Below, in pieces: positions 1 to 64,000 of a DNA stretch of 64,000 bases (its first letter is position 1; every line of letters begins with the position of its first letter). The translations under genes were made by a program, and so were the position numbers. The notes under the pieces were generated by a model. It was not told the origin of the DNA. It searched no databases and was given only the letters and a program-made list of their open reading frames with translations. The stretch is from Podarcis tiliguerta (Eukaryota), in assembly GCA_965153285.1 (NCBI GenBank), contig OZ229110.1; one strand, written 5' to 3'.

Positions 1-549
1 CCTGAGTAATCTATTTGCTGATTTTAAGGTACGAATGCAGCCCAAGCAGTGGGAGATTTGACTTATATCTGCAAACAAAAGAAAAGTGGGCTTCACCAAA
101 AGCAGGGAAAACGCAACAGGCAAAGCCAATGGGTGCAGTTAGCATGTAATGAATAATAATTCCCAGGCTGCTTTGAACATCTTTGTAAGACATATGTATT
201 GACAACTATATAATTAAAAAAACAACCTTCCAGCATTAATCATCAACAATAAAAGCACCAAATACTTATCATACTGTAGTATCGCTACTTTCCTGTAACA
301 AACATGTTCGTTTCTGAAATTGGTCTTACAATCAACAAGTTACCCTTTCACGACTAGCACATAAATATACATCTGTGACAGAAGGCTGTCTCTGCACAGA
401 AACTGCCTTCCTAAGTATTTAGGCACTACAAAAATTCATTTTGACAGTTGAAATATTATCAGTTGCCACACTGAGAATATTAATAACATGCAATGTTTGT
501 TGATGCATAATGTAGTTGCAAAAACTAATGTGACTTTAGTGACACTTCT

Positions 550-653
550 GGAAATTCAAGAGCAAACTATGAGCTTGTCCACTGGCCTGTTGCAGGCCAA
601 TGATTCACGGAAGGCGGCCATCATTGACCTTGAGCTGAAAATACTCAACAAGT
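550..653 (+). mobile_element. RTE-clade LINE fragment (start of the endonuclease), cut by the gap
   Basis: TMSLSTGLLQANDSRKAAIIDLELKILN resembles the RTE-type N-terminal motif ...DARKTAVI..EL..L. Confidence 0.5.
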
Positions 654-788
654 NNNNNNNNNNNNNNNNNNNNNNNNNNNNNNNNNNNNNNNNNNNNNNN
701 NNNNNNNNNNNNNNNNNNNNNNNNNNNNNNNNNNNNNNNNNNNNNNNNNNNNNNNNNNNNNNNNNNNNNNNNNNNNNNNNNNNNNNNN
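654..788. other. Assembly gap (N run)
   Basis: Run of N. Confidence 1.
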
Positions 789-3700
789 GATTTTGAATCA
801 ATAAGAGTCATTGTATCCATAACTCATGTCTTGGATCAACATTAATTTGATTACATGAAATACTACAGATGTTGGGATGCTGCATGGGCTGAGCAGGTAA
901 TGTTTAATAATCTCTCATATTCTTTATTAAAATGGGTGTATCTTCTGATGAATCTTTCTTCCCTCCACTTAATATTGTCCGCTATGTACATGAACTAATA
1001 TATGTACTGACAGCTGTGTTGTCTTCTGGATCGCTCACCAGATACTTTATAAGCACAAAACGTCCACTTTGTACCCAGGAATTCTACATCTCCCCTCTCA
1101 GTCCAATGTTGTGCACAAAGATGTACCACCAGCAATTTTCGGGTGAATTACACAACCGCATTGGTACCCAAGGAAGAATTCTGAGTTCACACACTTGATA
1201 TTTGCCTTCCCTGCTCTCTTTTATTCTCTGAGTATGCCAGCTTTCCATGAATGAACTGCCCCACGCTCTGGGGATTTTCACTAGCATCCGTTAAGATGGC
1301 ACTGGCAAGGAGTTTTTCCCAGCCCTACTTGAGATGGGTACAGATTGAGCCAGGGATGCAAAGCAGATGATCCACCGCTGAGCGATGACCCTTCTCCATA
1401 CACCAATGAGCTTTGTCTGCAATGAGAGAAGTGTTGGGGAAATGCACCAAAAGTATGAAATAATACTGCTTTGGTGCAAAGTCAATTAACCTCCCCACAA
1501 ACAAATCAGAGTGAATGCTAATTAAATAGCTAACATTTTCTAATATACCTGCAAGCAAATCAGAATGAACGCTCAATAAACAGCTTGTCGGGAAGGGCTG
1601 GTGTTCTGCGGATTCCCTGTAAACAAAAGGAATGAACCACAGAGAAAGGCTATAAAAGGTCCATCTGGCGACACCCTTAGGCACATTGATCTTTTATGCT
1701 GCTGCTTTTCTGTAAGAGAAGATTTGTCATTCTTCCCAGAATTGTTGGTTTATAAGATTAAACACACAGACACCCATTTATACTTCTATACTTCCGCACA
1801 CTGCCTGCATGGGAGAATACTGGGTAATGGCACAAACTTTTGTGTGCCTCACACTATGCATAGGTGTCTTTATTATGAGCATGTGTGGAAGTGTGGCTTC
1901 CTTTCAGAGTAATTGTATCATGTGAACCAGCACGTGGTTCATTGCTCAGGGCTAAAAAAGAATATTTGGCAGTTTTTCATTCGTAATAGAATTGCACAGA
2001 AACAGAATTGTAGAGTTGGCAGGGTCCCTGAGAGTCATCAAGTCCACCCCCTGCAATCATAGGACCGCTTTATTAGCTAAGCTTCCTTCGCTGGTGCAAT
2101 AACAGCCCCACCAAACGCAAACTCTCATTAGCCCCGCATGTAAGCCCATGATTTCTATCATCTTTATCTAATTTGCCAGAAGGCTCTTTTTCCTCATGTG
2201 GAATATCAGCTGCTCTCTGTTAAGAAAAATTAGGAGGGGCAGTTTTGCTCTTAGCATTTCTTGTGGGGGTGTTTGGCATTTTCTGAAGCACTGTTCAGTT
2301 TCACCAGGGTTCCCTGGGCCCTACATAGAACTAGAGATGGAGAAATGCATTTGTCATTATATTATTCCTTGCTCTCTCTCTTTTTATTTGCTACACCATC
2401 TTCAAAGGCTTAAAGCCCCTGAGATGTGCTCATTTCCTTGACAAGGATCAATAACAACTTTATTATATAGCACCTTTTGAGTGTTCAAAGCCCTTCACAT
2501 ACAATAGCTCAGAAATCCTTACAAGTCTACAAGGTAGGGTCCTATTGTTGGCATCCCTCTGTTTCAAGAGACAATGGAAGAGTGAGCCATCAAGGGTAAA
2601 GTCAAACTGCTGGAGAGTTACAGTATCTGCTGTGGAGACCCTATATAGGAGAGACATGTTTTATCACAGGTAGGGTAGATGAAGGTTTTGCTGCTACAGA
2701 TGCACCAGGACATTTCTTCATTCTGTGCTCCTCCCAGCAGTCCTTCCTCCTTTGGCCACTGCTGTGGACACACAATCTGAGTGTCTCAAGGCGCTGTGGT
2801 TGTCTGCAAGGGATGATGTCAGCCTTCACGCCCTGTTTGCAGACATCTTTGTAAAGCAGAGTTGGTCTGCCAACTCAGCTCGCCGTAAAGCACCTGCCAT
2901 CTTCCACTCTGTGGACATGACCAAGGCGGCATAAATGTCATTGAGACAGAAGTGTGAAAATGCTGGAAATGTGGGCTTGGGAGAGCACATCTTTGTTTGA
3001 GACTCTTGTCCTGACTTAAAATTCCATTCTTACCATAGTTCTTGTTACATTACAAGTGTTGTTACGATCCTGCCAATGTTTTTAATTGTTTTCAGTGTTC
3101 TGCAAGGTAACTTATAATTTCCCCCCATTACTTGTTAAAGTTTTTGTTAGCCTACTGTACAAAAGTAAAATTCACCCTTTGCTTGTGGCCCTGCCCGCCA
3201 CAGGTATGTGGCCCCCAGAAGGTTGCTCAGGCCAGGATGTGGCCCTTGGGCTGAGAAATGTTCCTCACTCTTGCCCTAAATATATTGCAGGCAGGGCTTT
3301 CACCAAGAACAGAGATGGGAAATCATTCTGCCCCCCCCCCAGCAAGTCTCTTTGGAAGAGACAAGGTTCTTTTGGGGCCCAAGCGAATAACTTTTAATGC
3401 AAAAGGAGTGCAACATATTCAAAGGATCTGCTTGATCCAATGCAGCACACCCTTTCCCCTTCTTTCATGAGATCAACTAAACTACCTGGCACTCTACTTT
3501 GCAGTGAAAAAGGCAACTGATATCCAGCAGGTGGCAGCATAGTTCAACCCTTCCCCGGGCCTGGCACCAGGCTATGCAATAGTTCTCCACAATGGATTGA
3601 ATCCAAGAGCAGGAGGGGCCTCATGCTTTCATTGCGTTTTATGATTGTTGATTATTGTTATCCATCAATTTCTCTCGGGCTGGTTTTTTACAATTATCCT

Positions 3701-5954
3701 ACATAAGGCTGTGGGCTGCTCCTGGCTCCTCCACCTGTCAGAGCCTTCTGTAGCAAATCATGTAGCTGGAACCTACACTGATTTTACCACTCTGCCAATG
3801 TTCCTCCAGTGCAGAGTTTATCCTTCCTGTTTTCTTGGCCCTGGGCTCCCAGATTTAGCAGATGTCCCCAAATCCTTGAGCCAGCACTATCTGGCTCTGT
3901 GCCTCCCCTATTCTGTCTCTCTCCCTGCCTCCTTTTTCTTGCACTCTCAGGTCTCTGATCTGGCTTCATCGGCCTGTACATCCATAACCTTCCTCTTCCT
4001 TCCTCCCTCCTCCCCCCTCTCTTCCCATCCATCTTTACCAGCTCTTGCCAGCCTCCCTTTCTTAATTCATTACGTTTATGCCATGCCCTTCCTCCAAGGA
4101 GCTCATAGTGATGTGCATTGTTCTGCCCCCTCCAATTTAATCTGAACAAAAACCCTGGGAGGTAAGCTAGGCTGAAAGATGACAGCTGCCCCAGGTGAGC
4201 ATTATGGCCGAGTGGGGACTTGCGCGTTCTCTCCATTCCTTCTCCAACACCCTAATTCTTTTTTTATCTTCCCTGGCTGTGTTTCTTATTTCTCCTCTAC
4301 CCCACCCACTTCACAAACACAAAACCAGTGCTATCTTCCTTTCTGCCTCCTGCTACAAACCAGATCATATTACCTCCCACTTTCGCTACTGGCAGTGGTG
4401 TAGTAGTAAATGCTGACGTGCAAGAGTCCTGAGTCATTTGTAAACCACCTTGTGATTTCTGGATGAACGGTGGTATAGAAGTTTAATAAATAATAACAAT
4501 ATCAGTAATGATGATGAGGATGATGATAATGACAGACCCCTCCATAGCCACCTACATCCTCAAGAAGAACCCCAAAATGCAGAGAGATGTGTTGATCAGT
4601 TATTATAGGTGTATATAATCTCACACACACACACCACAAAGAGCAGCAGTACACAGCATGATGCTCAGTGTATTAGGATCAGCATGGTTGCACTCAAATG
4701 CAGTTTCCGAGGAGTAAGGAACCCAATGGTACTTATTTCTGACGGCAGAGGTTTAACTCTTAAAACATACTGAGCTTTGACAAAAAATTGTCAGCCACAG
4801 CCAACTAAAATGCAATTTTGCAAGGACAATAAGTATTACTGTTTAAACTGCTAGTGTGAAGTAGGAACCCTGTCTAAGAAAAGGAAGACCATGTCTAGCA
4901 TCTAATTTTGTTCTGCATTCACTTTCTTCTTCTGTGCTAATCTGTTACAAAACTCTAACACCCTGTGTCCACCCATCATCCAGGCACTCTTACATCATTG
5001 CCTTGGATTTGAATAACTTTACAGACAGCTTTTGGAATATTTCAGTGATATCCCTTACAATATCAAATAAGAATTTAAAGACAATGTGAATGATAAATCC
5101 TACTGTTTATGTAGTATGTTTTTAGTGAGATGGTTCATTGGTATTTCAACTTAATTCACTGGGAGACTCATTATAGATTGATAAAAACCATATTATTGAT
5201 GTTATGTTATGTTGTTATGTTATGTTATAACATTGTGCAATAAAAAATTCAATATACAGGGAAGTGCAATCTATGGAATTAATGGGCAGAATTCAACATT
5301 GCACTGTGATGGACGTTCTCTCTGGTCAAGCATTGCAGCTTGCAAGCTGGAACGATCATCTCTCTCTTCCCCCTGTGCTTTGTTTGTGGGGTCCCCCTAC
5401 GCCGCAGCCAATTTTGGGGAGCATGAGGGTGTGCAGGGGGAGAAGTGGGAAGCCCTGTTGCATGGTGCTCATTAGCTAGGGTTGCCATATTTCAAAAAGT
5501 TAAAATCAGGACACCCCAAAGATTGTTGATTTTGGGGGTATATAACTATGTCTAAATAGTAGTGGGTTATATAGATTAAGAAGAGTGATATGCATACACG
5601 GTTAAGTAAGAATGAAGCTTTATTAAATGTAGATATGGATTCTGCAGAGGATGTGAAAAAACTGTTACCAAAGGGTTTTCTATTTTGGGGAGTGGGGGTG
5701 GATAGTGGGGGTGGATAATGTTTTGAAAGATCTGTACTTCAATATTCTTGTGGCCACTGGGCTACATGGGGAAACCACACTTCCAAATTGTCACTATTTT
5801 GGGGGTGGGATCCCACCATATATCAGAAATCAGGTTGCACCATTAGAGTGAATGGGGAGCTCTAGCACCACAAACCCATTTCCCCCAAAGACTGGACTTT
5901 TTTTACAGCAGGGAAAGTGGCTGGGGGAAATGCACTGGAACACGTGTGGGATCA

Positions 5955-6245
5955 AATGCCAGTGATAGCCATCAACCTAGATGGTTTTAAAAGAAGAATA
6001 GACAAATTCAGGGAGGAAAGCTCTGAGGGCTGCCAGCCATGTCGGCTATGTTGTGCCTCCACAGCTGCAGGCAGCAGTGCTTCCAAATGCTAGTTGCTGG
6101 AGACCACAGTGGAGGAGAGTGTGCTCCTGCGCTCAGATCCTGCTTGCACTTTCACCACAAGCATCTGGTCGGCCACTGTGAGAACAGGAAGCCTGACCAG
6201 GTGGGTCACTGGCCTGATCCAGCCAGGCTCTGCTTATGTTCTTAA
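5955..6245 (+). mobile_element. CR1 LINE 3' remnant
   Basis: GCCATCAACCTAGATGGTTTTAAAAGAAGAATAGACAAATTC is the typical end of CR1 ORF2. Confidence 0.55.
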
Positions 6246-6469
6246 ATCAGGACAAATGCTCAAGGAGCAGGCTGGGCCTGGAAGCTCCCATTGTCTCCCC
6301 AGCCAGTCTTCCAGGTGTCCCCAGCACGGTTTGCATAGGGACAGGTAAGGGAGGGCTGGGCCTGAGAAGCCCCCAAAGCCTTAATATGGAAAGCCCCATC
6401 CTCCCATGTCTATCTTTGCGAGGAAAGCTAAGCCACCCCAGTCATGCGCTCTGCTCTTCTCAGCTTGGG

Positions 6470-6860
6470 TCAAGGAATGTGACACATCAGATGGCAGCTG
6501 CTATTTGGGAGGAGGAGAAGCCGGGGGAGACGGGGGGGGGGGCATGTTGGAAACTGCATCGGGGCTGGGGACTCATTGGTCCTGGGCTCCACAGAAAAGA
6601 AAAAATAGGGGGATCTTTCAGATGTGGGAGGCACTAAATTTGCTAAGAGGTAGGGAAAGTTTTAGGAGTTGTGGGTTGGGGAGAAGTGAGTGCTGGTGAG
6701 CAAACTCAGGAGGGCCGTCTCAGCCTGCACCAACCAGCCTGGCTCCCTTGAAGTGCTGGGATGGGCTGGCTGCAACCTGAGAGCATCCTAAAAATAACCC
6801 CCTGCCTGGCAGAGGAATGACCTTCTGGGACTTTGTCCGGCTGGGTGGGCAGGCACCTGG
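6470..6860 (+). promoter_or_regulatory. Striated-muscle promoter upstream of exon 1a
   Basis: MEF2 site CTAAAAATAA at 6788-6797. TEAD/MCAT GGAATG at 6474 and 6814. E-boxes CAGATG 6488, CAGCTG 6495 and CACCTG 6854. Confidence 0.7.
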
Positions 6861-7089
6861 GGCTGCAGCGTCCATGCCCCCTGGCAGGTACCCAGCAGCC
6901 GGGGGTGGGAGGTCAGATGCGCGCAGAGGGTGAACATCAAGCAAGGGGGACGGCTGCTTGGGGAGTGCTGCCAGGGCCCAGGTGGCCGGTGGGATTCCCA
7001 GCCTGCTAGAAGAGGGGCTTTTGTTATGGACTAGATCGGCAAGCCCAGGCAGTACTCGACGTGACAGGGTGTGCAGGCCCCACCGAGCC

Positions 7090-7513
7090 ATGCAGAGATC
7101 TCAGGGGCAGAGCAACCTCCATCCGGCTGGGGGGACGGGACGGGGCTCAGGGAGAGCCCCCCCGAGCCCTGCCATCCCTCCTAAAAGAGCCAAAGTTGCG
7201 ACGACTGAGCAGGGAAGCCCTGCTGCTGCTGCGCCGGTCTTCCTGCAGGAGCTGACGGACACAACGGTCAGCATCGGCCACAGCATCCTGCTGAAGGTCG
7301 TGGTGGCAGGCAGCCCCCAGCCGCACCTGAGCTGGTACAAGGAGAAAGCGCCCATCGCATCCACCAAGGATCAGGACGGCCAAGAGGAGGAGTATGGCAG
7401 CCTCCGGATCTGCAGCTGCAAAGCAGCCGACGCTGGGGTCTACAAATGCAAGGCCAAGAATGAACATGGCGAAGTGGTCAGCAGCGCCACCGTGACTGTC
7501 GCAGATATGGAAG
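7090..7513 (+). CDS. SPEG: SPEG exon 1a (SPEG-beta N-terminus, Ig-like domain 1)
   Basis: GCC-ATG start. Encodes MQRSQG...RAPPSPAIPPKRAKV...APVFLQELTD...VVVAGSPQPHLSWYK...DAGVYKCKAKNEHGEVVSSATVTV, matching recalled human RAPPSPGVPPKRAKV...APVFL...GTPQPSLRWF. Donor G|GTACGG, phase 1. Confidence 0.93.
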
Positions 7514-7993
7514 GTACGGGCAAAGTGAGAGGCGGTGGTGGCGGTGGGCTAAGGTGCTCTGCCTGGTCTCTGCACCGGCAGCAAGAAGCTTTCTGAAAGG
7601 ATCAATGATTACTGTTCTTCTCAGAGATGGGTGGCTCCAGGTCTTCAGACCTGTTGAGGGTTGAACCACAGCTAGGGCTTCTCACTCTTTCCAGCACAGC
7701 CCTAGAAGTGGTGAAATTATGCCTCAGACCATTCACAGAGTGAGTCAACACGGCAGTTTCCAAGGAATGCTTCTGGGATTAGTGGTGCAAGGGGTCCACT
7801 CTGGTTGTTGGCTCTTGGGCAGGCTTGAGCCCCTGCACCTCTTTAGAAGTGTATCAGAGGCATGGAACAGCCCTCTGCCGCAGGTAGAGGCATTGCAGGA
7901 AGAATGGGGGCTTCCTGCAGGCTGTGTTGAAGACTTGTCACCCTGTAAGCATCTAGGCCTTTTTCCTTGGATAGAACTGGACAAAGCAGTGCT

Positions 7994-8135
7994 NNNNNNN
8001 NNNNNNNNNNNNNNNNNNNNNNNNNNNNNNNNNNNNNNNNNNNNNNNNNNNNNNNNNNNNNNNNNNNNNNNNNNNNNNNNNNNNNNNNNNNNNNNNNNNN
8101 NNNNNNNNNNNNNNNNNNNNNNNNNNNNNNNNNNN
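7994..8135. other. Assembly gap (N run)
   Basis: Run of N. Confidence 1.
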
Positions 8136-8255
8136 AAGCAGGAGCCCCAGAATCTGTGCACTCCCCATACTTTTTGTCATTGCTGGGGTGCAAATTAAAC
8201 ATAAGGAAGTGAGTGTCTCTGAGCACATAAAGAGCGGCAATCCCTATTTACAGAA

Positions 8256-8421
8256 GGGCCATAGCTCAGTGGAATTGCACTTGCTTTGCATGCATAAGGT
8301 ATCTCCATGTAGGAAAGCCCAGCCTGAAATCCCGAAGAGCTGCTGCCAATCAGTGTAGACAATACTGAGCAAGATAGACCACTGGCCAGACTTGTTATAA
8401 GGCAGCTCCAAGTCGTTCCTA
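8256..8421 (+). mobile_element. tRNA(Ala)-like-head SINE
   Basis: CCATAGCTCAGTGG...CTTTGCATGCA head and GAGCTGCTGCCAATCAGTGTAGACAATACTGAGC body. Related copies near 31805-31955 (+) and 13555-13740 (-). Confidence 0.6.
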
Positions 8422-11400
8422 ATAACCACAGCTTTCTCTTACATGTCTGCGATAAGGCTTCCCAGCAGCTCTGAATCTGGCTGCTGGTGGAATTTTGATG
8501 TTGAAATTAGGTAGCAGACCCCTGGAGGACCTATTAGGGTGCTTTGAAACCTTGCAGGAGAATTCAGCTTGTGGCGCAGATAGTATCAAAGGCTGTGTTT
8601 TTAACTGCAACGCAAACCTGGCAAAGATAAGGGGCTCTAGACAGGCACATCCTTCCTACCCACTACGTGAGCACAGCAATCCGTAGCATCTGAAAGCTGA
8701 GTCCTTTCAGGAAATTAAAAATGCCTCACACTCTGCCGGCACCCTGCCACGTAGGTTGCTTCTGGCACCATCTTCTGAATCATCCTTCCCTCCCAGCATC
8801 CTCCATAAACTTAATATGATCTGTGGTTCTGCAGTGGTGCTGGGTGCGCAATAGAAGCTGAAGCTTACCAACCGAAGATTCCTTCATCGCGGCTTGCGTC
8901 AGAGATAGGGGAAGGTGGTGGTTTGGGTTAAAGTGGGCCCACTGGGAAGGTGGCGGCAGTACATAGGCCAGGACTGGCATGTGCAGAGGCGATACATCCT
9001 GTTTTTGCATCGCAGTTCTGTGATCTCTGCTCAGATTTAGGGTTAAAGTTGGGGTTCCTGGGTTAGAAAACACAGAGAAAACACCCTTTCCCCTTTAACA
9101 GTATTAAGAGAGGCATAGAAGGGACAACACTGCTAGGTGTGGTTTGTTTTTCTGAATTGGCTTCAAGGACAGGAGAGGAAGAGAACAACTCTTGCAGGCT
9201 TGGCAACTCTACTGTTGATGTGTTAGGGAGGCCCCTGCCATCTTTGCAGCCTTGGGGTCCCCACATTCCTGAAAAATCCCATATTTGTGTTACAAACACA
9301 TTTGGCGCCATCTCTGGGTTGTGTTCTCTGAGCATCGTCCAAACCACCAGAGAATCACATGGCAGCTGTTCCTCTTGGGGAATTGTTGGCACTGGCACCC
9401 ATTTTGTCAGGGAGGTGAAGGTCATAACCTGGATGGATACAGATACATCTGGGCCAGGGGGAAAACAACCCTGGCCCTAATATGGCCCAAAAGTTTCACG
9501 GGGAATGTGTGGACGGGAGCTTTGTAAATTTACCCCCCTCCCCCCGTCCCTTGTCCTGTATCACATTCAGTGTCTGCAGAGGAAACAAATATGTTCAAAT
9601 CCTCAAGCTTTGTATAATTTAAACAGTCTGGGGAGGCCTACCTTCTTCCGGTGCCTCCTTTGTTAGACACAGGGCCAGAATGAGCATCTGGAACACTTGG
9701 GTAAATGCCAAGCTAAAAAGGCCATGGTAGGATCTGCCCATGCTGAGGCAGATGCCCCTTCAGCCCACTTGCTTGCCTATTTCCTCCTCTGTGAGCTTCC
9801 CTGAGTCTGGGAAGCCACCGGCCATGTTAAACTGCCCAAAATGCACCAGTCCACTCCAAGGCATTGTGGGAAATTCAATATGGAAAGAGGTTCCTCAGAG
9901 CCAGGTAAGCTGCAGCTTAAGGAGACGACTGACCAGGGGTGGGGATGATGGCACCCAACTTCGCAGCTGGCCTGGATAGGTGAGTAGCAAATGTTTTGTA
10001 ACAAGGCCTAACGGTTTCGGTTCCAGAGATACTGGTAACAGAGAAGAAACATAGAGGAGTTCAGTCCTACCTGGTTGAGGCAGCCATTTTTCTTATGCTG
10101 TAGGGTTCCCCACTCACCACCATATAATATGATGTGAGGCTAACCGAGCATAATGTTGCTTTCCTCCATGTAAGAGGGAAGGATCGCATGGATTAGGCCT
10201 CGGGGTGGAAGGCTCATCTCTAATGTTACCTTATGTGCTTGGTGATGGGAGGGTATGAAACCTTTTCCTCCCTCACAGGGAGACAACTCCTGCCCACAAA
10301 GTTGCTGCTCCTCTGGCTCCCACCCATTATGTTCATTTGTTTGTGAACTTGAATGCAGTGTGCAAGGAACAAATGGATGGTTCTTACGGGGAAGAACCTG
10401 CAGCAGGGAAGGGGAACCTGTCATCCTCCAGACACTGTGACTATAATTCCCATCAGTCCTAGCCAGTACAGCCAATGCCCAGGGTTAACGGGAATTGTAG
10501 GCTAGCAGCCTCTTGGAGGGCTATAGATCCCCCCCCCAAGTCACTGTTTCTCTTAACGCAATGCAGGTTTGCAATGCAGATTTAAGGCTGCTCTGCTGCC
10601 ACTGGAGGAAGGAATTTACTTTGCTTACAGGACAGCTGGGCACACTGCAGACCCCAGGGCTGGTGAGATTCTGCCCACCCACCATCCACATCTCTACATA
10701 CAATTTGGCATATAGGTGTTGGTTGTTGTTTGCAAATGTGTGTCATGGACCTGTACCCTGAGTCTTTTAAATACCGCCTAGCAATGCCCCTGCTTTCAAT
10801 GTTGCTTAGCAATTATCCCATTCAGGTGTTCTCTATGGGTAGAGAACCTACACCCAGAGGAAGAGAGCAACAGGACTGCACTGCTGGCCTCAGCCCCAAC
10901 ATATTGCGTGGCTCTGGCCATGCCCTCTGGATACTCGTGCATGGGCTGTCTGCATGGGGAAAGTTCCACACCGTAAGAAACCCTGCGCAACCAGGGTCTC
11001 TGTTTACGTGGGAGCCTATGTGTGAACAGCTGTTCGCACATAGGCTTTCCGTAGGCAGGTGTCTGGACTTCCAAGACACATAGAATGTGCCACATGGATG
11101 CTGGGCGTGAGGTCAGCAATGTCATCATGCTCTGACCCCCACATATATGCTCCTGCATGCAGGCTTCCTATAGGCATCTGGTTGGCCACTGTGAGCCTTT
11201 GGCCTTATCCGGCAGGGCTCTTCTTAAGCACACACAATGTCTGAGTGAGGACAAGAAAAAGGAAAGTGTTGTTGTTGCTGTTAGTATGTGGGCCAATTCA
11301 ATTACCACCTCATGCACAATCCTCCCAGGACTGGCCCTGGACATCTTGCCAGTTGCAAGTTGCATGAGGCGGAGTGCATGAAGTGAAGGCGGTGCTGCCA

Positions 11401-12264
11401 CTCGGCAGGACCAAGGTGGGGTGGGGTGAGGTGGATTGATGGTGGTGGCAGGCATAAGTGTGCACACATACCTGGACCCACAGCTGTCAACTTGGGACAT
11501 GCCTACCCCTGCTGCTGCCCTGCCACATCCTGGTCCCAGAAAGCAGCATAGAATCATAGAATTGGAAGGGTCATCTTGTTCAATCCTCTGCAATGCAGGA
11601 AGATTTTGCCCAACACAGGGTTAAACCCACAACCCTGAGCTTCTCATGTTCTACCAGTTGAGCTATTCCAGTGGCCCATTCCATTTCATTACCACAAGCC
11701 AACAAGACTGGCAGCTTGATCTTACTTCAGTACTCACAGCACACTCCCCTGCACCGCAGGGCATCAGGCAGGCAGTGGTGGCTGCTGTCAATTGGGACTG
11801 GTACGGTGTAATGCAGGAGGCCTGCAGTAGGTGGAGCTAGAGCCAATGGCAGGCAGAGCCAGTTAATTCTGTTTTGGACTCCACCTGCTGATTTCTACAA
11901 GGGGCAACCATAAGACCAATGAAGAGGATGGCGATAGCCAGACCCCGGACTGGTTGCAAGTAAACGCAGGCGAGTTCGAGCTCGATAAGGGCAGGCTGAA
12001 GTTGGTGGGGGCAGTTGCCCATTTGACCTAATCATGGACCGGCTTCCACTGGCACCAGGCTAGCTTTTGGGTGCAGGGCAGGATGCAAGGTACACACAGC
12101 TCCAATACTTAACCTCTGCTCCATGCCCTCAGCATCCACTGCTTGGGTAAACCACCCCACTCTGCCCACATCTCATTCGCAAAGTTAGAAGTTGCCCTTT
12201 CCTGCCTATTTTCCTTAAGAACTATCATTGTTCAGTGTAGAAGTAGTAATGTAGACCTAGGTGG

Positions 12265-12417
12265 TGTGGCGCAATAGGTCTGTGCATCTGGCTATTAACC
12301 AGAAGGCTGGCAGTTCAAGCCCACCCAGGGATGGCTGTGGGCTGGATTCCAGCATTGCAGGGGGTTGGACCAAATAATGACCCTGAGAATCCCTTCCAAC
12401 TCTATGATTCTATGATA
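12265..12417 (+). mobile_element. tRNA-derived SINE with CR1-type 3' tail
   Basis: tRNA-like head, then GCATTGCAGGGGGTTGGAC...CCCTTCCAACTCTATGATTCTATGAT. Related copies at 45280-45415, 63685-63828 and, on the minus strand, 11547-11670. Confidence 0.75.
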
Positions 12418-15400
12418 CTAATCCAGGGCTTCTACTAAGAGTATCCCACGGTATTAGGTAGGGGTCTTGTTGGTACTGATAAAACAAGAGTCTTCTGGGG
12501 GTGGGGGGAATCCTACTGCTGATGTCAATTAGACCACCTTTATCCAAAATGTATAAGTTACCTTTCTGGATCAGAACCTTTTTCGTTCCTAACCATGACC
12601 AGCCAGATGCTATGGATTGTAATAGTCTGAGGAAGAAGAGGATGGACATCTCATTTTGTTTATGCCACCAACCCCACTCCATTTTCAACCCAGAGGCAGG
12701 ACCCAAGTATGAGGAGGAAAGAAGCACTTTATTGGGGATCAGAGATCCTGCGGACCCCAGCCCAGGTTGCCGGGAAGCTGAAGCTAAATTGTAGATAAGG
12801 CTTGGCAATGTTTGTGCAAGCTGATTTCCCTGTAGCTGTGCACCTACTGTCCAGATCTTTTGGGGTTTTTTCTGGAGCCAATCAAAAGCAGTGCTAGAGC
12901 AAAACAAGTAATATTCTGAACAGCGAGTCATGGCCCCATCCCTTCTTTAGAACCGAATGTGTGCTTGTGCAGTTAAACTAGGAATTATCATTTGAGAGAC
13001 AGAGAGATCTGTGCCCTGTGTGAAATGCGCTCCCAGGGACTCCCAGTCCCAGAATTTCTTGTTTATCAGCAGAAGGAAGGTGCAGCAGAAAGGAAAGACC
13101 AACAGCTATCATGATCAGGGACTACATTGGTCACATTCGCACCGTACAGTTTAGGGACACTAATAATTCCACATTTGAAGTGATATAATTAAGCTTCTTC
13201 ATCATGATTTGGGCTGGGTGGGAATGAGTTTTCATCTAATCCGCCTGCTTGAAAACCTCCCACAAAATACTGACAGTCTGGAGGCAGCCCCTGTTTTCCC
13301 AAAACACAATGCCTCCCCCCAGTGCAATTGTTCTGCAGTACAGTGGGCTAGAAGAAGAAAATTATCTGATGGCCACCATGTGCTCTTTACCCAGAATGCC
13401 ACAGAATGACAAAACACTTAGGGATCGCGATTTAGGAAAATTGCTATGGTGGCTGCCATTGTAGGTGCAGAAACAAAGGTACTCTTGGGCCTCGGCTGGC
13501 ATCATTTGCTGTGATGTGGTGTCTCCAGGTGGAGAGAGAGATGATGGCTTAGGGAGACATAGGAAGCTGCCTTCGACCAGGGCAGGCTATTTGTCCACCC
13601 AGCCTGTCTATGTCTGATAATGACTCAGGGTCTCAGATGGAGGCCCTTCCACCACTACCTGCCCCCGATCCTTTCCAATGGCAATGACAGTGCCTGGACC
13701 TAGGACCTTCTGCATGCAAACCAGGTGTCCTGCCATGGAGCTGCGAGGCCTCCTCTTGATTCAAGCCACCTAAACAAGATCACTGCCTGCATTGAAATTC
13801 AAGCCATGGCCTGCTTGGCTCCAGCTGACACTCCTCACCACACTGCTACGCCACCTCTATTCAACGTGGCCAATACCTTATTGGAGTTTTCAGCCAAAGT
13901 CCCTCTCTGGAGCCTGGTTTTAATTTTTATTTTAAGCCAGCCCTTTGTGTCCTTGCTATGTGCACCTTTCTCCTTCGGCCCCTTTGGCAGCCGTCAACGG
14001 TGTTCTCATTCCACCGCCCTTCGCTCTCTTCCTGCAGCCTTTCCGCACTAACTCCTCATTTGCCAAGGACTCACCTGGTCCTTTTCATCTCTCTCTCTCT
14101 CTTTCTGACTTGGTGCCCAGCCTTTTTGTATCCATGCTGCAGTGCCATCCTTGGGGACAAACCTTGCAAGAACACCTAGTCCTCTGCTCTGCTCTGCCTT
14201 GCCAACCTTCACAGGTGCTGACTTCAGGGCTGATTAGCTTAACAAGGGCAGCAGGGAGGGGTTGGCATGCTGGCACGACTGTCCCCTTCATAATTATGGG
14301 ATTGAGGGCCCACTTCCAGTGCCCCCATACGTGGGACAAGACTGCATCATGGCTCTGCAGGAGCAGAGAAGAAAACGTAGCAGCGAGCAACATTGCTGGT
14401 GAGGCTCAGAGTTTCTGTGCCAGGTGATGATTGATCTCCTGGTACCTTTGCCATTGTCCGACGTAGTTATACTGGGTGGGTGGAGATCCCGCATCTGAGA
14501 TAGTTACTCTTTTAAGGAGGGTGACATGGGGGCCTGAAGTTTTCAGGTGTCAGCACTGGGAGAATATTTTTGGGAGCACAGCATCATAGACAAGTCATTT
14601 GCCTGCCTCAAGAGGCTCTACGGAAATAATAGGTTTGAAACTGGACAGCTGCCAGGCTGTGGACCACAGCCAGCACAATAAACTGTGCAGGTATTTGCCT
14701 GGAAGCAAAGGATCAAAACCACAATGCTTTAACATACCCATATGCACATTTGCAAATCCATACATATCTATGCACTTGTATTTTCTGGCTAGCCATCTTT
14801 ATTTGTTCAAATGTACATGTGAAAACAGGGACAGAATTGCAGAAAGGGGGCCTTAGGTTGCATTAGAAGAGGTGCCAAGTTCTCATTTGGAAAAAAGTGC
14901 CTCTGCCTTTCAGTGTTCTGAGGCACCAAAACAGGATGCAGCTGCAGGGCCTTCTGCCCTTTTCCCTCCGTGATCCACATTGCCTATGCCCTGCTCTTCC
15001 CTTTCTTGATGTGAGGTAGAATTAGGGTTGAAGCAAATGTGGAAGATCTGTGTGACTAGGTTTCTCATGCTTTCCCTTTAAGCAAATGTGTATGTACAGG
15101 GTATGTACACATGCACACATGCATAGTCTCACTGGAGCAGTTTTAATGCTCCCCCTCCCACTGTTTCCCCAGCCTAATGACTCCTCAAAACCCATAATTG
15201 ACTCTACAGGGTAGGGGAGGCACCCAACTGACCAGGGATTGCTGTAGCAGATTTTCTACATTGGCAGGGACCTTTGATGTCCCTGCCAACTCCATGATTC
15301 CATCATACAGGTACTTGCCTTGTTTCCTTCTGTAACAAGGGAGGGGGGGTGAGGTACATATGGGAAATAAGACAAGGGAAGAGCTTAAAGATCCCCACCA

Positions 15401-17565
15401 CTGCGCTGATTGAAAACAGTCCCCCACCTAGCTGTTTTAAAGAGGGTCTGTGTGGAGTGGGAGATCCAATTTCAGATCCTTCTCGCCACAGGTGAGAAGA
15501 TGATCAGTAGGGGAATCCTGTGAGAGGTACCATGGTTGGCACCTGTCTCAAGCATTAAGGCAAGTTTTCTGGTCAAATGGAAGCTGGTTTGAGGAAAAAG
15601 TGCTTTGAGGATTCCTAGGGCTTGTGGCTAAGGTCTTGTAAGTCGGAGTACAATGGAGGCAGAGTAATATTAACATGCTCTCAGAAAGGAGGAGAAGGAG
15701 CTGGATCTTCAGAGAGTTGGGCCAAGACATTTGCTGAAAAGATGAGACAAGGGGCTCACCCACACATTTGCTTGACCTGTATTTTGACTGTATTGTGTAT
15801 TGATCACTTCTCCCAGCTCGGAGCGCGTTTCTCAATGTTCTGAAGCTATGCTTTGTGAAAATCCAATCTTGCCCGCTGAAGTGGATCTTATCAGATGCAT
15901 ATAAAATCTGAAGACTTTGCTTAACTGAGCTTCAGTTCAGCAGCTAAGATAGGATTTTAACAAGGAACAGCTGTGGAAAGATGAGAAAAGCTTTTATACC
16001 TGGGAGAATTGATCAGTACACAAGGTGGTCAATATATGTGTCAAGTGATAGTGTGAATAAGTCAGATCATAAGGGGGTGGGGGTGGGAGAGAGATAAGAG
16101 TACCATATAGTGAATATGAGGCTAGCATGGCTAAGGAGTGAAGTCTATAAGGTGCAAGAAGTCTGCACTCTGCTAAAGAATGGAAAGATTATTTGAAGAC
16201 CAAAAGGGGAGTGACCAATGTCTAATCTGCAATGGGTGGAGCAAAACTAAGTGCCAGTAAAACTACCTGGGCAGCCTATTTATGTTGTCCCCTTCCAGGA
16301 ATATGGTGAGTCCTCAGATCCTTGGCTTTGGGTTCTCCACACCTGCTTGTTCTGAGGCTTTGACATGAATCACTCACCCACTCTCTCTGCAACAAGAGAG
16401 CTGCTAATTGTGAGGAGAAAATTGAGATTTGCAGGTTTTTGAAAAGATAGGTCTATTCCATGGTAGGCATGGTGTGCTTTTCTAAGCAGAGACCCCCTCA
16501 ATTAACACCAGAATAATGAAAACAATGGAATAATCCAGTCTAATTAGTGTTTCGGTCAAAAGTTAGGTGCTGATACAGATCATGATAAAAGTGTTGTAGG
16601 CGCCAGCACAAAATGACTGCCAGAAGCAGGGGGGCGGGGGAGTGGCAGCCTTCACAGAAAAGCATTGAGTTTAATCCAGTGTAGGTCTTGCCTTCTCTAG
16701 TGCAAACTGAGACAGTGGGCCTCTCTATTCAGAAGGTAATGTAGAATGACCATGTGAAAAAGAAAACAGGACAGTGGCACTCTTTAACATTTAACTTGTC
16801 AATCCAGCTACACCTGTTGAAATTCCCTATGCCTATTTAGGGTGCAAGAGCCCCACCGTCTTTTGCATCTGGCCACTCTGGCATCATGTGATGTTGGAAA
16901 ATCCAGTGCTTGCTTTTAAATCCCAGTCTCCTGCTCCCTGATTTCCCCTTATGGATAAACCAAAAGTGTGATTTACAGGGCAATTCTATATATGCGTGTT
17001 CTCAGAAGTAAGTCCCTTTGAGTTCAGTGGTGCTTACTCTTGGTTGGGGAGGTATAGGATTGCAAAATATCTGTAATCGGCTGATTTGAGCTCTGCTTTG
17101 TGGGTAATAGCACCAGCCACACCATCCATTAAGTTACATTCAGTGGACATTTAAAGCACATGACTATTATTATAAATTTATTGTTTAGGCACCTTCTAAA
17201 CAACTTTCTCAAGGTGAAATACACTGAAGATAATTAACAACACAAATAAAGGAAATACATTTAAAGCAAAACTAAAACTTCCACCAAAGAATCCTGGGAA
17301 CTGTAGTTTCGCCCTCAAGGAGCTACAATTCAGCACACCCTTAACAAACTACAGTTCCCAGGATTCTTTGGGGGAAAGCTTTGTTCTTTAAACGTGTATT
17401 GAATGTGCTTTAAATGTGTGGTGTGGCTCTGCCTGAGTTCACCCTGTTCCCTTGCTGACAAATAACCCCCACCAAACTGTCACTAGAGAATTAAAAGAGA
17501 AAATTGGAGGGGTACGAGGTGACAAACTTTCCTTTTCCATCAGAAGGGCCTATCTAACAGAACAG

Positions 17566-17802
17566 TAAAGGTAAAGGGACCCCTGACCATTAGGTCCAGT
17601 CATGACTGACTCTGGGGTTGCGGCGCTCATCTCGCTTTATTGGCCGAGGGAGCCGGCATACAGCTTCCAGGTCATGTGGCCAGCATGACTAAGCCGCTTC
17701 TGGCGAACCAGAGCAGCGCATGGAAACACTGTTTACCTTCCTGCCGGAGCGGTACCTATTTATCTACTTGCACTTCGGCATGCTTTTGAACTGCTAGGTT
17801 GG
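17566..17802 (-). mobile_element. Sauria SINE, 5'-truncated
   Basis: Shares the core (CCTATTTATCTACTTGC...TTTTGAACTGCTAGGTTGGCAG) and ACCTTT tail with the 26.9-kb copy. CAGAACAG direct repeats at 17558 and 17803. Confidence 0.88.
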
Positions 17803-19271
17803 CAGAACAGCAGATCTCAGTAAATGTGTACCCCAATGGGTGTGTGTTTGTGCATGACCAGGATGTAGGGATTGGGTGGGGGAAGAACATGTGTTTATGT
17901 GTGGATATCCTGGCATATGTGCACTGTAATTTTGTGCAAGAGTGAGCAAGTTGTGTGTGCATGTGTTGAAGAAAGGATTAGGTACAATGAAAAAGAGGTG
18001 ATGGGTTTGTTGCCGTTTCTGTTACCAAATTTGTGTGTGAAGATTCCCATATGTAACATCCTCTGCCCTAGAGGCCATGTTTCCTAATCCTAAATGTGTA
18101 TGGGCTTGTTATAATTATTTAATAGTGAAAGATGCCATATATGCTATTTCACATCCCATTGCAGACTGTATTCCAGTGCTGACCCATGCTGGCAGTCTCT
18201 ACATTCTTCTCGGTGAAATATTTTTTTATTTTATTTTAGTACCCAGGACTAGCTGCCTAGACAGGAGATTAGGGTTAGCTCTTCTTTGATCTGCTTTTCC
18301 ATGCTACAAACACAGATAGGCTTCCCACACGCCTTAGATTATCATTGATCCTCTCTGCACCTGCTGTGCTTGATCACTTTTCTTTGTTTCATATGGTCCG
18401 TACTGTTAAATGCCAACTCAACCTCTGAGCAGTAAGAGACTCCAGGAGTTCCAACACTTATCCAGTGTTCAGTTTCCATGGAATGAAGGTCAACTGTGGT
18501 GTTTTTAGGCTATATTGTTTTATTTGCACGTAAGTGCAACCTGAGCATAAGATGGAGGAGCTCACAGCATTCACACTTGCTTCTCAATTAGTTACAGCTC
18601 TGAATCCAACACAGAGCAAAAACATGTCTCTCTCTCTGCCTCTAGCTCCCAGCTCAGCTCTCACACATTTCTCTGGCTTTTGTTCTTTGTTTATGGCACT
18701 TACCGTACCTTGACAAAGGAACTGCTTTGGCAAGCTTGCTCATATACATTCCACCGAATTCCCACACCCAGATCCCAAGATTTGGAAGGAGCCCAGACCG
18801 ATCCCCCAAACTCCTAATAATATGATTCATTATGCGTTTCCAGCATTGTCCCTACTGATATAATCGGCTCAATTTTGCTTTTGTTGACTAACCAGCATCA
18901 GGATGTTTTTCTAGACTGGATGCTCACAAGTGTCAAAACTCCCCTTGTGGAGATCTCTACTAATAACATGCTGACTTTGATTGAAGGTGGGCAGGAGTAT
19001 GTATGGGCAAACTACACTTACGCCCCTGCTGCAGATGTAGCCTCACTTCTAATGCCCCACAGGTGTTGCATGTCATGTTGTGCTGAAACAGTTCACTGTC
19101 CTTCTTCTTCCCCGAGAGAAAGGAAGCTCCAACCACAATTGGGTGGTTTTTAACCTGCTTCACAGGTTTGATGTGAGGATAAAATGGGATAACTCCAAGG
19201 TTTCCTTTCTCTTTCTTTGAAAAAAAGAAATCAAAGATGCACAAGGAAATGAAATAACAAGAGTGATGATA

Positions 19272-19320
19272 GAAAGATAGATAGATAGATGATAGTTAGA
19301 TGATAGATAGATAGATGTAG
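19272..19320. repeat. (AGAT)n microsatellite, imperfect
   Basis: Directly visible. Confidence 0.9.
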
Positions 19321-20649
19321 ACAGACACACGTACACACAAACACACACCCCTTCCCTCTGAGTGTTGTAGACCATAATAAAATCTGCTATTCCCCCCCCC
19401 CTTAGATACCCGCAAATTAAAAACAGCAATTTAAATCCTAAACACTTTGGGGAAAGAGTCTGGGTTACTTAGCCCCAGCATTTTGCATTGTGCCCTGGAT
19501 CTTCTGCCTCTTTTAAAAAGCCAGCGATTCATGTTTTCTCTTTGCTTACAGGGAAGCTGAGTGCACTGTAAAGCACAATGTTGGGGATGCCTGAGCCGAC
19601 AGATAAATTAGCACATGCAAGTGTTAATGCAAACTTGTGTCCTGGGCCTGTGTCCTAAGTCCTGCTTAGGACTGCTGAAATACAAATGCAAATATGTGGC
19701 TAATAAACTAAATAGTTCCAAAGTGATGCAAAGGTTTTGGATCCATCAAGATTCATAGTTCAAAAGGCACAACCTCTTTCCAAACAAGTCACTGACAGAA
19801 CTTCTATTCTACAGATGTGCATGACTGCCAGGAAGCAATTAACATAGCTGGGGAACAGGGTTCGGATAGCCTGCTTATTGCATCCTATTGGACACTGAAT
19901 CCATTTGAGTTCCCACCCTATCAGTTAGGGATCTAAAAGCATGGTTGCACCTCAAGACCAAGATCAGTAAAAAAGCATGTGTTTTACATTATTGCTCTTT
20001 CTCTGCTTTTAAAATGTCTTCATGCCATAGTGCAACCCCCATTTCTCCTCCTCATCAGAAGCACAAGCGGATAAGTGGACTAAAATCCAGCATAAGTGGT
20101 AGTCAAAATGGTCGCCTTGCCCCCCAGATGTGTCAAGCTGAGTGACTTTGGCGCTGTCCAACTGGAAGCACCCCTGGGCCAAGAACAACCCCTCCACACG
20201 CTGCCGGGGGGAGGGGCGGCACGTCCCAAATGCATTGCTAGTCCCAGTTTCTGTGTGACGGCTCTGTCTGTTGCAGCTGTCCAGTCAGTCAGCCTCTCGC
20301 TTGGGGTTTGGTGGCTATTTTTGCGACGGAATGTGCCAGCCCCTCAGATTCTAGCGGTGCAGCCAGAGCTTGTGTTACACACCAGGCAGAGGGCAAGTGC
20401 CAGGCCCACAAGGGGAGTAAATATAGTGCTTACACTAGAACATTGCACTGAACCCTCCTCAGGCATCTAGGCTTTTCTCTGAGTGTTGCCGTCTCATGCC
20501 TGAGAACATGGCCGGCTTCTTCTCTCTCCCCACTCCCACTGGCTCCTGACATGTTTCACCACCTTCAGGGCAAGGAGTGGGGGAAAGATGAGGAAGGGTG
20601 TCTCCACCAAACACACCCAGTGAAGCTGGCAATACTCACCCAGAGCCAG

Positions 20650-20650
20650 A

Positions 20651-20690
<40 letters not shown>
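20650..20690. repeat. (ATT)n microsatellite
   Basis: Directly visible. Confidence 0.95.
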
Positions 20691-20691
<1 letters not shown>

Positions 20692-23600
20692 GTCAACTTT
20701 CACACGAGTCTCAAGCCGACTTACAAACATGCAATAAAAACAATTCAGTGCACTTTGAATGGGATTTCAATCACATGTTGGCAAATCCAGGTTGCACAAT
20801 TCTAGTTGATTGAGAGGCCTTGACCCAGAAATCCGCTTGCCCTAAAGATGACTTTTTCCGTCAGGAAAATTGTGGGGGGAAGCCCTGGAAAGTGTTGTGT
20901 ATCCCTTGTTTTGATGCAGAGTTGCCTAACTTCCCTGCAAACAAATTTTAATGAATGTTTATTAAATGGCCAACATTGGCTAATATGCCTGCAAACAAAT
21001 CAGGATGTATGCTCAATAAACAGGTTGTCTGAAAGTGCCTTTAAAATGGTTTTTAAAACTATGCAAAAAGCATAGATAAGTTTAAAAACAATGCAAAATG
21101 AACACCTTAGACCGAGAACTTTTCATGAAAACGCTGTGCAGTCAATTGACAGGGTAAAATGAAGTTACATCTCTTGAGTTTCTGAATAGGAGAATCTGGA
21201 GAGATTTTGAATAGCAGACAGGGAAAGTGAGAGCTGAATGAGATTCTTGTTATAACTAATTATACTCAGAGCATTTCAGAAGTGCAGCACAGCACTCTGG
21301 GGATAATCTTTCCCATTCTGCTCTCCAACTCCAAGGTTAGAAAGGTTTTGGTGCTTTGCTTCCTGGGAATGGGAAAAAAAAGGCTTCCTCTCTGGCTCAG
21401 AAAAGAAAAATATTGGGGCTTGTAATTCTGGTTCACAAAGCATATTAGAAGCAGAGCAACCAGATGTGGAAGGGGAAGGTGCTCCTGCGCCTTTAGTAGT
21501 TGTGTAGAAGAGGAAAATTCAGCAGCACCCGTCAAGGTGCAGGAGCCCTGTCCTATTTTTCCATCCAGGGCCAGTCCAAGACATTTTGCTGCCTGAGGCA
21601 AAGGAGAAGATGGTTCCAAATGCCCATTCACAGCTGGCTCATAGCAGCCTGGCACTGAATTCTACCTCAGCACTGGTGATGAGAGACCGTCCTTCACTGC
21701 TCCTGAGAGCAACAGGCTAGTTTCTGGGCCGTGGGGTACACCACATGGCATACATACAGCTTAGCCCTCTGGCATCTTGCCATCATTCTCCCCACTCTCT
21801 CAGCATCCACTGCCTGGAATGGCTGCTTTTCTCAGCCTAATGGCAGGGCAGGCACTGCTTCCCACTGGCCACTCTGCTCAGAGGTGGGACTTTCAAATAA
21901 GCCCCAGGACTTGAAAGGGAGGTGGGGATTGTCCAGAGGCCCTCTGAGTACCTCCAGGGAAGAGAACAACTGCTAGGAAAGGAAGCTGCAAATGGTCCCT
22001 TCATCGGAAATTACACTTCAGAAGGGCAGTATGAGGTCAGGGGCAAGACTCCAACCCTGGGAGGAGGAACAAGGTCCTTGCCGCCAGACATTTTGACTAG
22101 GTAACAAAGCAAGTCAAAATTTGCCCACTGGGGTCGCCCCTACAAAGGTAGCAGAAGTGAGTTGGGGGCATTGAATATCACTTCAAGTTGCTCCATGCTT
22201 ATATTCCATATTCAACCAGTGCTGTGATTCTACATAAGTCCAAAAAAGAGAGGAAAAACTACAGAATGTGCAATTGATCGAAAAGCATATTGAGGGCCAC
22301 AGGTTCCCCTTCCCTTTACTAAGGAAAACCTTCCCTCAGCCTTAGGTCAGATGCAACAAAGAAGGACAGGGTCCCTGCGCCTTTAATAATTGTGCAGAAG
22401 AGAGAATTCAGTAGATGTAAGCTTCCACGACAAACCACGGCCACTGAAATTTCATCTTCTATACCACTATTAAAGGTGCAGGAACACTGTATTTCTTTTT
22501 TTGAACAGAGTTTTAGGGATCACGGAAAAGTGGTATGAGGGCAAGGCTTCTTTAAGAGATGGCCTCGAAGTAACAACCAGTAATATATAAGAAATGAAGG
22601 GGTGTGGCTAGCAGTAGAAAACAAGTTGAAAAGATAACTCAGATGCAGTGGTCTTGCAGTACATCAAGGGTGGGGAGCTTTTTCAGTTTGAGGGCCGCAT
22701 TCCTTTCTGAATGACCTTTCAAGGGGCCACATGTCACTGGTGGGCAGGGCCCGAGGCAAAAGTGGGTGGACCAATATTATAATTTTTTTTACCTTTGTAT
22801 AGTAGGCTACTTTCAACACACACTTGCCTGCCCTGCTCTGCCCAAGCAAGTAAGAGTATTTTCAGTCTTCAAAGATGCATGACAGCCAGGCAAAAACACA
22901 CACCAAGGATGTGCCGCAAGGCTGGTGAGGGGTGTGTCTTGTGGAGGGGGTGTATGGCTGGAGAAGGGGCGTGGCCTGGGGAGAGTATCTGTGGCTAGAT
23001 TGCGTAGAAGAGTGAGTGCAATTAGACTTGAGCCTCTATTTAAGCATTGGCAGAGCTTTTCCCCCTTCAGCCGGAACTCTTCAGAACCCAGTTCCGGCAC
23101 CTCTCAGGTGGGCGCCATTGCCCTTATAAGAGAACAAGGGAGGCGCTCATGGTAAGTTCTGGCATCGCATGCTGGTATTCTTCCTTTTAGGGCTAGCTCT
23201 GCCAAGGCCACTCACAGCATTTGAAGACACCGTTCATTGCAGCAAAAGCAGTAAAACAACAGGAAAGTGTTATAGCAGCAAGGGACGGTGCAAGCGCTAA
23301 AGGTCCCCTTCCCTACTGCACCACTTGCTGGGGGGCGGGGTTTGCTTTGCTGTATTGTACCATGATATGGAGCACCAACTCAAAGTAGCTTTGATCCTGA
23401 ATGTATGGAACAGCCAGTACTCAGCTGTTCTTTTTGCAAGTCTCTGGCATTTTGTGTATTATGTTTCACTGATGTTGTCTTGGTGGTTAGTAATGGTTTG
23501 ATGATGGTGTTTTTTTGTTTTATTGCTGATATTAACACAATATGTGAAATGGAGGGCATTTCTATGGTGGTTAAACTGCATCGAGCACAGTCAGTGTAGA

Positions 23601-24245
23601 AAATGGCCTGGATAGTTAAATGCTCCCTAACAAAGAAAAGGAAAAAAATGGCTCTGCACACAGAAAATATGTTTGTTTGTTTGGGAAGCAGGCTATAGGC
23701 TGAACAATTCTCTCCAGTATTTTCCTTCTCAATGTCCAAAAATTGAAGTATTTTAACGGGATGTAGTGAGTTATTAAACATGTGATTTCTCCACTTGCAC
23801 CCTGTATGTTCCTGGAAAAAGAGAGAAAAGATTTACCATTTGATTATGCCGAAATCAAATGTATAAATTGGCCCCAACACAAACCCCATGGCAGTAGTTT
23901 GTGGCAGAGGCTGGCTGAGTATGCTCAGGCAGCAATCGGCGCTCCTGCTGGTTTGATTGAGTGAGAGCACTTAGCTTCACATTCAAAATTAATGAATTTT
24001 TTAAAAGCCTTTAAAAGCCATTCAGAATTTTGTGTGTGTGGCCTCTGGTAGCTTGAACTGTTTTGTAAGTTGCAGGCTTGCAGCTGATGAAATTGGTCTT
24101 GGTTATGGAATAATAGCTGTAGGCCATAATAGATGTAGGCTGGGCACACAGCAAAGAGGACAGGCTGCCTGCACCTTTGTGCATAAAAATCTAGCTGAAA
24201 TTCACTCTTCTGCACAGAAAATATCTTTTATATGCCTGTTGTCTT

Positions 24246-24430
24246 TGTCCATGGAGTTTTCTTGGCAGGGCACTGGAGTGGCTTGCCGGTTCCTGCTCCA
24301 GATGGATCACGTTTGGTCAGAACTCTCCACTATGACCTGTCCATCTTGGGTGGCCCTGCATGGCATAGTTCATAGCTTCTCTGAGTTATTCAAGCCCCTT
24401 CGCCACGGCAAGGCAGTGATCCATGAAGGG
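24246..24430 (-). mobile_element. BovB/RTE LINE fragment
   Basis: ACTGGAGTGGCTTGCC...GTCAGAACTCTCCACTATGACCTGTCCATCTTGGGTGGCCCTGCATGGCATAG resembles the recalled BovB consensus. Confidence 0.7.
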
Positions 24431-26925
24431 GGCACAGTAATTAATGCTGGGGAAATCTTGCCCACTCTTTCGCCTGGCCACCCTGTGAGATGTATTGGTC
24501 TTTAGTGTGTCAAAAGACAATTTGTTTAGAATGTGTAGTCTTATGTGCACTGTGGCTAATCTTCTGGTTCTAGTGTTTTGTGACTGGTTTGCATATTATA
24601 TTAAACCATAGTCTAAAACAAACTATGGTTTTATGGGAATAAGGAGCATGATGGTGCATACTGTTCAGAAGCTCCCACGGAGCTCCTTCCCTGCTGTTAC
24701 TGCTGCAAAGCCATGAATGAAACAGGCCAGAGTCTGCTTTTTTGTGTCATCTGAACCCAGGCTCATGGTTTGTTTCTCTCCAAACAAACCATAAGTGGTA
24801 ACCAAGGTTTGTTCTTCACTTACTGACAGTTGTTTGTTTATGAGAAGCAAACCACGAGCCCAGGTTTGGACGATGTGATGAGCCATATTGTGACTTGTTT
24901 CATTCATGGTGTGGCAGCAGCTGGAGTGGGAAAGTAGCGCCATGGGAACTTCTGAGCATCATGTACCAGCATGCTGCTCCTTCACATTAAAATTATGGTT
25001 CATTTTAAGGTTGCCTCTTGTGCAGGTGTTTGTGGCTGGAGATCATTAGTAAATGATACGTGCTGGTACCAGGGCTGTCCAATTTCCCCACCCCTTGTGA
25101 TTTTTTAACTGCTGCATGAGAGCCAGTAAACCAGCAGGTGAAACTTTTTACCTGAAGGGACTGAGCTTTTACTAGCTGAATTTTCACCTACCTGCAGCTG
25201 CTAAAGCAGGGATGGGGAGTCCCCACAACAGCTGGAGGGCTTCAAGTTCCCACCCCTGTGTTAAAAGCTCAGGAGCTCTGCCAAAAAACACACACACAGA
25301 GGTGAGCATTAGTTGGCACACTCCATCACCTTGTTCTTGTAAAAGCAGCAGGACAGCAGGCTGTTTCTTATAGGCTTGTCTGTTGAACGAAATCTGGTGC
25401 CTTCCGGTATTTTTTGTACTTCTACTGTGCTAATGGCTTTCACCTTTTGTTCAGCTTGCGCATATACATATGTTATGCATGGAGCTTATGCCTTTCTGGG
25501 ACTCTGGCTCACTCCTACGCTTCAGTGTTTGACAGATGCAAATATGTACACTTTCTTTTACATTACGCAAACCATGAATGAAGCAGCAAGCAAGTGGCAT
25601 GAGCAAGTACCTAGGTGGTTCTGGGGATGCTGCATGCGCTGCATGCTGAGGAATTTTGGGTACCTTTTCATAATAACATAACCATTTTTGCATTTTCAAA
25701 GCGGCATTCAGACCTTAACACCATAGGCTGTGATTGGAGTAGGAGGTACATTTCAAGGCACACTGTTCATTGTAGGTACACATTTGGTAAATGCACACTA
25801 GACATTATTTATATATAGTCTTTAAGTGCAGATAGGAAGTATGCAGACACTTTGCTACATGTGAGGCTTGGGACTCAAAGAGACTCTCCCTTAATGATTG
25901 ATGTTGTTATGTCATTTATTGATTTATATACTGCTTATATTCCAAAGTGGCTTCTAAGTGGTTTACAGCTATAAACTCAATACATAATTAAAATGCACAA
26001 TAGCAAAGCCATTGGGGGTATTAAAGCTTCCCCAGTTAAAATATAGAATAAAACAAACAACTGAAAAGCATAACAGTTAAAAAGAGTTAAAACAATAAAG
26101 TCAGGAGCTTGCTGCAGCTCCCCTTCCATGTTATTGTTAAACTGCGGCTGGGAAAATGCCAGGCCAGGCCCGTGTCCCTTGAAGGTCATGGCACTGCAGG
26201 GAGGAGAAGAGGCTGTGCTGTGAATGACACAGCCTATCTTAAGCAACTTAGCCTTGTGGACAGACACCCAGAGAGCTAAACAAGGGGGGTCAGGTTGCAG
26301 TTTACTTGCTCCCTTCTCCCCTCAAGGCTTCCTAGGCACAAATAAAGCTGGTGATGTCATAGTCAGCACCCTGGCCGGATCTTTCTCCCCAAGGTGCAGG
26401 CCTGGGTACAAGGTGGGACAGGCCACAGCCAGTCTGGGGTCCTTGCCATGGCGATGATATCAAAGGAAATCCTGGTGAAGGGAGTGTTCTCCCTCACACT
26501 AGTACTCTCTCTGCATTAGGCCCTTTTAAAATTCCTGTCAGCTTAGAAAATGTCAGCTGCTTCCTTTTTTAGATGAAAAAACCATGTTCCCCAAAATGTG
26601 GAAGGGTGGAGGAAATGAATATCTGCATCCTGTGCACGAATGTGTGAAATATACAGCAAATGTTCCAACTGTTCTTATTTATCAAGAGCAATCTCTGTTT
26701 TCAGGTCCCTGGTAAATCGTTGTCACTATTTTGACTGTTTCTGGAGACTGAGGGATGTTTCCCCCCCCCCCTTAAGAATTGAATAAAGGGGTTTGTGACT
26801 AACAGGTTTATTATGGCACCAGCCTTCATGGATCGGAGCCCACGTTTGACAGCTGTATAAAATATCTACGGGTATAGACGGGGGGTGGGGGAGGTGTCTT
26901 GTGAACAGCACAATCACTGGGGTAA

Positions 26926-27287
26926 AAAGGTAAAGGTAAAGGTACCCCTGCCCGTATGGGCCAGTCTTGACAGACTCTAGGGTTGTGCGCCCATCTCACT
27001 CAAAGAGGCCGGGGGCCAGCGCTGTCCGAAGACACTTCTGGGTCACGTGGCCAGCGTGACATCGCTGCTCTGGCGAGCCAGAGCCGCACACGGAAACGCT
27101 GTTTACCTTCCCGCTAGTAAGCGGTCCCTATTTATCTACTTGCCTCCGGGGGTGCTTTTGAACTGCTAGGTTGGCAGGCGCTGGGACCGAGCAACGGGAG
27201 CGCACCCTGCCGCGGGGATTCGAACCACCGACCTTTCAATCGGCAAGCCCTAGGCACTGAGGCTTTTACCCACAGCGCCACCGCGTC
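26926..27287 (-). mobile_element. Sauria SINE, near full length
   Basis: (ACCTTT)n tail on the minus strand, tRNA-like B box (GGTTCGAATCCC), and flanking direct repeat TGGGGTAA at 26918-26925 and 27290-27297. Confidence 0.9.
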
Positions 27288-27539
27288 AGTGGGGTAATAA
27301 AATATGAAAAGTACAATCTATGTAAGGCTTAAGTTATGCAAAGTGACCACATTCACAACAGCCGTGACTGGTGATAATTCCATCATCATAGCTGAAGAAT
27401 AAAAATGTAGTCCATGTACGTTGGCCTACTTTTCATTCTGTAGGGTTCAGCTCTCCTCAGGTCACTGAAGGTTAAGCTCTGGCTACATACACACTCTACA
27501 TTTAAAGCACATTACTTTCTCCAAAGAATCCTGCCCATG

Positions 27540-28030
27540 TACGTCGGGCTGCCCTTGAAGACGACTCAGAAACTTGAGTTGGTCCACAGTGCAGCAGCCA
27601 GATGCTGGCTGGGGTTCCTTCCAGATGCTGTGTTTTAAAACAGCTGCATTGGTTGCATTTCCAGGCCCGCTTCAAGGTGCTAATGTTGGTGTTGAAAGCC
27701 CTAAAATGACTCAGGCTCCAAATAATCTGATATTAACTGTTACAGCTTTTGCATCCATAGATCCTGGGGTTCAATTAAAAGTGGTTCCAGAAAGTCTGCC
27801 ATCTGCCCACTCCTACTCTAGGGGGAAGGAGTGCCATTGATGGGGCGCCACCACAGATAAGGCCCTTCCCCACATCACTACCCCATACGCTATGCTTGGT
27901 GATGGGATCATGAAGAGGGCTTCCTCTGCAGGCTGCAGCTTATAGAGAAGAGTTTTAAGTGTTTGGGACCAAAGTCATTCAGGGATTTGTAAGTGAGTGA
28001 CAAAAACCTTGAACTGGTCCCAGTAGCATA
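27540..28030. mobile_element. Two degraded L2-clade LINE ORF2 3' fragments in opposite orientations
   Basis: Plus strand reads YVGLPLKTTQKLELVHSAAAR...LHWL...FKVLMLVLKAL. Minus strand reads ...LTYKSLNDFGPKHL, the L2 LHWLP/TYKALNGLGP region. Confidence 0.65.
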
Positions 28031-31000
28031 TTGGCAAACCAGTGCAGTTTGAACAGGACCACTCACAAAAGTGGCAGCCACCTTCCACGCTAGCTGCAGG
28101 TAGCCGTGCATGGCATGTGTTGCAGCCATCTAAATATGAGGTTACCAGAGCACAGGTAGCTGTTGCTGAGCTATTCTAATCCAGGAATGCTGGAATGGTG
28201 CTGGAATGCTGACTGAGCATTGAGGGAGGAACAAAACTGGGGAGATGAGAAATGGAATGGCTGGAATGCCAAACAGGAAAATCTCCAGGCTGCACCATTT
28301 TGTTGTACTTGTTAACCCACAAAATGCCAGTGCGCTTATTTCTTTGCGCACCCAGCCTTCGCAACTGGGTAGCAAAGGTGTCCGGATGTGCTGCTGCTAT
28401 TTTATAAATTCAACCAGACTTATTCTGAAACTTAATATTTCATTCCAACCTCTTTCAGTTTTCAAAACTATTTCTGGTTACGTACTACAGCATATAAAAT
28501 CTTCTGGCTGGTTTAGTTTCTGATTTTCTGTGGCTTCTCTTTACTGGATAACCTGGAATCTTTCTTTTTTCTTTGGTGTGCTATATAAGGTTGCTCCATT
28601 TCGTGCTGCATTGTGGTTATTATTGTGGGAGGGGTTCTTTTGTCGAATTTGTGATGTTGCATAACCTGCAAGAAGAAAAGCGATCAAATGAAAATAAAAT
28701 GAGAAACTATTTATAGTCAGTAAACTCTTACAATTGGGAAACTGTTGTGTTCAGTTTCTGAAGCTCATGCTCTGCTTCAAAAACCAGTACCAGGAAGTTG
28801 TTTTCAGGGTAAATGAGTCCAGCAAGTCAATGTGTAATGGGGGGAGCACGGGGGGGGGGGGCTGTGAGAAGAGAGGTGTTAGTAGGTGCTCCTGCCTTCC
28901 TCTGTGAAAGACTGGGTATTACAAAACAGGGCAAATGAGGGTTGCTTGGATCTGACGCTGCGCCCATATTGACGTCTGTGTGGAATTGAAGTGAGCAAGG
29001 AGTAGCACAGAGAGGAACTAATGGGGTCTAGACAAACATTGATCATTTGGCTTTATCCCCTTTCCAATTAGTCTGAAAGTGTTGCGTCTTCAGCCCCACT
29101 GAGCATTCTCTTGACGGTAGTTTCATCCAGCCCACATTTCTCTTGTGAACATATAAAAATGTCTTATGCAAATGGTCCCCTAAAAGCTTTTCGGCCTGCA
29201 CCATTGCTTTCGCCTTCTCCAGTATACTAACCGCCCATAGGAAAAAACAATGACTGTGAAAAGGATTAGTTTTGCGGATGTTTTCTTTTTAACAAGTCCA
29301 TAGGGATTCCACTGTATGTTATGCTATCTCCTTCCACCCCCATTGCTCCTTAAGAATGCTTCTAGCATCAAGACACTGGCCCAATAGCAACCCAACATGG
29401 AGATTTCTGAGACATTTACTGTTATCTTTAAAAGGCAGCAGCAACTGCAAATTTAGCTTCCCAGAAAAGAAAAATCACCCACAATCTAGCCTAACTAGAA
29501 GATCGGTGAGCATTACTGCCCTGGCATTTCCTGGTTTCCTTTAGTTTGGAATGAACTTGAGTTGGGTATCAATCCACTTGCTGGATTTGTGTGAGTGTGT
29601 GCCCCCCGTTTTTTGCAGTTCTTTTTATTTGTAATAAACCAAAATTGGCTCGGGCATCTGCTGTCATTGTGCAGATGACAGCTTCATTGAATAATAATTT
29701 GGGTGCATGGTAGTGGTGGGGGCAGATGGAGAAATAAACCAGGTCATGATGTGTACAGCAATTTAAAAATGCTACTTTGAACACAAAGGGTGGGAAGGGG
29801 GAACCAACTGCTGTGTTTTAAGCTGCTAATCTGTATATGCCTTGAGCCTAATGCGAAGGACGCTGGCAGGCAGTGCCCCCACCCCCTGGTCTGGCTGTAG
29901 GTAAGGAGGCAAGCAGGTGGGGGCTGGCTGAGAGCAGACTGAGGTTGGTGGGGCAGTGCCCCATCTGCCCTAATAGAGCAGACACCACTGGGAATGCACT
30001 TGGATTTAGAGGCTTCATAAATGACCTCTTTTAAAAAGGGTCGCTTTCAGACCTCCGAGTGGATCCATTGTTAATGGACCAGTTATGAATTGGACCCAGG
30101 GGAGCCTATGCAGCCATTGGTTTTCCCCACCTCTGCTTATTCCCATTTCTAGCTTCAGAAATGCATGTTTGATATGAATTGCCTGTGTTCTTCCATGAAA
30201 TATTTTTAAAGAAATGCATATCCATTTAAATTATAGTATTTTTTCCCTAGCTTTGCATCTCTCTCTATAAATGAGCATATGCAAAATGTATGCAAATCGC
30301 CCCTCCTTTCTCTATTTTTTGTGATGCAGTTCCGCTCTTTTGGTGTTTGCAGAGCTGAAATTCCCTCTTCAGTGCAACTATTAAAGGTGCAGGAGTTCTG
30401 TCCTCTCTTTTTCTGGTGCTAGAAAGGCTCAGAAAGTATGTTTTTAGCTAGATCTTGGCCTATCTTATATCTTGCCAACATGACACTTTCAGATAGGGAT
30501 CCCATGTGTCCAGGCTCTGGACTGATGTGAAATAACTATTCCTTCTTTTCTTTTGGAAAGTACAAATTCCTTTTCATTCCCTGTGAGGACTGCACAATCA
30601 GCTTATCAAAAGCTTGAAGCTGTCGCTGTCTGTCTGCACAAAAGTATCTGAAACGAGGAAGATATGTTTACCCCCCTGTGTGAAATGACGCAGTCAGCCC
30701 TCAGATTCTCATATCCCACAGAGTGAGGCCTTGTTTATATTTTCAAGTAGAATTTCCACCTTAAGTGTGCACCGTTTGATCCATTTCAAACTAATGTTCC
30801 TTTTCTTTATCTGCTAGTACCCAATTCACACTATTTTTTATTTTTTTACTGATGATAGGAACCATGTTGTGTGACTATGTGCAGCAGGCATATTGTTTCA
30901 TGCAGACTGCCACTCGCTCCATGCAATTTCAACCCCCCACATCTAATTATGGCCTGCTTTGGTCCTGCAAATCTACAAGAATATTTATTTATATGAAGCT

Positions 31001-31039
31001 CCCAGAATGTCTTAGTAAGGCCACCTCCTGCCCTCAGGC

Positions 31040-31175
31040 TTATGAGACCCAGTGTGGTATAGTGGTCAGAGTGCTGGACAAGGACCAGGGAGACCAGGGT
31101 TCAAATTCCCACTCAGCCATGAAGCCTAACTCACAGGGTTGTTGTGAAGATAAAATGGGGAGGAGGAAGAATATG
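31040..31175 (+). mobile_element. MIR/CORE-like SINE
   Basis: GTGGTATAGTGGTCAGAG...GGTTCAAATTCC head and CTCACAGGGTTGTTGTGAAGATAAAATG core. Confidence 0.6.
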
Positions 31176-33499
31176 CACATCACTACCGCCTCTCTTTAAA
31201 GCAAATACATCTAAGTGGATCCATTTTTGGAAGCAGCCTTTCACACACTTGCAACATGCTAAATATGTAACTGAGAGTACACATTAGATGTGTGTAAAGA
31301 ATACATTTGAGGGTGGAAGCCGTCTGTCCACATTACCTTGCCTTCAATAGTCCAAACAACAAAGATTCTTGAGGCATCTTAAAGACTATGGTAACTTTTG
31401 TAGGCTTCTTGTAGACCATTGTCCGCTTCATCAGATGCAGGAATCTTTGCTGTTTTTGAAATGTTGAGAGAAAGAGAGAGTCATTTGAGGGAAAAGTAAG
31501 TTGGGTGGTAGGCTAGAGGGACAACCGACGGAGAATGAGATGAAGGTGACACTTGAGTATACTTATAAGAGAGTTGATAGTTGTTAGATAAGCTAGAGTG
31601 GACACACTGGCCACATTTACACCATTCATTTAAAAGCACTAATATACCACTGCAAACATCCATGGTTCCCTCCCAAAGAATCCTATGAACTGTAATCTTT
31701 TAAGAGTGCTGAGTGATAAGGAACACCCCCCCACACACACACACACTCCCACAATCCCCAGATTTCCATGGGAAGAAGGATTGATTGTTTAACCACTTTG
31801 GGATGACCCATAGCTCAGTGATCCATGCCTTGCACAGACAGATCACAGGTTCAGCATCTCCAGGGGGAGCTGGAAAGAAACCTTGGAGAGCGACTGTTAG
31901 CCCATCCAAGCAATTCCAAGCTAGATAGACGAATGGTCTGATTCAGCACAAGGCATGACAACCAGAGACAGGTTGGGTATTGCCATTCTGTACTGCTTGT
32001 AAGCTTATAAACTTCTCATCTGGAGTCTGTCATTGCACAAGGCAAAATGCTGACCAAGGTGAACCAGCATGAAGTAGTCTGAGTCAGCATGGTGATCCTT
32101 CTGTAACAATCCTGAATTGCTCCCATTTCTCCCTAAGTTTATGCATCTTATGCTGGAGTTAGAGTGTCCTGATTTGACCTTCTTTGCACTGCTTGAGCTG
32201 AGCGGCTGTGTTGGTAAAGCCTATCGCTGGAAAGAGGGCCAGGCGTGTCGGCAGAGTTCTGTGTGGTTCTGCTGGGCCCCCGAAGAGGTTGCACGAAGAA
32301 CCCTCTATGGTGGGATCTTGGTCCGCTATGTTTGGTTCACCATTTCTGTTTGGAGGGATTGCTAGGAATGAATGGTTTAGTGGATATGAGGAGTACAATT
32401 GACTGAAAGTGGGGATTCAAGGTGTGGAAATTTTGAGCAGGAGGCAGTGAGAGGAGGCATTGTTTGTGAAGCTGGTAGCCTTATACAGTATTAGCTGCCA
32501 TCTGATAGTTAGCCTCTAACCCACACGATGGCAAACTAAAGGCATGGGGCTGTGTACAGCCCCCAGCCCCATTTTATGTGCTCCCCACCCCATGTCTTCT
32601 GAAACTGTTACTCTTCCACTCCATCACAGATGCATTCTTCCTATTCGTTTCCTTCTTATCTTTTCTGGATTGTTAAAGGGTCAGTATTTTATTTGATAAA
32701 TGTACTTGCTTTCTCCCCTTGTTGTATACCTTGGAGCAAAGAAGGTTTCTCTTACCCCTTCCAGATGTCAAAGAACAAATTTGTAGTCTTCTGTTCTATG
32801 TATCAAACCTTGTGGGGTTTACTTCTGCATAAATCTGCACAGGACTGGGCATTTTAATTTGAGGTAGCCATTGTGAAAATTGAAAAGGGTGTTTTCTTGA
32901 TTCTGGAGTAGATAATCCCAAACACCTTTGTCTCTGGCTCATGAGGGCTCCAATTGATGACCCCTCCACCAAGGGAATGCAGCCCTTGCCCACAACCTGC
33001 TTTAGCCCTTCTACACATAAGTATTGTGTGTGTGCGCGCATGCACGCGCATTGCACACAAACACACCTTCCTGGTCTTTCCCACTTAACCTAAATTTAGC
33101 AGGAGTTTTGCTTTTTCTGTGTTGTTCTGTGCTGCACCTAGAGCGTAGTCCTGCTCAGGGTAGTGGGCAGTGTAGTGTGTTTGCATGTGAATGTCACGCT
33201 GTGTACTGGCAGATTTTATCCAGGGATGGGGAAGGGAGAGAGGGGATGTTGAACCTCACAACTTCAGACAGGAGGAAACAAGGACTGCCTTGTAGAACAG
33301 AGGAAAACTGCATCTGGTCCAGCATCCTGCTTTTAACACTGGTTATCTGGATGTCTGTGGGAAGCTCTCAAGCAGGGCAGGAAGAAGGCAACAGCCTTTC
33401 CTTGTTACCCGTCCCTCGCCCCCCCCCCCACTTCCTCACTGGGGGTATGCTGCTTTTGAACGTGGAGGTTCTCTTTAGGTACCGTGGGAAACTCCTGTC

Positions 33500-34760
33500 G
33501 AGAGACGTCTCCCTCTGCAAGGGGCTTTCCTCAGGGCGCTCTTGGGATGCAGCCGGGAAGCACCGGGGCAGTGCCGATGCCCACTAGACGGGACCCACGT
33601 CCCGATGCCGAGTCTTGGCTTTGCACCACGGCGCCCTTTCGCCCGTCCCTGCCTCGATCCTTCCCACGAGGCCACCTCGCCATCTTCCAAGATGGGCAGA
33701 AACCACTCGCCTACCTCCAAGCCCTCCATGGCAACCGTGGATTGATGGGCGCTGTCGAGGGTGGCTCTGGGAGGGGTAAGCTCCCCACCCCGCCAGGCTT
33801 AGAGGGGAGGCAGCCCTTCTGCGGGGTGGGGGGCCACCCCTCTCATTTCTCTCCCCCCAGCTCCTCCCTCCAACCCCTCCCTCCCTCCCTCCGGCCCCTC
33901 CTTCCTCTCGGCCCCCACACCTCCCCGCCTGCGCTGTCATTGTCTCGGGCGGGCGGGCGGCGGGCGAGGCTCCGGGCTGGCTGGCAGCTCTGCCAGCGCA
34001 GGAGAGGCAACGAGCGGAGAGAGGCCGGCGCCCGCTTCCCGCGGAGGGATGCTCCTTCTGCCCCGGCCGCCCCTGCGCTCCGAGCCCGGCCCCGCCGCAT
34101 AGCGCTGACCGCCGTGGGGTGGGGTGGGGTGGAGGGTGCCCAGGGGGCGACGGAGGGGCGGACATGAAGAAGATCTGGGTGAAGAAGCGTCTCCAGGTAA
34201 CGGGTCCGGGCGTGGGACGGCGGGAGGGGAGGGACGGGGTGCCCAGGCGGGGTGCCCAGCAGGCATCATCAGGGCGTTGTGGACGCCGGAGGGGAAACTG
34301 AGGACGCGCACCCCTCGCGGAGCCCCACCCGGCTTTCCCGGAGTAGGATTCCCCGCTGGTCTCGGGATATGTGCCACCTTGTTGCCGGGGTGGGGTTGGC
34401 CACGCCAGGGTGGTGGTTGTAGATCGGTGGTCCTCTGCGCTCACCTTCCAAGCCCCTCGGCTCGAGGTGATGATGAGCAAGGTGCTGTGTGGGGCTTTTA
34501 AGAAATGCCCGGGATGGGATGGGGGGCGATTAGAAGAGCCGTGCCTCTTCTTCCCCTAAGATGCCCGAGGCGATAGATCCTGGGGGTCGTGGCTCTTTTT
34601 ACTCTCCATCCCCAAGCCCGGTGGCCACGGAGGCTGAGCGCCTCTGCGTCATGATCCGGCACTGCGCGTCAGCACCTGGCAGGAGCGCAGCTCCTCGTGG
34701 CCTGGACGTCACTCGGGGGCCTCCAAGCAGGGATGATCGAAAGGGGGGGGGGGAGGCTCC
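33500..34760. promoter_or_regulatory. CpG island / alternative promoter for exon 1b
   Basis: Sharp rise in GC and CpG density in an otherwise CpG-depleted intron, with GC boxes, around exon 1b. Confidence 0.85.
34164..34196 (+). CDS. SPEG: SPEG alternative first coding exon 1b (MKKIWVKKRLQ)
   Basis: GAC-ATG inside a CpG island, 11 codons, donor CAG|GTAACG, phase 0. Chains in frame to 37273 and then exon 2. Confidence 0.85.
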
Positions 34761-37272
34761 CCGGTTCAACTAATAGGGGGAAGGGAATCATTCACAGCAG
34801 GCATAGCTAGGGCATGTCATCACCCCACCACTGCCTGCTCCAGTAATAACGTACCCCACCACTTTCCCACCCCATCCCAACCTAACCCTCCAGCCCTGAT
34901 CTTCTAGCCAGGATGCCCCACCAGCTTCCCTCTCTGCAGGGGCGGGACTGGGAAGCAAGGGCACCAGATGAAATAAGGAAGAGGGGTGGGGGCGGGGGTT
35001 GTCATCCTTCCTGCTTGGTATCTGTCCAGAAGCATCTGTCTGGGCATCCTTGGAAACAGGATGCTTCATCTTTGATCAGATGGCTCAAGGCTTTCCTCCT
35101 CTGTTTCTACAGAGGCCTGCGGCCTTGGCAGCCTGAGGGGAGATGAGCTTTCTAGACCTGAGGACAGGGATGCCAGTCTCTCACCTCTGCAGAGCAGAGA
35201 GCTGTTGCATCCCAAACCAGGCAGGCAGGAAACAGACTGACACACATGGTGGAGTGGGGAGCATACAGCCATCCAAAACATCTCTTCCTCTCCTCCTATA
35301 TGCAGTTAAGAATGGAGAGCGGCAGAGAAAGAAGGACCCTGGCTGGTAAAGAAGGCTGGAGTCCGGTTAGGCCGTACAACCTAGTCAAGGCTATTGTATC
35401 CCCATTCATTGCCAAGGCAACAAATCCCCATTGCTAAGAAGGGATTTGCCTCCTGGCAGCCTCCAGCTGCAACACCTTTCGTGCTTGGTACTTACCTCTT
35501 TGTCCAAATGCCATTTTCCCTTTTTCGTACCATCCTAGTGCAACTCATATTGAGCAGGATGTCCAGCTTAAATTTTGGGCTGCTTGTGCTATTGGCCACG
35601 GAGCAGGGATGCACTTTGCCTGCCCAGATGCCTCTTTGCCCAACGTGCCACAGTAGGAAGCTGCTGGGTATGTGATCCTGGAGCCAGGGCTTGCCCATTG
35701 CCATGTGCCCGACAGGGGGGATGCCAGCCAGGTATCCATTACTGCCGTTTTATTGCATTTCCGTTTTCTTAATGGGGGAATTATCCACCAACAGCATAGC
35801 TAATCTATTCATACATCTTTCTGGCCTGGCACATGGGCTGCCCGCCAGCGCCAGTCTTGTTTGGGCAAGCTGGCTTGGCTGGAATACAAATCCACCTGGA
35901 TCAGTTGCTGTTGGGAGCATTTGTTTCTTCTGGCTGGATTTTATGCCTCTGATACCTCCCACCTCAATGATGTCCAGTACAAAAAAGAAAAGGCCAAACT
36001 GGGTGGGGTGGGTATGTACATCACCCTCTCTCTTGTGCCAGCACACTGCATCACCACATCTCTCACTTATCACAGAATGATCCTGTCACCTCCATTTATT
36101 GCTGCACAAGGTGTTTCACCTCACTATTAGCATTGTGGAAATCTAGCTGGAAGAGCAAATTTTCTGGGAGATGGGACAGCAGGAAATCTGGGAGTGAGGA
36201 GTGGGCGACTTTGTGCATCAGATGCTGTGTGTGTGCGCGCACACACACACATACGCACGTATCAGTTTACACACATGCACAAGTGCATCTGTTTCACTGG
36301 TCCTGAATTCAGAGAGCTGTCCTTCCCTGATGGATGGCATGATTGGCCTGTTCTTGGGCAACTTGTCACCTAGGAAGCCAGTTGTAGCTGGATGCATGTG
36401 CCAGGAATGATTTCCCACGTGGATCCCGTAAGTCTTGATAGCTGCTCGGAACCACATAGAAGAGCATAATGGAGAAGAGAGAGTGAGCAGAGGGGAATTG
36501 CCAGTGGCAGCACTTCAGCCTGTTACTGTTAGGTTGGTGTGCCTGCGCATTTGGGGCAACTGGACTGGATCTTCATCTGTGATGAAATGCGCAAGATGTG
36601 CCTCTTCTGAGGGGACTCACCAAATGTTGCAGACTCCCAGCTGCTCAGGGCTCACCAGAGGACAGCAAGATGAGAATTTAAACAGTGGAACGCTTATCAT
36701 TGGGTGGAGGGCAATCTCTCTGAGGATTTCCTCCCAGGAAAGGGGCAGAAAGTCAGCCTCTTCTTTCTTCTGATCTGCCTAGATCACCACAAGCACTCAG
36801 GCTCCTGTCCTTCTGACTTTTCCCGACTTTTGGTGGAGCCGGCAGCACATGACCTTCGGTCGCACCCACGCCATATGTTTAATGTACATTGCTTCCTCCA
36901 GAGACTCTGAAATCTGCAGTCTACCTCTCAGAGTGCTACAGTTCCCAGTACCCTGATCAAACTACAGTTCCCAGGAGCCATGCACACTAATTGTATGGTG
37001 TGGATGTGACCATTGTGCTTGGCTCTGGTGGATCCCATGCCTTGCAAGGCTTGGTGTAGATGGTACAGTAGGGGGCTGATACACTTTTTGCCCTGGTGGC
37101 AAGTTCAGGAGTAGGTGGAAGGCCTTTCCCCTGGCCTCCTGCTGGGGTTCTGGTCTTTGTGGTGACTGATGGCTATATCCCGTGAGCACAGCCCTGTTAC
37201 CATATTTCCACTATCTCCCTCTCTCCATCTCAATCGGAGGTAATGCTTTTTCCTTTTCTTTTTCCTTTGCAG

Positions 37273-37312
37273 AAAGGTGGCCACTCGCGGCGTTTTGGGC
37301 GCTTCACGCATG
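37273..37312 (+). CDS. SPEG: SPEG alternative small exon 1c (KGGHSRRFGRFTH)
   Basis: Long polypyrimidine tract ending TTTGCAG, 40 nt, locally CpG-rich, donor G|GTGCGT. Phase 0 to 1 fits exon 1b and exon 2. Confidence 0.85.
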
Positions 37313-39087
37313 GTGCGTTGTATTACTTCTGCCCCTTCCTGCCAGAGGCTTTCCTGATATGTTGGGGGCTGGGGGGGGGGAGGAGGGAAGAGAACAGGCA
37401 AATAGAAAAAGACTCTAGCTGGGGTTGAGGGGGGTATGACTAGCCTATCCCAGGTGTGGGGAACCTTTGGCCCTACAGATGTGTTGAACTACAGCTCCCG
37501 CTATCAATGGCCTAGGGCTGATGGGAGTTGTAGTTCAGCTGCATCTGGCGGGCCAAAGATTCCTCTCCTCCTGCACCCACTTTGGGAGGTAGATTGCGGG
37601 GGTGCGATGAGCTTAGCTGATAGAAGTTAGAGTTCAGTTTGTAGACCTTGGGAGCTGTACATATTCTACAAAGGCAAAGGCTTCTGTTCCCTTAACAAGT
37701 GATACTTTATTATGTATAGTTTCTCCTACAATGTTGCAATGATGGGAGAAACTACACCTTCGCAAAGTTGACCTGCCTCAGATCTCTACAAGGGATAGAA
37801 GCCCTGCCCTTTTCAGAATAAGGAGGCAACATTGCCAAAAGGGGGGATCCAAAGGGAAGCTGTGCACTGTGATATGGTGGCATGTTGTGTGTGTTTTATA
37901 TAAGGAAGGACCAAAAGACAGATATTTCAGACAGATCAAATTGCTTTGTGCAGAATCACATTTATGACATTTGGATTACCCTGTCTCAGCTGAATCCTAT
38001 CTCTTGCTCACACACGCAGCCTCTTGGCTCCTCCCGTTATGTTTGAGCAAACAAACTCTCTACTTAAAGCATTGTTTCCTATTTCGTCCAAACCAGGAAA
38101 AAATGGTTACCAGCTTTGGAACAAGTCAGGATATTAAACCATAGTTTGAAGTTGGTTTAATCGCCTACATTGTTCTGAAGCTGGAAACTAGATGCCACTC
38201 ATTGGTGATATATTTAGGACAGGCAAGATGATGTCCATATAGAATTCCCTAGGATGGTACATAGTGCTGGTCTGTAGCTTAGGTGGCTTTAAGATGCATT
38301 CAATAAATTCAGAGAGGGTAGGCCTATCTGTTGCCATTAACTGTAATAACTAAATATAAAATGTGCTTGTTCAGAGGCAGTGTATCTTTTATTACCAGAT
38401 GCTAGGGACAAAATACAGAGGTTGGCCCTCAGGTTAATGTCCTGATTGTGAGTTTGCTGGGGGTGGGTGTTGGAAGGGGGGGGGATTTGTAGTTAGCTAC
38501 CATTTGGAAACCGTAAATGCTGGAGTAGGTGGATCTTGATCTGATCATGCAAGTTAAGCTCTATATAGTCACATAATAGGGGGCTTTGGTTGCCACCCAG
38601 CAAGGTTTCCTGTCATCAGCTGGCACTTCAGTTGCTGTGACTTATAGGTGGAGGCTGCAGCTTGGGGGAAAGGGAATGAGAGGGTCATGGCTTGGGGGAG
38701 TGGAGAAGATACTACTGGTGCTGGGCGTTTTGAACCCGGGTCTTGAAACATGTGGGGATTGTTAGAGAAATGGCTGTTGCAACTCCACCCACCCCAGCCC
38801 AAATTTTTAACTTAGTTTCCTGCTAGATTTCACTCCCCAGGCAGGTCCTTATGAGTTTCAATGTCAGAGCGGCACCTTCTACCATTTAGGTTATGTCCAT
38901 ATGCCTTGCCTTCTTATCCACTTTCCCTGCACATGTATTCTCCCAAATTTCAATGGGTTTCATGGGCCAGAAGCTATAAATCTCCCCTTCCATCACATGT
39001 TGGAATATTTGAGGGCCTGGGCTGATTTGGGCGGTAACGCTTTGTTGACGTGTGTCTCTCTTTCTTGCTGCCCCTATGGAAGCGAAG

Positions 39088-39117
39088 TTTTCCGCTCCTG
39101 CAGAAAGCAAAGTTACG
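39088..39117 (+). CDS. SPEG: Candidate 30-nt symmetric microexon (VFRSCRKQSY)
   Basis: Pyrimidine tract with TGC motifs, AAG acceptor, donor G|GTAGGA. Phase 1-1, frame-preserving, no stop. Confidence 0.65.
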
Positions 39118-39808
39118 GTAGGAAATTGTGCTGCCTCATGCTTTTCTCTTCCCGAGCTGCGTTTCATCCCACACCCCCTCCCAGCCTACCCTCCTGGCTC
39201 TCTCCATGCCCCGTCTTCATCCTGCTGTTGCTGCTCTCTTCCTTTGCGGGGCTCATCCTATTCTAGCAGAATTTGGTGGGCATCCTTTTGCTTCTCTGTG
39301 TGACTGGCCTGAGCATCTCCCCTTCCCACGCTGCCGCCAGCCCTTCCCTGCACTACTAGTACATGGCGGAAGGTTCTCTCTGTCTCTCTCTGCGAATCTT
39401 GCTATTATGCGCTGACTCGATTTCCCATGGAGATGGACATGCAACGCTGTACATGGATCCCCTCCTGCCCCCAACATGCTCTCTTTTTAACCGAAAGCAG
39501 ACTTTGAGGAGGTACGGTTGTGGGAGCAGCTTGACACATTCCCTTCCAGCTATTATTCTGCTAAAATAAAAATAAAAGAAATCTCACACGCACACCAGCA
39601 CTTCAAGTCCTCTCCCCAAAAGGAGCAGGGCTCTCAAAGGCCCAATTTTTTTGTTTGACTTCCGTTCACTTGTTGGCCTTTCTTCAACCTGCCAGTCGAT
39701 TTGCTGCCACGCTGATCTGTCAAGCGTCACTCACGACTCTCCCTGTGGTTTTCTTAGCTGTGGGGTAAAGGCTCCTACGGAGAGCTGCAGCTGCCAGAAA
39801 AATGAGCT

Positions 39809-39812
<4 letters not shown>

Positions 39813-39850
<38 letters not shown>
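39813..39850. repeat. (TC)n microsatellite
   Basis: Directly visible. Confidence 0.95.
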
Positions 39851-39854
<4 letters not shown>

Positions 39855-41615
39855 TCCCTTTCCTTTCCTTTTTTTATGGAGGAGCCTCCATGCCCAAGAG
39901 GGGCAGACTCCTGGGCTCTCAGTATTTGACTCCAAAGACTTAATAATTTATGTATATTTTTATCCAGTCCTTCCTTGGGGATGTGCAATCCAGGCTGTAC
40001 TTGGGAGCAATCTGTCATGCTTCCGTGGAATCTCTCTGAGGTTGCTGTTGAACCAAGGGGGGCAGAATGATAACCTACATGTTAATATGTAGTGGCATGT
40101 AACTTTTTCAGATTTATATATATTTAAAAAGCAATTTCAGGAGGCTGTAATTGGGCGTAAAGGAATGGTGGCTTGGGAAGGCTTAAGGTATTCCCACCAG
40201 CGTGTTTTCCCACTCAGATTAGTTCCCATTAAACTACTCTTTCCACCTGCAGGGAAGAAGCTACAGCCCCCCTCCCATATCTTTCTCCCTGTGGAGAGGA
40301 AAGCAGCAGGGGGAGGGGAAAGGCAATTATAAGCAGAAAAATGGCTGCCGGGGAAAAGCACCTCCTTCCCACCCACAGGTCTTCTGATCCAGATTGCAGC
40401 CTGACTTTCATTTTTTAAAAGAGAAAATATGTCTATAATATGAAGTTTTGCCATGAAAGCCCATTTTCCCTTGCACAGTGTGGCTTCTGAGGCAGTAATT
40501 TGCATCTAAGGAAATGCAAGAAGAAAGGGAGGGGACCCCCCCCCCCCATTCCACTTACCTCTTCCAGTGTTCAGGGCCCTTGTTTACCTAGCAGACAAAA
40601 TTCTGGAATTCCACAGAGGTAGAATTACAGAGATACAAATCACCTCCTCCCTTGGGCTCTTTTCAAGGGAGAAGGAATGGGCCTTCCAGGCTTCCTTACT
40701 TGCAGCTTTGGCATTTGTTTGCCTCTAGGCACTATGGCAGCCCTGAGTATCTAGATCCTGAGAGGGTGGCAAATTATTGAGAGTTGAAACCTGCACTGCA
40801 AGGATGCCACTGGTTTTGCAGGGCCCTGGATAATCTGCATATGTTCTTTCACATGGCTGAGTCTGCCCAGTTTGCCATTTGATGCCTTTCCCTGAGACTC
40901 CAGGTCATTGCTGTTGGGCATATTGCAAATTAGGGGAGACCTGAAAGAAAATGGAAACTCCACAAAGAGAATGCTTCTTAGAATCAGATTCATTTCATTG
41001 TATTTAGTGACCAACCATCATGTCTTTCATTACATTCAGAGCATTCAAAATGATCCGTGATAAGCCTTAGCCCAAAATAAAACTATACTAATGTATAAAA
41101 TGACCTAGAATGCCACAAATACAACCCTAAAACAAATATTGTTCAATGCTTTTCCAATGCTACAACAATAAAACTGTGAGCATAACAGAGCCCTGCTCCA
41201 GGATTCTCTAAAGCTGGGCATTGACGGTGGTTTAAGAGCATCTCTGCTGGAGCAGCACATCTGACATCATTTTGTATGTTTTTCCTCTGTGCCCCCCATA
41301 CTTTAGTAAACACTTATGAAAAAAGAATCACCAAAAATATAGACAATTCTTTCCAATAATGAATAATTATTTTATGCAATTCAATTTTTATATTGTACCT
41401 TCTCTTCATAACGGAGTCAATTTTGTCACAATCCGGCCACCCCTTTACTGAGAGCTGAATTTTCAAGATCTTACTTGGGACTTCTGAGTCGCGCAGGATC
41501 TGTTTGTGACTCTGCCATACAGTTTTGTTGGATGAGTACAAGCACCCAAGGCGAAGGTGTGGACTGACCTGTCGATCAAGGTCCTCCCCTCATCTTCTCT
41601 TTTCTCTTGCTTCAG

Positions 41616-41705
41616 ACTCGGAGACGGGAGAAGATGATGCCAGCAGCACACAGGTGACCCAGCGCAGCCAGCTCCAGGATGAGACCACCTATAGCTCCCC
41701 AACAG
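41616..41705 (+). CDS. SPEG: SPEG exon 2 (DSETGEDD...YSSPT)
   Basis: TTCAG acceptor, G|GTGAG donor, 90 nt, phase 1-1. Matches recalled human DSETAEDD...FSTPT. Confidence 0.93.
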
Positions 41706-43609
41706 GTGAGGAGAAGGCGGCAGGTGAATGGAGAGGTTTGGCATTCTGAGCAGAATGGGCATGGAACTATATTTCAAACAACGATGTTGCTGCTGGTGCC
41801 CCAGCAATTCTGCCCCCAAATCCCCTCACAATCCTGAGACTGTAGCCTCCCTGCTGCCTGGCCCTGTCTGAGGCAAGAGTGGTATGTCACATATACCATG
41901 CCAACACAAATAGCACCCCCCCCCCCGTGATTTGTTCACCATGAATCCTATGAGCAGGGTCTTTTTCTGTCCCTGAGTGTCCAGCTTTTTTGGATCATTG
42001 GCCAAAGAGTTTAACTCTCTCTTCAGGGTTCCTTTTTGCAGGCAGCTACCATTGGAGCATGAGAATTACTGCTCCCCGGAGACATAGCCAACCTGACATC
42101 ACCTTTTCCTGGAAGAAGGGCACATATTAACCGACGCAGAACATTAATTTAATAAAGAGGGCAACTTTATATCAGAGGAGGACTCAGCAAAGCATAAAGG
42201 TCATTAGATTCCACAGAAATAAAACTGAAAAATCGCAGGCTTTAACTATAGCCTCCTCATGCTGGGTTCCTTCAGTACCCGGTCACTTCAGGCAGTGCTC
42301 ATGCACCTTCCACAGAATGACTAGGCAAATGGGGCAAGGGGAGATAGAGCCCTTGGTTGATCATGCACCCCACTTAGCAAATTGTGCTTAATGGGGGCTG
42401 TATTCTGAATTGAGCAACACTTGGAATCTTTAATGAGCAGGGTTTAAGTGTCGATGGGCATATATATCATTCTGCATAACATTATACTGTATAAAAAAGC
42501 CAGTCACACTCCCGGGTGACAAAGAAACAGAACTCAGGATGGAGCTGTGCACATGTTTATGCAGATAGGAGCAAGCTGGATTCTCAGAAGTCAGCAGTGT
42601 GGGGAGTCAGGTTTATTTCCCTGAGAGCACCCACCTAAGCAGGTGAATAGTTTCCATTCATTCTTTTGAGTAAATGTATGAGATTATTAACCATGCGCTT
42701 CTCACTGTTAGCAACCTTCTTTGGCTTTCCAACCTCAGTTTTTCATTAGGCAACTTTTAGTCACCTGTTTGCCTTTCCACAATCTCCTTTAGTTTAAATC
42801 GTTCTTTCCTCTCGAAGAGTCTCTTTAAAAAAATGCAGTCCTATTCTCTCACATTCTTTTTACTGAACAAAAAAACAGGTCCGAGTTTTCCATCACAGAA
42901 GAGGTTTCCCATTGTTTTGATCACCCCAGTGCCTCTTTTCTGGTGGTTCTGGGGACAACAACACAAGGCATAAGCTCCCATTTTCAGTTTGGGCAACTTT
43001 ATCCCCAATGAACTTGTCTTCAGTGCTTGGCACAGAGCACTGTGGTTCTGGCCTTCCATCTCTGCTCTTCCTTCAGTAGGTAGTCTTGGGTAAGCTAGTC
43101 TCTAAAAAGTTGGGGGAACGATGATCTACCTTGCAAAGCAGGATAAACAAGCCAATGATTGCAATGCACTGTGCATGTTAAAAGAGCTACATGAATATTC
43201 ATTTATATCATTGCAATAAGAAATTGTTCGTCTCTCCTTCCTTCACTGCAAATGCCTGACCTTGTGTGTTGCATAATTGTGTTTCCCTTCACTCTGGCCG
43301 CACCATCTTGGTGGCTGAGTTGAGTTATTAAGTGACCAACCTGGCCTTGTCTTCTTTTCCTTCTTCGCCCCTCTTCTTTGTCCTTTCCAGCTGAGAGAAA
43401 AATGCTTATTCTTAGCCCTCAAGAACATGACCTGACGCTAACCCATGATATATGCAGTGGCACTGCACGCTCCAAGAAACTGATACTTTACAGCCTCCTA
43501 AATTAAACAATATCGATAGAATCTCGGGTTATCAGGCCTCGATCTGATGCAAGGGAGATGGGGGGCTTTCCAGCCCCCTCGATCAGTCCATGTCTGTCTT
43601 TCCTTGCAG

Positions 43610-43952
43610 GGGAGTCGGACACGCTGGTGGATGCCTCCATGAAGACCACGCCGACCTCAGTGCCAGGCCTGTCCCAGACAGATGAGCACTCCAACTGGTC
43701 AGGGAGCCAGACCACGGTGTTGGAGAAGGACCCAGAGGCTGGCCCCACGGTGAGGGGACCCTACCTGCACCCCAGCATTCCAAGGCAAGCACCTGCCGAG
43801 GCCCGGCACCTGGGGGTGGAGCCGCTGGTGCGGGCATCACGGGCGGAGCTGATTGGCGTGGCCCCGGGGTCCGAGGACAGCCTGTCTCTGGGGAGCGACC
43901 CCTACGGCAGTGCCTTCAGCCTGTACCGGGGCCGTGCCCTCTCCTTGCACGT
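43610..43952 (+). CDS. SPEG: SPEG exon 3
   Basis: Encodes ESDTLV...[14 protein letters not shown]...GSEDSLS...[23 protein letters not shown] acceptor, GT|GTAAGT donor, phase 1 to 2. Confidence 0.95.
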
Positions 43953-45279
43953 GTAAGTAGCCGTGGGGCCGTGGAGTGGGGTGCAAGGGCCATTATGCTG
44001 GGACCATCTCTTCCCCCCTACTCTCCAGTCATAATCCCTCGCTGAACCCTCAACCTCTTAAGTCATTGATTTTGAGGCACCACCGAAACTTTCCTGAGCC
44101 CCATCATCACAGTCCCGATCCCTGATGTCATGGCACCTTCCATCCACAGCCCCCACTGCACTCTCTATACCCTCTGAAGCCACCCACACTATCCTGCCAT
44201 TGTCTCTCCTACTGCTTCCTCTGCTGCAGTATCTTCCCCCTCCCCATCGCCTGCTGCCTTCGCTCTCCTAAAATGTTGCTATGAGGACAATGGGCTGCAT
44301 AGGTAGGTATCTGCTGCTGCCCCAGGCTTCCCACTCCCTAATCAGCATAGAGAGCAGAGTCTCCATAGCTTCTCCCCTCCCCAGGTTTTGCTGTCTTCCT
44401 TTGGCTTGGAGCTAACCCTGTTTCGCGTAAAGCCAATGGCATCAGTAATAGGCCCTCCAACACCAAACTCTGAGAGATGCCCATTTAATTGGGGCATCAA
44501 TTGTGGCACTTAAAAAAAACAACAACCCAAGCACAGTGGGCTGCACTCACTCTTCTGGCGCATGGCAATATTATTTAAATTGTTACTAAAATAATGCCTA
44601 TATCACCTTTCGTTTCAAAAGGAATACCAGTCCTGGTATGGGCTAGCGAAGAAATTGCCATGACCAAGCGAGTCATTTAAGCCCTCCGAATCCTGGATAA
44701 CCCAAATCCAAATTTATAACTTATGGGTGCAACTGAGCTAATATTAAGCACTTCTGAGTTCCATTTACTTCAAGGGAAGATTAAGCACCTGCTTAAAATG
44801 AATCCTTTTGAGATTAGTGGGACATAAAAGTGCTCTACTGAGGCTTGATTGCGCTTTATGTAAATTAGCCAAACCGCGACAGGACCATTGGATGGGAAAT
44901 TGCCGTTTCATCTGAATGTTTGATTTCACCCACACACAGAGGAGACCTACTTGGTGTAGGTAAAGGTGGAGACAGTCACAGGAGGTTGTGATTGTCATAT
45001 AGACAGGGGCCTATACTGTTCCCACCAAGGCCTAGATTAATGGGGAGAAATAGCAGGGTTTCGATGCCACCATTCGCGTTTGGGGATTTTAGTTTAGAAA
45101 AGTAAAGTAAAGGGAGCGCATCATTCAGGAATATATAATTATGCATGGTGTAGAGTAAGTGAATACAAAGATTTTTTTTCTCTAGCTGGCTACTGTGGAG
45201 ACAGAATGCTGGACTAGATAGGCCATTGGTCTGGCCCAGCTGGGGTCTTCATATGTTCTTATATTCACCTATTCCTGAG

Positions 45280-45415
45280 GTCAGTGCATCTGACTGTTAA
45301 CCAGAAGATCGGGGGCTCAAGACCTCCCAGGGATGGCTGTGGGCAGGATTCCTGCATTGCAGGGGGTTGGACTAGATGACCCTCAGGATCCTTTCCAACT
45401 CTATGATTCTATGAT
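45280..45415 (+). mobile_element. tRNA-derived SINE with CR1-type tail
   Basis: Close similarity to the 12.3-kb copy; ends TTCCAACTCTATGATTCTATGATT. Confidence 0.75.
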
Positions 45416-47344
45416 TATTAAACAACTTCAGGCAGGCAAATCTGGAGAAACAATAGAATACAGAAGCACAATCAGAGGTAGGTAGTCATCCTCATCCATA
45501 AGGATGATGTGAAAGAGAGGCTGGTTGCTGGTGATTAAGGGAATGGTAATTAAGAACCCAACAAATGATGTAATGATGGTGATGTGATTATCTCTTTGGT
45601 AGTGGTGCTTTTGGCTACACTAATGCAACTTTTGTTAAATTCAACATACACACACATTTTAACCCCCCCTCCCCGCTAAGAACTCCTTTTATCCCAGAAA
45701 TGTAGTGATGCAGGGAGGCAAACAGGGAGAGATGATAAGCCGCGTCGAGTGCCAAATCTCTTCCTCATACCATATATAGATCCATTTCAGTTTCTGAGCC
45801 ATTAGCAGGCACTGCCCACACATTTTTATTATTTCCCCCCTGTAATAATGGGAAACTGGATACCAGCGGTTTTTCTTAAAAGCGAAAGCTGAAACCCGTC
45901 ATGCTGTGAAAATGGCAGCACACTCCATGTTAACTGCAGAGGCAGTGAGTGTCGTAAGGATCTTTGAGAGGGTGGGTCCAGAGCTACATTAGGTCACTTG
46001 AGACTCCCTCATCTCCTTCTTCTTTCCTCCTGAGTTTGCTTTCCCAACTTTATCCTCACGCTTATCATCCTCCGGCTATGGTACCTGACTAAGTATACAC
46101 TTGCATAATTCTCACTGTGTGCATGCAGCTGGACACGCGTGCCCATTTGTTGTAAGGAACTAAAATGGCCTTGGAATGAATGTATGTGTGCCAAGTATGT
46201 ATCTGTTCGTATGTACACCTGAGTTAGTGTTTGTACCTGGGGGAAACAGCATGCCTGTGTACAGGATGCAGCTTTCTATTCTCCTACCCTCTGCCTTCTG
46301 TTGCATTTCTGGCTGCACCAGGGCCTCCCCTTGTCTTCCCCTGCTTCCTCAAGCCAGGCCAGCCTATCCTCATCTACCACTGATGCACAGCCTGATGAAC
46401 TCCCCCCAATCTCTTCCTTTGCCCTTGTGCAGCATCTGGCATGGCTCAGTCAGCAGATAAGACCAAGAGTTGGATCTTGCCAGGAAGCGTGGGTATTTTC
46501 CCTGGACTCTTGGCGGAGAATCCCAGTTCACCCATCTGGCCAGTCTTGGAATCAAATATGATGATGATTTATTTATATATATATATATGCCACCCATCTG
46601 ACTGGGTTGCCCCCAGCCACTCTGGGCAGCTTCCAACAAATTAAAACACAAGACATCAAACATTTAAAAAATTCCCACATTTTTATGAGGCAAGACCCAT
46701 TGCAATGCAATCCAGACCACAGTGTGCCACAGCACAGAGCAGGGGCACTGTAGAAAGGTCTAGGTGGGGCAAACAGCTTGAGGAGATTCAGATAGTAAGC
46801 CAAGCCACACAATGCTGGAGAAGGCAAAAACAAACACACACACCCTCCTCTGTACACATGCACACACATCTTCATCTAAGGACAGAAGTAGACGACTGTT
46901 CCTCCTTCTCATTGCCTCACCTCTCTCTTCCATGGCTAATTTAAACCCCAGGTCTGCCATTAGGAGGGGTTGGCCATGTGGTTTTTTATTCAGGGGGGTA
47001 CTCAAGGGTACGCAGTGCTGGCACCTCTTTTGTTGTGAGGCACTTACTGTAACAACTTCATGGTGAGTACCAGCACCTATTTTTTCTAGAAAAATAGCAC
47101 TAGTTCTCCATATTTATTTATTTATTTCATAAAAACGTAGCAAGGCGGAGTAGGAGGAGAAAATCAACAAAAGATAAAATCAGCAATTATAAGGATAAAA
47201 TCAACAAAAGTTCCGTAAAGCAGCATTCAAAACATCAATAAGACGTCAGCATAGGCACCTGCTCCCTTGCCGCTCACCTTCTTTTGAGTTTTTCAGGCTG
47301 TCCTGCCTTAGCAAACTATGCCATGTCTTGCCTTCCAACTGCAG

Positions 47345-48741
47345 CAACCTCCCCCATGGTGGGTACCGGAGGGATGATGCCAACAGCAGCAGCAAAACCA
47401 GCACAGATACCCTCCACCCACCAGCACAGAAGCCTCCTCTCCAGCGCCCAGTGTCCCCCAGAGCAGGGCAGTGCCCCGTCCACCCGCCTGGGGCTGGCCG
47501 TGGCCCCACCCCACCTGTGGCTCCCCGCAGGAAGCTGCTGATGCCCCCCGAGTTCCAAGATACGGCATCCGAGGAACAGGACGAAAAGCTGAAGCGCCCC
47601 AAATCATCTGGCTACTCTCAGGCTTGCACAGGAGAGTCCCGGCCCCAGACGCCGCTGAGCGAGGCCTCCAGCCGCGTCTCCGTCCTCCGCCCATCGCCCA
47701 AGCTGCCGCGGACGGGCTCCAAGATCTTTGACAAGCTGAAGTTCTTTGAGGAGCGGCGCAAAAGCCTGGAGCAGAACGAGAACCCTTTCGCGGGGCACAC
47801 ATGGCTACCGCTACGCAAGACGCGCTCTTTTGACCAGCCCGGCTTTGACGATGCCAGCCCCTTCCTCTCGGCCGTCTCCCACGAGGACCTGCAAGAGGAC
47901 ACCCGCTCCGAGCTGGGCGGCGTGGCGTTCCGGCGCCGGGCCTTCCACCAGAAGGCGGCCTCCTTGGATGAGCGCGGCCGCTTCTCCAGCCGCGTGCACG
48001 ACATGGAGCACAAGTTCACGGAGGAGCTGGGCCGCATCAAGCGCACCGTGTCTCAGCAGCAGCTGCGGCGGTCGCAAGAGCTCTTCAGGTCACCGTCGCC
48101 ACGTTCCTCCGCCGAGCCATCTGCTCCCAGGGTCCCGCCACCACGGAAACTCAAGCCCCTCAAGGCTTTGCCCCTGGCAGAGAATGCCCATGGCGTGCAG
48201 CAGCTGGTGTTGTCCAGCGTGGTCCTGGTGGGGCCCAGAGACGAGACCAAGGGGACGCAGAAGCCTCTGGCGAGGAGCGTGGCCACAGCTGAGCAGGTGG
48301 CAGAGCCCAGCAGGGGTCAGAAGGAAAGCGAGCTGAATGGGCAGGATCTGCGGAGGAAGGTGGAGCAGTGCCCGCTGACTCTGGCAGCCCCCTTGGGAAG
48401 GAGAGACCTCCTGCAGGCTGGGCATCCAGAGAGCAATGACTGCATGGATGGAGGAGGGTCTGTGAGCGCGGCGAAAGGGAGCCATGAGCCCAAGGGTCCA
48501 AGTGCAGCCTCGCATGCCCGGAAACGGGAATCTGGCCAGAACGGACATTCCCTGCCCTGGGCCAAGATGGAGCCAGGAGCAGATAGAAGCAGGGCAGGGA
48601 CCCACGGTGCAAACAGAGAGTTGGAAAGAAAGACTGGGAAAGTGGCAGAGAAAAAGGACAACGCATTGCAGCCTCAGGAAGGGAAGAGCACTCGGAGCAG
48701 AGGCAAAGGGCGCCGGACGCGGCGAACGTCGCCTGAATCAG
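47345..48741 (+). CDS. SPEG: SPEG exon 4 (large disordered Pro/Ser/Arg-rich linker)
   Basis: Lies within ORF 47328-48932. Contains ESRPQTPLSEAS, DKLKFFEERRKSLE, QKAASLDER, ELGRIKR and GKGRRTRRTSPE. CTGCAG acceptor, G|GTATGG donor, phase 2 to 1. Confidence 0.95.
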
Positions 48742-49085
48742 GTATGGAATCAGGGCAAGTGCTGCTGTCTCCTTGGGGAGGAAGCTGGCAAGCTAGGCTG
48801 TGCTGTATGCCGTGGGGAGAACTCCACCCAACTTCCCACAGAAATGGAGAGGCCTGTAATGCCCTTTCCTCCACTGTAGGCAAGACCCTTAGGATTCAGG
48901 CCAGAGCATCATGCATGCCTGGGATTGTATGAGCTCCTCAAGAGGGTTGGTAAGTGCTCAGTCTTGGCTTGCTCTTATCTGTTCTGACTGCTTCTCACAT
49001 TTCTGCCCATGTCATCAGCATCTGGGATGTAATCTCAGCCAGGCCTTGCCTGGAAGTGTCATTGGTGCATAAGCATAGCATAGGG

Positions 49086-49212
49086 CAGGTGTGGGGATCC
49101 TTTTGACCTCCAGATGTTGCTGAACTACAACTCCCATCAGCCCCGGCAAGCATGGGGAAGATGGGAATTGTAGTACAGAAACATCTGGAGGACCAAAGGG
49201 TTTCCACACCTG
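49086..49212. mobile_element. hAT-type MITE
   Basis: Terminal inverted repeats CAGGTGTGG...CCACACCTG, internally palindromic, perfect 8-bp TSD GCATAGGG at 49078-49085 and 49213-49220. Relatives near 37450-37565 and 10403-10537. Confidence 0.85.
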
Positions 49213-50408
49213 GCATAGGGTGTGGGGAAGCGCAGGTTTTTGCAGGGAAAGCTCTGGAGCAAATAGAAACAAATGGTTGGACATGGAGCTTTTAAGCTCA
49301 GATCTGTGCCTGGAAAAAGTGGGGCAAAAGCTAAGTGTGGATAAACCCCTCCTCACTATCCTTGGCCCTCTGTCATTTTTGTTCCTTTCCATAAAACAAA
49401 GGGACAGCCTCTGATCAATGGAAGTTGGAAAGAGGAGCATGAACTTGAGATCCAGTTTTTGAGGCGGCCGAGTGAGTGTGGCAACTTCATCAGGGCCTTC
49501 AAGTAGCTGGCAGATACAAGACACGGTGCAACATTTACAATAGTTAATTAGTTCACAGTTCACTGTGGCTATGTGTATGTTACAGAGAACTGTAGTCTCC
49601 TAATGGCTAACACAGGTCTTGTGACAGGATTTTCAGTGCTTCTGAGTCAAGAATGGAAATACGTGCTCTTTAGTGCAGGTTTTGTTCATTTGCTTAGCAT
49701 TTAGGTACATTCCTCATGCATTCTTGCTACTGCCTTGAAAGGTAAGCAGGCTGGCCTTAGTATCCCCATTTTACAGACTGGAAGTGAGGTTGAGAAATGC
49801 ACACATCTTGAATGCACAGAAGTAGTGTGTGTACCAAGAGGCTGCTGTACTGGGTCTACCAAATTACTGACAGAAAAATAAGTCCTCCAACTTCCTTCCC
49901 AGGTAGCCTGACTCAATAAGTGATCATAAATTTAGACACATTTATGACTAGTGTCAGCTTTGAATGCATTGAGCTGTAACAGTAGTTTTATGAGGGTTCT
50001 AAATTTCCCCCCTCTCTAAACAAGTGAAATGAAGCTCATCCTCTTTAGTTATTCTTAGAGACCTGTGAAGGTGGCTATCTGCGTCAAGGCAGAGTGAACT
50101 GTGCCACTCAGGAGGCTCCTCTAATCCTTTGGACTCAGCTAGGTAGCAATAGATCAAGAATCCACACTGTGCTAGAGAGACTTGGGGAGATTAAGGATTT
50201 TGAGCAAACTGTAATCATCAGCACATAAAAGGGCTCTCACTCTCTCGGGGCATAACAGAACCAGTGCATGTGAAAAAGAGAGCTAAGATTTAAACACATT
50301 CCTTCCCAGAAGGCAGTGCAAAGTTTTATATCCATGCAAGTTGTGGGCCTTTCCCCCTCCTCCACACCACCTCTTTTGCAGCTGCTCTTTCTCCCTCTCT
50401 CTGCACAG

Positions 50409-50552
50409 AATCTTCTGATGATTCCTACATCTCGGCGGGTGAGGACCCACTGGAACGCCCCATCTTTGAGATCCCTATCCAGGATGTAACAGTCGTAGCT
50501 GGAACAGAAGTGCTGTTCAAATGCATCATCACAGGCAACCCTTCCCCAGAAG
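50409..50552 (+). CDS. SPEG: SPEG exon 5 (first half of Ig domain 2)
   Basis: Encodes [48 protein letters not shown]. 144 nt, phase 1-1, non-canonical donor G|GCAAGT. Confidence 0.92.
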
Positions 50553-51670
50553 GCAAGTGCATGGAGTACCAGGAAGAGTGTGGGATGAGTGATGATGAGC
50601 ATGCATAGGCAAACCTGTGGGGTGCCCAGTGCAAGTCAGAGTGAGAGGAGCCAGGAGATGGATGGGGGCCATCTACTCTACCTTTGCTGTTGTCTCTTGG
50701 ATCACACAGGTGTCTTCATTTCCACAGATCTCTAGGGAAAATTGGTTTTATTTGGTTTTGTGTATGTTGCCTACCTCACATCAGTAAGGATTCTGCTTTG
50801 AATATGGTCCAGAGCCATGTGGTCCTGGTGGCAACACTAGGAGGAAAAACACAAGGCTGGGGGAGAGAAATGGTTGCAATTCCAGCTGCCCAATAGTACC
50901 AAGTAATGTGACTGGCAAGTAATGTTGCAGTTAACTAAAATGGGGGGGAAATGGCCTAACCAGGTTTTTTGCTTTTGTTGCAAGAAAAACAAAGGGCAAT
51001 ACTATTTTATTTTAGCTGCAATCCTTTGATAGGCAGGCAACAATCCTGCTAGACTTTCCCTCCCTTCACCTACCAGGTGTTTGGGCTTCATCACCAGCTC
51101 TGCTTCCGTGCAAATAATTCAACCCTTACCCCTGCACCAGAATGTTCTATTTCAAAAGTTGATAACTTTTACTATGATGCAGTTTTCCAGCAGTAACACC
51201 TGTGGTGCTGCCAAACTGTAGTCCTGTATTAGGGCTTGGAAATAACCCAGGGAAAATAACCACCATCCCAGGGCATTACCCTCAGCGGCTCTGCTGCATA
51301 CCCTCTTCAAGTGTTTTTGCCTGGCTGAAATGTGTCCTTGAATTCTGATCATGCTTCTTATCTGGATGGAGGCCAGAGAGGGGAGTGTGAATGTGTGTAG
51401 AAACTAGCCTACTGTACAAAGTGGGGGAGATGCATTTGTTTGGCTGTGGCCCTGCCCACCACTGCCATGTGGCCTCCGGAAGGTTGCTCAGAAGGGAATG
51501 TGGCTCTCAGGTTGCAAAAGGTTCCTCACCCCTCCTCTCTGAAAAGGACACAGTTCCAGCAGTCAGTGGATAAAGTGGAAAGTGCCATGTATGGGGGGAG
51601 GTGTTGTATGTACAGAAGTGAGATGTCCCCACGTGCTCTGACCTCCTGCCCACTTGCCCCTTCCCCACAG

Positions 51671-51853
51671 TGTCATGGCGAAAGGATGGCGTCCCTTTTC
51701 GGAGCAGCACCACTCGCCCTATCAAAGCAGAGGGAGAACGCCACACCCTGCTGGTCAGGAGTGCCCGTGCGGCTGATGCCGGCCTCTACACAGTTTGTGC
51801 CACCAATGAAGTGGGCGAGGCCTGCTGCAGTGCCATCTTGACTGTGCGGCCAG
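51671..51853 (+). CDS. SPEG: SPEG exon 6 (second half of Ig domain 2)
   Basis: Encodes VSWRKDG...[47 protein letters not shown] acceptor, G|GTAAGT donor, 183 nt. Confidence 0.95.
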
Positions 51854-52149
51854 GTAAGTGGCCGGGGAAAGCCAGCCAGATGGGCGGGGTACAAATAATA
51901 AATTATTATTATATTATTATAAGTGTGTGATGAAGGCAGTGGAGGCAGCCCAGAGAGGACCAGCCGAATCCCTGAAGGCCAAGGGAGGGTTGTAGAGTCA
52001 TATTCCTTCCCAGGCCAAGTTTGGGGAGAAGCAGTTTTGTGCCTTGGGGCTTAGTTAGCATCCTAGGCTAGGTCTTTTCCTGTCAACCTTGTGGTGCCTC
52101 AGGCTGCTGCCGCTGCTCCTGCTGAAAGAGAGATGAGGCTGCCTTTACC

Positions 52150-52740
52150 CTACAAGGCTTGGTTTAGGCCAGCCTGGCTGACAAACAGCCAGCAGCAGTC
52201 TTGAATGCGGGGAAGAAGGGAGAGACGGCCTGGACTGCTGGGCTCTCAGCACCAACCCCACGAGGTGGCGGCGGGGGAGGTCGATCTGGCTGACGGACTG
52301 ACTCCGATTCCTGATCCGTGTTCCGGACCACAAACTCCGCGGGGAAACCCGTGTCAGCGGCGCTTGCGGTTTGCAAGCCTTCCTGGGCAAGTGCAAATGA
52401 ATTATCCGAAAGGATGCAAATGAGGTCGCCCGTCTGTTGATCTGAAATGTGAGCCCTGGAGGGGCTGGGGTCGGCGTCTGTCTGGAGCCCCGATGCCTTC
52501 CTCGGCTGTGGCTCGAAGGGAAGGCGGTTCCGAAGAGGCTCCTGGATTCTGCCCGGCCTCTGGCGCCTCCGTTGAGGATCCCTTTGCCCACTCGTCTCCT
52601 CCGTGTCGGACGCTGTGTTTGTTAAGAATCGGGGATTGAGAGAGAGAGATCATCCTCGGGAAATGGCTGTAGAATCCTCTTTGCCGCGCCGATTGCAGGC
52701 TCGGGAGGGGCGCCCCGTTTGTTCCCTGCGTTCTTGCGCT
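52150..52740. promoter_or_regulatory. Intronic CpG island; candidate APEG-1/SPEG-alpha promoter and non-coding first exon
   Basis: CpG-dense non-coding block in intron 6, candidate donor AT|GTGAGC at 52449, octamer ATGCAAAT at 52414-52421. Confidence 0.6.
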
Positions 52741-52826
52741 GCAATCCTATGCATGTTTACTCGGAAGTAAGTCCCGCTGCGTTCAATAGAACTTAAACCC
52801 AGGTAAGTGTGCATAGGATTGCAGCT
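52738..52826. mobile_element. Short palindromic MITE
   Basis: GCTGCAATCCTATGCA...TGCATAGGATTGCAGC inverted ends. Related copy at about 16980-17064. Confidence 0.7.
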
Positions 52827-55564
52827 TTAGTGGGTTTGGAATTGGGAACTCGGCAGGGAGAGGGAAGGCAACTTTTCAACTCCTAGGTGGGCGTTTTGAG
52901 GGGAACAGAGATGGGTGAAGCGGAGAGGGGAGAGTGTCTCTTGCTCCCGTTAACCCTTTGTTTGTACAACTGAATGGTGTGAAGGGATGAGGACCCTCCA
53001 ACATCACCACATCTGCCCTATAGGTAGGAAGAAATGGGATTCTGCTTTGGGTGCCCCTCTGGGGGCTGAGAATTTATTGGACTATAACCTCCCAAAGCAA
53101 TGGGGCTGCAGAAGGGGAAGCCAACCTCAAATGCTCTCTGGGCCTCTTACCTTGTTGTCCAGAAACTTGGAGGTGAGAGAGACTCTTATGCTAAGGTGTT
53201 TTACCTTGTCTTTGGGGATAGGGGAAAGCAAGGAACTACAAGGCAGGCCATTCCCATCAACACAGGATAATCTTTCCCTGCCTGAAGCAGAGCATGATGG
53301 AGGGCTTTGAAAGACTCACCCTTTTGTCTGGATCGAACACACCTCTGCTTCTTCCTCCTATTTTGTGCAAAGGGCTAAGAAACCTATCCTGTCTCTTTAG
53401 ATTTTCTTGTAAACATCCCACCCATCCCTACTCAGCTTGAAGGGCAGCATTGCCACAGAAATTGCCACAAGACTATTTCCACTAACTGGCCCCACAACAA
53501 GGCCTGCTCTTCTCACAATGCATACACTGCAAGTTGCAGTCGTCCCAGCGACTAATGTCACCTTGGCCCCTTTCAGGGAGAGCAAGCCAGGAATGATGCT
53601 GCCAACAAGAAAAAGAGTAGTGGCGCCCATGATTGGAGTTGCCTGATTCATGACTGTTTAAAGTCTTTCTTTTTACCAGTTGGAGATGACATAGATATAT
53701 ATCAGCAGTGGGCTTCCCTGTATGCCCCTGGGACTTGGCAGGGTTACAGGCAGTGTTGGATTTGATATCTTCTAAAGCAGTACTGGGAAAATGACTTGTT
53801 GTTTCTGTTTCTTCACTCTGCCTCTTTCTGGGTAAGAGGATTGGATATAGACTAGAGCCTAACTGCAAGAAGCGTTTCATAACCCAGATGGTCAAATTAT
53901 TTACATTTATTTATTATAAACAATGCACTATGCAAATTACACACTAATAGAGATGTTGTTTGTGCAGATTCATATATGCACATTTGAGGTGCCAAACTTT
54001 TCACCTCATGACTTTGCCACAACAGATTTGCACAAAGAGCTGTTTCTCTGAAACGGCCCCATTATACACACATGCATGAAAAGTAGTCAAAGAATTGTAG
54101 GTCATTACTACGTTTATTTATTTGTTAATACACTTTAATCTCACCCCTCCTCCAATGATTTCAGGAAAGCATAATGGTGTCCCCTCAGCCCCAATTTTAT
54201 TTTATTTTATTTTATTTTGTCCTCAAAATGACCCTTTGGGGTAGGTAAGACTTGAGAGATAATGACTTGCCCAAGGTGAGCTTCATGGCTGCTGAATATC
54301 TGAAAACTAACATTCTTTCTTGAACTGATAGTTGTCATATGGGGGTGAGTTTGGATACAAGCCTCTCTATAGAAAACTGAATTAATAAAATCCTTGCAGA
54401 AGGATATTACCATCTCAGTTATGAAGACAAACATAATTCAGAAATGTCACATGGTACAGTCCTACCTCCTCAGAATGCGGGAGGAGGGAAGTTCACATGT
54501 TTGTCATTAAAAGAAAAAGCAAAACAGCCTCCATGTCTGTGGAAAGCATGTCAGGAAGAAGGACGGTTCTGACTTAGTCTCTCTTACTTTTCTACTTACA
54601 GAGATAGTTAATTTAATTAAACGGGTAGCATTCAAACATGTGATCCTTCAACTGCATTTTGAATGATACAGGCCTAGGAGGACTGTATACCATGTGATGT
54701 TTCTGATTGTGTGGTTCTGTTCTAAATCAGCCTCTAGGCTCCATTCCACAGAAGCAGCAAAGGTCTATTTGAGATAACAATGTTCATGCTAGGCTAAGTG
54801 CAGTGTCCTAATTGCAAAATAGGGCATAGTGGAACAGTCAAGAGGAAGGATGGAAAGAACTAATGGGGTGTTAGTTGGCTTAGGTAGGGGCAGGAAACTG
54901 GAAACTTGCATACATAAGAAGGAACAGGGGAAAGCAAAGAATGAAAACGCTCTAACCATTGCACACCCTTAGGGCCAGTGTTTTCGTTTCAGGGCCAGGG
55001 CCACGGTTACATTATATGCTTGCCACTTCCCCAAGTTTCCATCTGGGGCTGCTCTAGTAACGTTTGAATGATGAAAATCACGTAGGAAGAGTTGACAATG
55101 TGTTACATCCCACATCAGCAGAGTGGGATGCAGCCTGCTAGGAAGCTGGTAGCCATAATGCCCCAGTAAGAGTATCTAAAGATAACATAAGCAACCAAAC
55201 ATTTCCTGCTGCAATGCATTTCTATTACTGTTTTGAAGGAACCAATGTATTCCAATGGTCAATTTGTGTTATTACTTTTTGTTTGTGCCCCCTCTTCATG
55301 CGCTATTTTTTTAAAAGCAAAAGCAAATTGAAATTTCATCCCTTAGAATACACTGTAGGTGCGCTGGGCTATCATGTAGAAAGCTAGATTATATCATTTA
55401 CTCTGTGCTTGTGGCTAAACCATCAACTAAAATCCCTGTGTATGAGCCCTGACTGCTAGGTGGGCAGCTATGTCCTGGTCCTGCTTTCCCCCTTGTGCTG
55501 GAGAGCTTTGCTGCTTCAATGTGCTGTTCACAAGCCATGCCCTAACCCTCTTCTGCCTGTCTAG

Positions 55565-55773
55565 CTCCCGCAGAGTCCCACAGCCGATTGGTACCCCATC
55601 ACGAGCTCAGCAGCCCTGTCACATCAGATGAAGAGTACCTGAGCCCCTTGGAAGAGTTCCCTGAGTCTGGCACCCCACGGCACCACCCTGTCATGAAAGT
55701 GCAACCCCGATCTGAGATTGGCCCACCCCCAGTGCATGTGGGCATCAACTTCAAGGCTGCCCCTTCCTTTGAG
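55565..55773 (+). CDS. SPEG: SPEG exon 7 (contains internal Met 55693 equivalent to the APEG-1/SPEG-alpha start)
   Basis: CTAAC branch point and CTAG acceptor. Encodes SSPVTSDEEYLSPLEEFPE...MKVQP...KAAPSFE. Donor GAG|GTGAGC, phase 1 to 0. Confidence 0.9.
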
Positions 55774-56076
55774 GTGAGCAGGTGGTGAGACTAGCGCAGG
55801 AGGGCATGACAGTGGAAAGTAACCTATGGCTTTTGCATACTTGAATGAGGATTCAGGTTATAAGTCGGCACTTCCTTGGATTGGGGTTGGGGGCCCTGGG
55901 CTTTTGACATGCTCAGACCTTTGAGGCAAAAGCAAATTTCAGCTTTTACTCCGTTGAAGGTATTGCACCTAGCAGAGCTTGCCCTGCACTCTGCTTATCC
56001 CTGCCCCCTGCCTTAAAGAGAACTTGATTCCCATCTCCCTTTGCAGTTGGCATGATCCTGACACCCTCTCTTGCAG

Positions 56077-56165
56077 GTGACACTGAGTGACCAGGAAGTA
56101 CTGGAGGGGCAGGATGTGGTCCTGCGCATTCGGGTACAGGGAGAGCCAAAGCCCATTGTGCACTG
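56077..56165 (+). CDS. SPEG: SPEG exon 8 (Ig domain 3, part 1)
   Basis: Encodes [36 protein letters not shown] acceptor, TG|GTGAGT donor, phase 0 to 2. Confidence 0.95.
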
Positions 56166-56824
56166 GTGAGTGGGTTTTATGATACAGCATAACTTCACAA
56201 GTAGCCATGTTGTCCTGCGATGAGATGGGTGGCGAAGCTTTCCCAGTTTTGCAAAATAAGAATCTCTCTCAGGCAACCAGTAGGGGAACTTGTGTCCATC
56301 AAGAAGAGTGTTGGGTTTATTTCATTTTTCCTGTCTGGCCTTCAGTACTCCACAACTGACTAACAACAGTGTGATATGTAGACTGGCAAAATATTAAACA
56401 GACAAGGCTGGTCTTTGATTTCCAAAGGGCACAAGACCCATCCAACCTGAGAATGGTTTGTTTTGTATGTAAGTGGTGGGATGGCAAAAAGAAAGCAGGT
56501 CCTCGGCCTTCCAGAATGTATCAAGAATCAGACCTGAGACTGATAGGCCTGGATGTAATGGCAAAAAAAAAAAGGGGGGGGATCTCTGATCTTATGGCTT
56601 GAACTGCCTTGACTATATTGTACCAAAAGCTATGTTTGTAGAAGCAACAAGGTTGGGGGAAGGCCAGTGCAGAATTGACCGTCCAGATGAAGTATGTAGC
56701 TTCTTCCTGAGGCATGCTGCTGTGGAGGAGGGATGGTGAGATGAGATGACAGAAGAAGCATTTTGTGAAGTTGGATGGAGTTGCAAGCACTGCAGACTCT
56801 CAGACCCTCTCCTCTGTCCTCTAG

Positions 56825-57000
56825 GTTGAAGAACAGGCATCCAATAAAATATGGGCGACGCATTTCTGCTGTGGAGGAGGACGATGGATCTTTCTGCCTA
56901 CATATCCGCATGGTGGAGTGCACTGATGCTGGCTATTATGCCTGCAAGGCCATCAACGAGTATGGCACCAAGCAGTGTGAGGCCAAGCTTGATGTACAAG
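56825..57000 (+). CDS. SPEG: SPEG exon 9 (Ig domain 3, part 2)
   Basis: Encodes LKNRHPI...DAGYYACKAINEYGTKQCEAKLDVQ. CTAG acceptor, G|GTACCT donor, phase 2 to 1. Confidence 0.95.
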
Positions 57001-59547
57001 GTACCTTTGGAAGCCACAGAGCATGAAGATTAATGCTTGCCTGCCATGGGCTGTCCCCAGAATATCCTGCTTGCATGCCTATTTCCTTGGTTTACTCACT
57101 CATGTAAGCATGCTTCTGACTCCCCCCCCCCCCAACATCCTGTGACCTATATCAATCCTCTGCCCACGAGTAGCCTGTGGCTCCATGGCTGCTTGTTTCT
57201 GGTTGTACTGTAACTCTGTCTCCTGCCCCTAGAATTCATGACAGCCCTTGACTGAATGTTGCCCTTTTTTCATCATGAGTCTAAGAAATTTAGAGCTCCA
57301 GTTTAGAACTTCAGCCTAACACCAGATTATCGAGAGGCACAAGCAATCAGGTTTCTGTGGACTACTATGGTAAATGGGGCAAGGAGAGAGGTTCAGCTGA
57401 AAGCAAGAAGGTATCATGAGTTCCTGAACATAAATTAGGATATCTTTAACACTTTTTGAATGTTGAAAGCATTTCCTAAATCCTTACAGCAGACTTGTAT
57501 GGTAGTTATATTATACCCATGTTGCCAAGGTGGGCTTGAGGTTAAGAAGATAGTGGCTTGCTGAGGGCCTCCAGATTAGTGTAGTAAGAGGCAGATTAGA
57601 ACTGGGGACTTGGCTATTTATTTATTTTATTTAGCAAAACTTACACACAGCTTTATAGTAATAAAACCACAAAGCTGTTTGACAAATAATAAAAAACATT
57701 AAAAGTATAAATAAAAGACAGTTAAACAGGTACTTAGAAAACATTCAAAACTAATTAAAATCAACAGTAAGCTAAACCATTATTCTATGCTACAAGCTTA
57801 TATTGGTTTTTCTTTCATTTTAAGTGGCATGGACAGGGTGAGGTGTGCCACCTCTGGTAGCAGCTATTAAGTAATGTTAAAAAGCAACAAATTAATTAAT
57901 CAATAGATTTGGATTTCCTGCCTCAGGCACCAAAATGTTTTGGACTGTCACTATTCATGACTTTCATTAGAGAATCCTGGGAATTTTACTTGCCTCCTTA
58001 GAACTGGGGACCCCTGGAAGGAGGGAATGGGGCCAAGCTAGTTGAGATACTTCATTTTGGAATAGTGGATGCTTATGCTGGGATTGAGATCAGCCTTTAA
58101 TGCTGGGATTAGGGGTGCTCCCAGTCTATTTTTGGGTGGGATTCAGTCACATACTGAGGAATTCATGTTGCACAATTATAGTTGGTTGGGAGGTCTCTAC
58201 ACACCCCAGATAGGACTCTTTCCAATAAGGAAAGTGATGGGAAAACACACTGGATAGTATAGGGTAACACTTACTTAAATGATGCAACATCATTTAACCT
58301 CCCACAAACAAATCAGGATGAATGTTCATTAAATAGCCAACATCCTCTAATCTTCCTGTAAACAAATGAGGGTGAATGCTAATTAGCACCAGTCATCTGA
58401 AAGCACCCTAGTAAGAGCAGCAACGGGAAGGGGATTCTTCTCCATTCCATTTATTTGTACACTCAAAATTTCACCCACCCATGGGTGGGAAAGCTGTGGG
58501 TGGGGACTGTGTGTGTGAATAAACAAAGAGGAAAGGGCTAAGTGGGCCACCCACTTCACTACTCTTCAGCTCTCAAATGCAACCATTAGAAAGTTCAAGT
58601 TCACGACTGTAGTGTGGGCATGCTCTGAGCCACTAGCCACTAGCGCAGTCCAACACAAGGCCATGTTTTGGCAATCCTCAGCAACATTTGACACCCTCTC
58701 ACCCTTCCAGCCCTTGCACTGCCTTCCCAAAGGCTCGGGGGTTTGGGAAGGAGGTGTGAGGGCTCTGACAGGGTCAGAAAGTTAGCTCTTTCTCAGCTCT
58801 GAGAAGAAGCTGGAAGGGCCTTAGGACACTGCCAAAAGCATTGCACCTCCTTCCCAAAGCCCTGGCAGCATGAGGTTGCGGGGTGAGGTGTCAAATTTTG
58901 GCCTCTCGCTCTCCCCCACCCTGGCGCAACAAGGCAGCGTGTGCCCCACAGGTTCCGTATTGAAGTAGGTAGGAAATGTTGGACCGTCCCTGCACTAGGC
59001 TAGGCTCGTTCTCCTGGGGAGCCCTCCATAGGTAGCTGCCTTCTCCTGAGCATGGCAAGTGCAACTGCCTTGAGACCCTTTGGATGCCTGTTCCAGATGG
59101 GAAGAAGAGCATTCAGCTGTTGCTTAGCAACCGAGCACCAACTGCCTGTGTTCTCCCAATCCTCCCCCGTCCCACCTTGAGCTGAAACGGTGGCAGCTGC
59201 TGTGGAATTTTGGAGAAAGGAACTGTGAGCCTCTGCTCAGAAAGGAAAGAGATGAGAGAGATAGCCCACTGAGGGGGGCTGATGGCTGTGTATACCAATG
59301 TACTGCTCCCACATTCCCATAAAGACAGCCTCTGTCTCTGCCAGTGGCTTCCACGCTAACCATTGGGGCAATGAGCAGCAGCAAGGTTTACCGCCAGCTC
59401 TCAGTACACTCCTCCCTGACCCCTCAGTCCTACCATGCTTTTTTTTCTTGGCTTGGTTCTGCCTTTCCCCCCACCCTGTGGTACCCAGAACTGGGTCCCA
59501 GTGGTGGTCTGCCACCTTCTTTCCAGTTCATTTCCAGCAGAAACTAG

Positions 59548-59860
59548 GGCCCATCTGCATTATACATTCAAAACACATTAAACAGCCATGGCTTCCTTCA
59601 GAGTATCCTGGGAACTGTAGTTTGTCAAGGTTGCTGCAAGGTATTTGGAAACTCTTACTCTCCTCAAGAAAGCTACGATTCCCAGAGTTTGCGGGAACAG
59701 GACTCAATTGTTAAGCCACTCTGGGAACTGTTGCTTTGTGAGGGGAATAGAGGTAACAATTCTTAGCACCCTTAATAAATGACACTTCCCTGGATCTTGT
59801 TTAGGGAAGCTAAGGCTTAAGTGTTATGATACTGCTTTAAATGTATAGTGCAGATGGGGC
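59548..59860. mobile_element. Palindromic MITE
   Basis: Inverted ends CCCATCTGCATTATACATT and AATGTATAGTGCAGATGGG, internal CTGGGAACTGTAG motifs. Relatives at 17115-17430, 31600-31800 and 36915-37010. Confidence 0.75.
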
Positions 59861-60836
59861 ATGCGCCAGGCATCGTCACTACCACCAGGTGAAGGAGCAA
59901 CCCAAGGCATTTTGCTGCCTGAGACAAAAGGCAGGATGTGCCTCCCCATTCCTTGTACAGAATCTGACCACTTACAGTAAAATTACTTCTTCAGTACTGA
60001 TGCCGGGGCAGCTTCCTCCACTGTACCTGAGGGCTGCAGGTTGCTTTACAGGGCGCAGAGCAGGCTAGTTGATAGGACTTGGGCAAAATGGTTGTAGTGG
60101 GGCTGTTGCCACCCCAGCATTTCCTGCCTGACGTAGCTGCCTCGCTTTGCTTAATGGTAGGACTGGCACTGGAGCAACCAGCTCCTGTCCACGTGGGCAT
60201 CTCTTTACAGTGCCTGTGAGCCTAAATGGGATGCTATCCCTATGCTGGTTACATCTAGTAAAAGGAGAGGCTCACTAGCTGAGGGTATATCCAATATTGG
60301 CTCACCTCAGTCTGGCGGGACTTTTGGTTCTTTCCCCTACATCCATTTAAAAGGTGCCCTTTCCACTTTGATCAGCCTCTCTTGCTGCCTCCTTGTGCTG
60401 AATGCAAATCCCTCTGATTGGCCCATTGCATCACCTTTTAGGGAAATAGAGGCAGGGCTATTTTCAGGTCCTGAGTGAACAGGACTTGCAGGGTCAGTTC
60501 CTAGCATCACTGGATCTGCAGAATGTTCCCAGGTGGCATGTTTTACCTAGATAGGAAGAAGAGTCTGAGACTTCCTATAATGGGTTCTGCCTGGCTTCAG
60601 TGTTGGACTGGTTGGCTTGGGAAGAAGCGGACACTGTCAGGCAAATGGGAGTGTGTGTCTGTGTGTAAATGCACTGTGCTTGCTCTTTTGCTTTGCCAGA
60701 CAGTGTCTACATCTGTGTATCTGCCAGGCAAACCCTTTGCTTTGACCAGGCATGTGTGAATTTGTCTGTGCTTTGCCTCTGTGTCCACCATGCTACACTA
60801 ACCCTTTGCTTGCTGACTGTGTTTTTGTCTGTACAG

Positions 60837-61810
60837 GGGGAGTGAGCTAAGGTACTGCTTGGCCCCTGGGCCGCTCTAGCCAGACAACTTGGGCAGTTGC
60901 CTCTGCTCCCAGCGTTGACTGAACAAACCAGACTGGCAAGGCTTGGCTCCTGCCCCCACCCACTGGATGGCCAGCGCCGAGACTCACCTGGACCCACAGG
61001 GCCTGGCTGCAGCTGGAGGAGTGAGCCACTGTGGGTGGGAGAGTAGTTCTGGGCTGCCCTTAGCTGCGTGAGCTGAACCAATCTGTGGCATCTCCTTAGT
61101 GCGTGGGCAGGAAGCCTCTCTGTACAATCGAGTCTCCATGTGATCCACTCTAGGGCATATAATCTCAGTGGTGGGCCCTGTGCCTGTACCCAGGCGTTAC
61201 ACCTCTAGGTGCTGATGGTGTTTAATCCCCGTGCCGGCATCCATTTCTGTCTGGCCTGAACTGTGGCCAATGTGTGGTGCTCTCTGTTTCTTCCATGTGT
61301 CCATGTCTTCTTGCCCCTGTTTGCACACTCCTGTTTCCAGGGGCCTGGGGCAGAGCACTAACTTGTCTGCTCCCTGGCCAGCTTCTCTAGAGGCTTGTGC
61401 TGCTCACCCACGGACCACACACACTAAAATGAGGCAGCTTTGGAAGGAGGAGGCCCAATCTAGGCCTTGCTTTTCCTCAAATCCAAGAAGGTGTCTGTGG
61501 GCAGAAGACTACATGCTCAGCTTTACGCAAGGCAGCGTCCTTATCTGCACGAAGTCTGGACAGCACAAGCTCACTGGGAAGGGACCTTTGCCCCTGAGTT
61601 GTGTGGGATGGAGGAGGGCTCAGGGAAATAATGGCACCCCACTAGACTTGAGCCTGCTGGGCTATGGAGCATCTTTAATGAAGGAGGCCAGGGATGCAGT
61701 CTCTTACTACCATTGTGCCCACCCTGCTCTGGGAAGGTCTCACAGGGGCTGGGCTACAGTGAACCCCTTTTTTGTAGAAGAAATAAAGTCTGTTTCGTTT
61801 GGTAAAAGTG
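60837..61810 (+). other. SPEG: Alternative terminal exon (APEG-1/BPEG type): a few codons, stop and about 0.95 kb 3'UTR; 3' end approximate
   Basis: ACTAAC branch motif at about 60797, pyrimidine tract, TACAG acceptor, then GGGGAGTGAGCTAA. AATAAA at 61782-61787 with a downstream GT-rich tract. Confidence 0.72.
61782..61787 (+). terminator. Poly(A) signal of the short kinase-less isoforms
   Basis: AATAAA followed by GTCTGTTTCGTTT...GTGTGGTTTGTT, in intron 9 of the long isoform. Confidence 0.65.
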
Positions 61811-62843
61811 CTGTGTGGTTTGTTCCTAGCGCAGACCCCTGTCTCCCTCTTCCCCACGTCCCCTTCTTACCTCAATATCCTGCTCTTGTGTTCTCCACAC
61901 CCCATCATTCTTTCATTCACATTTAATTTGCTTCTGAATATGGCTGCCTTCCTCTCTCCTGCTACTCATTCCTGGTTGCAGTGGTTAATGGGTTGCCAGC
62001 CTCAAGTAGTATTTTGTTGAAGTATTAAACACAGTACACACAGAAGTATTTGCTCGGATTTGTCTTAACGTGGTAGTTTGAAGTGTGCAAAATTTACAGG
62101 CCGTTGGTTCCCTGATGTGTGGAGGAAAGATGACACTGGGCCATGGGGGAAGCAACTTATTCCTTCTCCTTAGTTCTTAGTCTTGCATTCTGGTTTAGCA
62201 CTAGAACTAGAGTTATTGCATCAGGTTTTTCCATTCTGCATTTATCGTGGCTTTGGGTGTTTGAGATGTAGGGGAGGAACAGGCAGTGCAAGATACATAT
62301 GCTTCCTCCTCCTTTGCATCTCGAGCAGCTTAAAGTTATTTGTCAAGGTGATGGTATTAGTTACCCCCAGTGAGTTGTGCAGCTCTTGTAGAAAGTTAGC
62401 CATGCCTCAGAGCTACTCTGGGAGAATGCAGAAGCCCTAGGGGTTTTTTGTTCATTATACTTATACAATTGAAGAAACTAATAGACATTGAACATAGCCA
62501 GAAATGCAGTGAGTGAAGTTTCAGCATACTGAAGTCAGTCATTGCTAGTTTAATCTATCTTAGCATTATTCTTATGAGAATACTGAACCAAAGGAATTGG
62601 AATACTGCATGACACTTAACAGTAGGGATGGGGAAGGAATCGCACCCTTTACTCTTGTTGGCAATCAACAAGATGTTGGCCAGCTTGGCAATCTCACTTA
62701 GCCATGAATACTCACAACATGCTTCCCCCACCTTGTGCCCTGCATCTTTTCCTGTTTTTGTTCCATTGCTCAGAGACGCATCTTTCTTTCTCTCTCTTTT
62801 TTTCCGTTTCCTCCTCCCTCCCCCCTCCCCTCCTTTCCCCCAG

Positions 62844-63104
62844 TGCACCCTGAGACCCAGTCCTTGGCAGTGCTGGCCCCCCTGCAGGACGTGGTGGTGG
62901 GGGCTGGGGATGCAGCTCTCTTCGAGTGCCTGGTGTCTGGCCCACCTGATGTGGATGTGGACTGGCTATGGCGGGGGCGCCTGCTCCAGCCTGCTCTGCT
63001 CCAGTGCAAGATGCATTTCGATGGGCGCAAGTGCAAGCTACTGCTTACCTCTGTGCATGAGGATGATAGTGGTATCTACACGTGCAAGCTTAGCACAGCT
63101 AAAG
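62844..63104 (+). CDS. SPEG: SPEG exon 10 (Ig domain 4); gene continues beyond the window
   Basis: Encodes [17 protein letters not shown]...[49 protein letters not shown] acceptor, G|GTAAGG donor, 261 nt. Confidence 0.97.
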
Positions 63105-63684
63105 GTAAGGAAGGAGGAAATGCTGCACTGGGAGAAGTCAAGGTGCTCCAGTAGCAAGAAGGGGATGCTTGTAACTGGCTGCTCGCTTTCAACCAACCAT
63201 TGTAACAGTGCCTTTAATAGCAGTGTGATGAACATATATAAATAGGTGATGTTTATCTCCATCCCTTGAATCCCTTAACCTGCTTGTTCCTCCATATTCA
63301 GGTGCTCTTACAGGCACGAGAGCAGGTTGGGCTCAGTTTTTTTCTGGTCAGCTGGCAACCCTATTTGCAACAGGGTCATCACTGCACTGATATAATTGGG
63401 TGGGGGGATGGTGTCTCTGTGATGCTGAAGTTTTAAGGTTCCATAATTATTTGACCATTCAAAATAGGCACACATGTTTAAAGTGTTACAGTTCATTCCG
63501 TATACTAAAGCAGGAAGCATGAATAGCCTGCTGCCATAGGCCCTGGGGGCTGGCACGCCTCATTAAACCAATGTAAGAACCTTCACATCACCCTATCTGC
63601 TTCCTTGCCACCTAGAAAACGCATTGAGACTGCACATTACTTGGGAGCACTTGATGGACTTTCTTCTGAGTAGATTTGTTCAGC

Positions 63685-63828
63685 TGGATAGCTCAGTTGG
63701 TTAGAGTGTGGTGCTGATAATACCAAGGATGTAGGTTTGATTCCTGAAAGAGACATCTGTATATTCATGCATTGCAGGGGATTGGACTAAATGACCCTCC
63801 GGGTCCCTTCCAAGTCTATGAGTCTATG
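63685..63828 (+). mobile_element. tRNA-derived SINE with CR1-type tail
   Basis: A box TAGCTCAGTTGGTTAGAG and degenerate B box GGTTTGATTCC, running into the CR1-type tail. Confidence 0.75.
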
Positions 63829-64000
63829 TACCCATTTGAGAGAAGGTCCTACACATTAAACTCAGTGGGACTTGTTTCTGAATAGATGTGTATAGTGGTG
63901 TATCCATCACAGATTTAGTAAATCAAATATATATATATCAAGGCTGGGGAAGGGTAACTGGATTGGATAGGGGCAACTGCAGAACAAATTTAGTTTAGTT

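Follow-up and report, generated by a model that had tools for sequence, protein, structure and literature searches.

The SPEG gene of Podarcis tiliguerta contains, within its first intron, two mini-exons (1a and 1b) that encode an alternative N-terminus conserved across jawed vertebrates. This N-terminus is specifically similar in sequence to the autoinhibitory/calmodulin-binding regulatory segment of smooth-muscle MLCK (smMLCK, gene MYLK), and most likely works as a predicted Ca2+/calmodulin-binding site. We propose that a CpG-island promoter internal to SPEG intron 1 would drive transcripts starting at exon 1a, which would be spliced to the 40-nt exon 1b, to an optional 30-nt microexon and then to exon 2. 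The Ig1-containing N-terminus would thereby be swapped for a polybasic peptide of 24 residues (25 in species other than sauropsids), a putative specific relative of the smMLCK regulatory segment that is detached from any kinase domain. Through binding of Ca2+/calmodulin to this peptide, full-length SPEG and kinase-less BPEG-like forms would become sensitive to calcium in where they are located or what they bind. We infer the promoter use, the calmodulin binding and its consequences from the features described below. Taken as one explanation, an internal promoter combined with an smMLCK-related, calmodulin-binding alternative N-terminus has in our judgement about an even chance of being correct.

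The features were located in a 64,000-nucleotide stretch of contig OZ229110.1 (assembly GCA_965153285.1), referred to as the window:

7090..7513, plus strand: coding portion of exon 1 in canonical SPEG-beta, 141 residues that make up the N-terminus with Ig1; replaced when the alternative start is used
33001..35000, no strand assigned: CpG island surrounding exon 1a in SPEG intron 1, presumed alternative promoter (GC 0.60-0.66, CpG o/e 0.51-0.63)
34164..34196, plus strand: coding part of exon 1a, MKKIWVKKRLQ (33 nt, donor CAG/gtaacg, phase 0)
37273..37312, plus strand: mini-exon 1b, 40 nt, encoding KGGHSRRFGRFTH plus 1 nt (donor ATG/gtgcgt)
39088..39117, plus strand: optional microexon in the exon 1b/exon 2 interval (30 nt, 10 residues, phase 1 to 1)
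41616..41705, plus strand: exon 2, common to the canonical isoform, encoding (D)SETGEDDASSTQVTQRSQLQDETTYSSPT(G)
56805..57026, plus strand: APEG-1-type Ig exon (ends 56999) with read-through to a stop, located by tblastn with the tails of two short isoforms (P0231, P0277)

The exons of the window were translated singly, and natural proteins from other species were used for the homology searches. The coding part of exon 1a begins with the ATG at 34164 in the Kozak context gacATGa. The exon 1b acceptor, ttcctttgcag/, has a polypyrimidine tract of roughly 26 nt, and exon 2, whose acceptor is cttcag/, continues the frame of exons 1a and 1b as (D)SETGEDD. The first-pass annotation of this DNA had described two tiny exons with good splice sites that splice in frame to exon 2, a phase-0 intron after the glutamine and 9 K/R in the 24 residues of the lizard peptide, all of which the sequence bears out. 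The 3' end of exon 2 is at 41705 (CAG/gtgagg), not 41707. The coordinates of the microexon were derived from its translation, and it is included in 35 of the 54 alternative-N-terminus models that were parsed. The first 86 residues of canonical exon 1 are those of Podarcis raffonei isoform X1 (P0197). No other CpG island in the window's 5' 46 kb is as strong as the one around exon 1a, and GC boxes lie on both sides of the exon 1a ATG. The stretch around exon 1a (33900-34260) was absent from the sequencing runs on record as RNA. Separately, 6-34% of the words of 33900-34260 occurred in small runs whose type is uncertain and which come from several organisms, a figure that by itself cannot be interpreted.

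The exact lizard peptide starts the RefSeq models XP_053256977.1 (P. raffonei X5, P0202) and XP_028596943.2 (P. muralis X4, P0199), and the exon 1a peptide is unchanged in RefSeq models of Podarcis and Anolis sagrei (P0199, P0202, P0204, P0212). A near-identical N-terminus was found in about 40 species representing all jawed-vertebrate classes (mammals, birds, lizards, amphibians, lungfish, ray-finned fishes and the elephant shark), and 55 models begin MKKxW. Homologues of exon 1b range from a teleost (P0022) and the elephant shark (P0035) up to mammals. Between the horse and other classes the N-terminus is 68-92% identical, compared to 30-47% for the 150 residues that follow. It is this conservation that lifts the exons above chance level, since splice sites alone are insufficient in a 34-kb intron. 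The residue noted earlier as missing from the lizard peptide is indeed deleted; the deletion is common to all sauropsids sampled (birds and lizards) and is found only there, leaving 24 residues in sauropsids and 25 elsewhere. As the isoform is already annotated, discovery of the exons is not new: they are present in RefSeq and Ensembl models, and the value lies in their interpretation. In the open-access literature searched, the peptide is not printed and the MLCK interpretation is likewise not stated; reviews of SPEG describe four isoforms and leave the alternative N-terminus unmentioned.

The ancestral 25-residue form of the peptide aligns with the smMLCK segment without a gap, a closer likeness than the first-pass annotation was able to see. 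For horse SPEG against human smMLCK, 12/25 residues are identical and 19/25 are positive, with a BLOSUM62 score of 64 (32 bits). Across the ungapped 25 residues, the 12-13 identities comprise M-K-K, the basic triplet, Q-K-T-G-H, R-A and G-R-L. The MYLK sequence on which the likeness was originally recognised agrees with published papers. When the 25-mers from horse (P0161) and shark (P0035) were searched with phmmer against 177,635 PDB sequences, the horse peptide returned 8 matches, all of them the smMLCK calmodulin-binding peptide or sensors embedding it (best E 0.0046), and the shark peptide returned 3, all smMLCK. The E values of the smMLCK matches ranged from 0.0046 to 0.03, and no non-smMLCK chain was found at E 10 or better in this set. 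The PDB also contains the calmodulin-target peptides of skMLCK, CaMKII, CaMKK and DAPK. In the reciprocal comparison, the MYLK 25-mer was slid over 876,158 windows of the retrieved proteins, and the alternative N-termini came top (49-64). Second, in the identical register, was the tail of SPEG kinase 1 (35-44).

The C-terminal tail of kinase 1, LKLF(L/I)SRR(K/R)WQRSQISYK, is itself a predicted calmodulin-binding site (PMC7957886). It shares with the alternative N-terminus the MYLK register xKxΦΦx-basic triplet-Φ-Q-basic across the first 12 residues. Each half of the alternative peptide matches MYLK (26-34), whereas the kinase-1 tail does so in the first half only, and the MYLK-like second half (KTGHxxRAxGRL) is found in the alternative N-terminus alone. 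The alternative N-terminus is therefore not a copy of the kinase-1 tail, an origin that was also rejected on the direct score between the two of only 3-11. From these comparisons we infer that homology, rather than convergence, probably links the SPEG peptide with MYLK.

The first-pass annotation had further claimed that an intron splits the segment at the same position in both genes. On the SPEG side, all species compared keep the break behind Q11, and the other species' alternative first exons and insertions all meet or interrupt the peptide precisely between Q11 and K12. On the MYLK side, the published intron is placed only within the coding region for calmodulin binding, so that the agreement narrows to an intron interrupting both genes within the same roughly 20 residues.

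We then considered how well the peptide suits calmodulin binding. The 1-14 spacing (F/L at 10, L/F at 23) is present in mammals, lungfish, gar, caecilian and shark; position 10 is S in frogs, and the deletion leaves a 1-13 spacing in lizards and birds. The main MYLK Trp anchor is F, L or S in SPEG, and Val8 is replaced by R/T, which is non-hydrophobic when compared with a 1-8-14 motif. The residues that are invariant (W5, G14-H15 and F-G-R) differ from the classical calmodulin anchors. Helical hydrophobic moments were 0.18-0.50 for the alternative peptides compared to 0.64 for MYLK and were lowest in sauropsids, including the lizard, whose peptide has low helical amphipathicity. Acidic lipids may be a further ligand of the peptide, as they are for many basic amphipathic calmodulin sites. 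Two of its residues, Ser16 and Thr24, are candidate phospho-switches; where MYLK has the first Ser of its RLSS motif, the alternative N-terminus has S/T, and Thr24 is the residue that aligns there.

These properties also bear on a different function. The peptide might be conserved as a membrane (PIP2/phosphatidylserine) anchor, a nuclear-localisation signal or another docking site that does not bind calmodulin, in which case its MLCK likeness would be functionally irrelevant or convergent. Such a role is in keeping with the net charge of +8 to +9 over 24-25 residues, the invariance of W5 and F20, the weak amphipathicity in sauropsids, the variable anchor position (F/L/S) and the distance of the nearest kinase domain, about 1,400 residues away. 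In contrast, the match to smMLCK covers residues for which an unspecific basic signal would have no use (Q-K-T-G-H and R-A-x-G-R-L), and it is specific, with smMLCK the only kind of PDB chain retrieved. We regard this alternative as the less probable reading, while giving it appreciable weight.

It is unlikely that the short basic peptides of SPEG and MYLK are alike by chance, with the N-terminus real and unrelated to MLCK regulation. The statistical support is moderate: the likeness was spotted after the fact, the query is only 25 residues long with a basic, biased composition, and E is about 0.005 PDB-wide and about 0.05 in a proteome-sized search (Karlin-Altschul). Alone, the lizard peptide is a weak match, its score of 38 being reached by 58/20,000 shuffles (p about 0.003 against one target). 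The scores of 62-64 for the horse and shark 25-mers, however, were reached by 0/20,000 shuffles (mean 21, maximum 48 for the horse). Coincidence also fits poorly with an unbiased PDB search that returned only the smMLCK peptide, with a MYLK match better than the one made by a genuinely homologous tail in the same protein, with the membership of SPEG itself in the MLCK family and with an intron inside the same short segment in both genes.

The first-pass annotation had also suggested that the peptide acts in cis on the SPEG kinase domains, which our analysis leaves unsupported. The nearest kinase core begins about 1,430-1,480 residues downstream of the alternative N-terminus, which is thus not C-terminal to a catalytic core. 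A complex prediction that paired residues 1-40 with the kinase-1 core of horse SPEG scored 0.01, which counts neither for nor against. Published work places the SPEG kinases in the MLCK family and reports kinase 1 to be active without calmodulin. Least likely of the alternatives is a displaced pseudosubstrate or substrate-like segment that fills the catalytic cleft, either in cis in a SPEG kinase domain or in trans in another kinase of the MLCK family: the peptide aligns with the MLCK pseudosubstrate inhibitor (PMC2132793) and the SPEG kinases are of the right family, but MLCK autoinhibition needs the segment right after its own catalytic core, whereas here it is N-terminal and distant, and is carried by kinase-less short isoforms too.

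Such isoforms with the alternative N-terminus are annotated in the mole (858 aa) and the quail (937 aa), and both end at a site homologous to about 57000 in the window. There, read-through after the APEG-1-type Ig exon translates GTFGSHRA followed by a stop, making this end a candidate terminus in the lizard on sequence grounds. The first-pass annotation had instead sought the kinase-less form through a terminal exon at 60837; the annotated forms do not stop there, and have the APEG-1-type terminus.

SPEG is a disease gene in centronuclear myopathy and dilated cardiomyopathy. Its product, which phosphorylates JPH2, RyR2 and SERCA2a, belongs to the complex for excitation-contraction coupling. 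For the proposed calmodulin-binding N-terminus, a promoter-specific, strongly conserved sequence resembling the best-studied calmodulin target peptide allows a cheap and direct test with the peptide and calmodulin, and the one-residue deletion of birds and lizards offers a ready-made natural spacing mutant. The proposal would also suggest a possible function for the kinase-less brain and aorta products of SPEG.

The wider arrangement of the gene can be compared with that of MYLK and with the known SPEG products. BPEG comes from the same gene and has the same downstream exons, and the short alternative forms lack a kinase and stop behind the APEG-1 Ig, as described for BPEG. Unlike the MYLK segment, the SPEG segment is the extreme N-terminus, has two mini-exons to itself and has no catalytic domain ahead of it; its amphipathicity is lower, and in sauropsids it is one residue short. 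The idea that decayed kinase exons precede exon 1a was considered and rejected: tblastn with both SPEG kinase domains against the window detected no kinase-like coding remnant there (all E > 2). A more speculative possibility, which we consider doubtful, is that the SPEG 5' module represents what survives of an ancestral smMLCK-like gene, namely the half that followed the kinase, and that it became fused to the upstream side of a tandem-kinase gene of the obscurin type. The module would then still make a Ca2+/calmodulin-regulated kinase-less protein (BPEG-type) and supply a calmodulin-sensing N-terminus to full-length SPEG. Its parts are exons 1a/1b, then a long linker, a pair of Ig domains of which the last is the APEG-1 Ig, similar to telokin, and a separate terminator, and MLCK has the same order of regulatory segment, linker, telokin Ig and stop. 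In both genes an internal promoter gives rise to a small Ig-only protein, telokin from MYLK and APEG-1 from SPEG.

Two mini-exons, 1a and 1b, form an alternative SPEG start that takes the place of canonical exon 1 and its Ig1 domain. On re-reading of the sequence, the coordinates, phases and residue counts given for exons 1a, 1b and 2 in the first-pass annotation were all right.

SPEG features in the window
7090-7513, + strand: canonical SPEG first coding exon (MQRSQGQ...PPKRAKV...Ig1)
34164-34196, + strand: coding part of exon 1a (ATG at 34164, 33 coding bases), MKKIWVKKRLQ; context gacATGa; donor CAG/gtaacg
37273-37312, + strand: exon 1b (40 bases), KGGHSRRFGRFTH plus one base; donor ATG/gtgcgt
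39088-39117, + strand: microexon between exon 1b and exon 2; 30 nt, phase 1, 10 residues with an RK-x-S motif
41616-41705, + strand: exon 2; acceptor cttcag; (D)SETGEDD... in frame; donor CAG/gtgagg
56805-57026, + strand: APEG-1-type Ig exon (exon end 56999) and read-through; past the donor GTFGSHRA, then stop

Since the canonical first coding exon lies at 7090-7513, the mini-exons fall inside the 34-kb first intron, ~27 kb from its start. The first 86 residues of canonical exon 1 are identical to those of Podarcis models. Exon 1a is enclosed by the strongest CpG island of the window's 5' part (33001-35000; GC 0.60-0.66, CpG o/e 0.51-0.63), and the exon 1b acceptor has a long polypyrimidine tract followed by cag. 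Ahead of 34164 the frame stays open over 387 nt, with no in-frame ATG. Some models, among them the minke whale X2 model (P0182) and the swan goose X4 model (P0167), extend the frame upstream of MKK with GC-rich sequence whose translation is rich in Pro, Gly and Arg; these additions are probably false annotation caused by the CpG island. Two further CpG-rich kilobases within SPEG are candidate internal promoters of SPEG-alpha or APEG-1 type: 47001-48000 (CpG o/e 0.72), which overlaps the large disordered-region exon (47345-48741), and 52001-53000 (CpG o/e 0.64), ~2.5 kb ahead of the exon that opens the APEG-1 Ig region (55522). Runs of N occupy 654-788 (135 bases) and 7994-8135 (142 bases), the latter beginning ~480 bases downstream of canonical exon 1.

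Given the size of the intron, the splice-site quality of exons 1a and 1b is unconvincing by itself, and conservation decides the matter. SPEG proteins were gathered by HMMER, using the large downstream exon (window:47346-48740) as query against 1.84 billion representatives, and models with the alternative N-terminus were added through cluster look-ups and two word-indexed searches. Together these recovered 55 gene models with an MKKxW start, from elephant shark to mammals, bearing out the expected conservation in other vertebrates. The exact window peptide starts RefSeq XP_053256977.1 (Podarcis raffonei X5) without the microexon, XP_028596943.2 (P. muralis X4) and P0204 (P. raffonei X4) with it, and also an Anolis sagrei model.

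Alternative SPEG N-termini by group
Mammals: MKKLWVKKRFQ KTGHSRRAFGRLTH
Birds: MKKIWVKKRFQ KTGHSRRFGRFTH
Lungfish: MKKIWTKKRFQ KTGHSRRTFGRFTH
Gar: MKKIWAKKRFQ KTGHSSRTFGRFTH
Cyprinids and anchovy: MKKIWSKKRFQ KTGHSNRTFGRFTH
Frogs: MKKSW(M/I)KRRSQ KSGHSRRVFGRFTH
Caecilian: MKKIWVKKHFQ KAGHPRKSFGRLAS
Elephant shark: MKKIWAKKRLQ KAGHSTRTFGRLSH

Between horse and the other classes, identity is 68-92% over the alternative N-terminus compared to 30-47% over the next 150 residues. Because the peptide is conserved across classes, the isoform is more than a product of chance: it is genuine and held by purifying selection. Gene models from NCBI, from Ensembl and from several genome projects independent of one another already include it, so the exon annotation is known. 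The microexon is present in 35 of the 54 parsed gene models with this start, from cyprinids and gar to mammals; one shark Ensembl model begins just upstream of it. Within the N-terminal 45 residues, P0147 (an Anomaloglossus frog) has a 13-residue insertion, GSELPCFPGHKPK, exactly between exons 1a and 1b, and P0269 (a Rhinichthys minnow) has a 10-residue extension, GVFGFIDNSE, before the microexon, suggesting additional alternative mini-exons or splice sites in the region.

The first-pass annotation had likened the peptide to the regulatory segment of MYLK. The MYLK sequences it quoted match those in print for the calmodulin-binding peptide of MYLK (PMC3484071), human smMLCK (PMC5505704) and the pseudosubstrate inhibitor of MLCK (PMC2132793). 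The lizard peptide aligns to MYLK with a one-residue gap, a deletion common to all sauropsid (bird and lizard) models, and its score of 38 was matched or bettered in 58 of 20,000 shuffles. The 25-mer of all non-sauropsid classes aligns ungapped. The horse peptide is identical to MYLK at 12/25 positions and positive at 19/25 (BLOSUM62 score 64, equal to 32 bits and, in a search space of 1.1e7 residues, to a Karlin-Altschul E near 0.05), and that of elephant shark is identical at 12/25 (score 62); neither score was reached in 20,000 shuffles (mean 21, sd 4.5, maximum 48-49). Besides smMLCK peptides, the PDB contains calmodulin-target peptides of skMLCK, CaMKII, CaMKK and DAPK. A phmmer search of all 177,635 distinct PDB sequences with the horse 25-mer gave eight matches, all to the calmodulin-binding peptide of smMLCK (2o5g_B, E 0.0046; 1cdl_E; RS20 1qs7_B; 5jth_B; 9mxd_B; 5jqa_B) or to calcium sensors embedding it (RCaMP, WHaloCaMP); the shark 25-mer gave three, all to the smMLCK peptide. 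Since the skMLCK, CaMKII, CaMKK and DAPK peptides did not appear at E 10 or better in this search, the likeness is to MYLK specifically rather than to basic amphipathic helices generally.

When the MYLK 25-mer was slid over 876,158 windows of all fetched proteins, the alternative N-termini came top (49-64), followed directly by the tail at the C-terminal end of SPEG kinase 1 (LKKFLSRRKWQRSLISYK..., 35-44, same register); unrelated windows (Ig domains, hemicentins) did not exceed 36. By this measure the alternative N-terminus resembles MYLK more closely than does the tail of kinase 1, an MLCK-family kinase within SPEG itself; published work predicts a calmodulin-binding motif in that tail region. 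In P0202 (the P. raffonei X5 protein), beyond the window, the kinase-1 tail HLKLFISRRKWQRSQISYK (residues 1745-1775) resembles the first half of the MLCK regulatory segment when aligned in the same register, and the kinase-2 tail YLMKLRRQTLTFTTSRLKEF (residues 3244-3280) is of a different type. The match to the second half (KTGHxxRAxGRL) is found in the alternative N-terminus and not in the kinase 1 tail. A copy of that tail was rejected as its source, the direct score being 3-11. Collectively, these comparisons give statistical support to a likeness that is specific for the regulatory segment of smMLCK and runs deeper than the lizard peptide shows. The likeness is apparently undescribed, and the peptide sequence was not found in print in the open-access literature searched.

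What this segment might do is constrained by its position. MLCK-style autoinhibition is ruled out for a segment at the extreme N-terminus, ~1,430-1,480 residues before kinase 1, and is also countered by kinase-less models that carry it. Calmodulin binding, unlike autoinhibition, is independent of position. In most classes MLCK positions 1 and 14 are still hydrophobic (F/L10, L/F23), the basic cluster and the G-H and G-R-L elements are kept, and S/T stands where MLCK has the first Ser of RLSS. We infer from these retained elements that the alternative N-terminus may be a Ca2+/calmodulin-binding site, with acidic-lipid binding perhaps as a second role; this is the best explanation, with an even chance of being right. 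Against it, the MLCK Trp anchor is replaced (in frogs even by Ser), R/T stands at position 8, and the helical hydrophobic moment is 0.18-0.50 compared to 0.64 in MYLK. The moment is lowest in birds and lizards, where the deletion gives 1-13 spacing, and canonical calmodulin binding is less likely for Podarcis tiliguerta than for mammals. Since the invariant residues (W5, G14-H15 and F-G-R) are not textbook calmodulin anchors, any binding could be of a different mode.

The alternative N-terminus also starts kinase-less models in mole (858 aa) and quail (937 aa), which consist of a long disordered region, Ig, SPEG_u2 and then Ig. Their APEG-1-type terminus corresponds to 56805-56999 in the window, with a short read-through added, and both stop at the homologous place (...LEVRGE, ...LEVRGGVR). 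The read-through stop after 56999 is the likely end of kinase-less APEG-1/BPEG-type products.

The SPEG intron after Q11 is in phase 0. Where models have other first exons or insertions (in a cyprinid, quails, killifish and a frog), the join or break always falls exactly between Q11 and K12, so the intron position is old. The proposal that MYLK has its intron at the same position holds to the extent that each gene carries one inside the same roughly 20-residue segment, the resolution at which they were compared. A kinase remnant upstream of the alternative exons was not detectable in the 64-kb window. It is a speculative and rather improbable idea that the alternative exons, linker, telokin-like Ig and internal terminator are a remnant of an MLCK post-kinase half, in which the same elements follow in the same order. 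APEG-1 and telokin are an established parallel: they share 33% identity, and each arises from an internal promoter of an MLCK-family gene.
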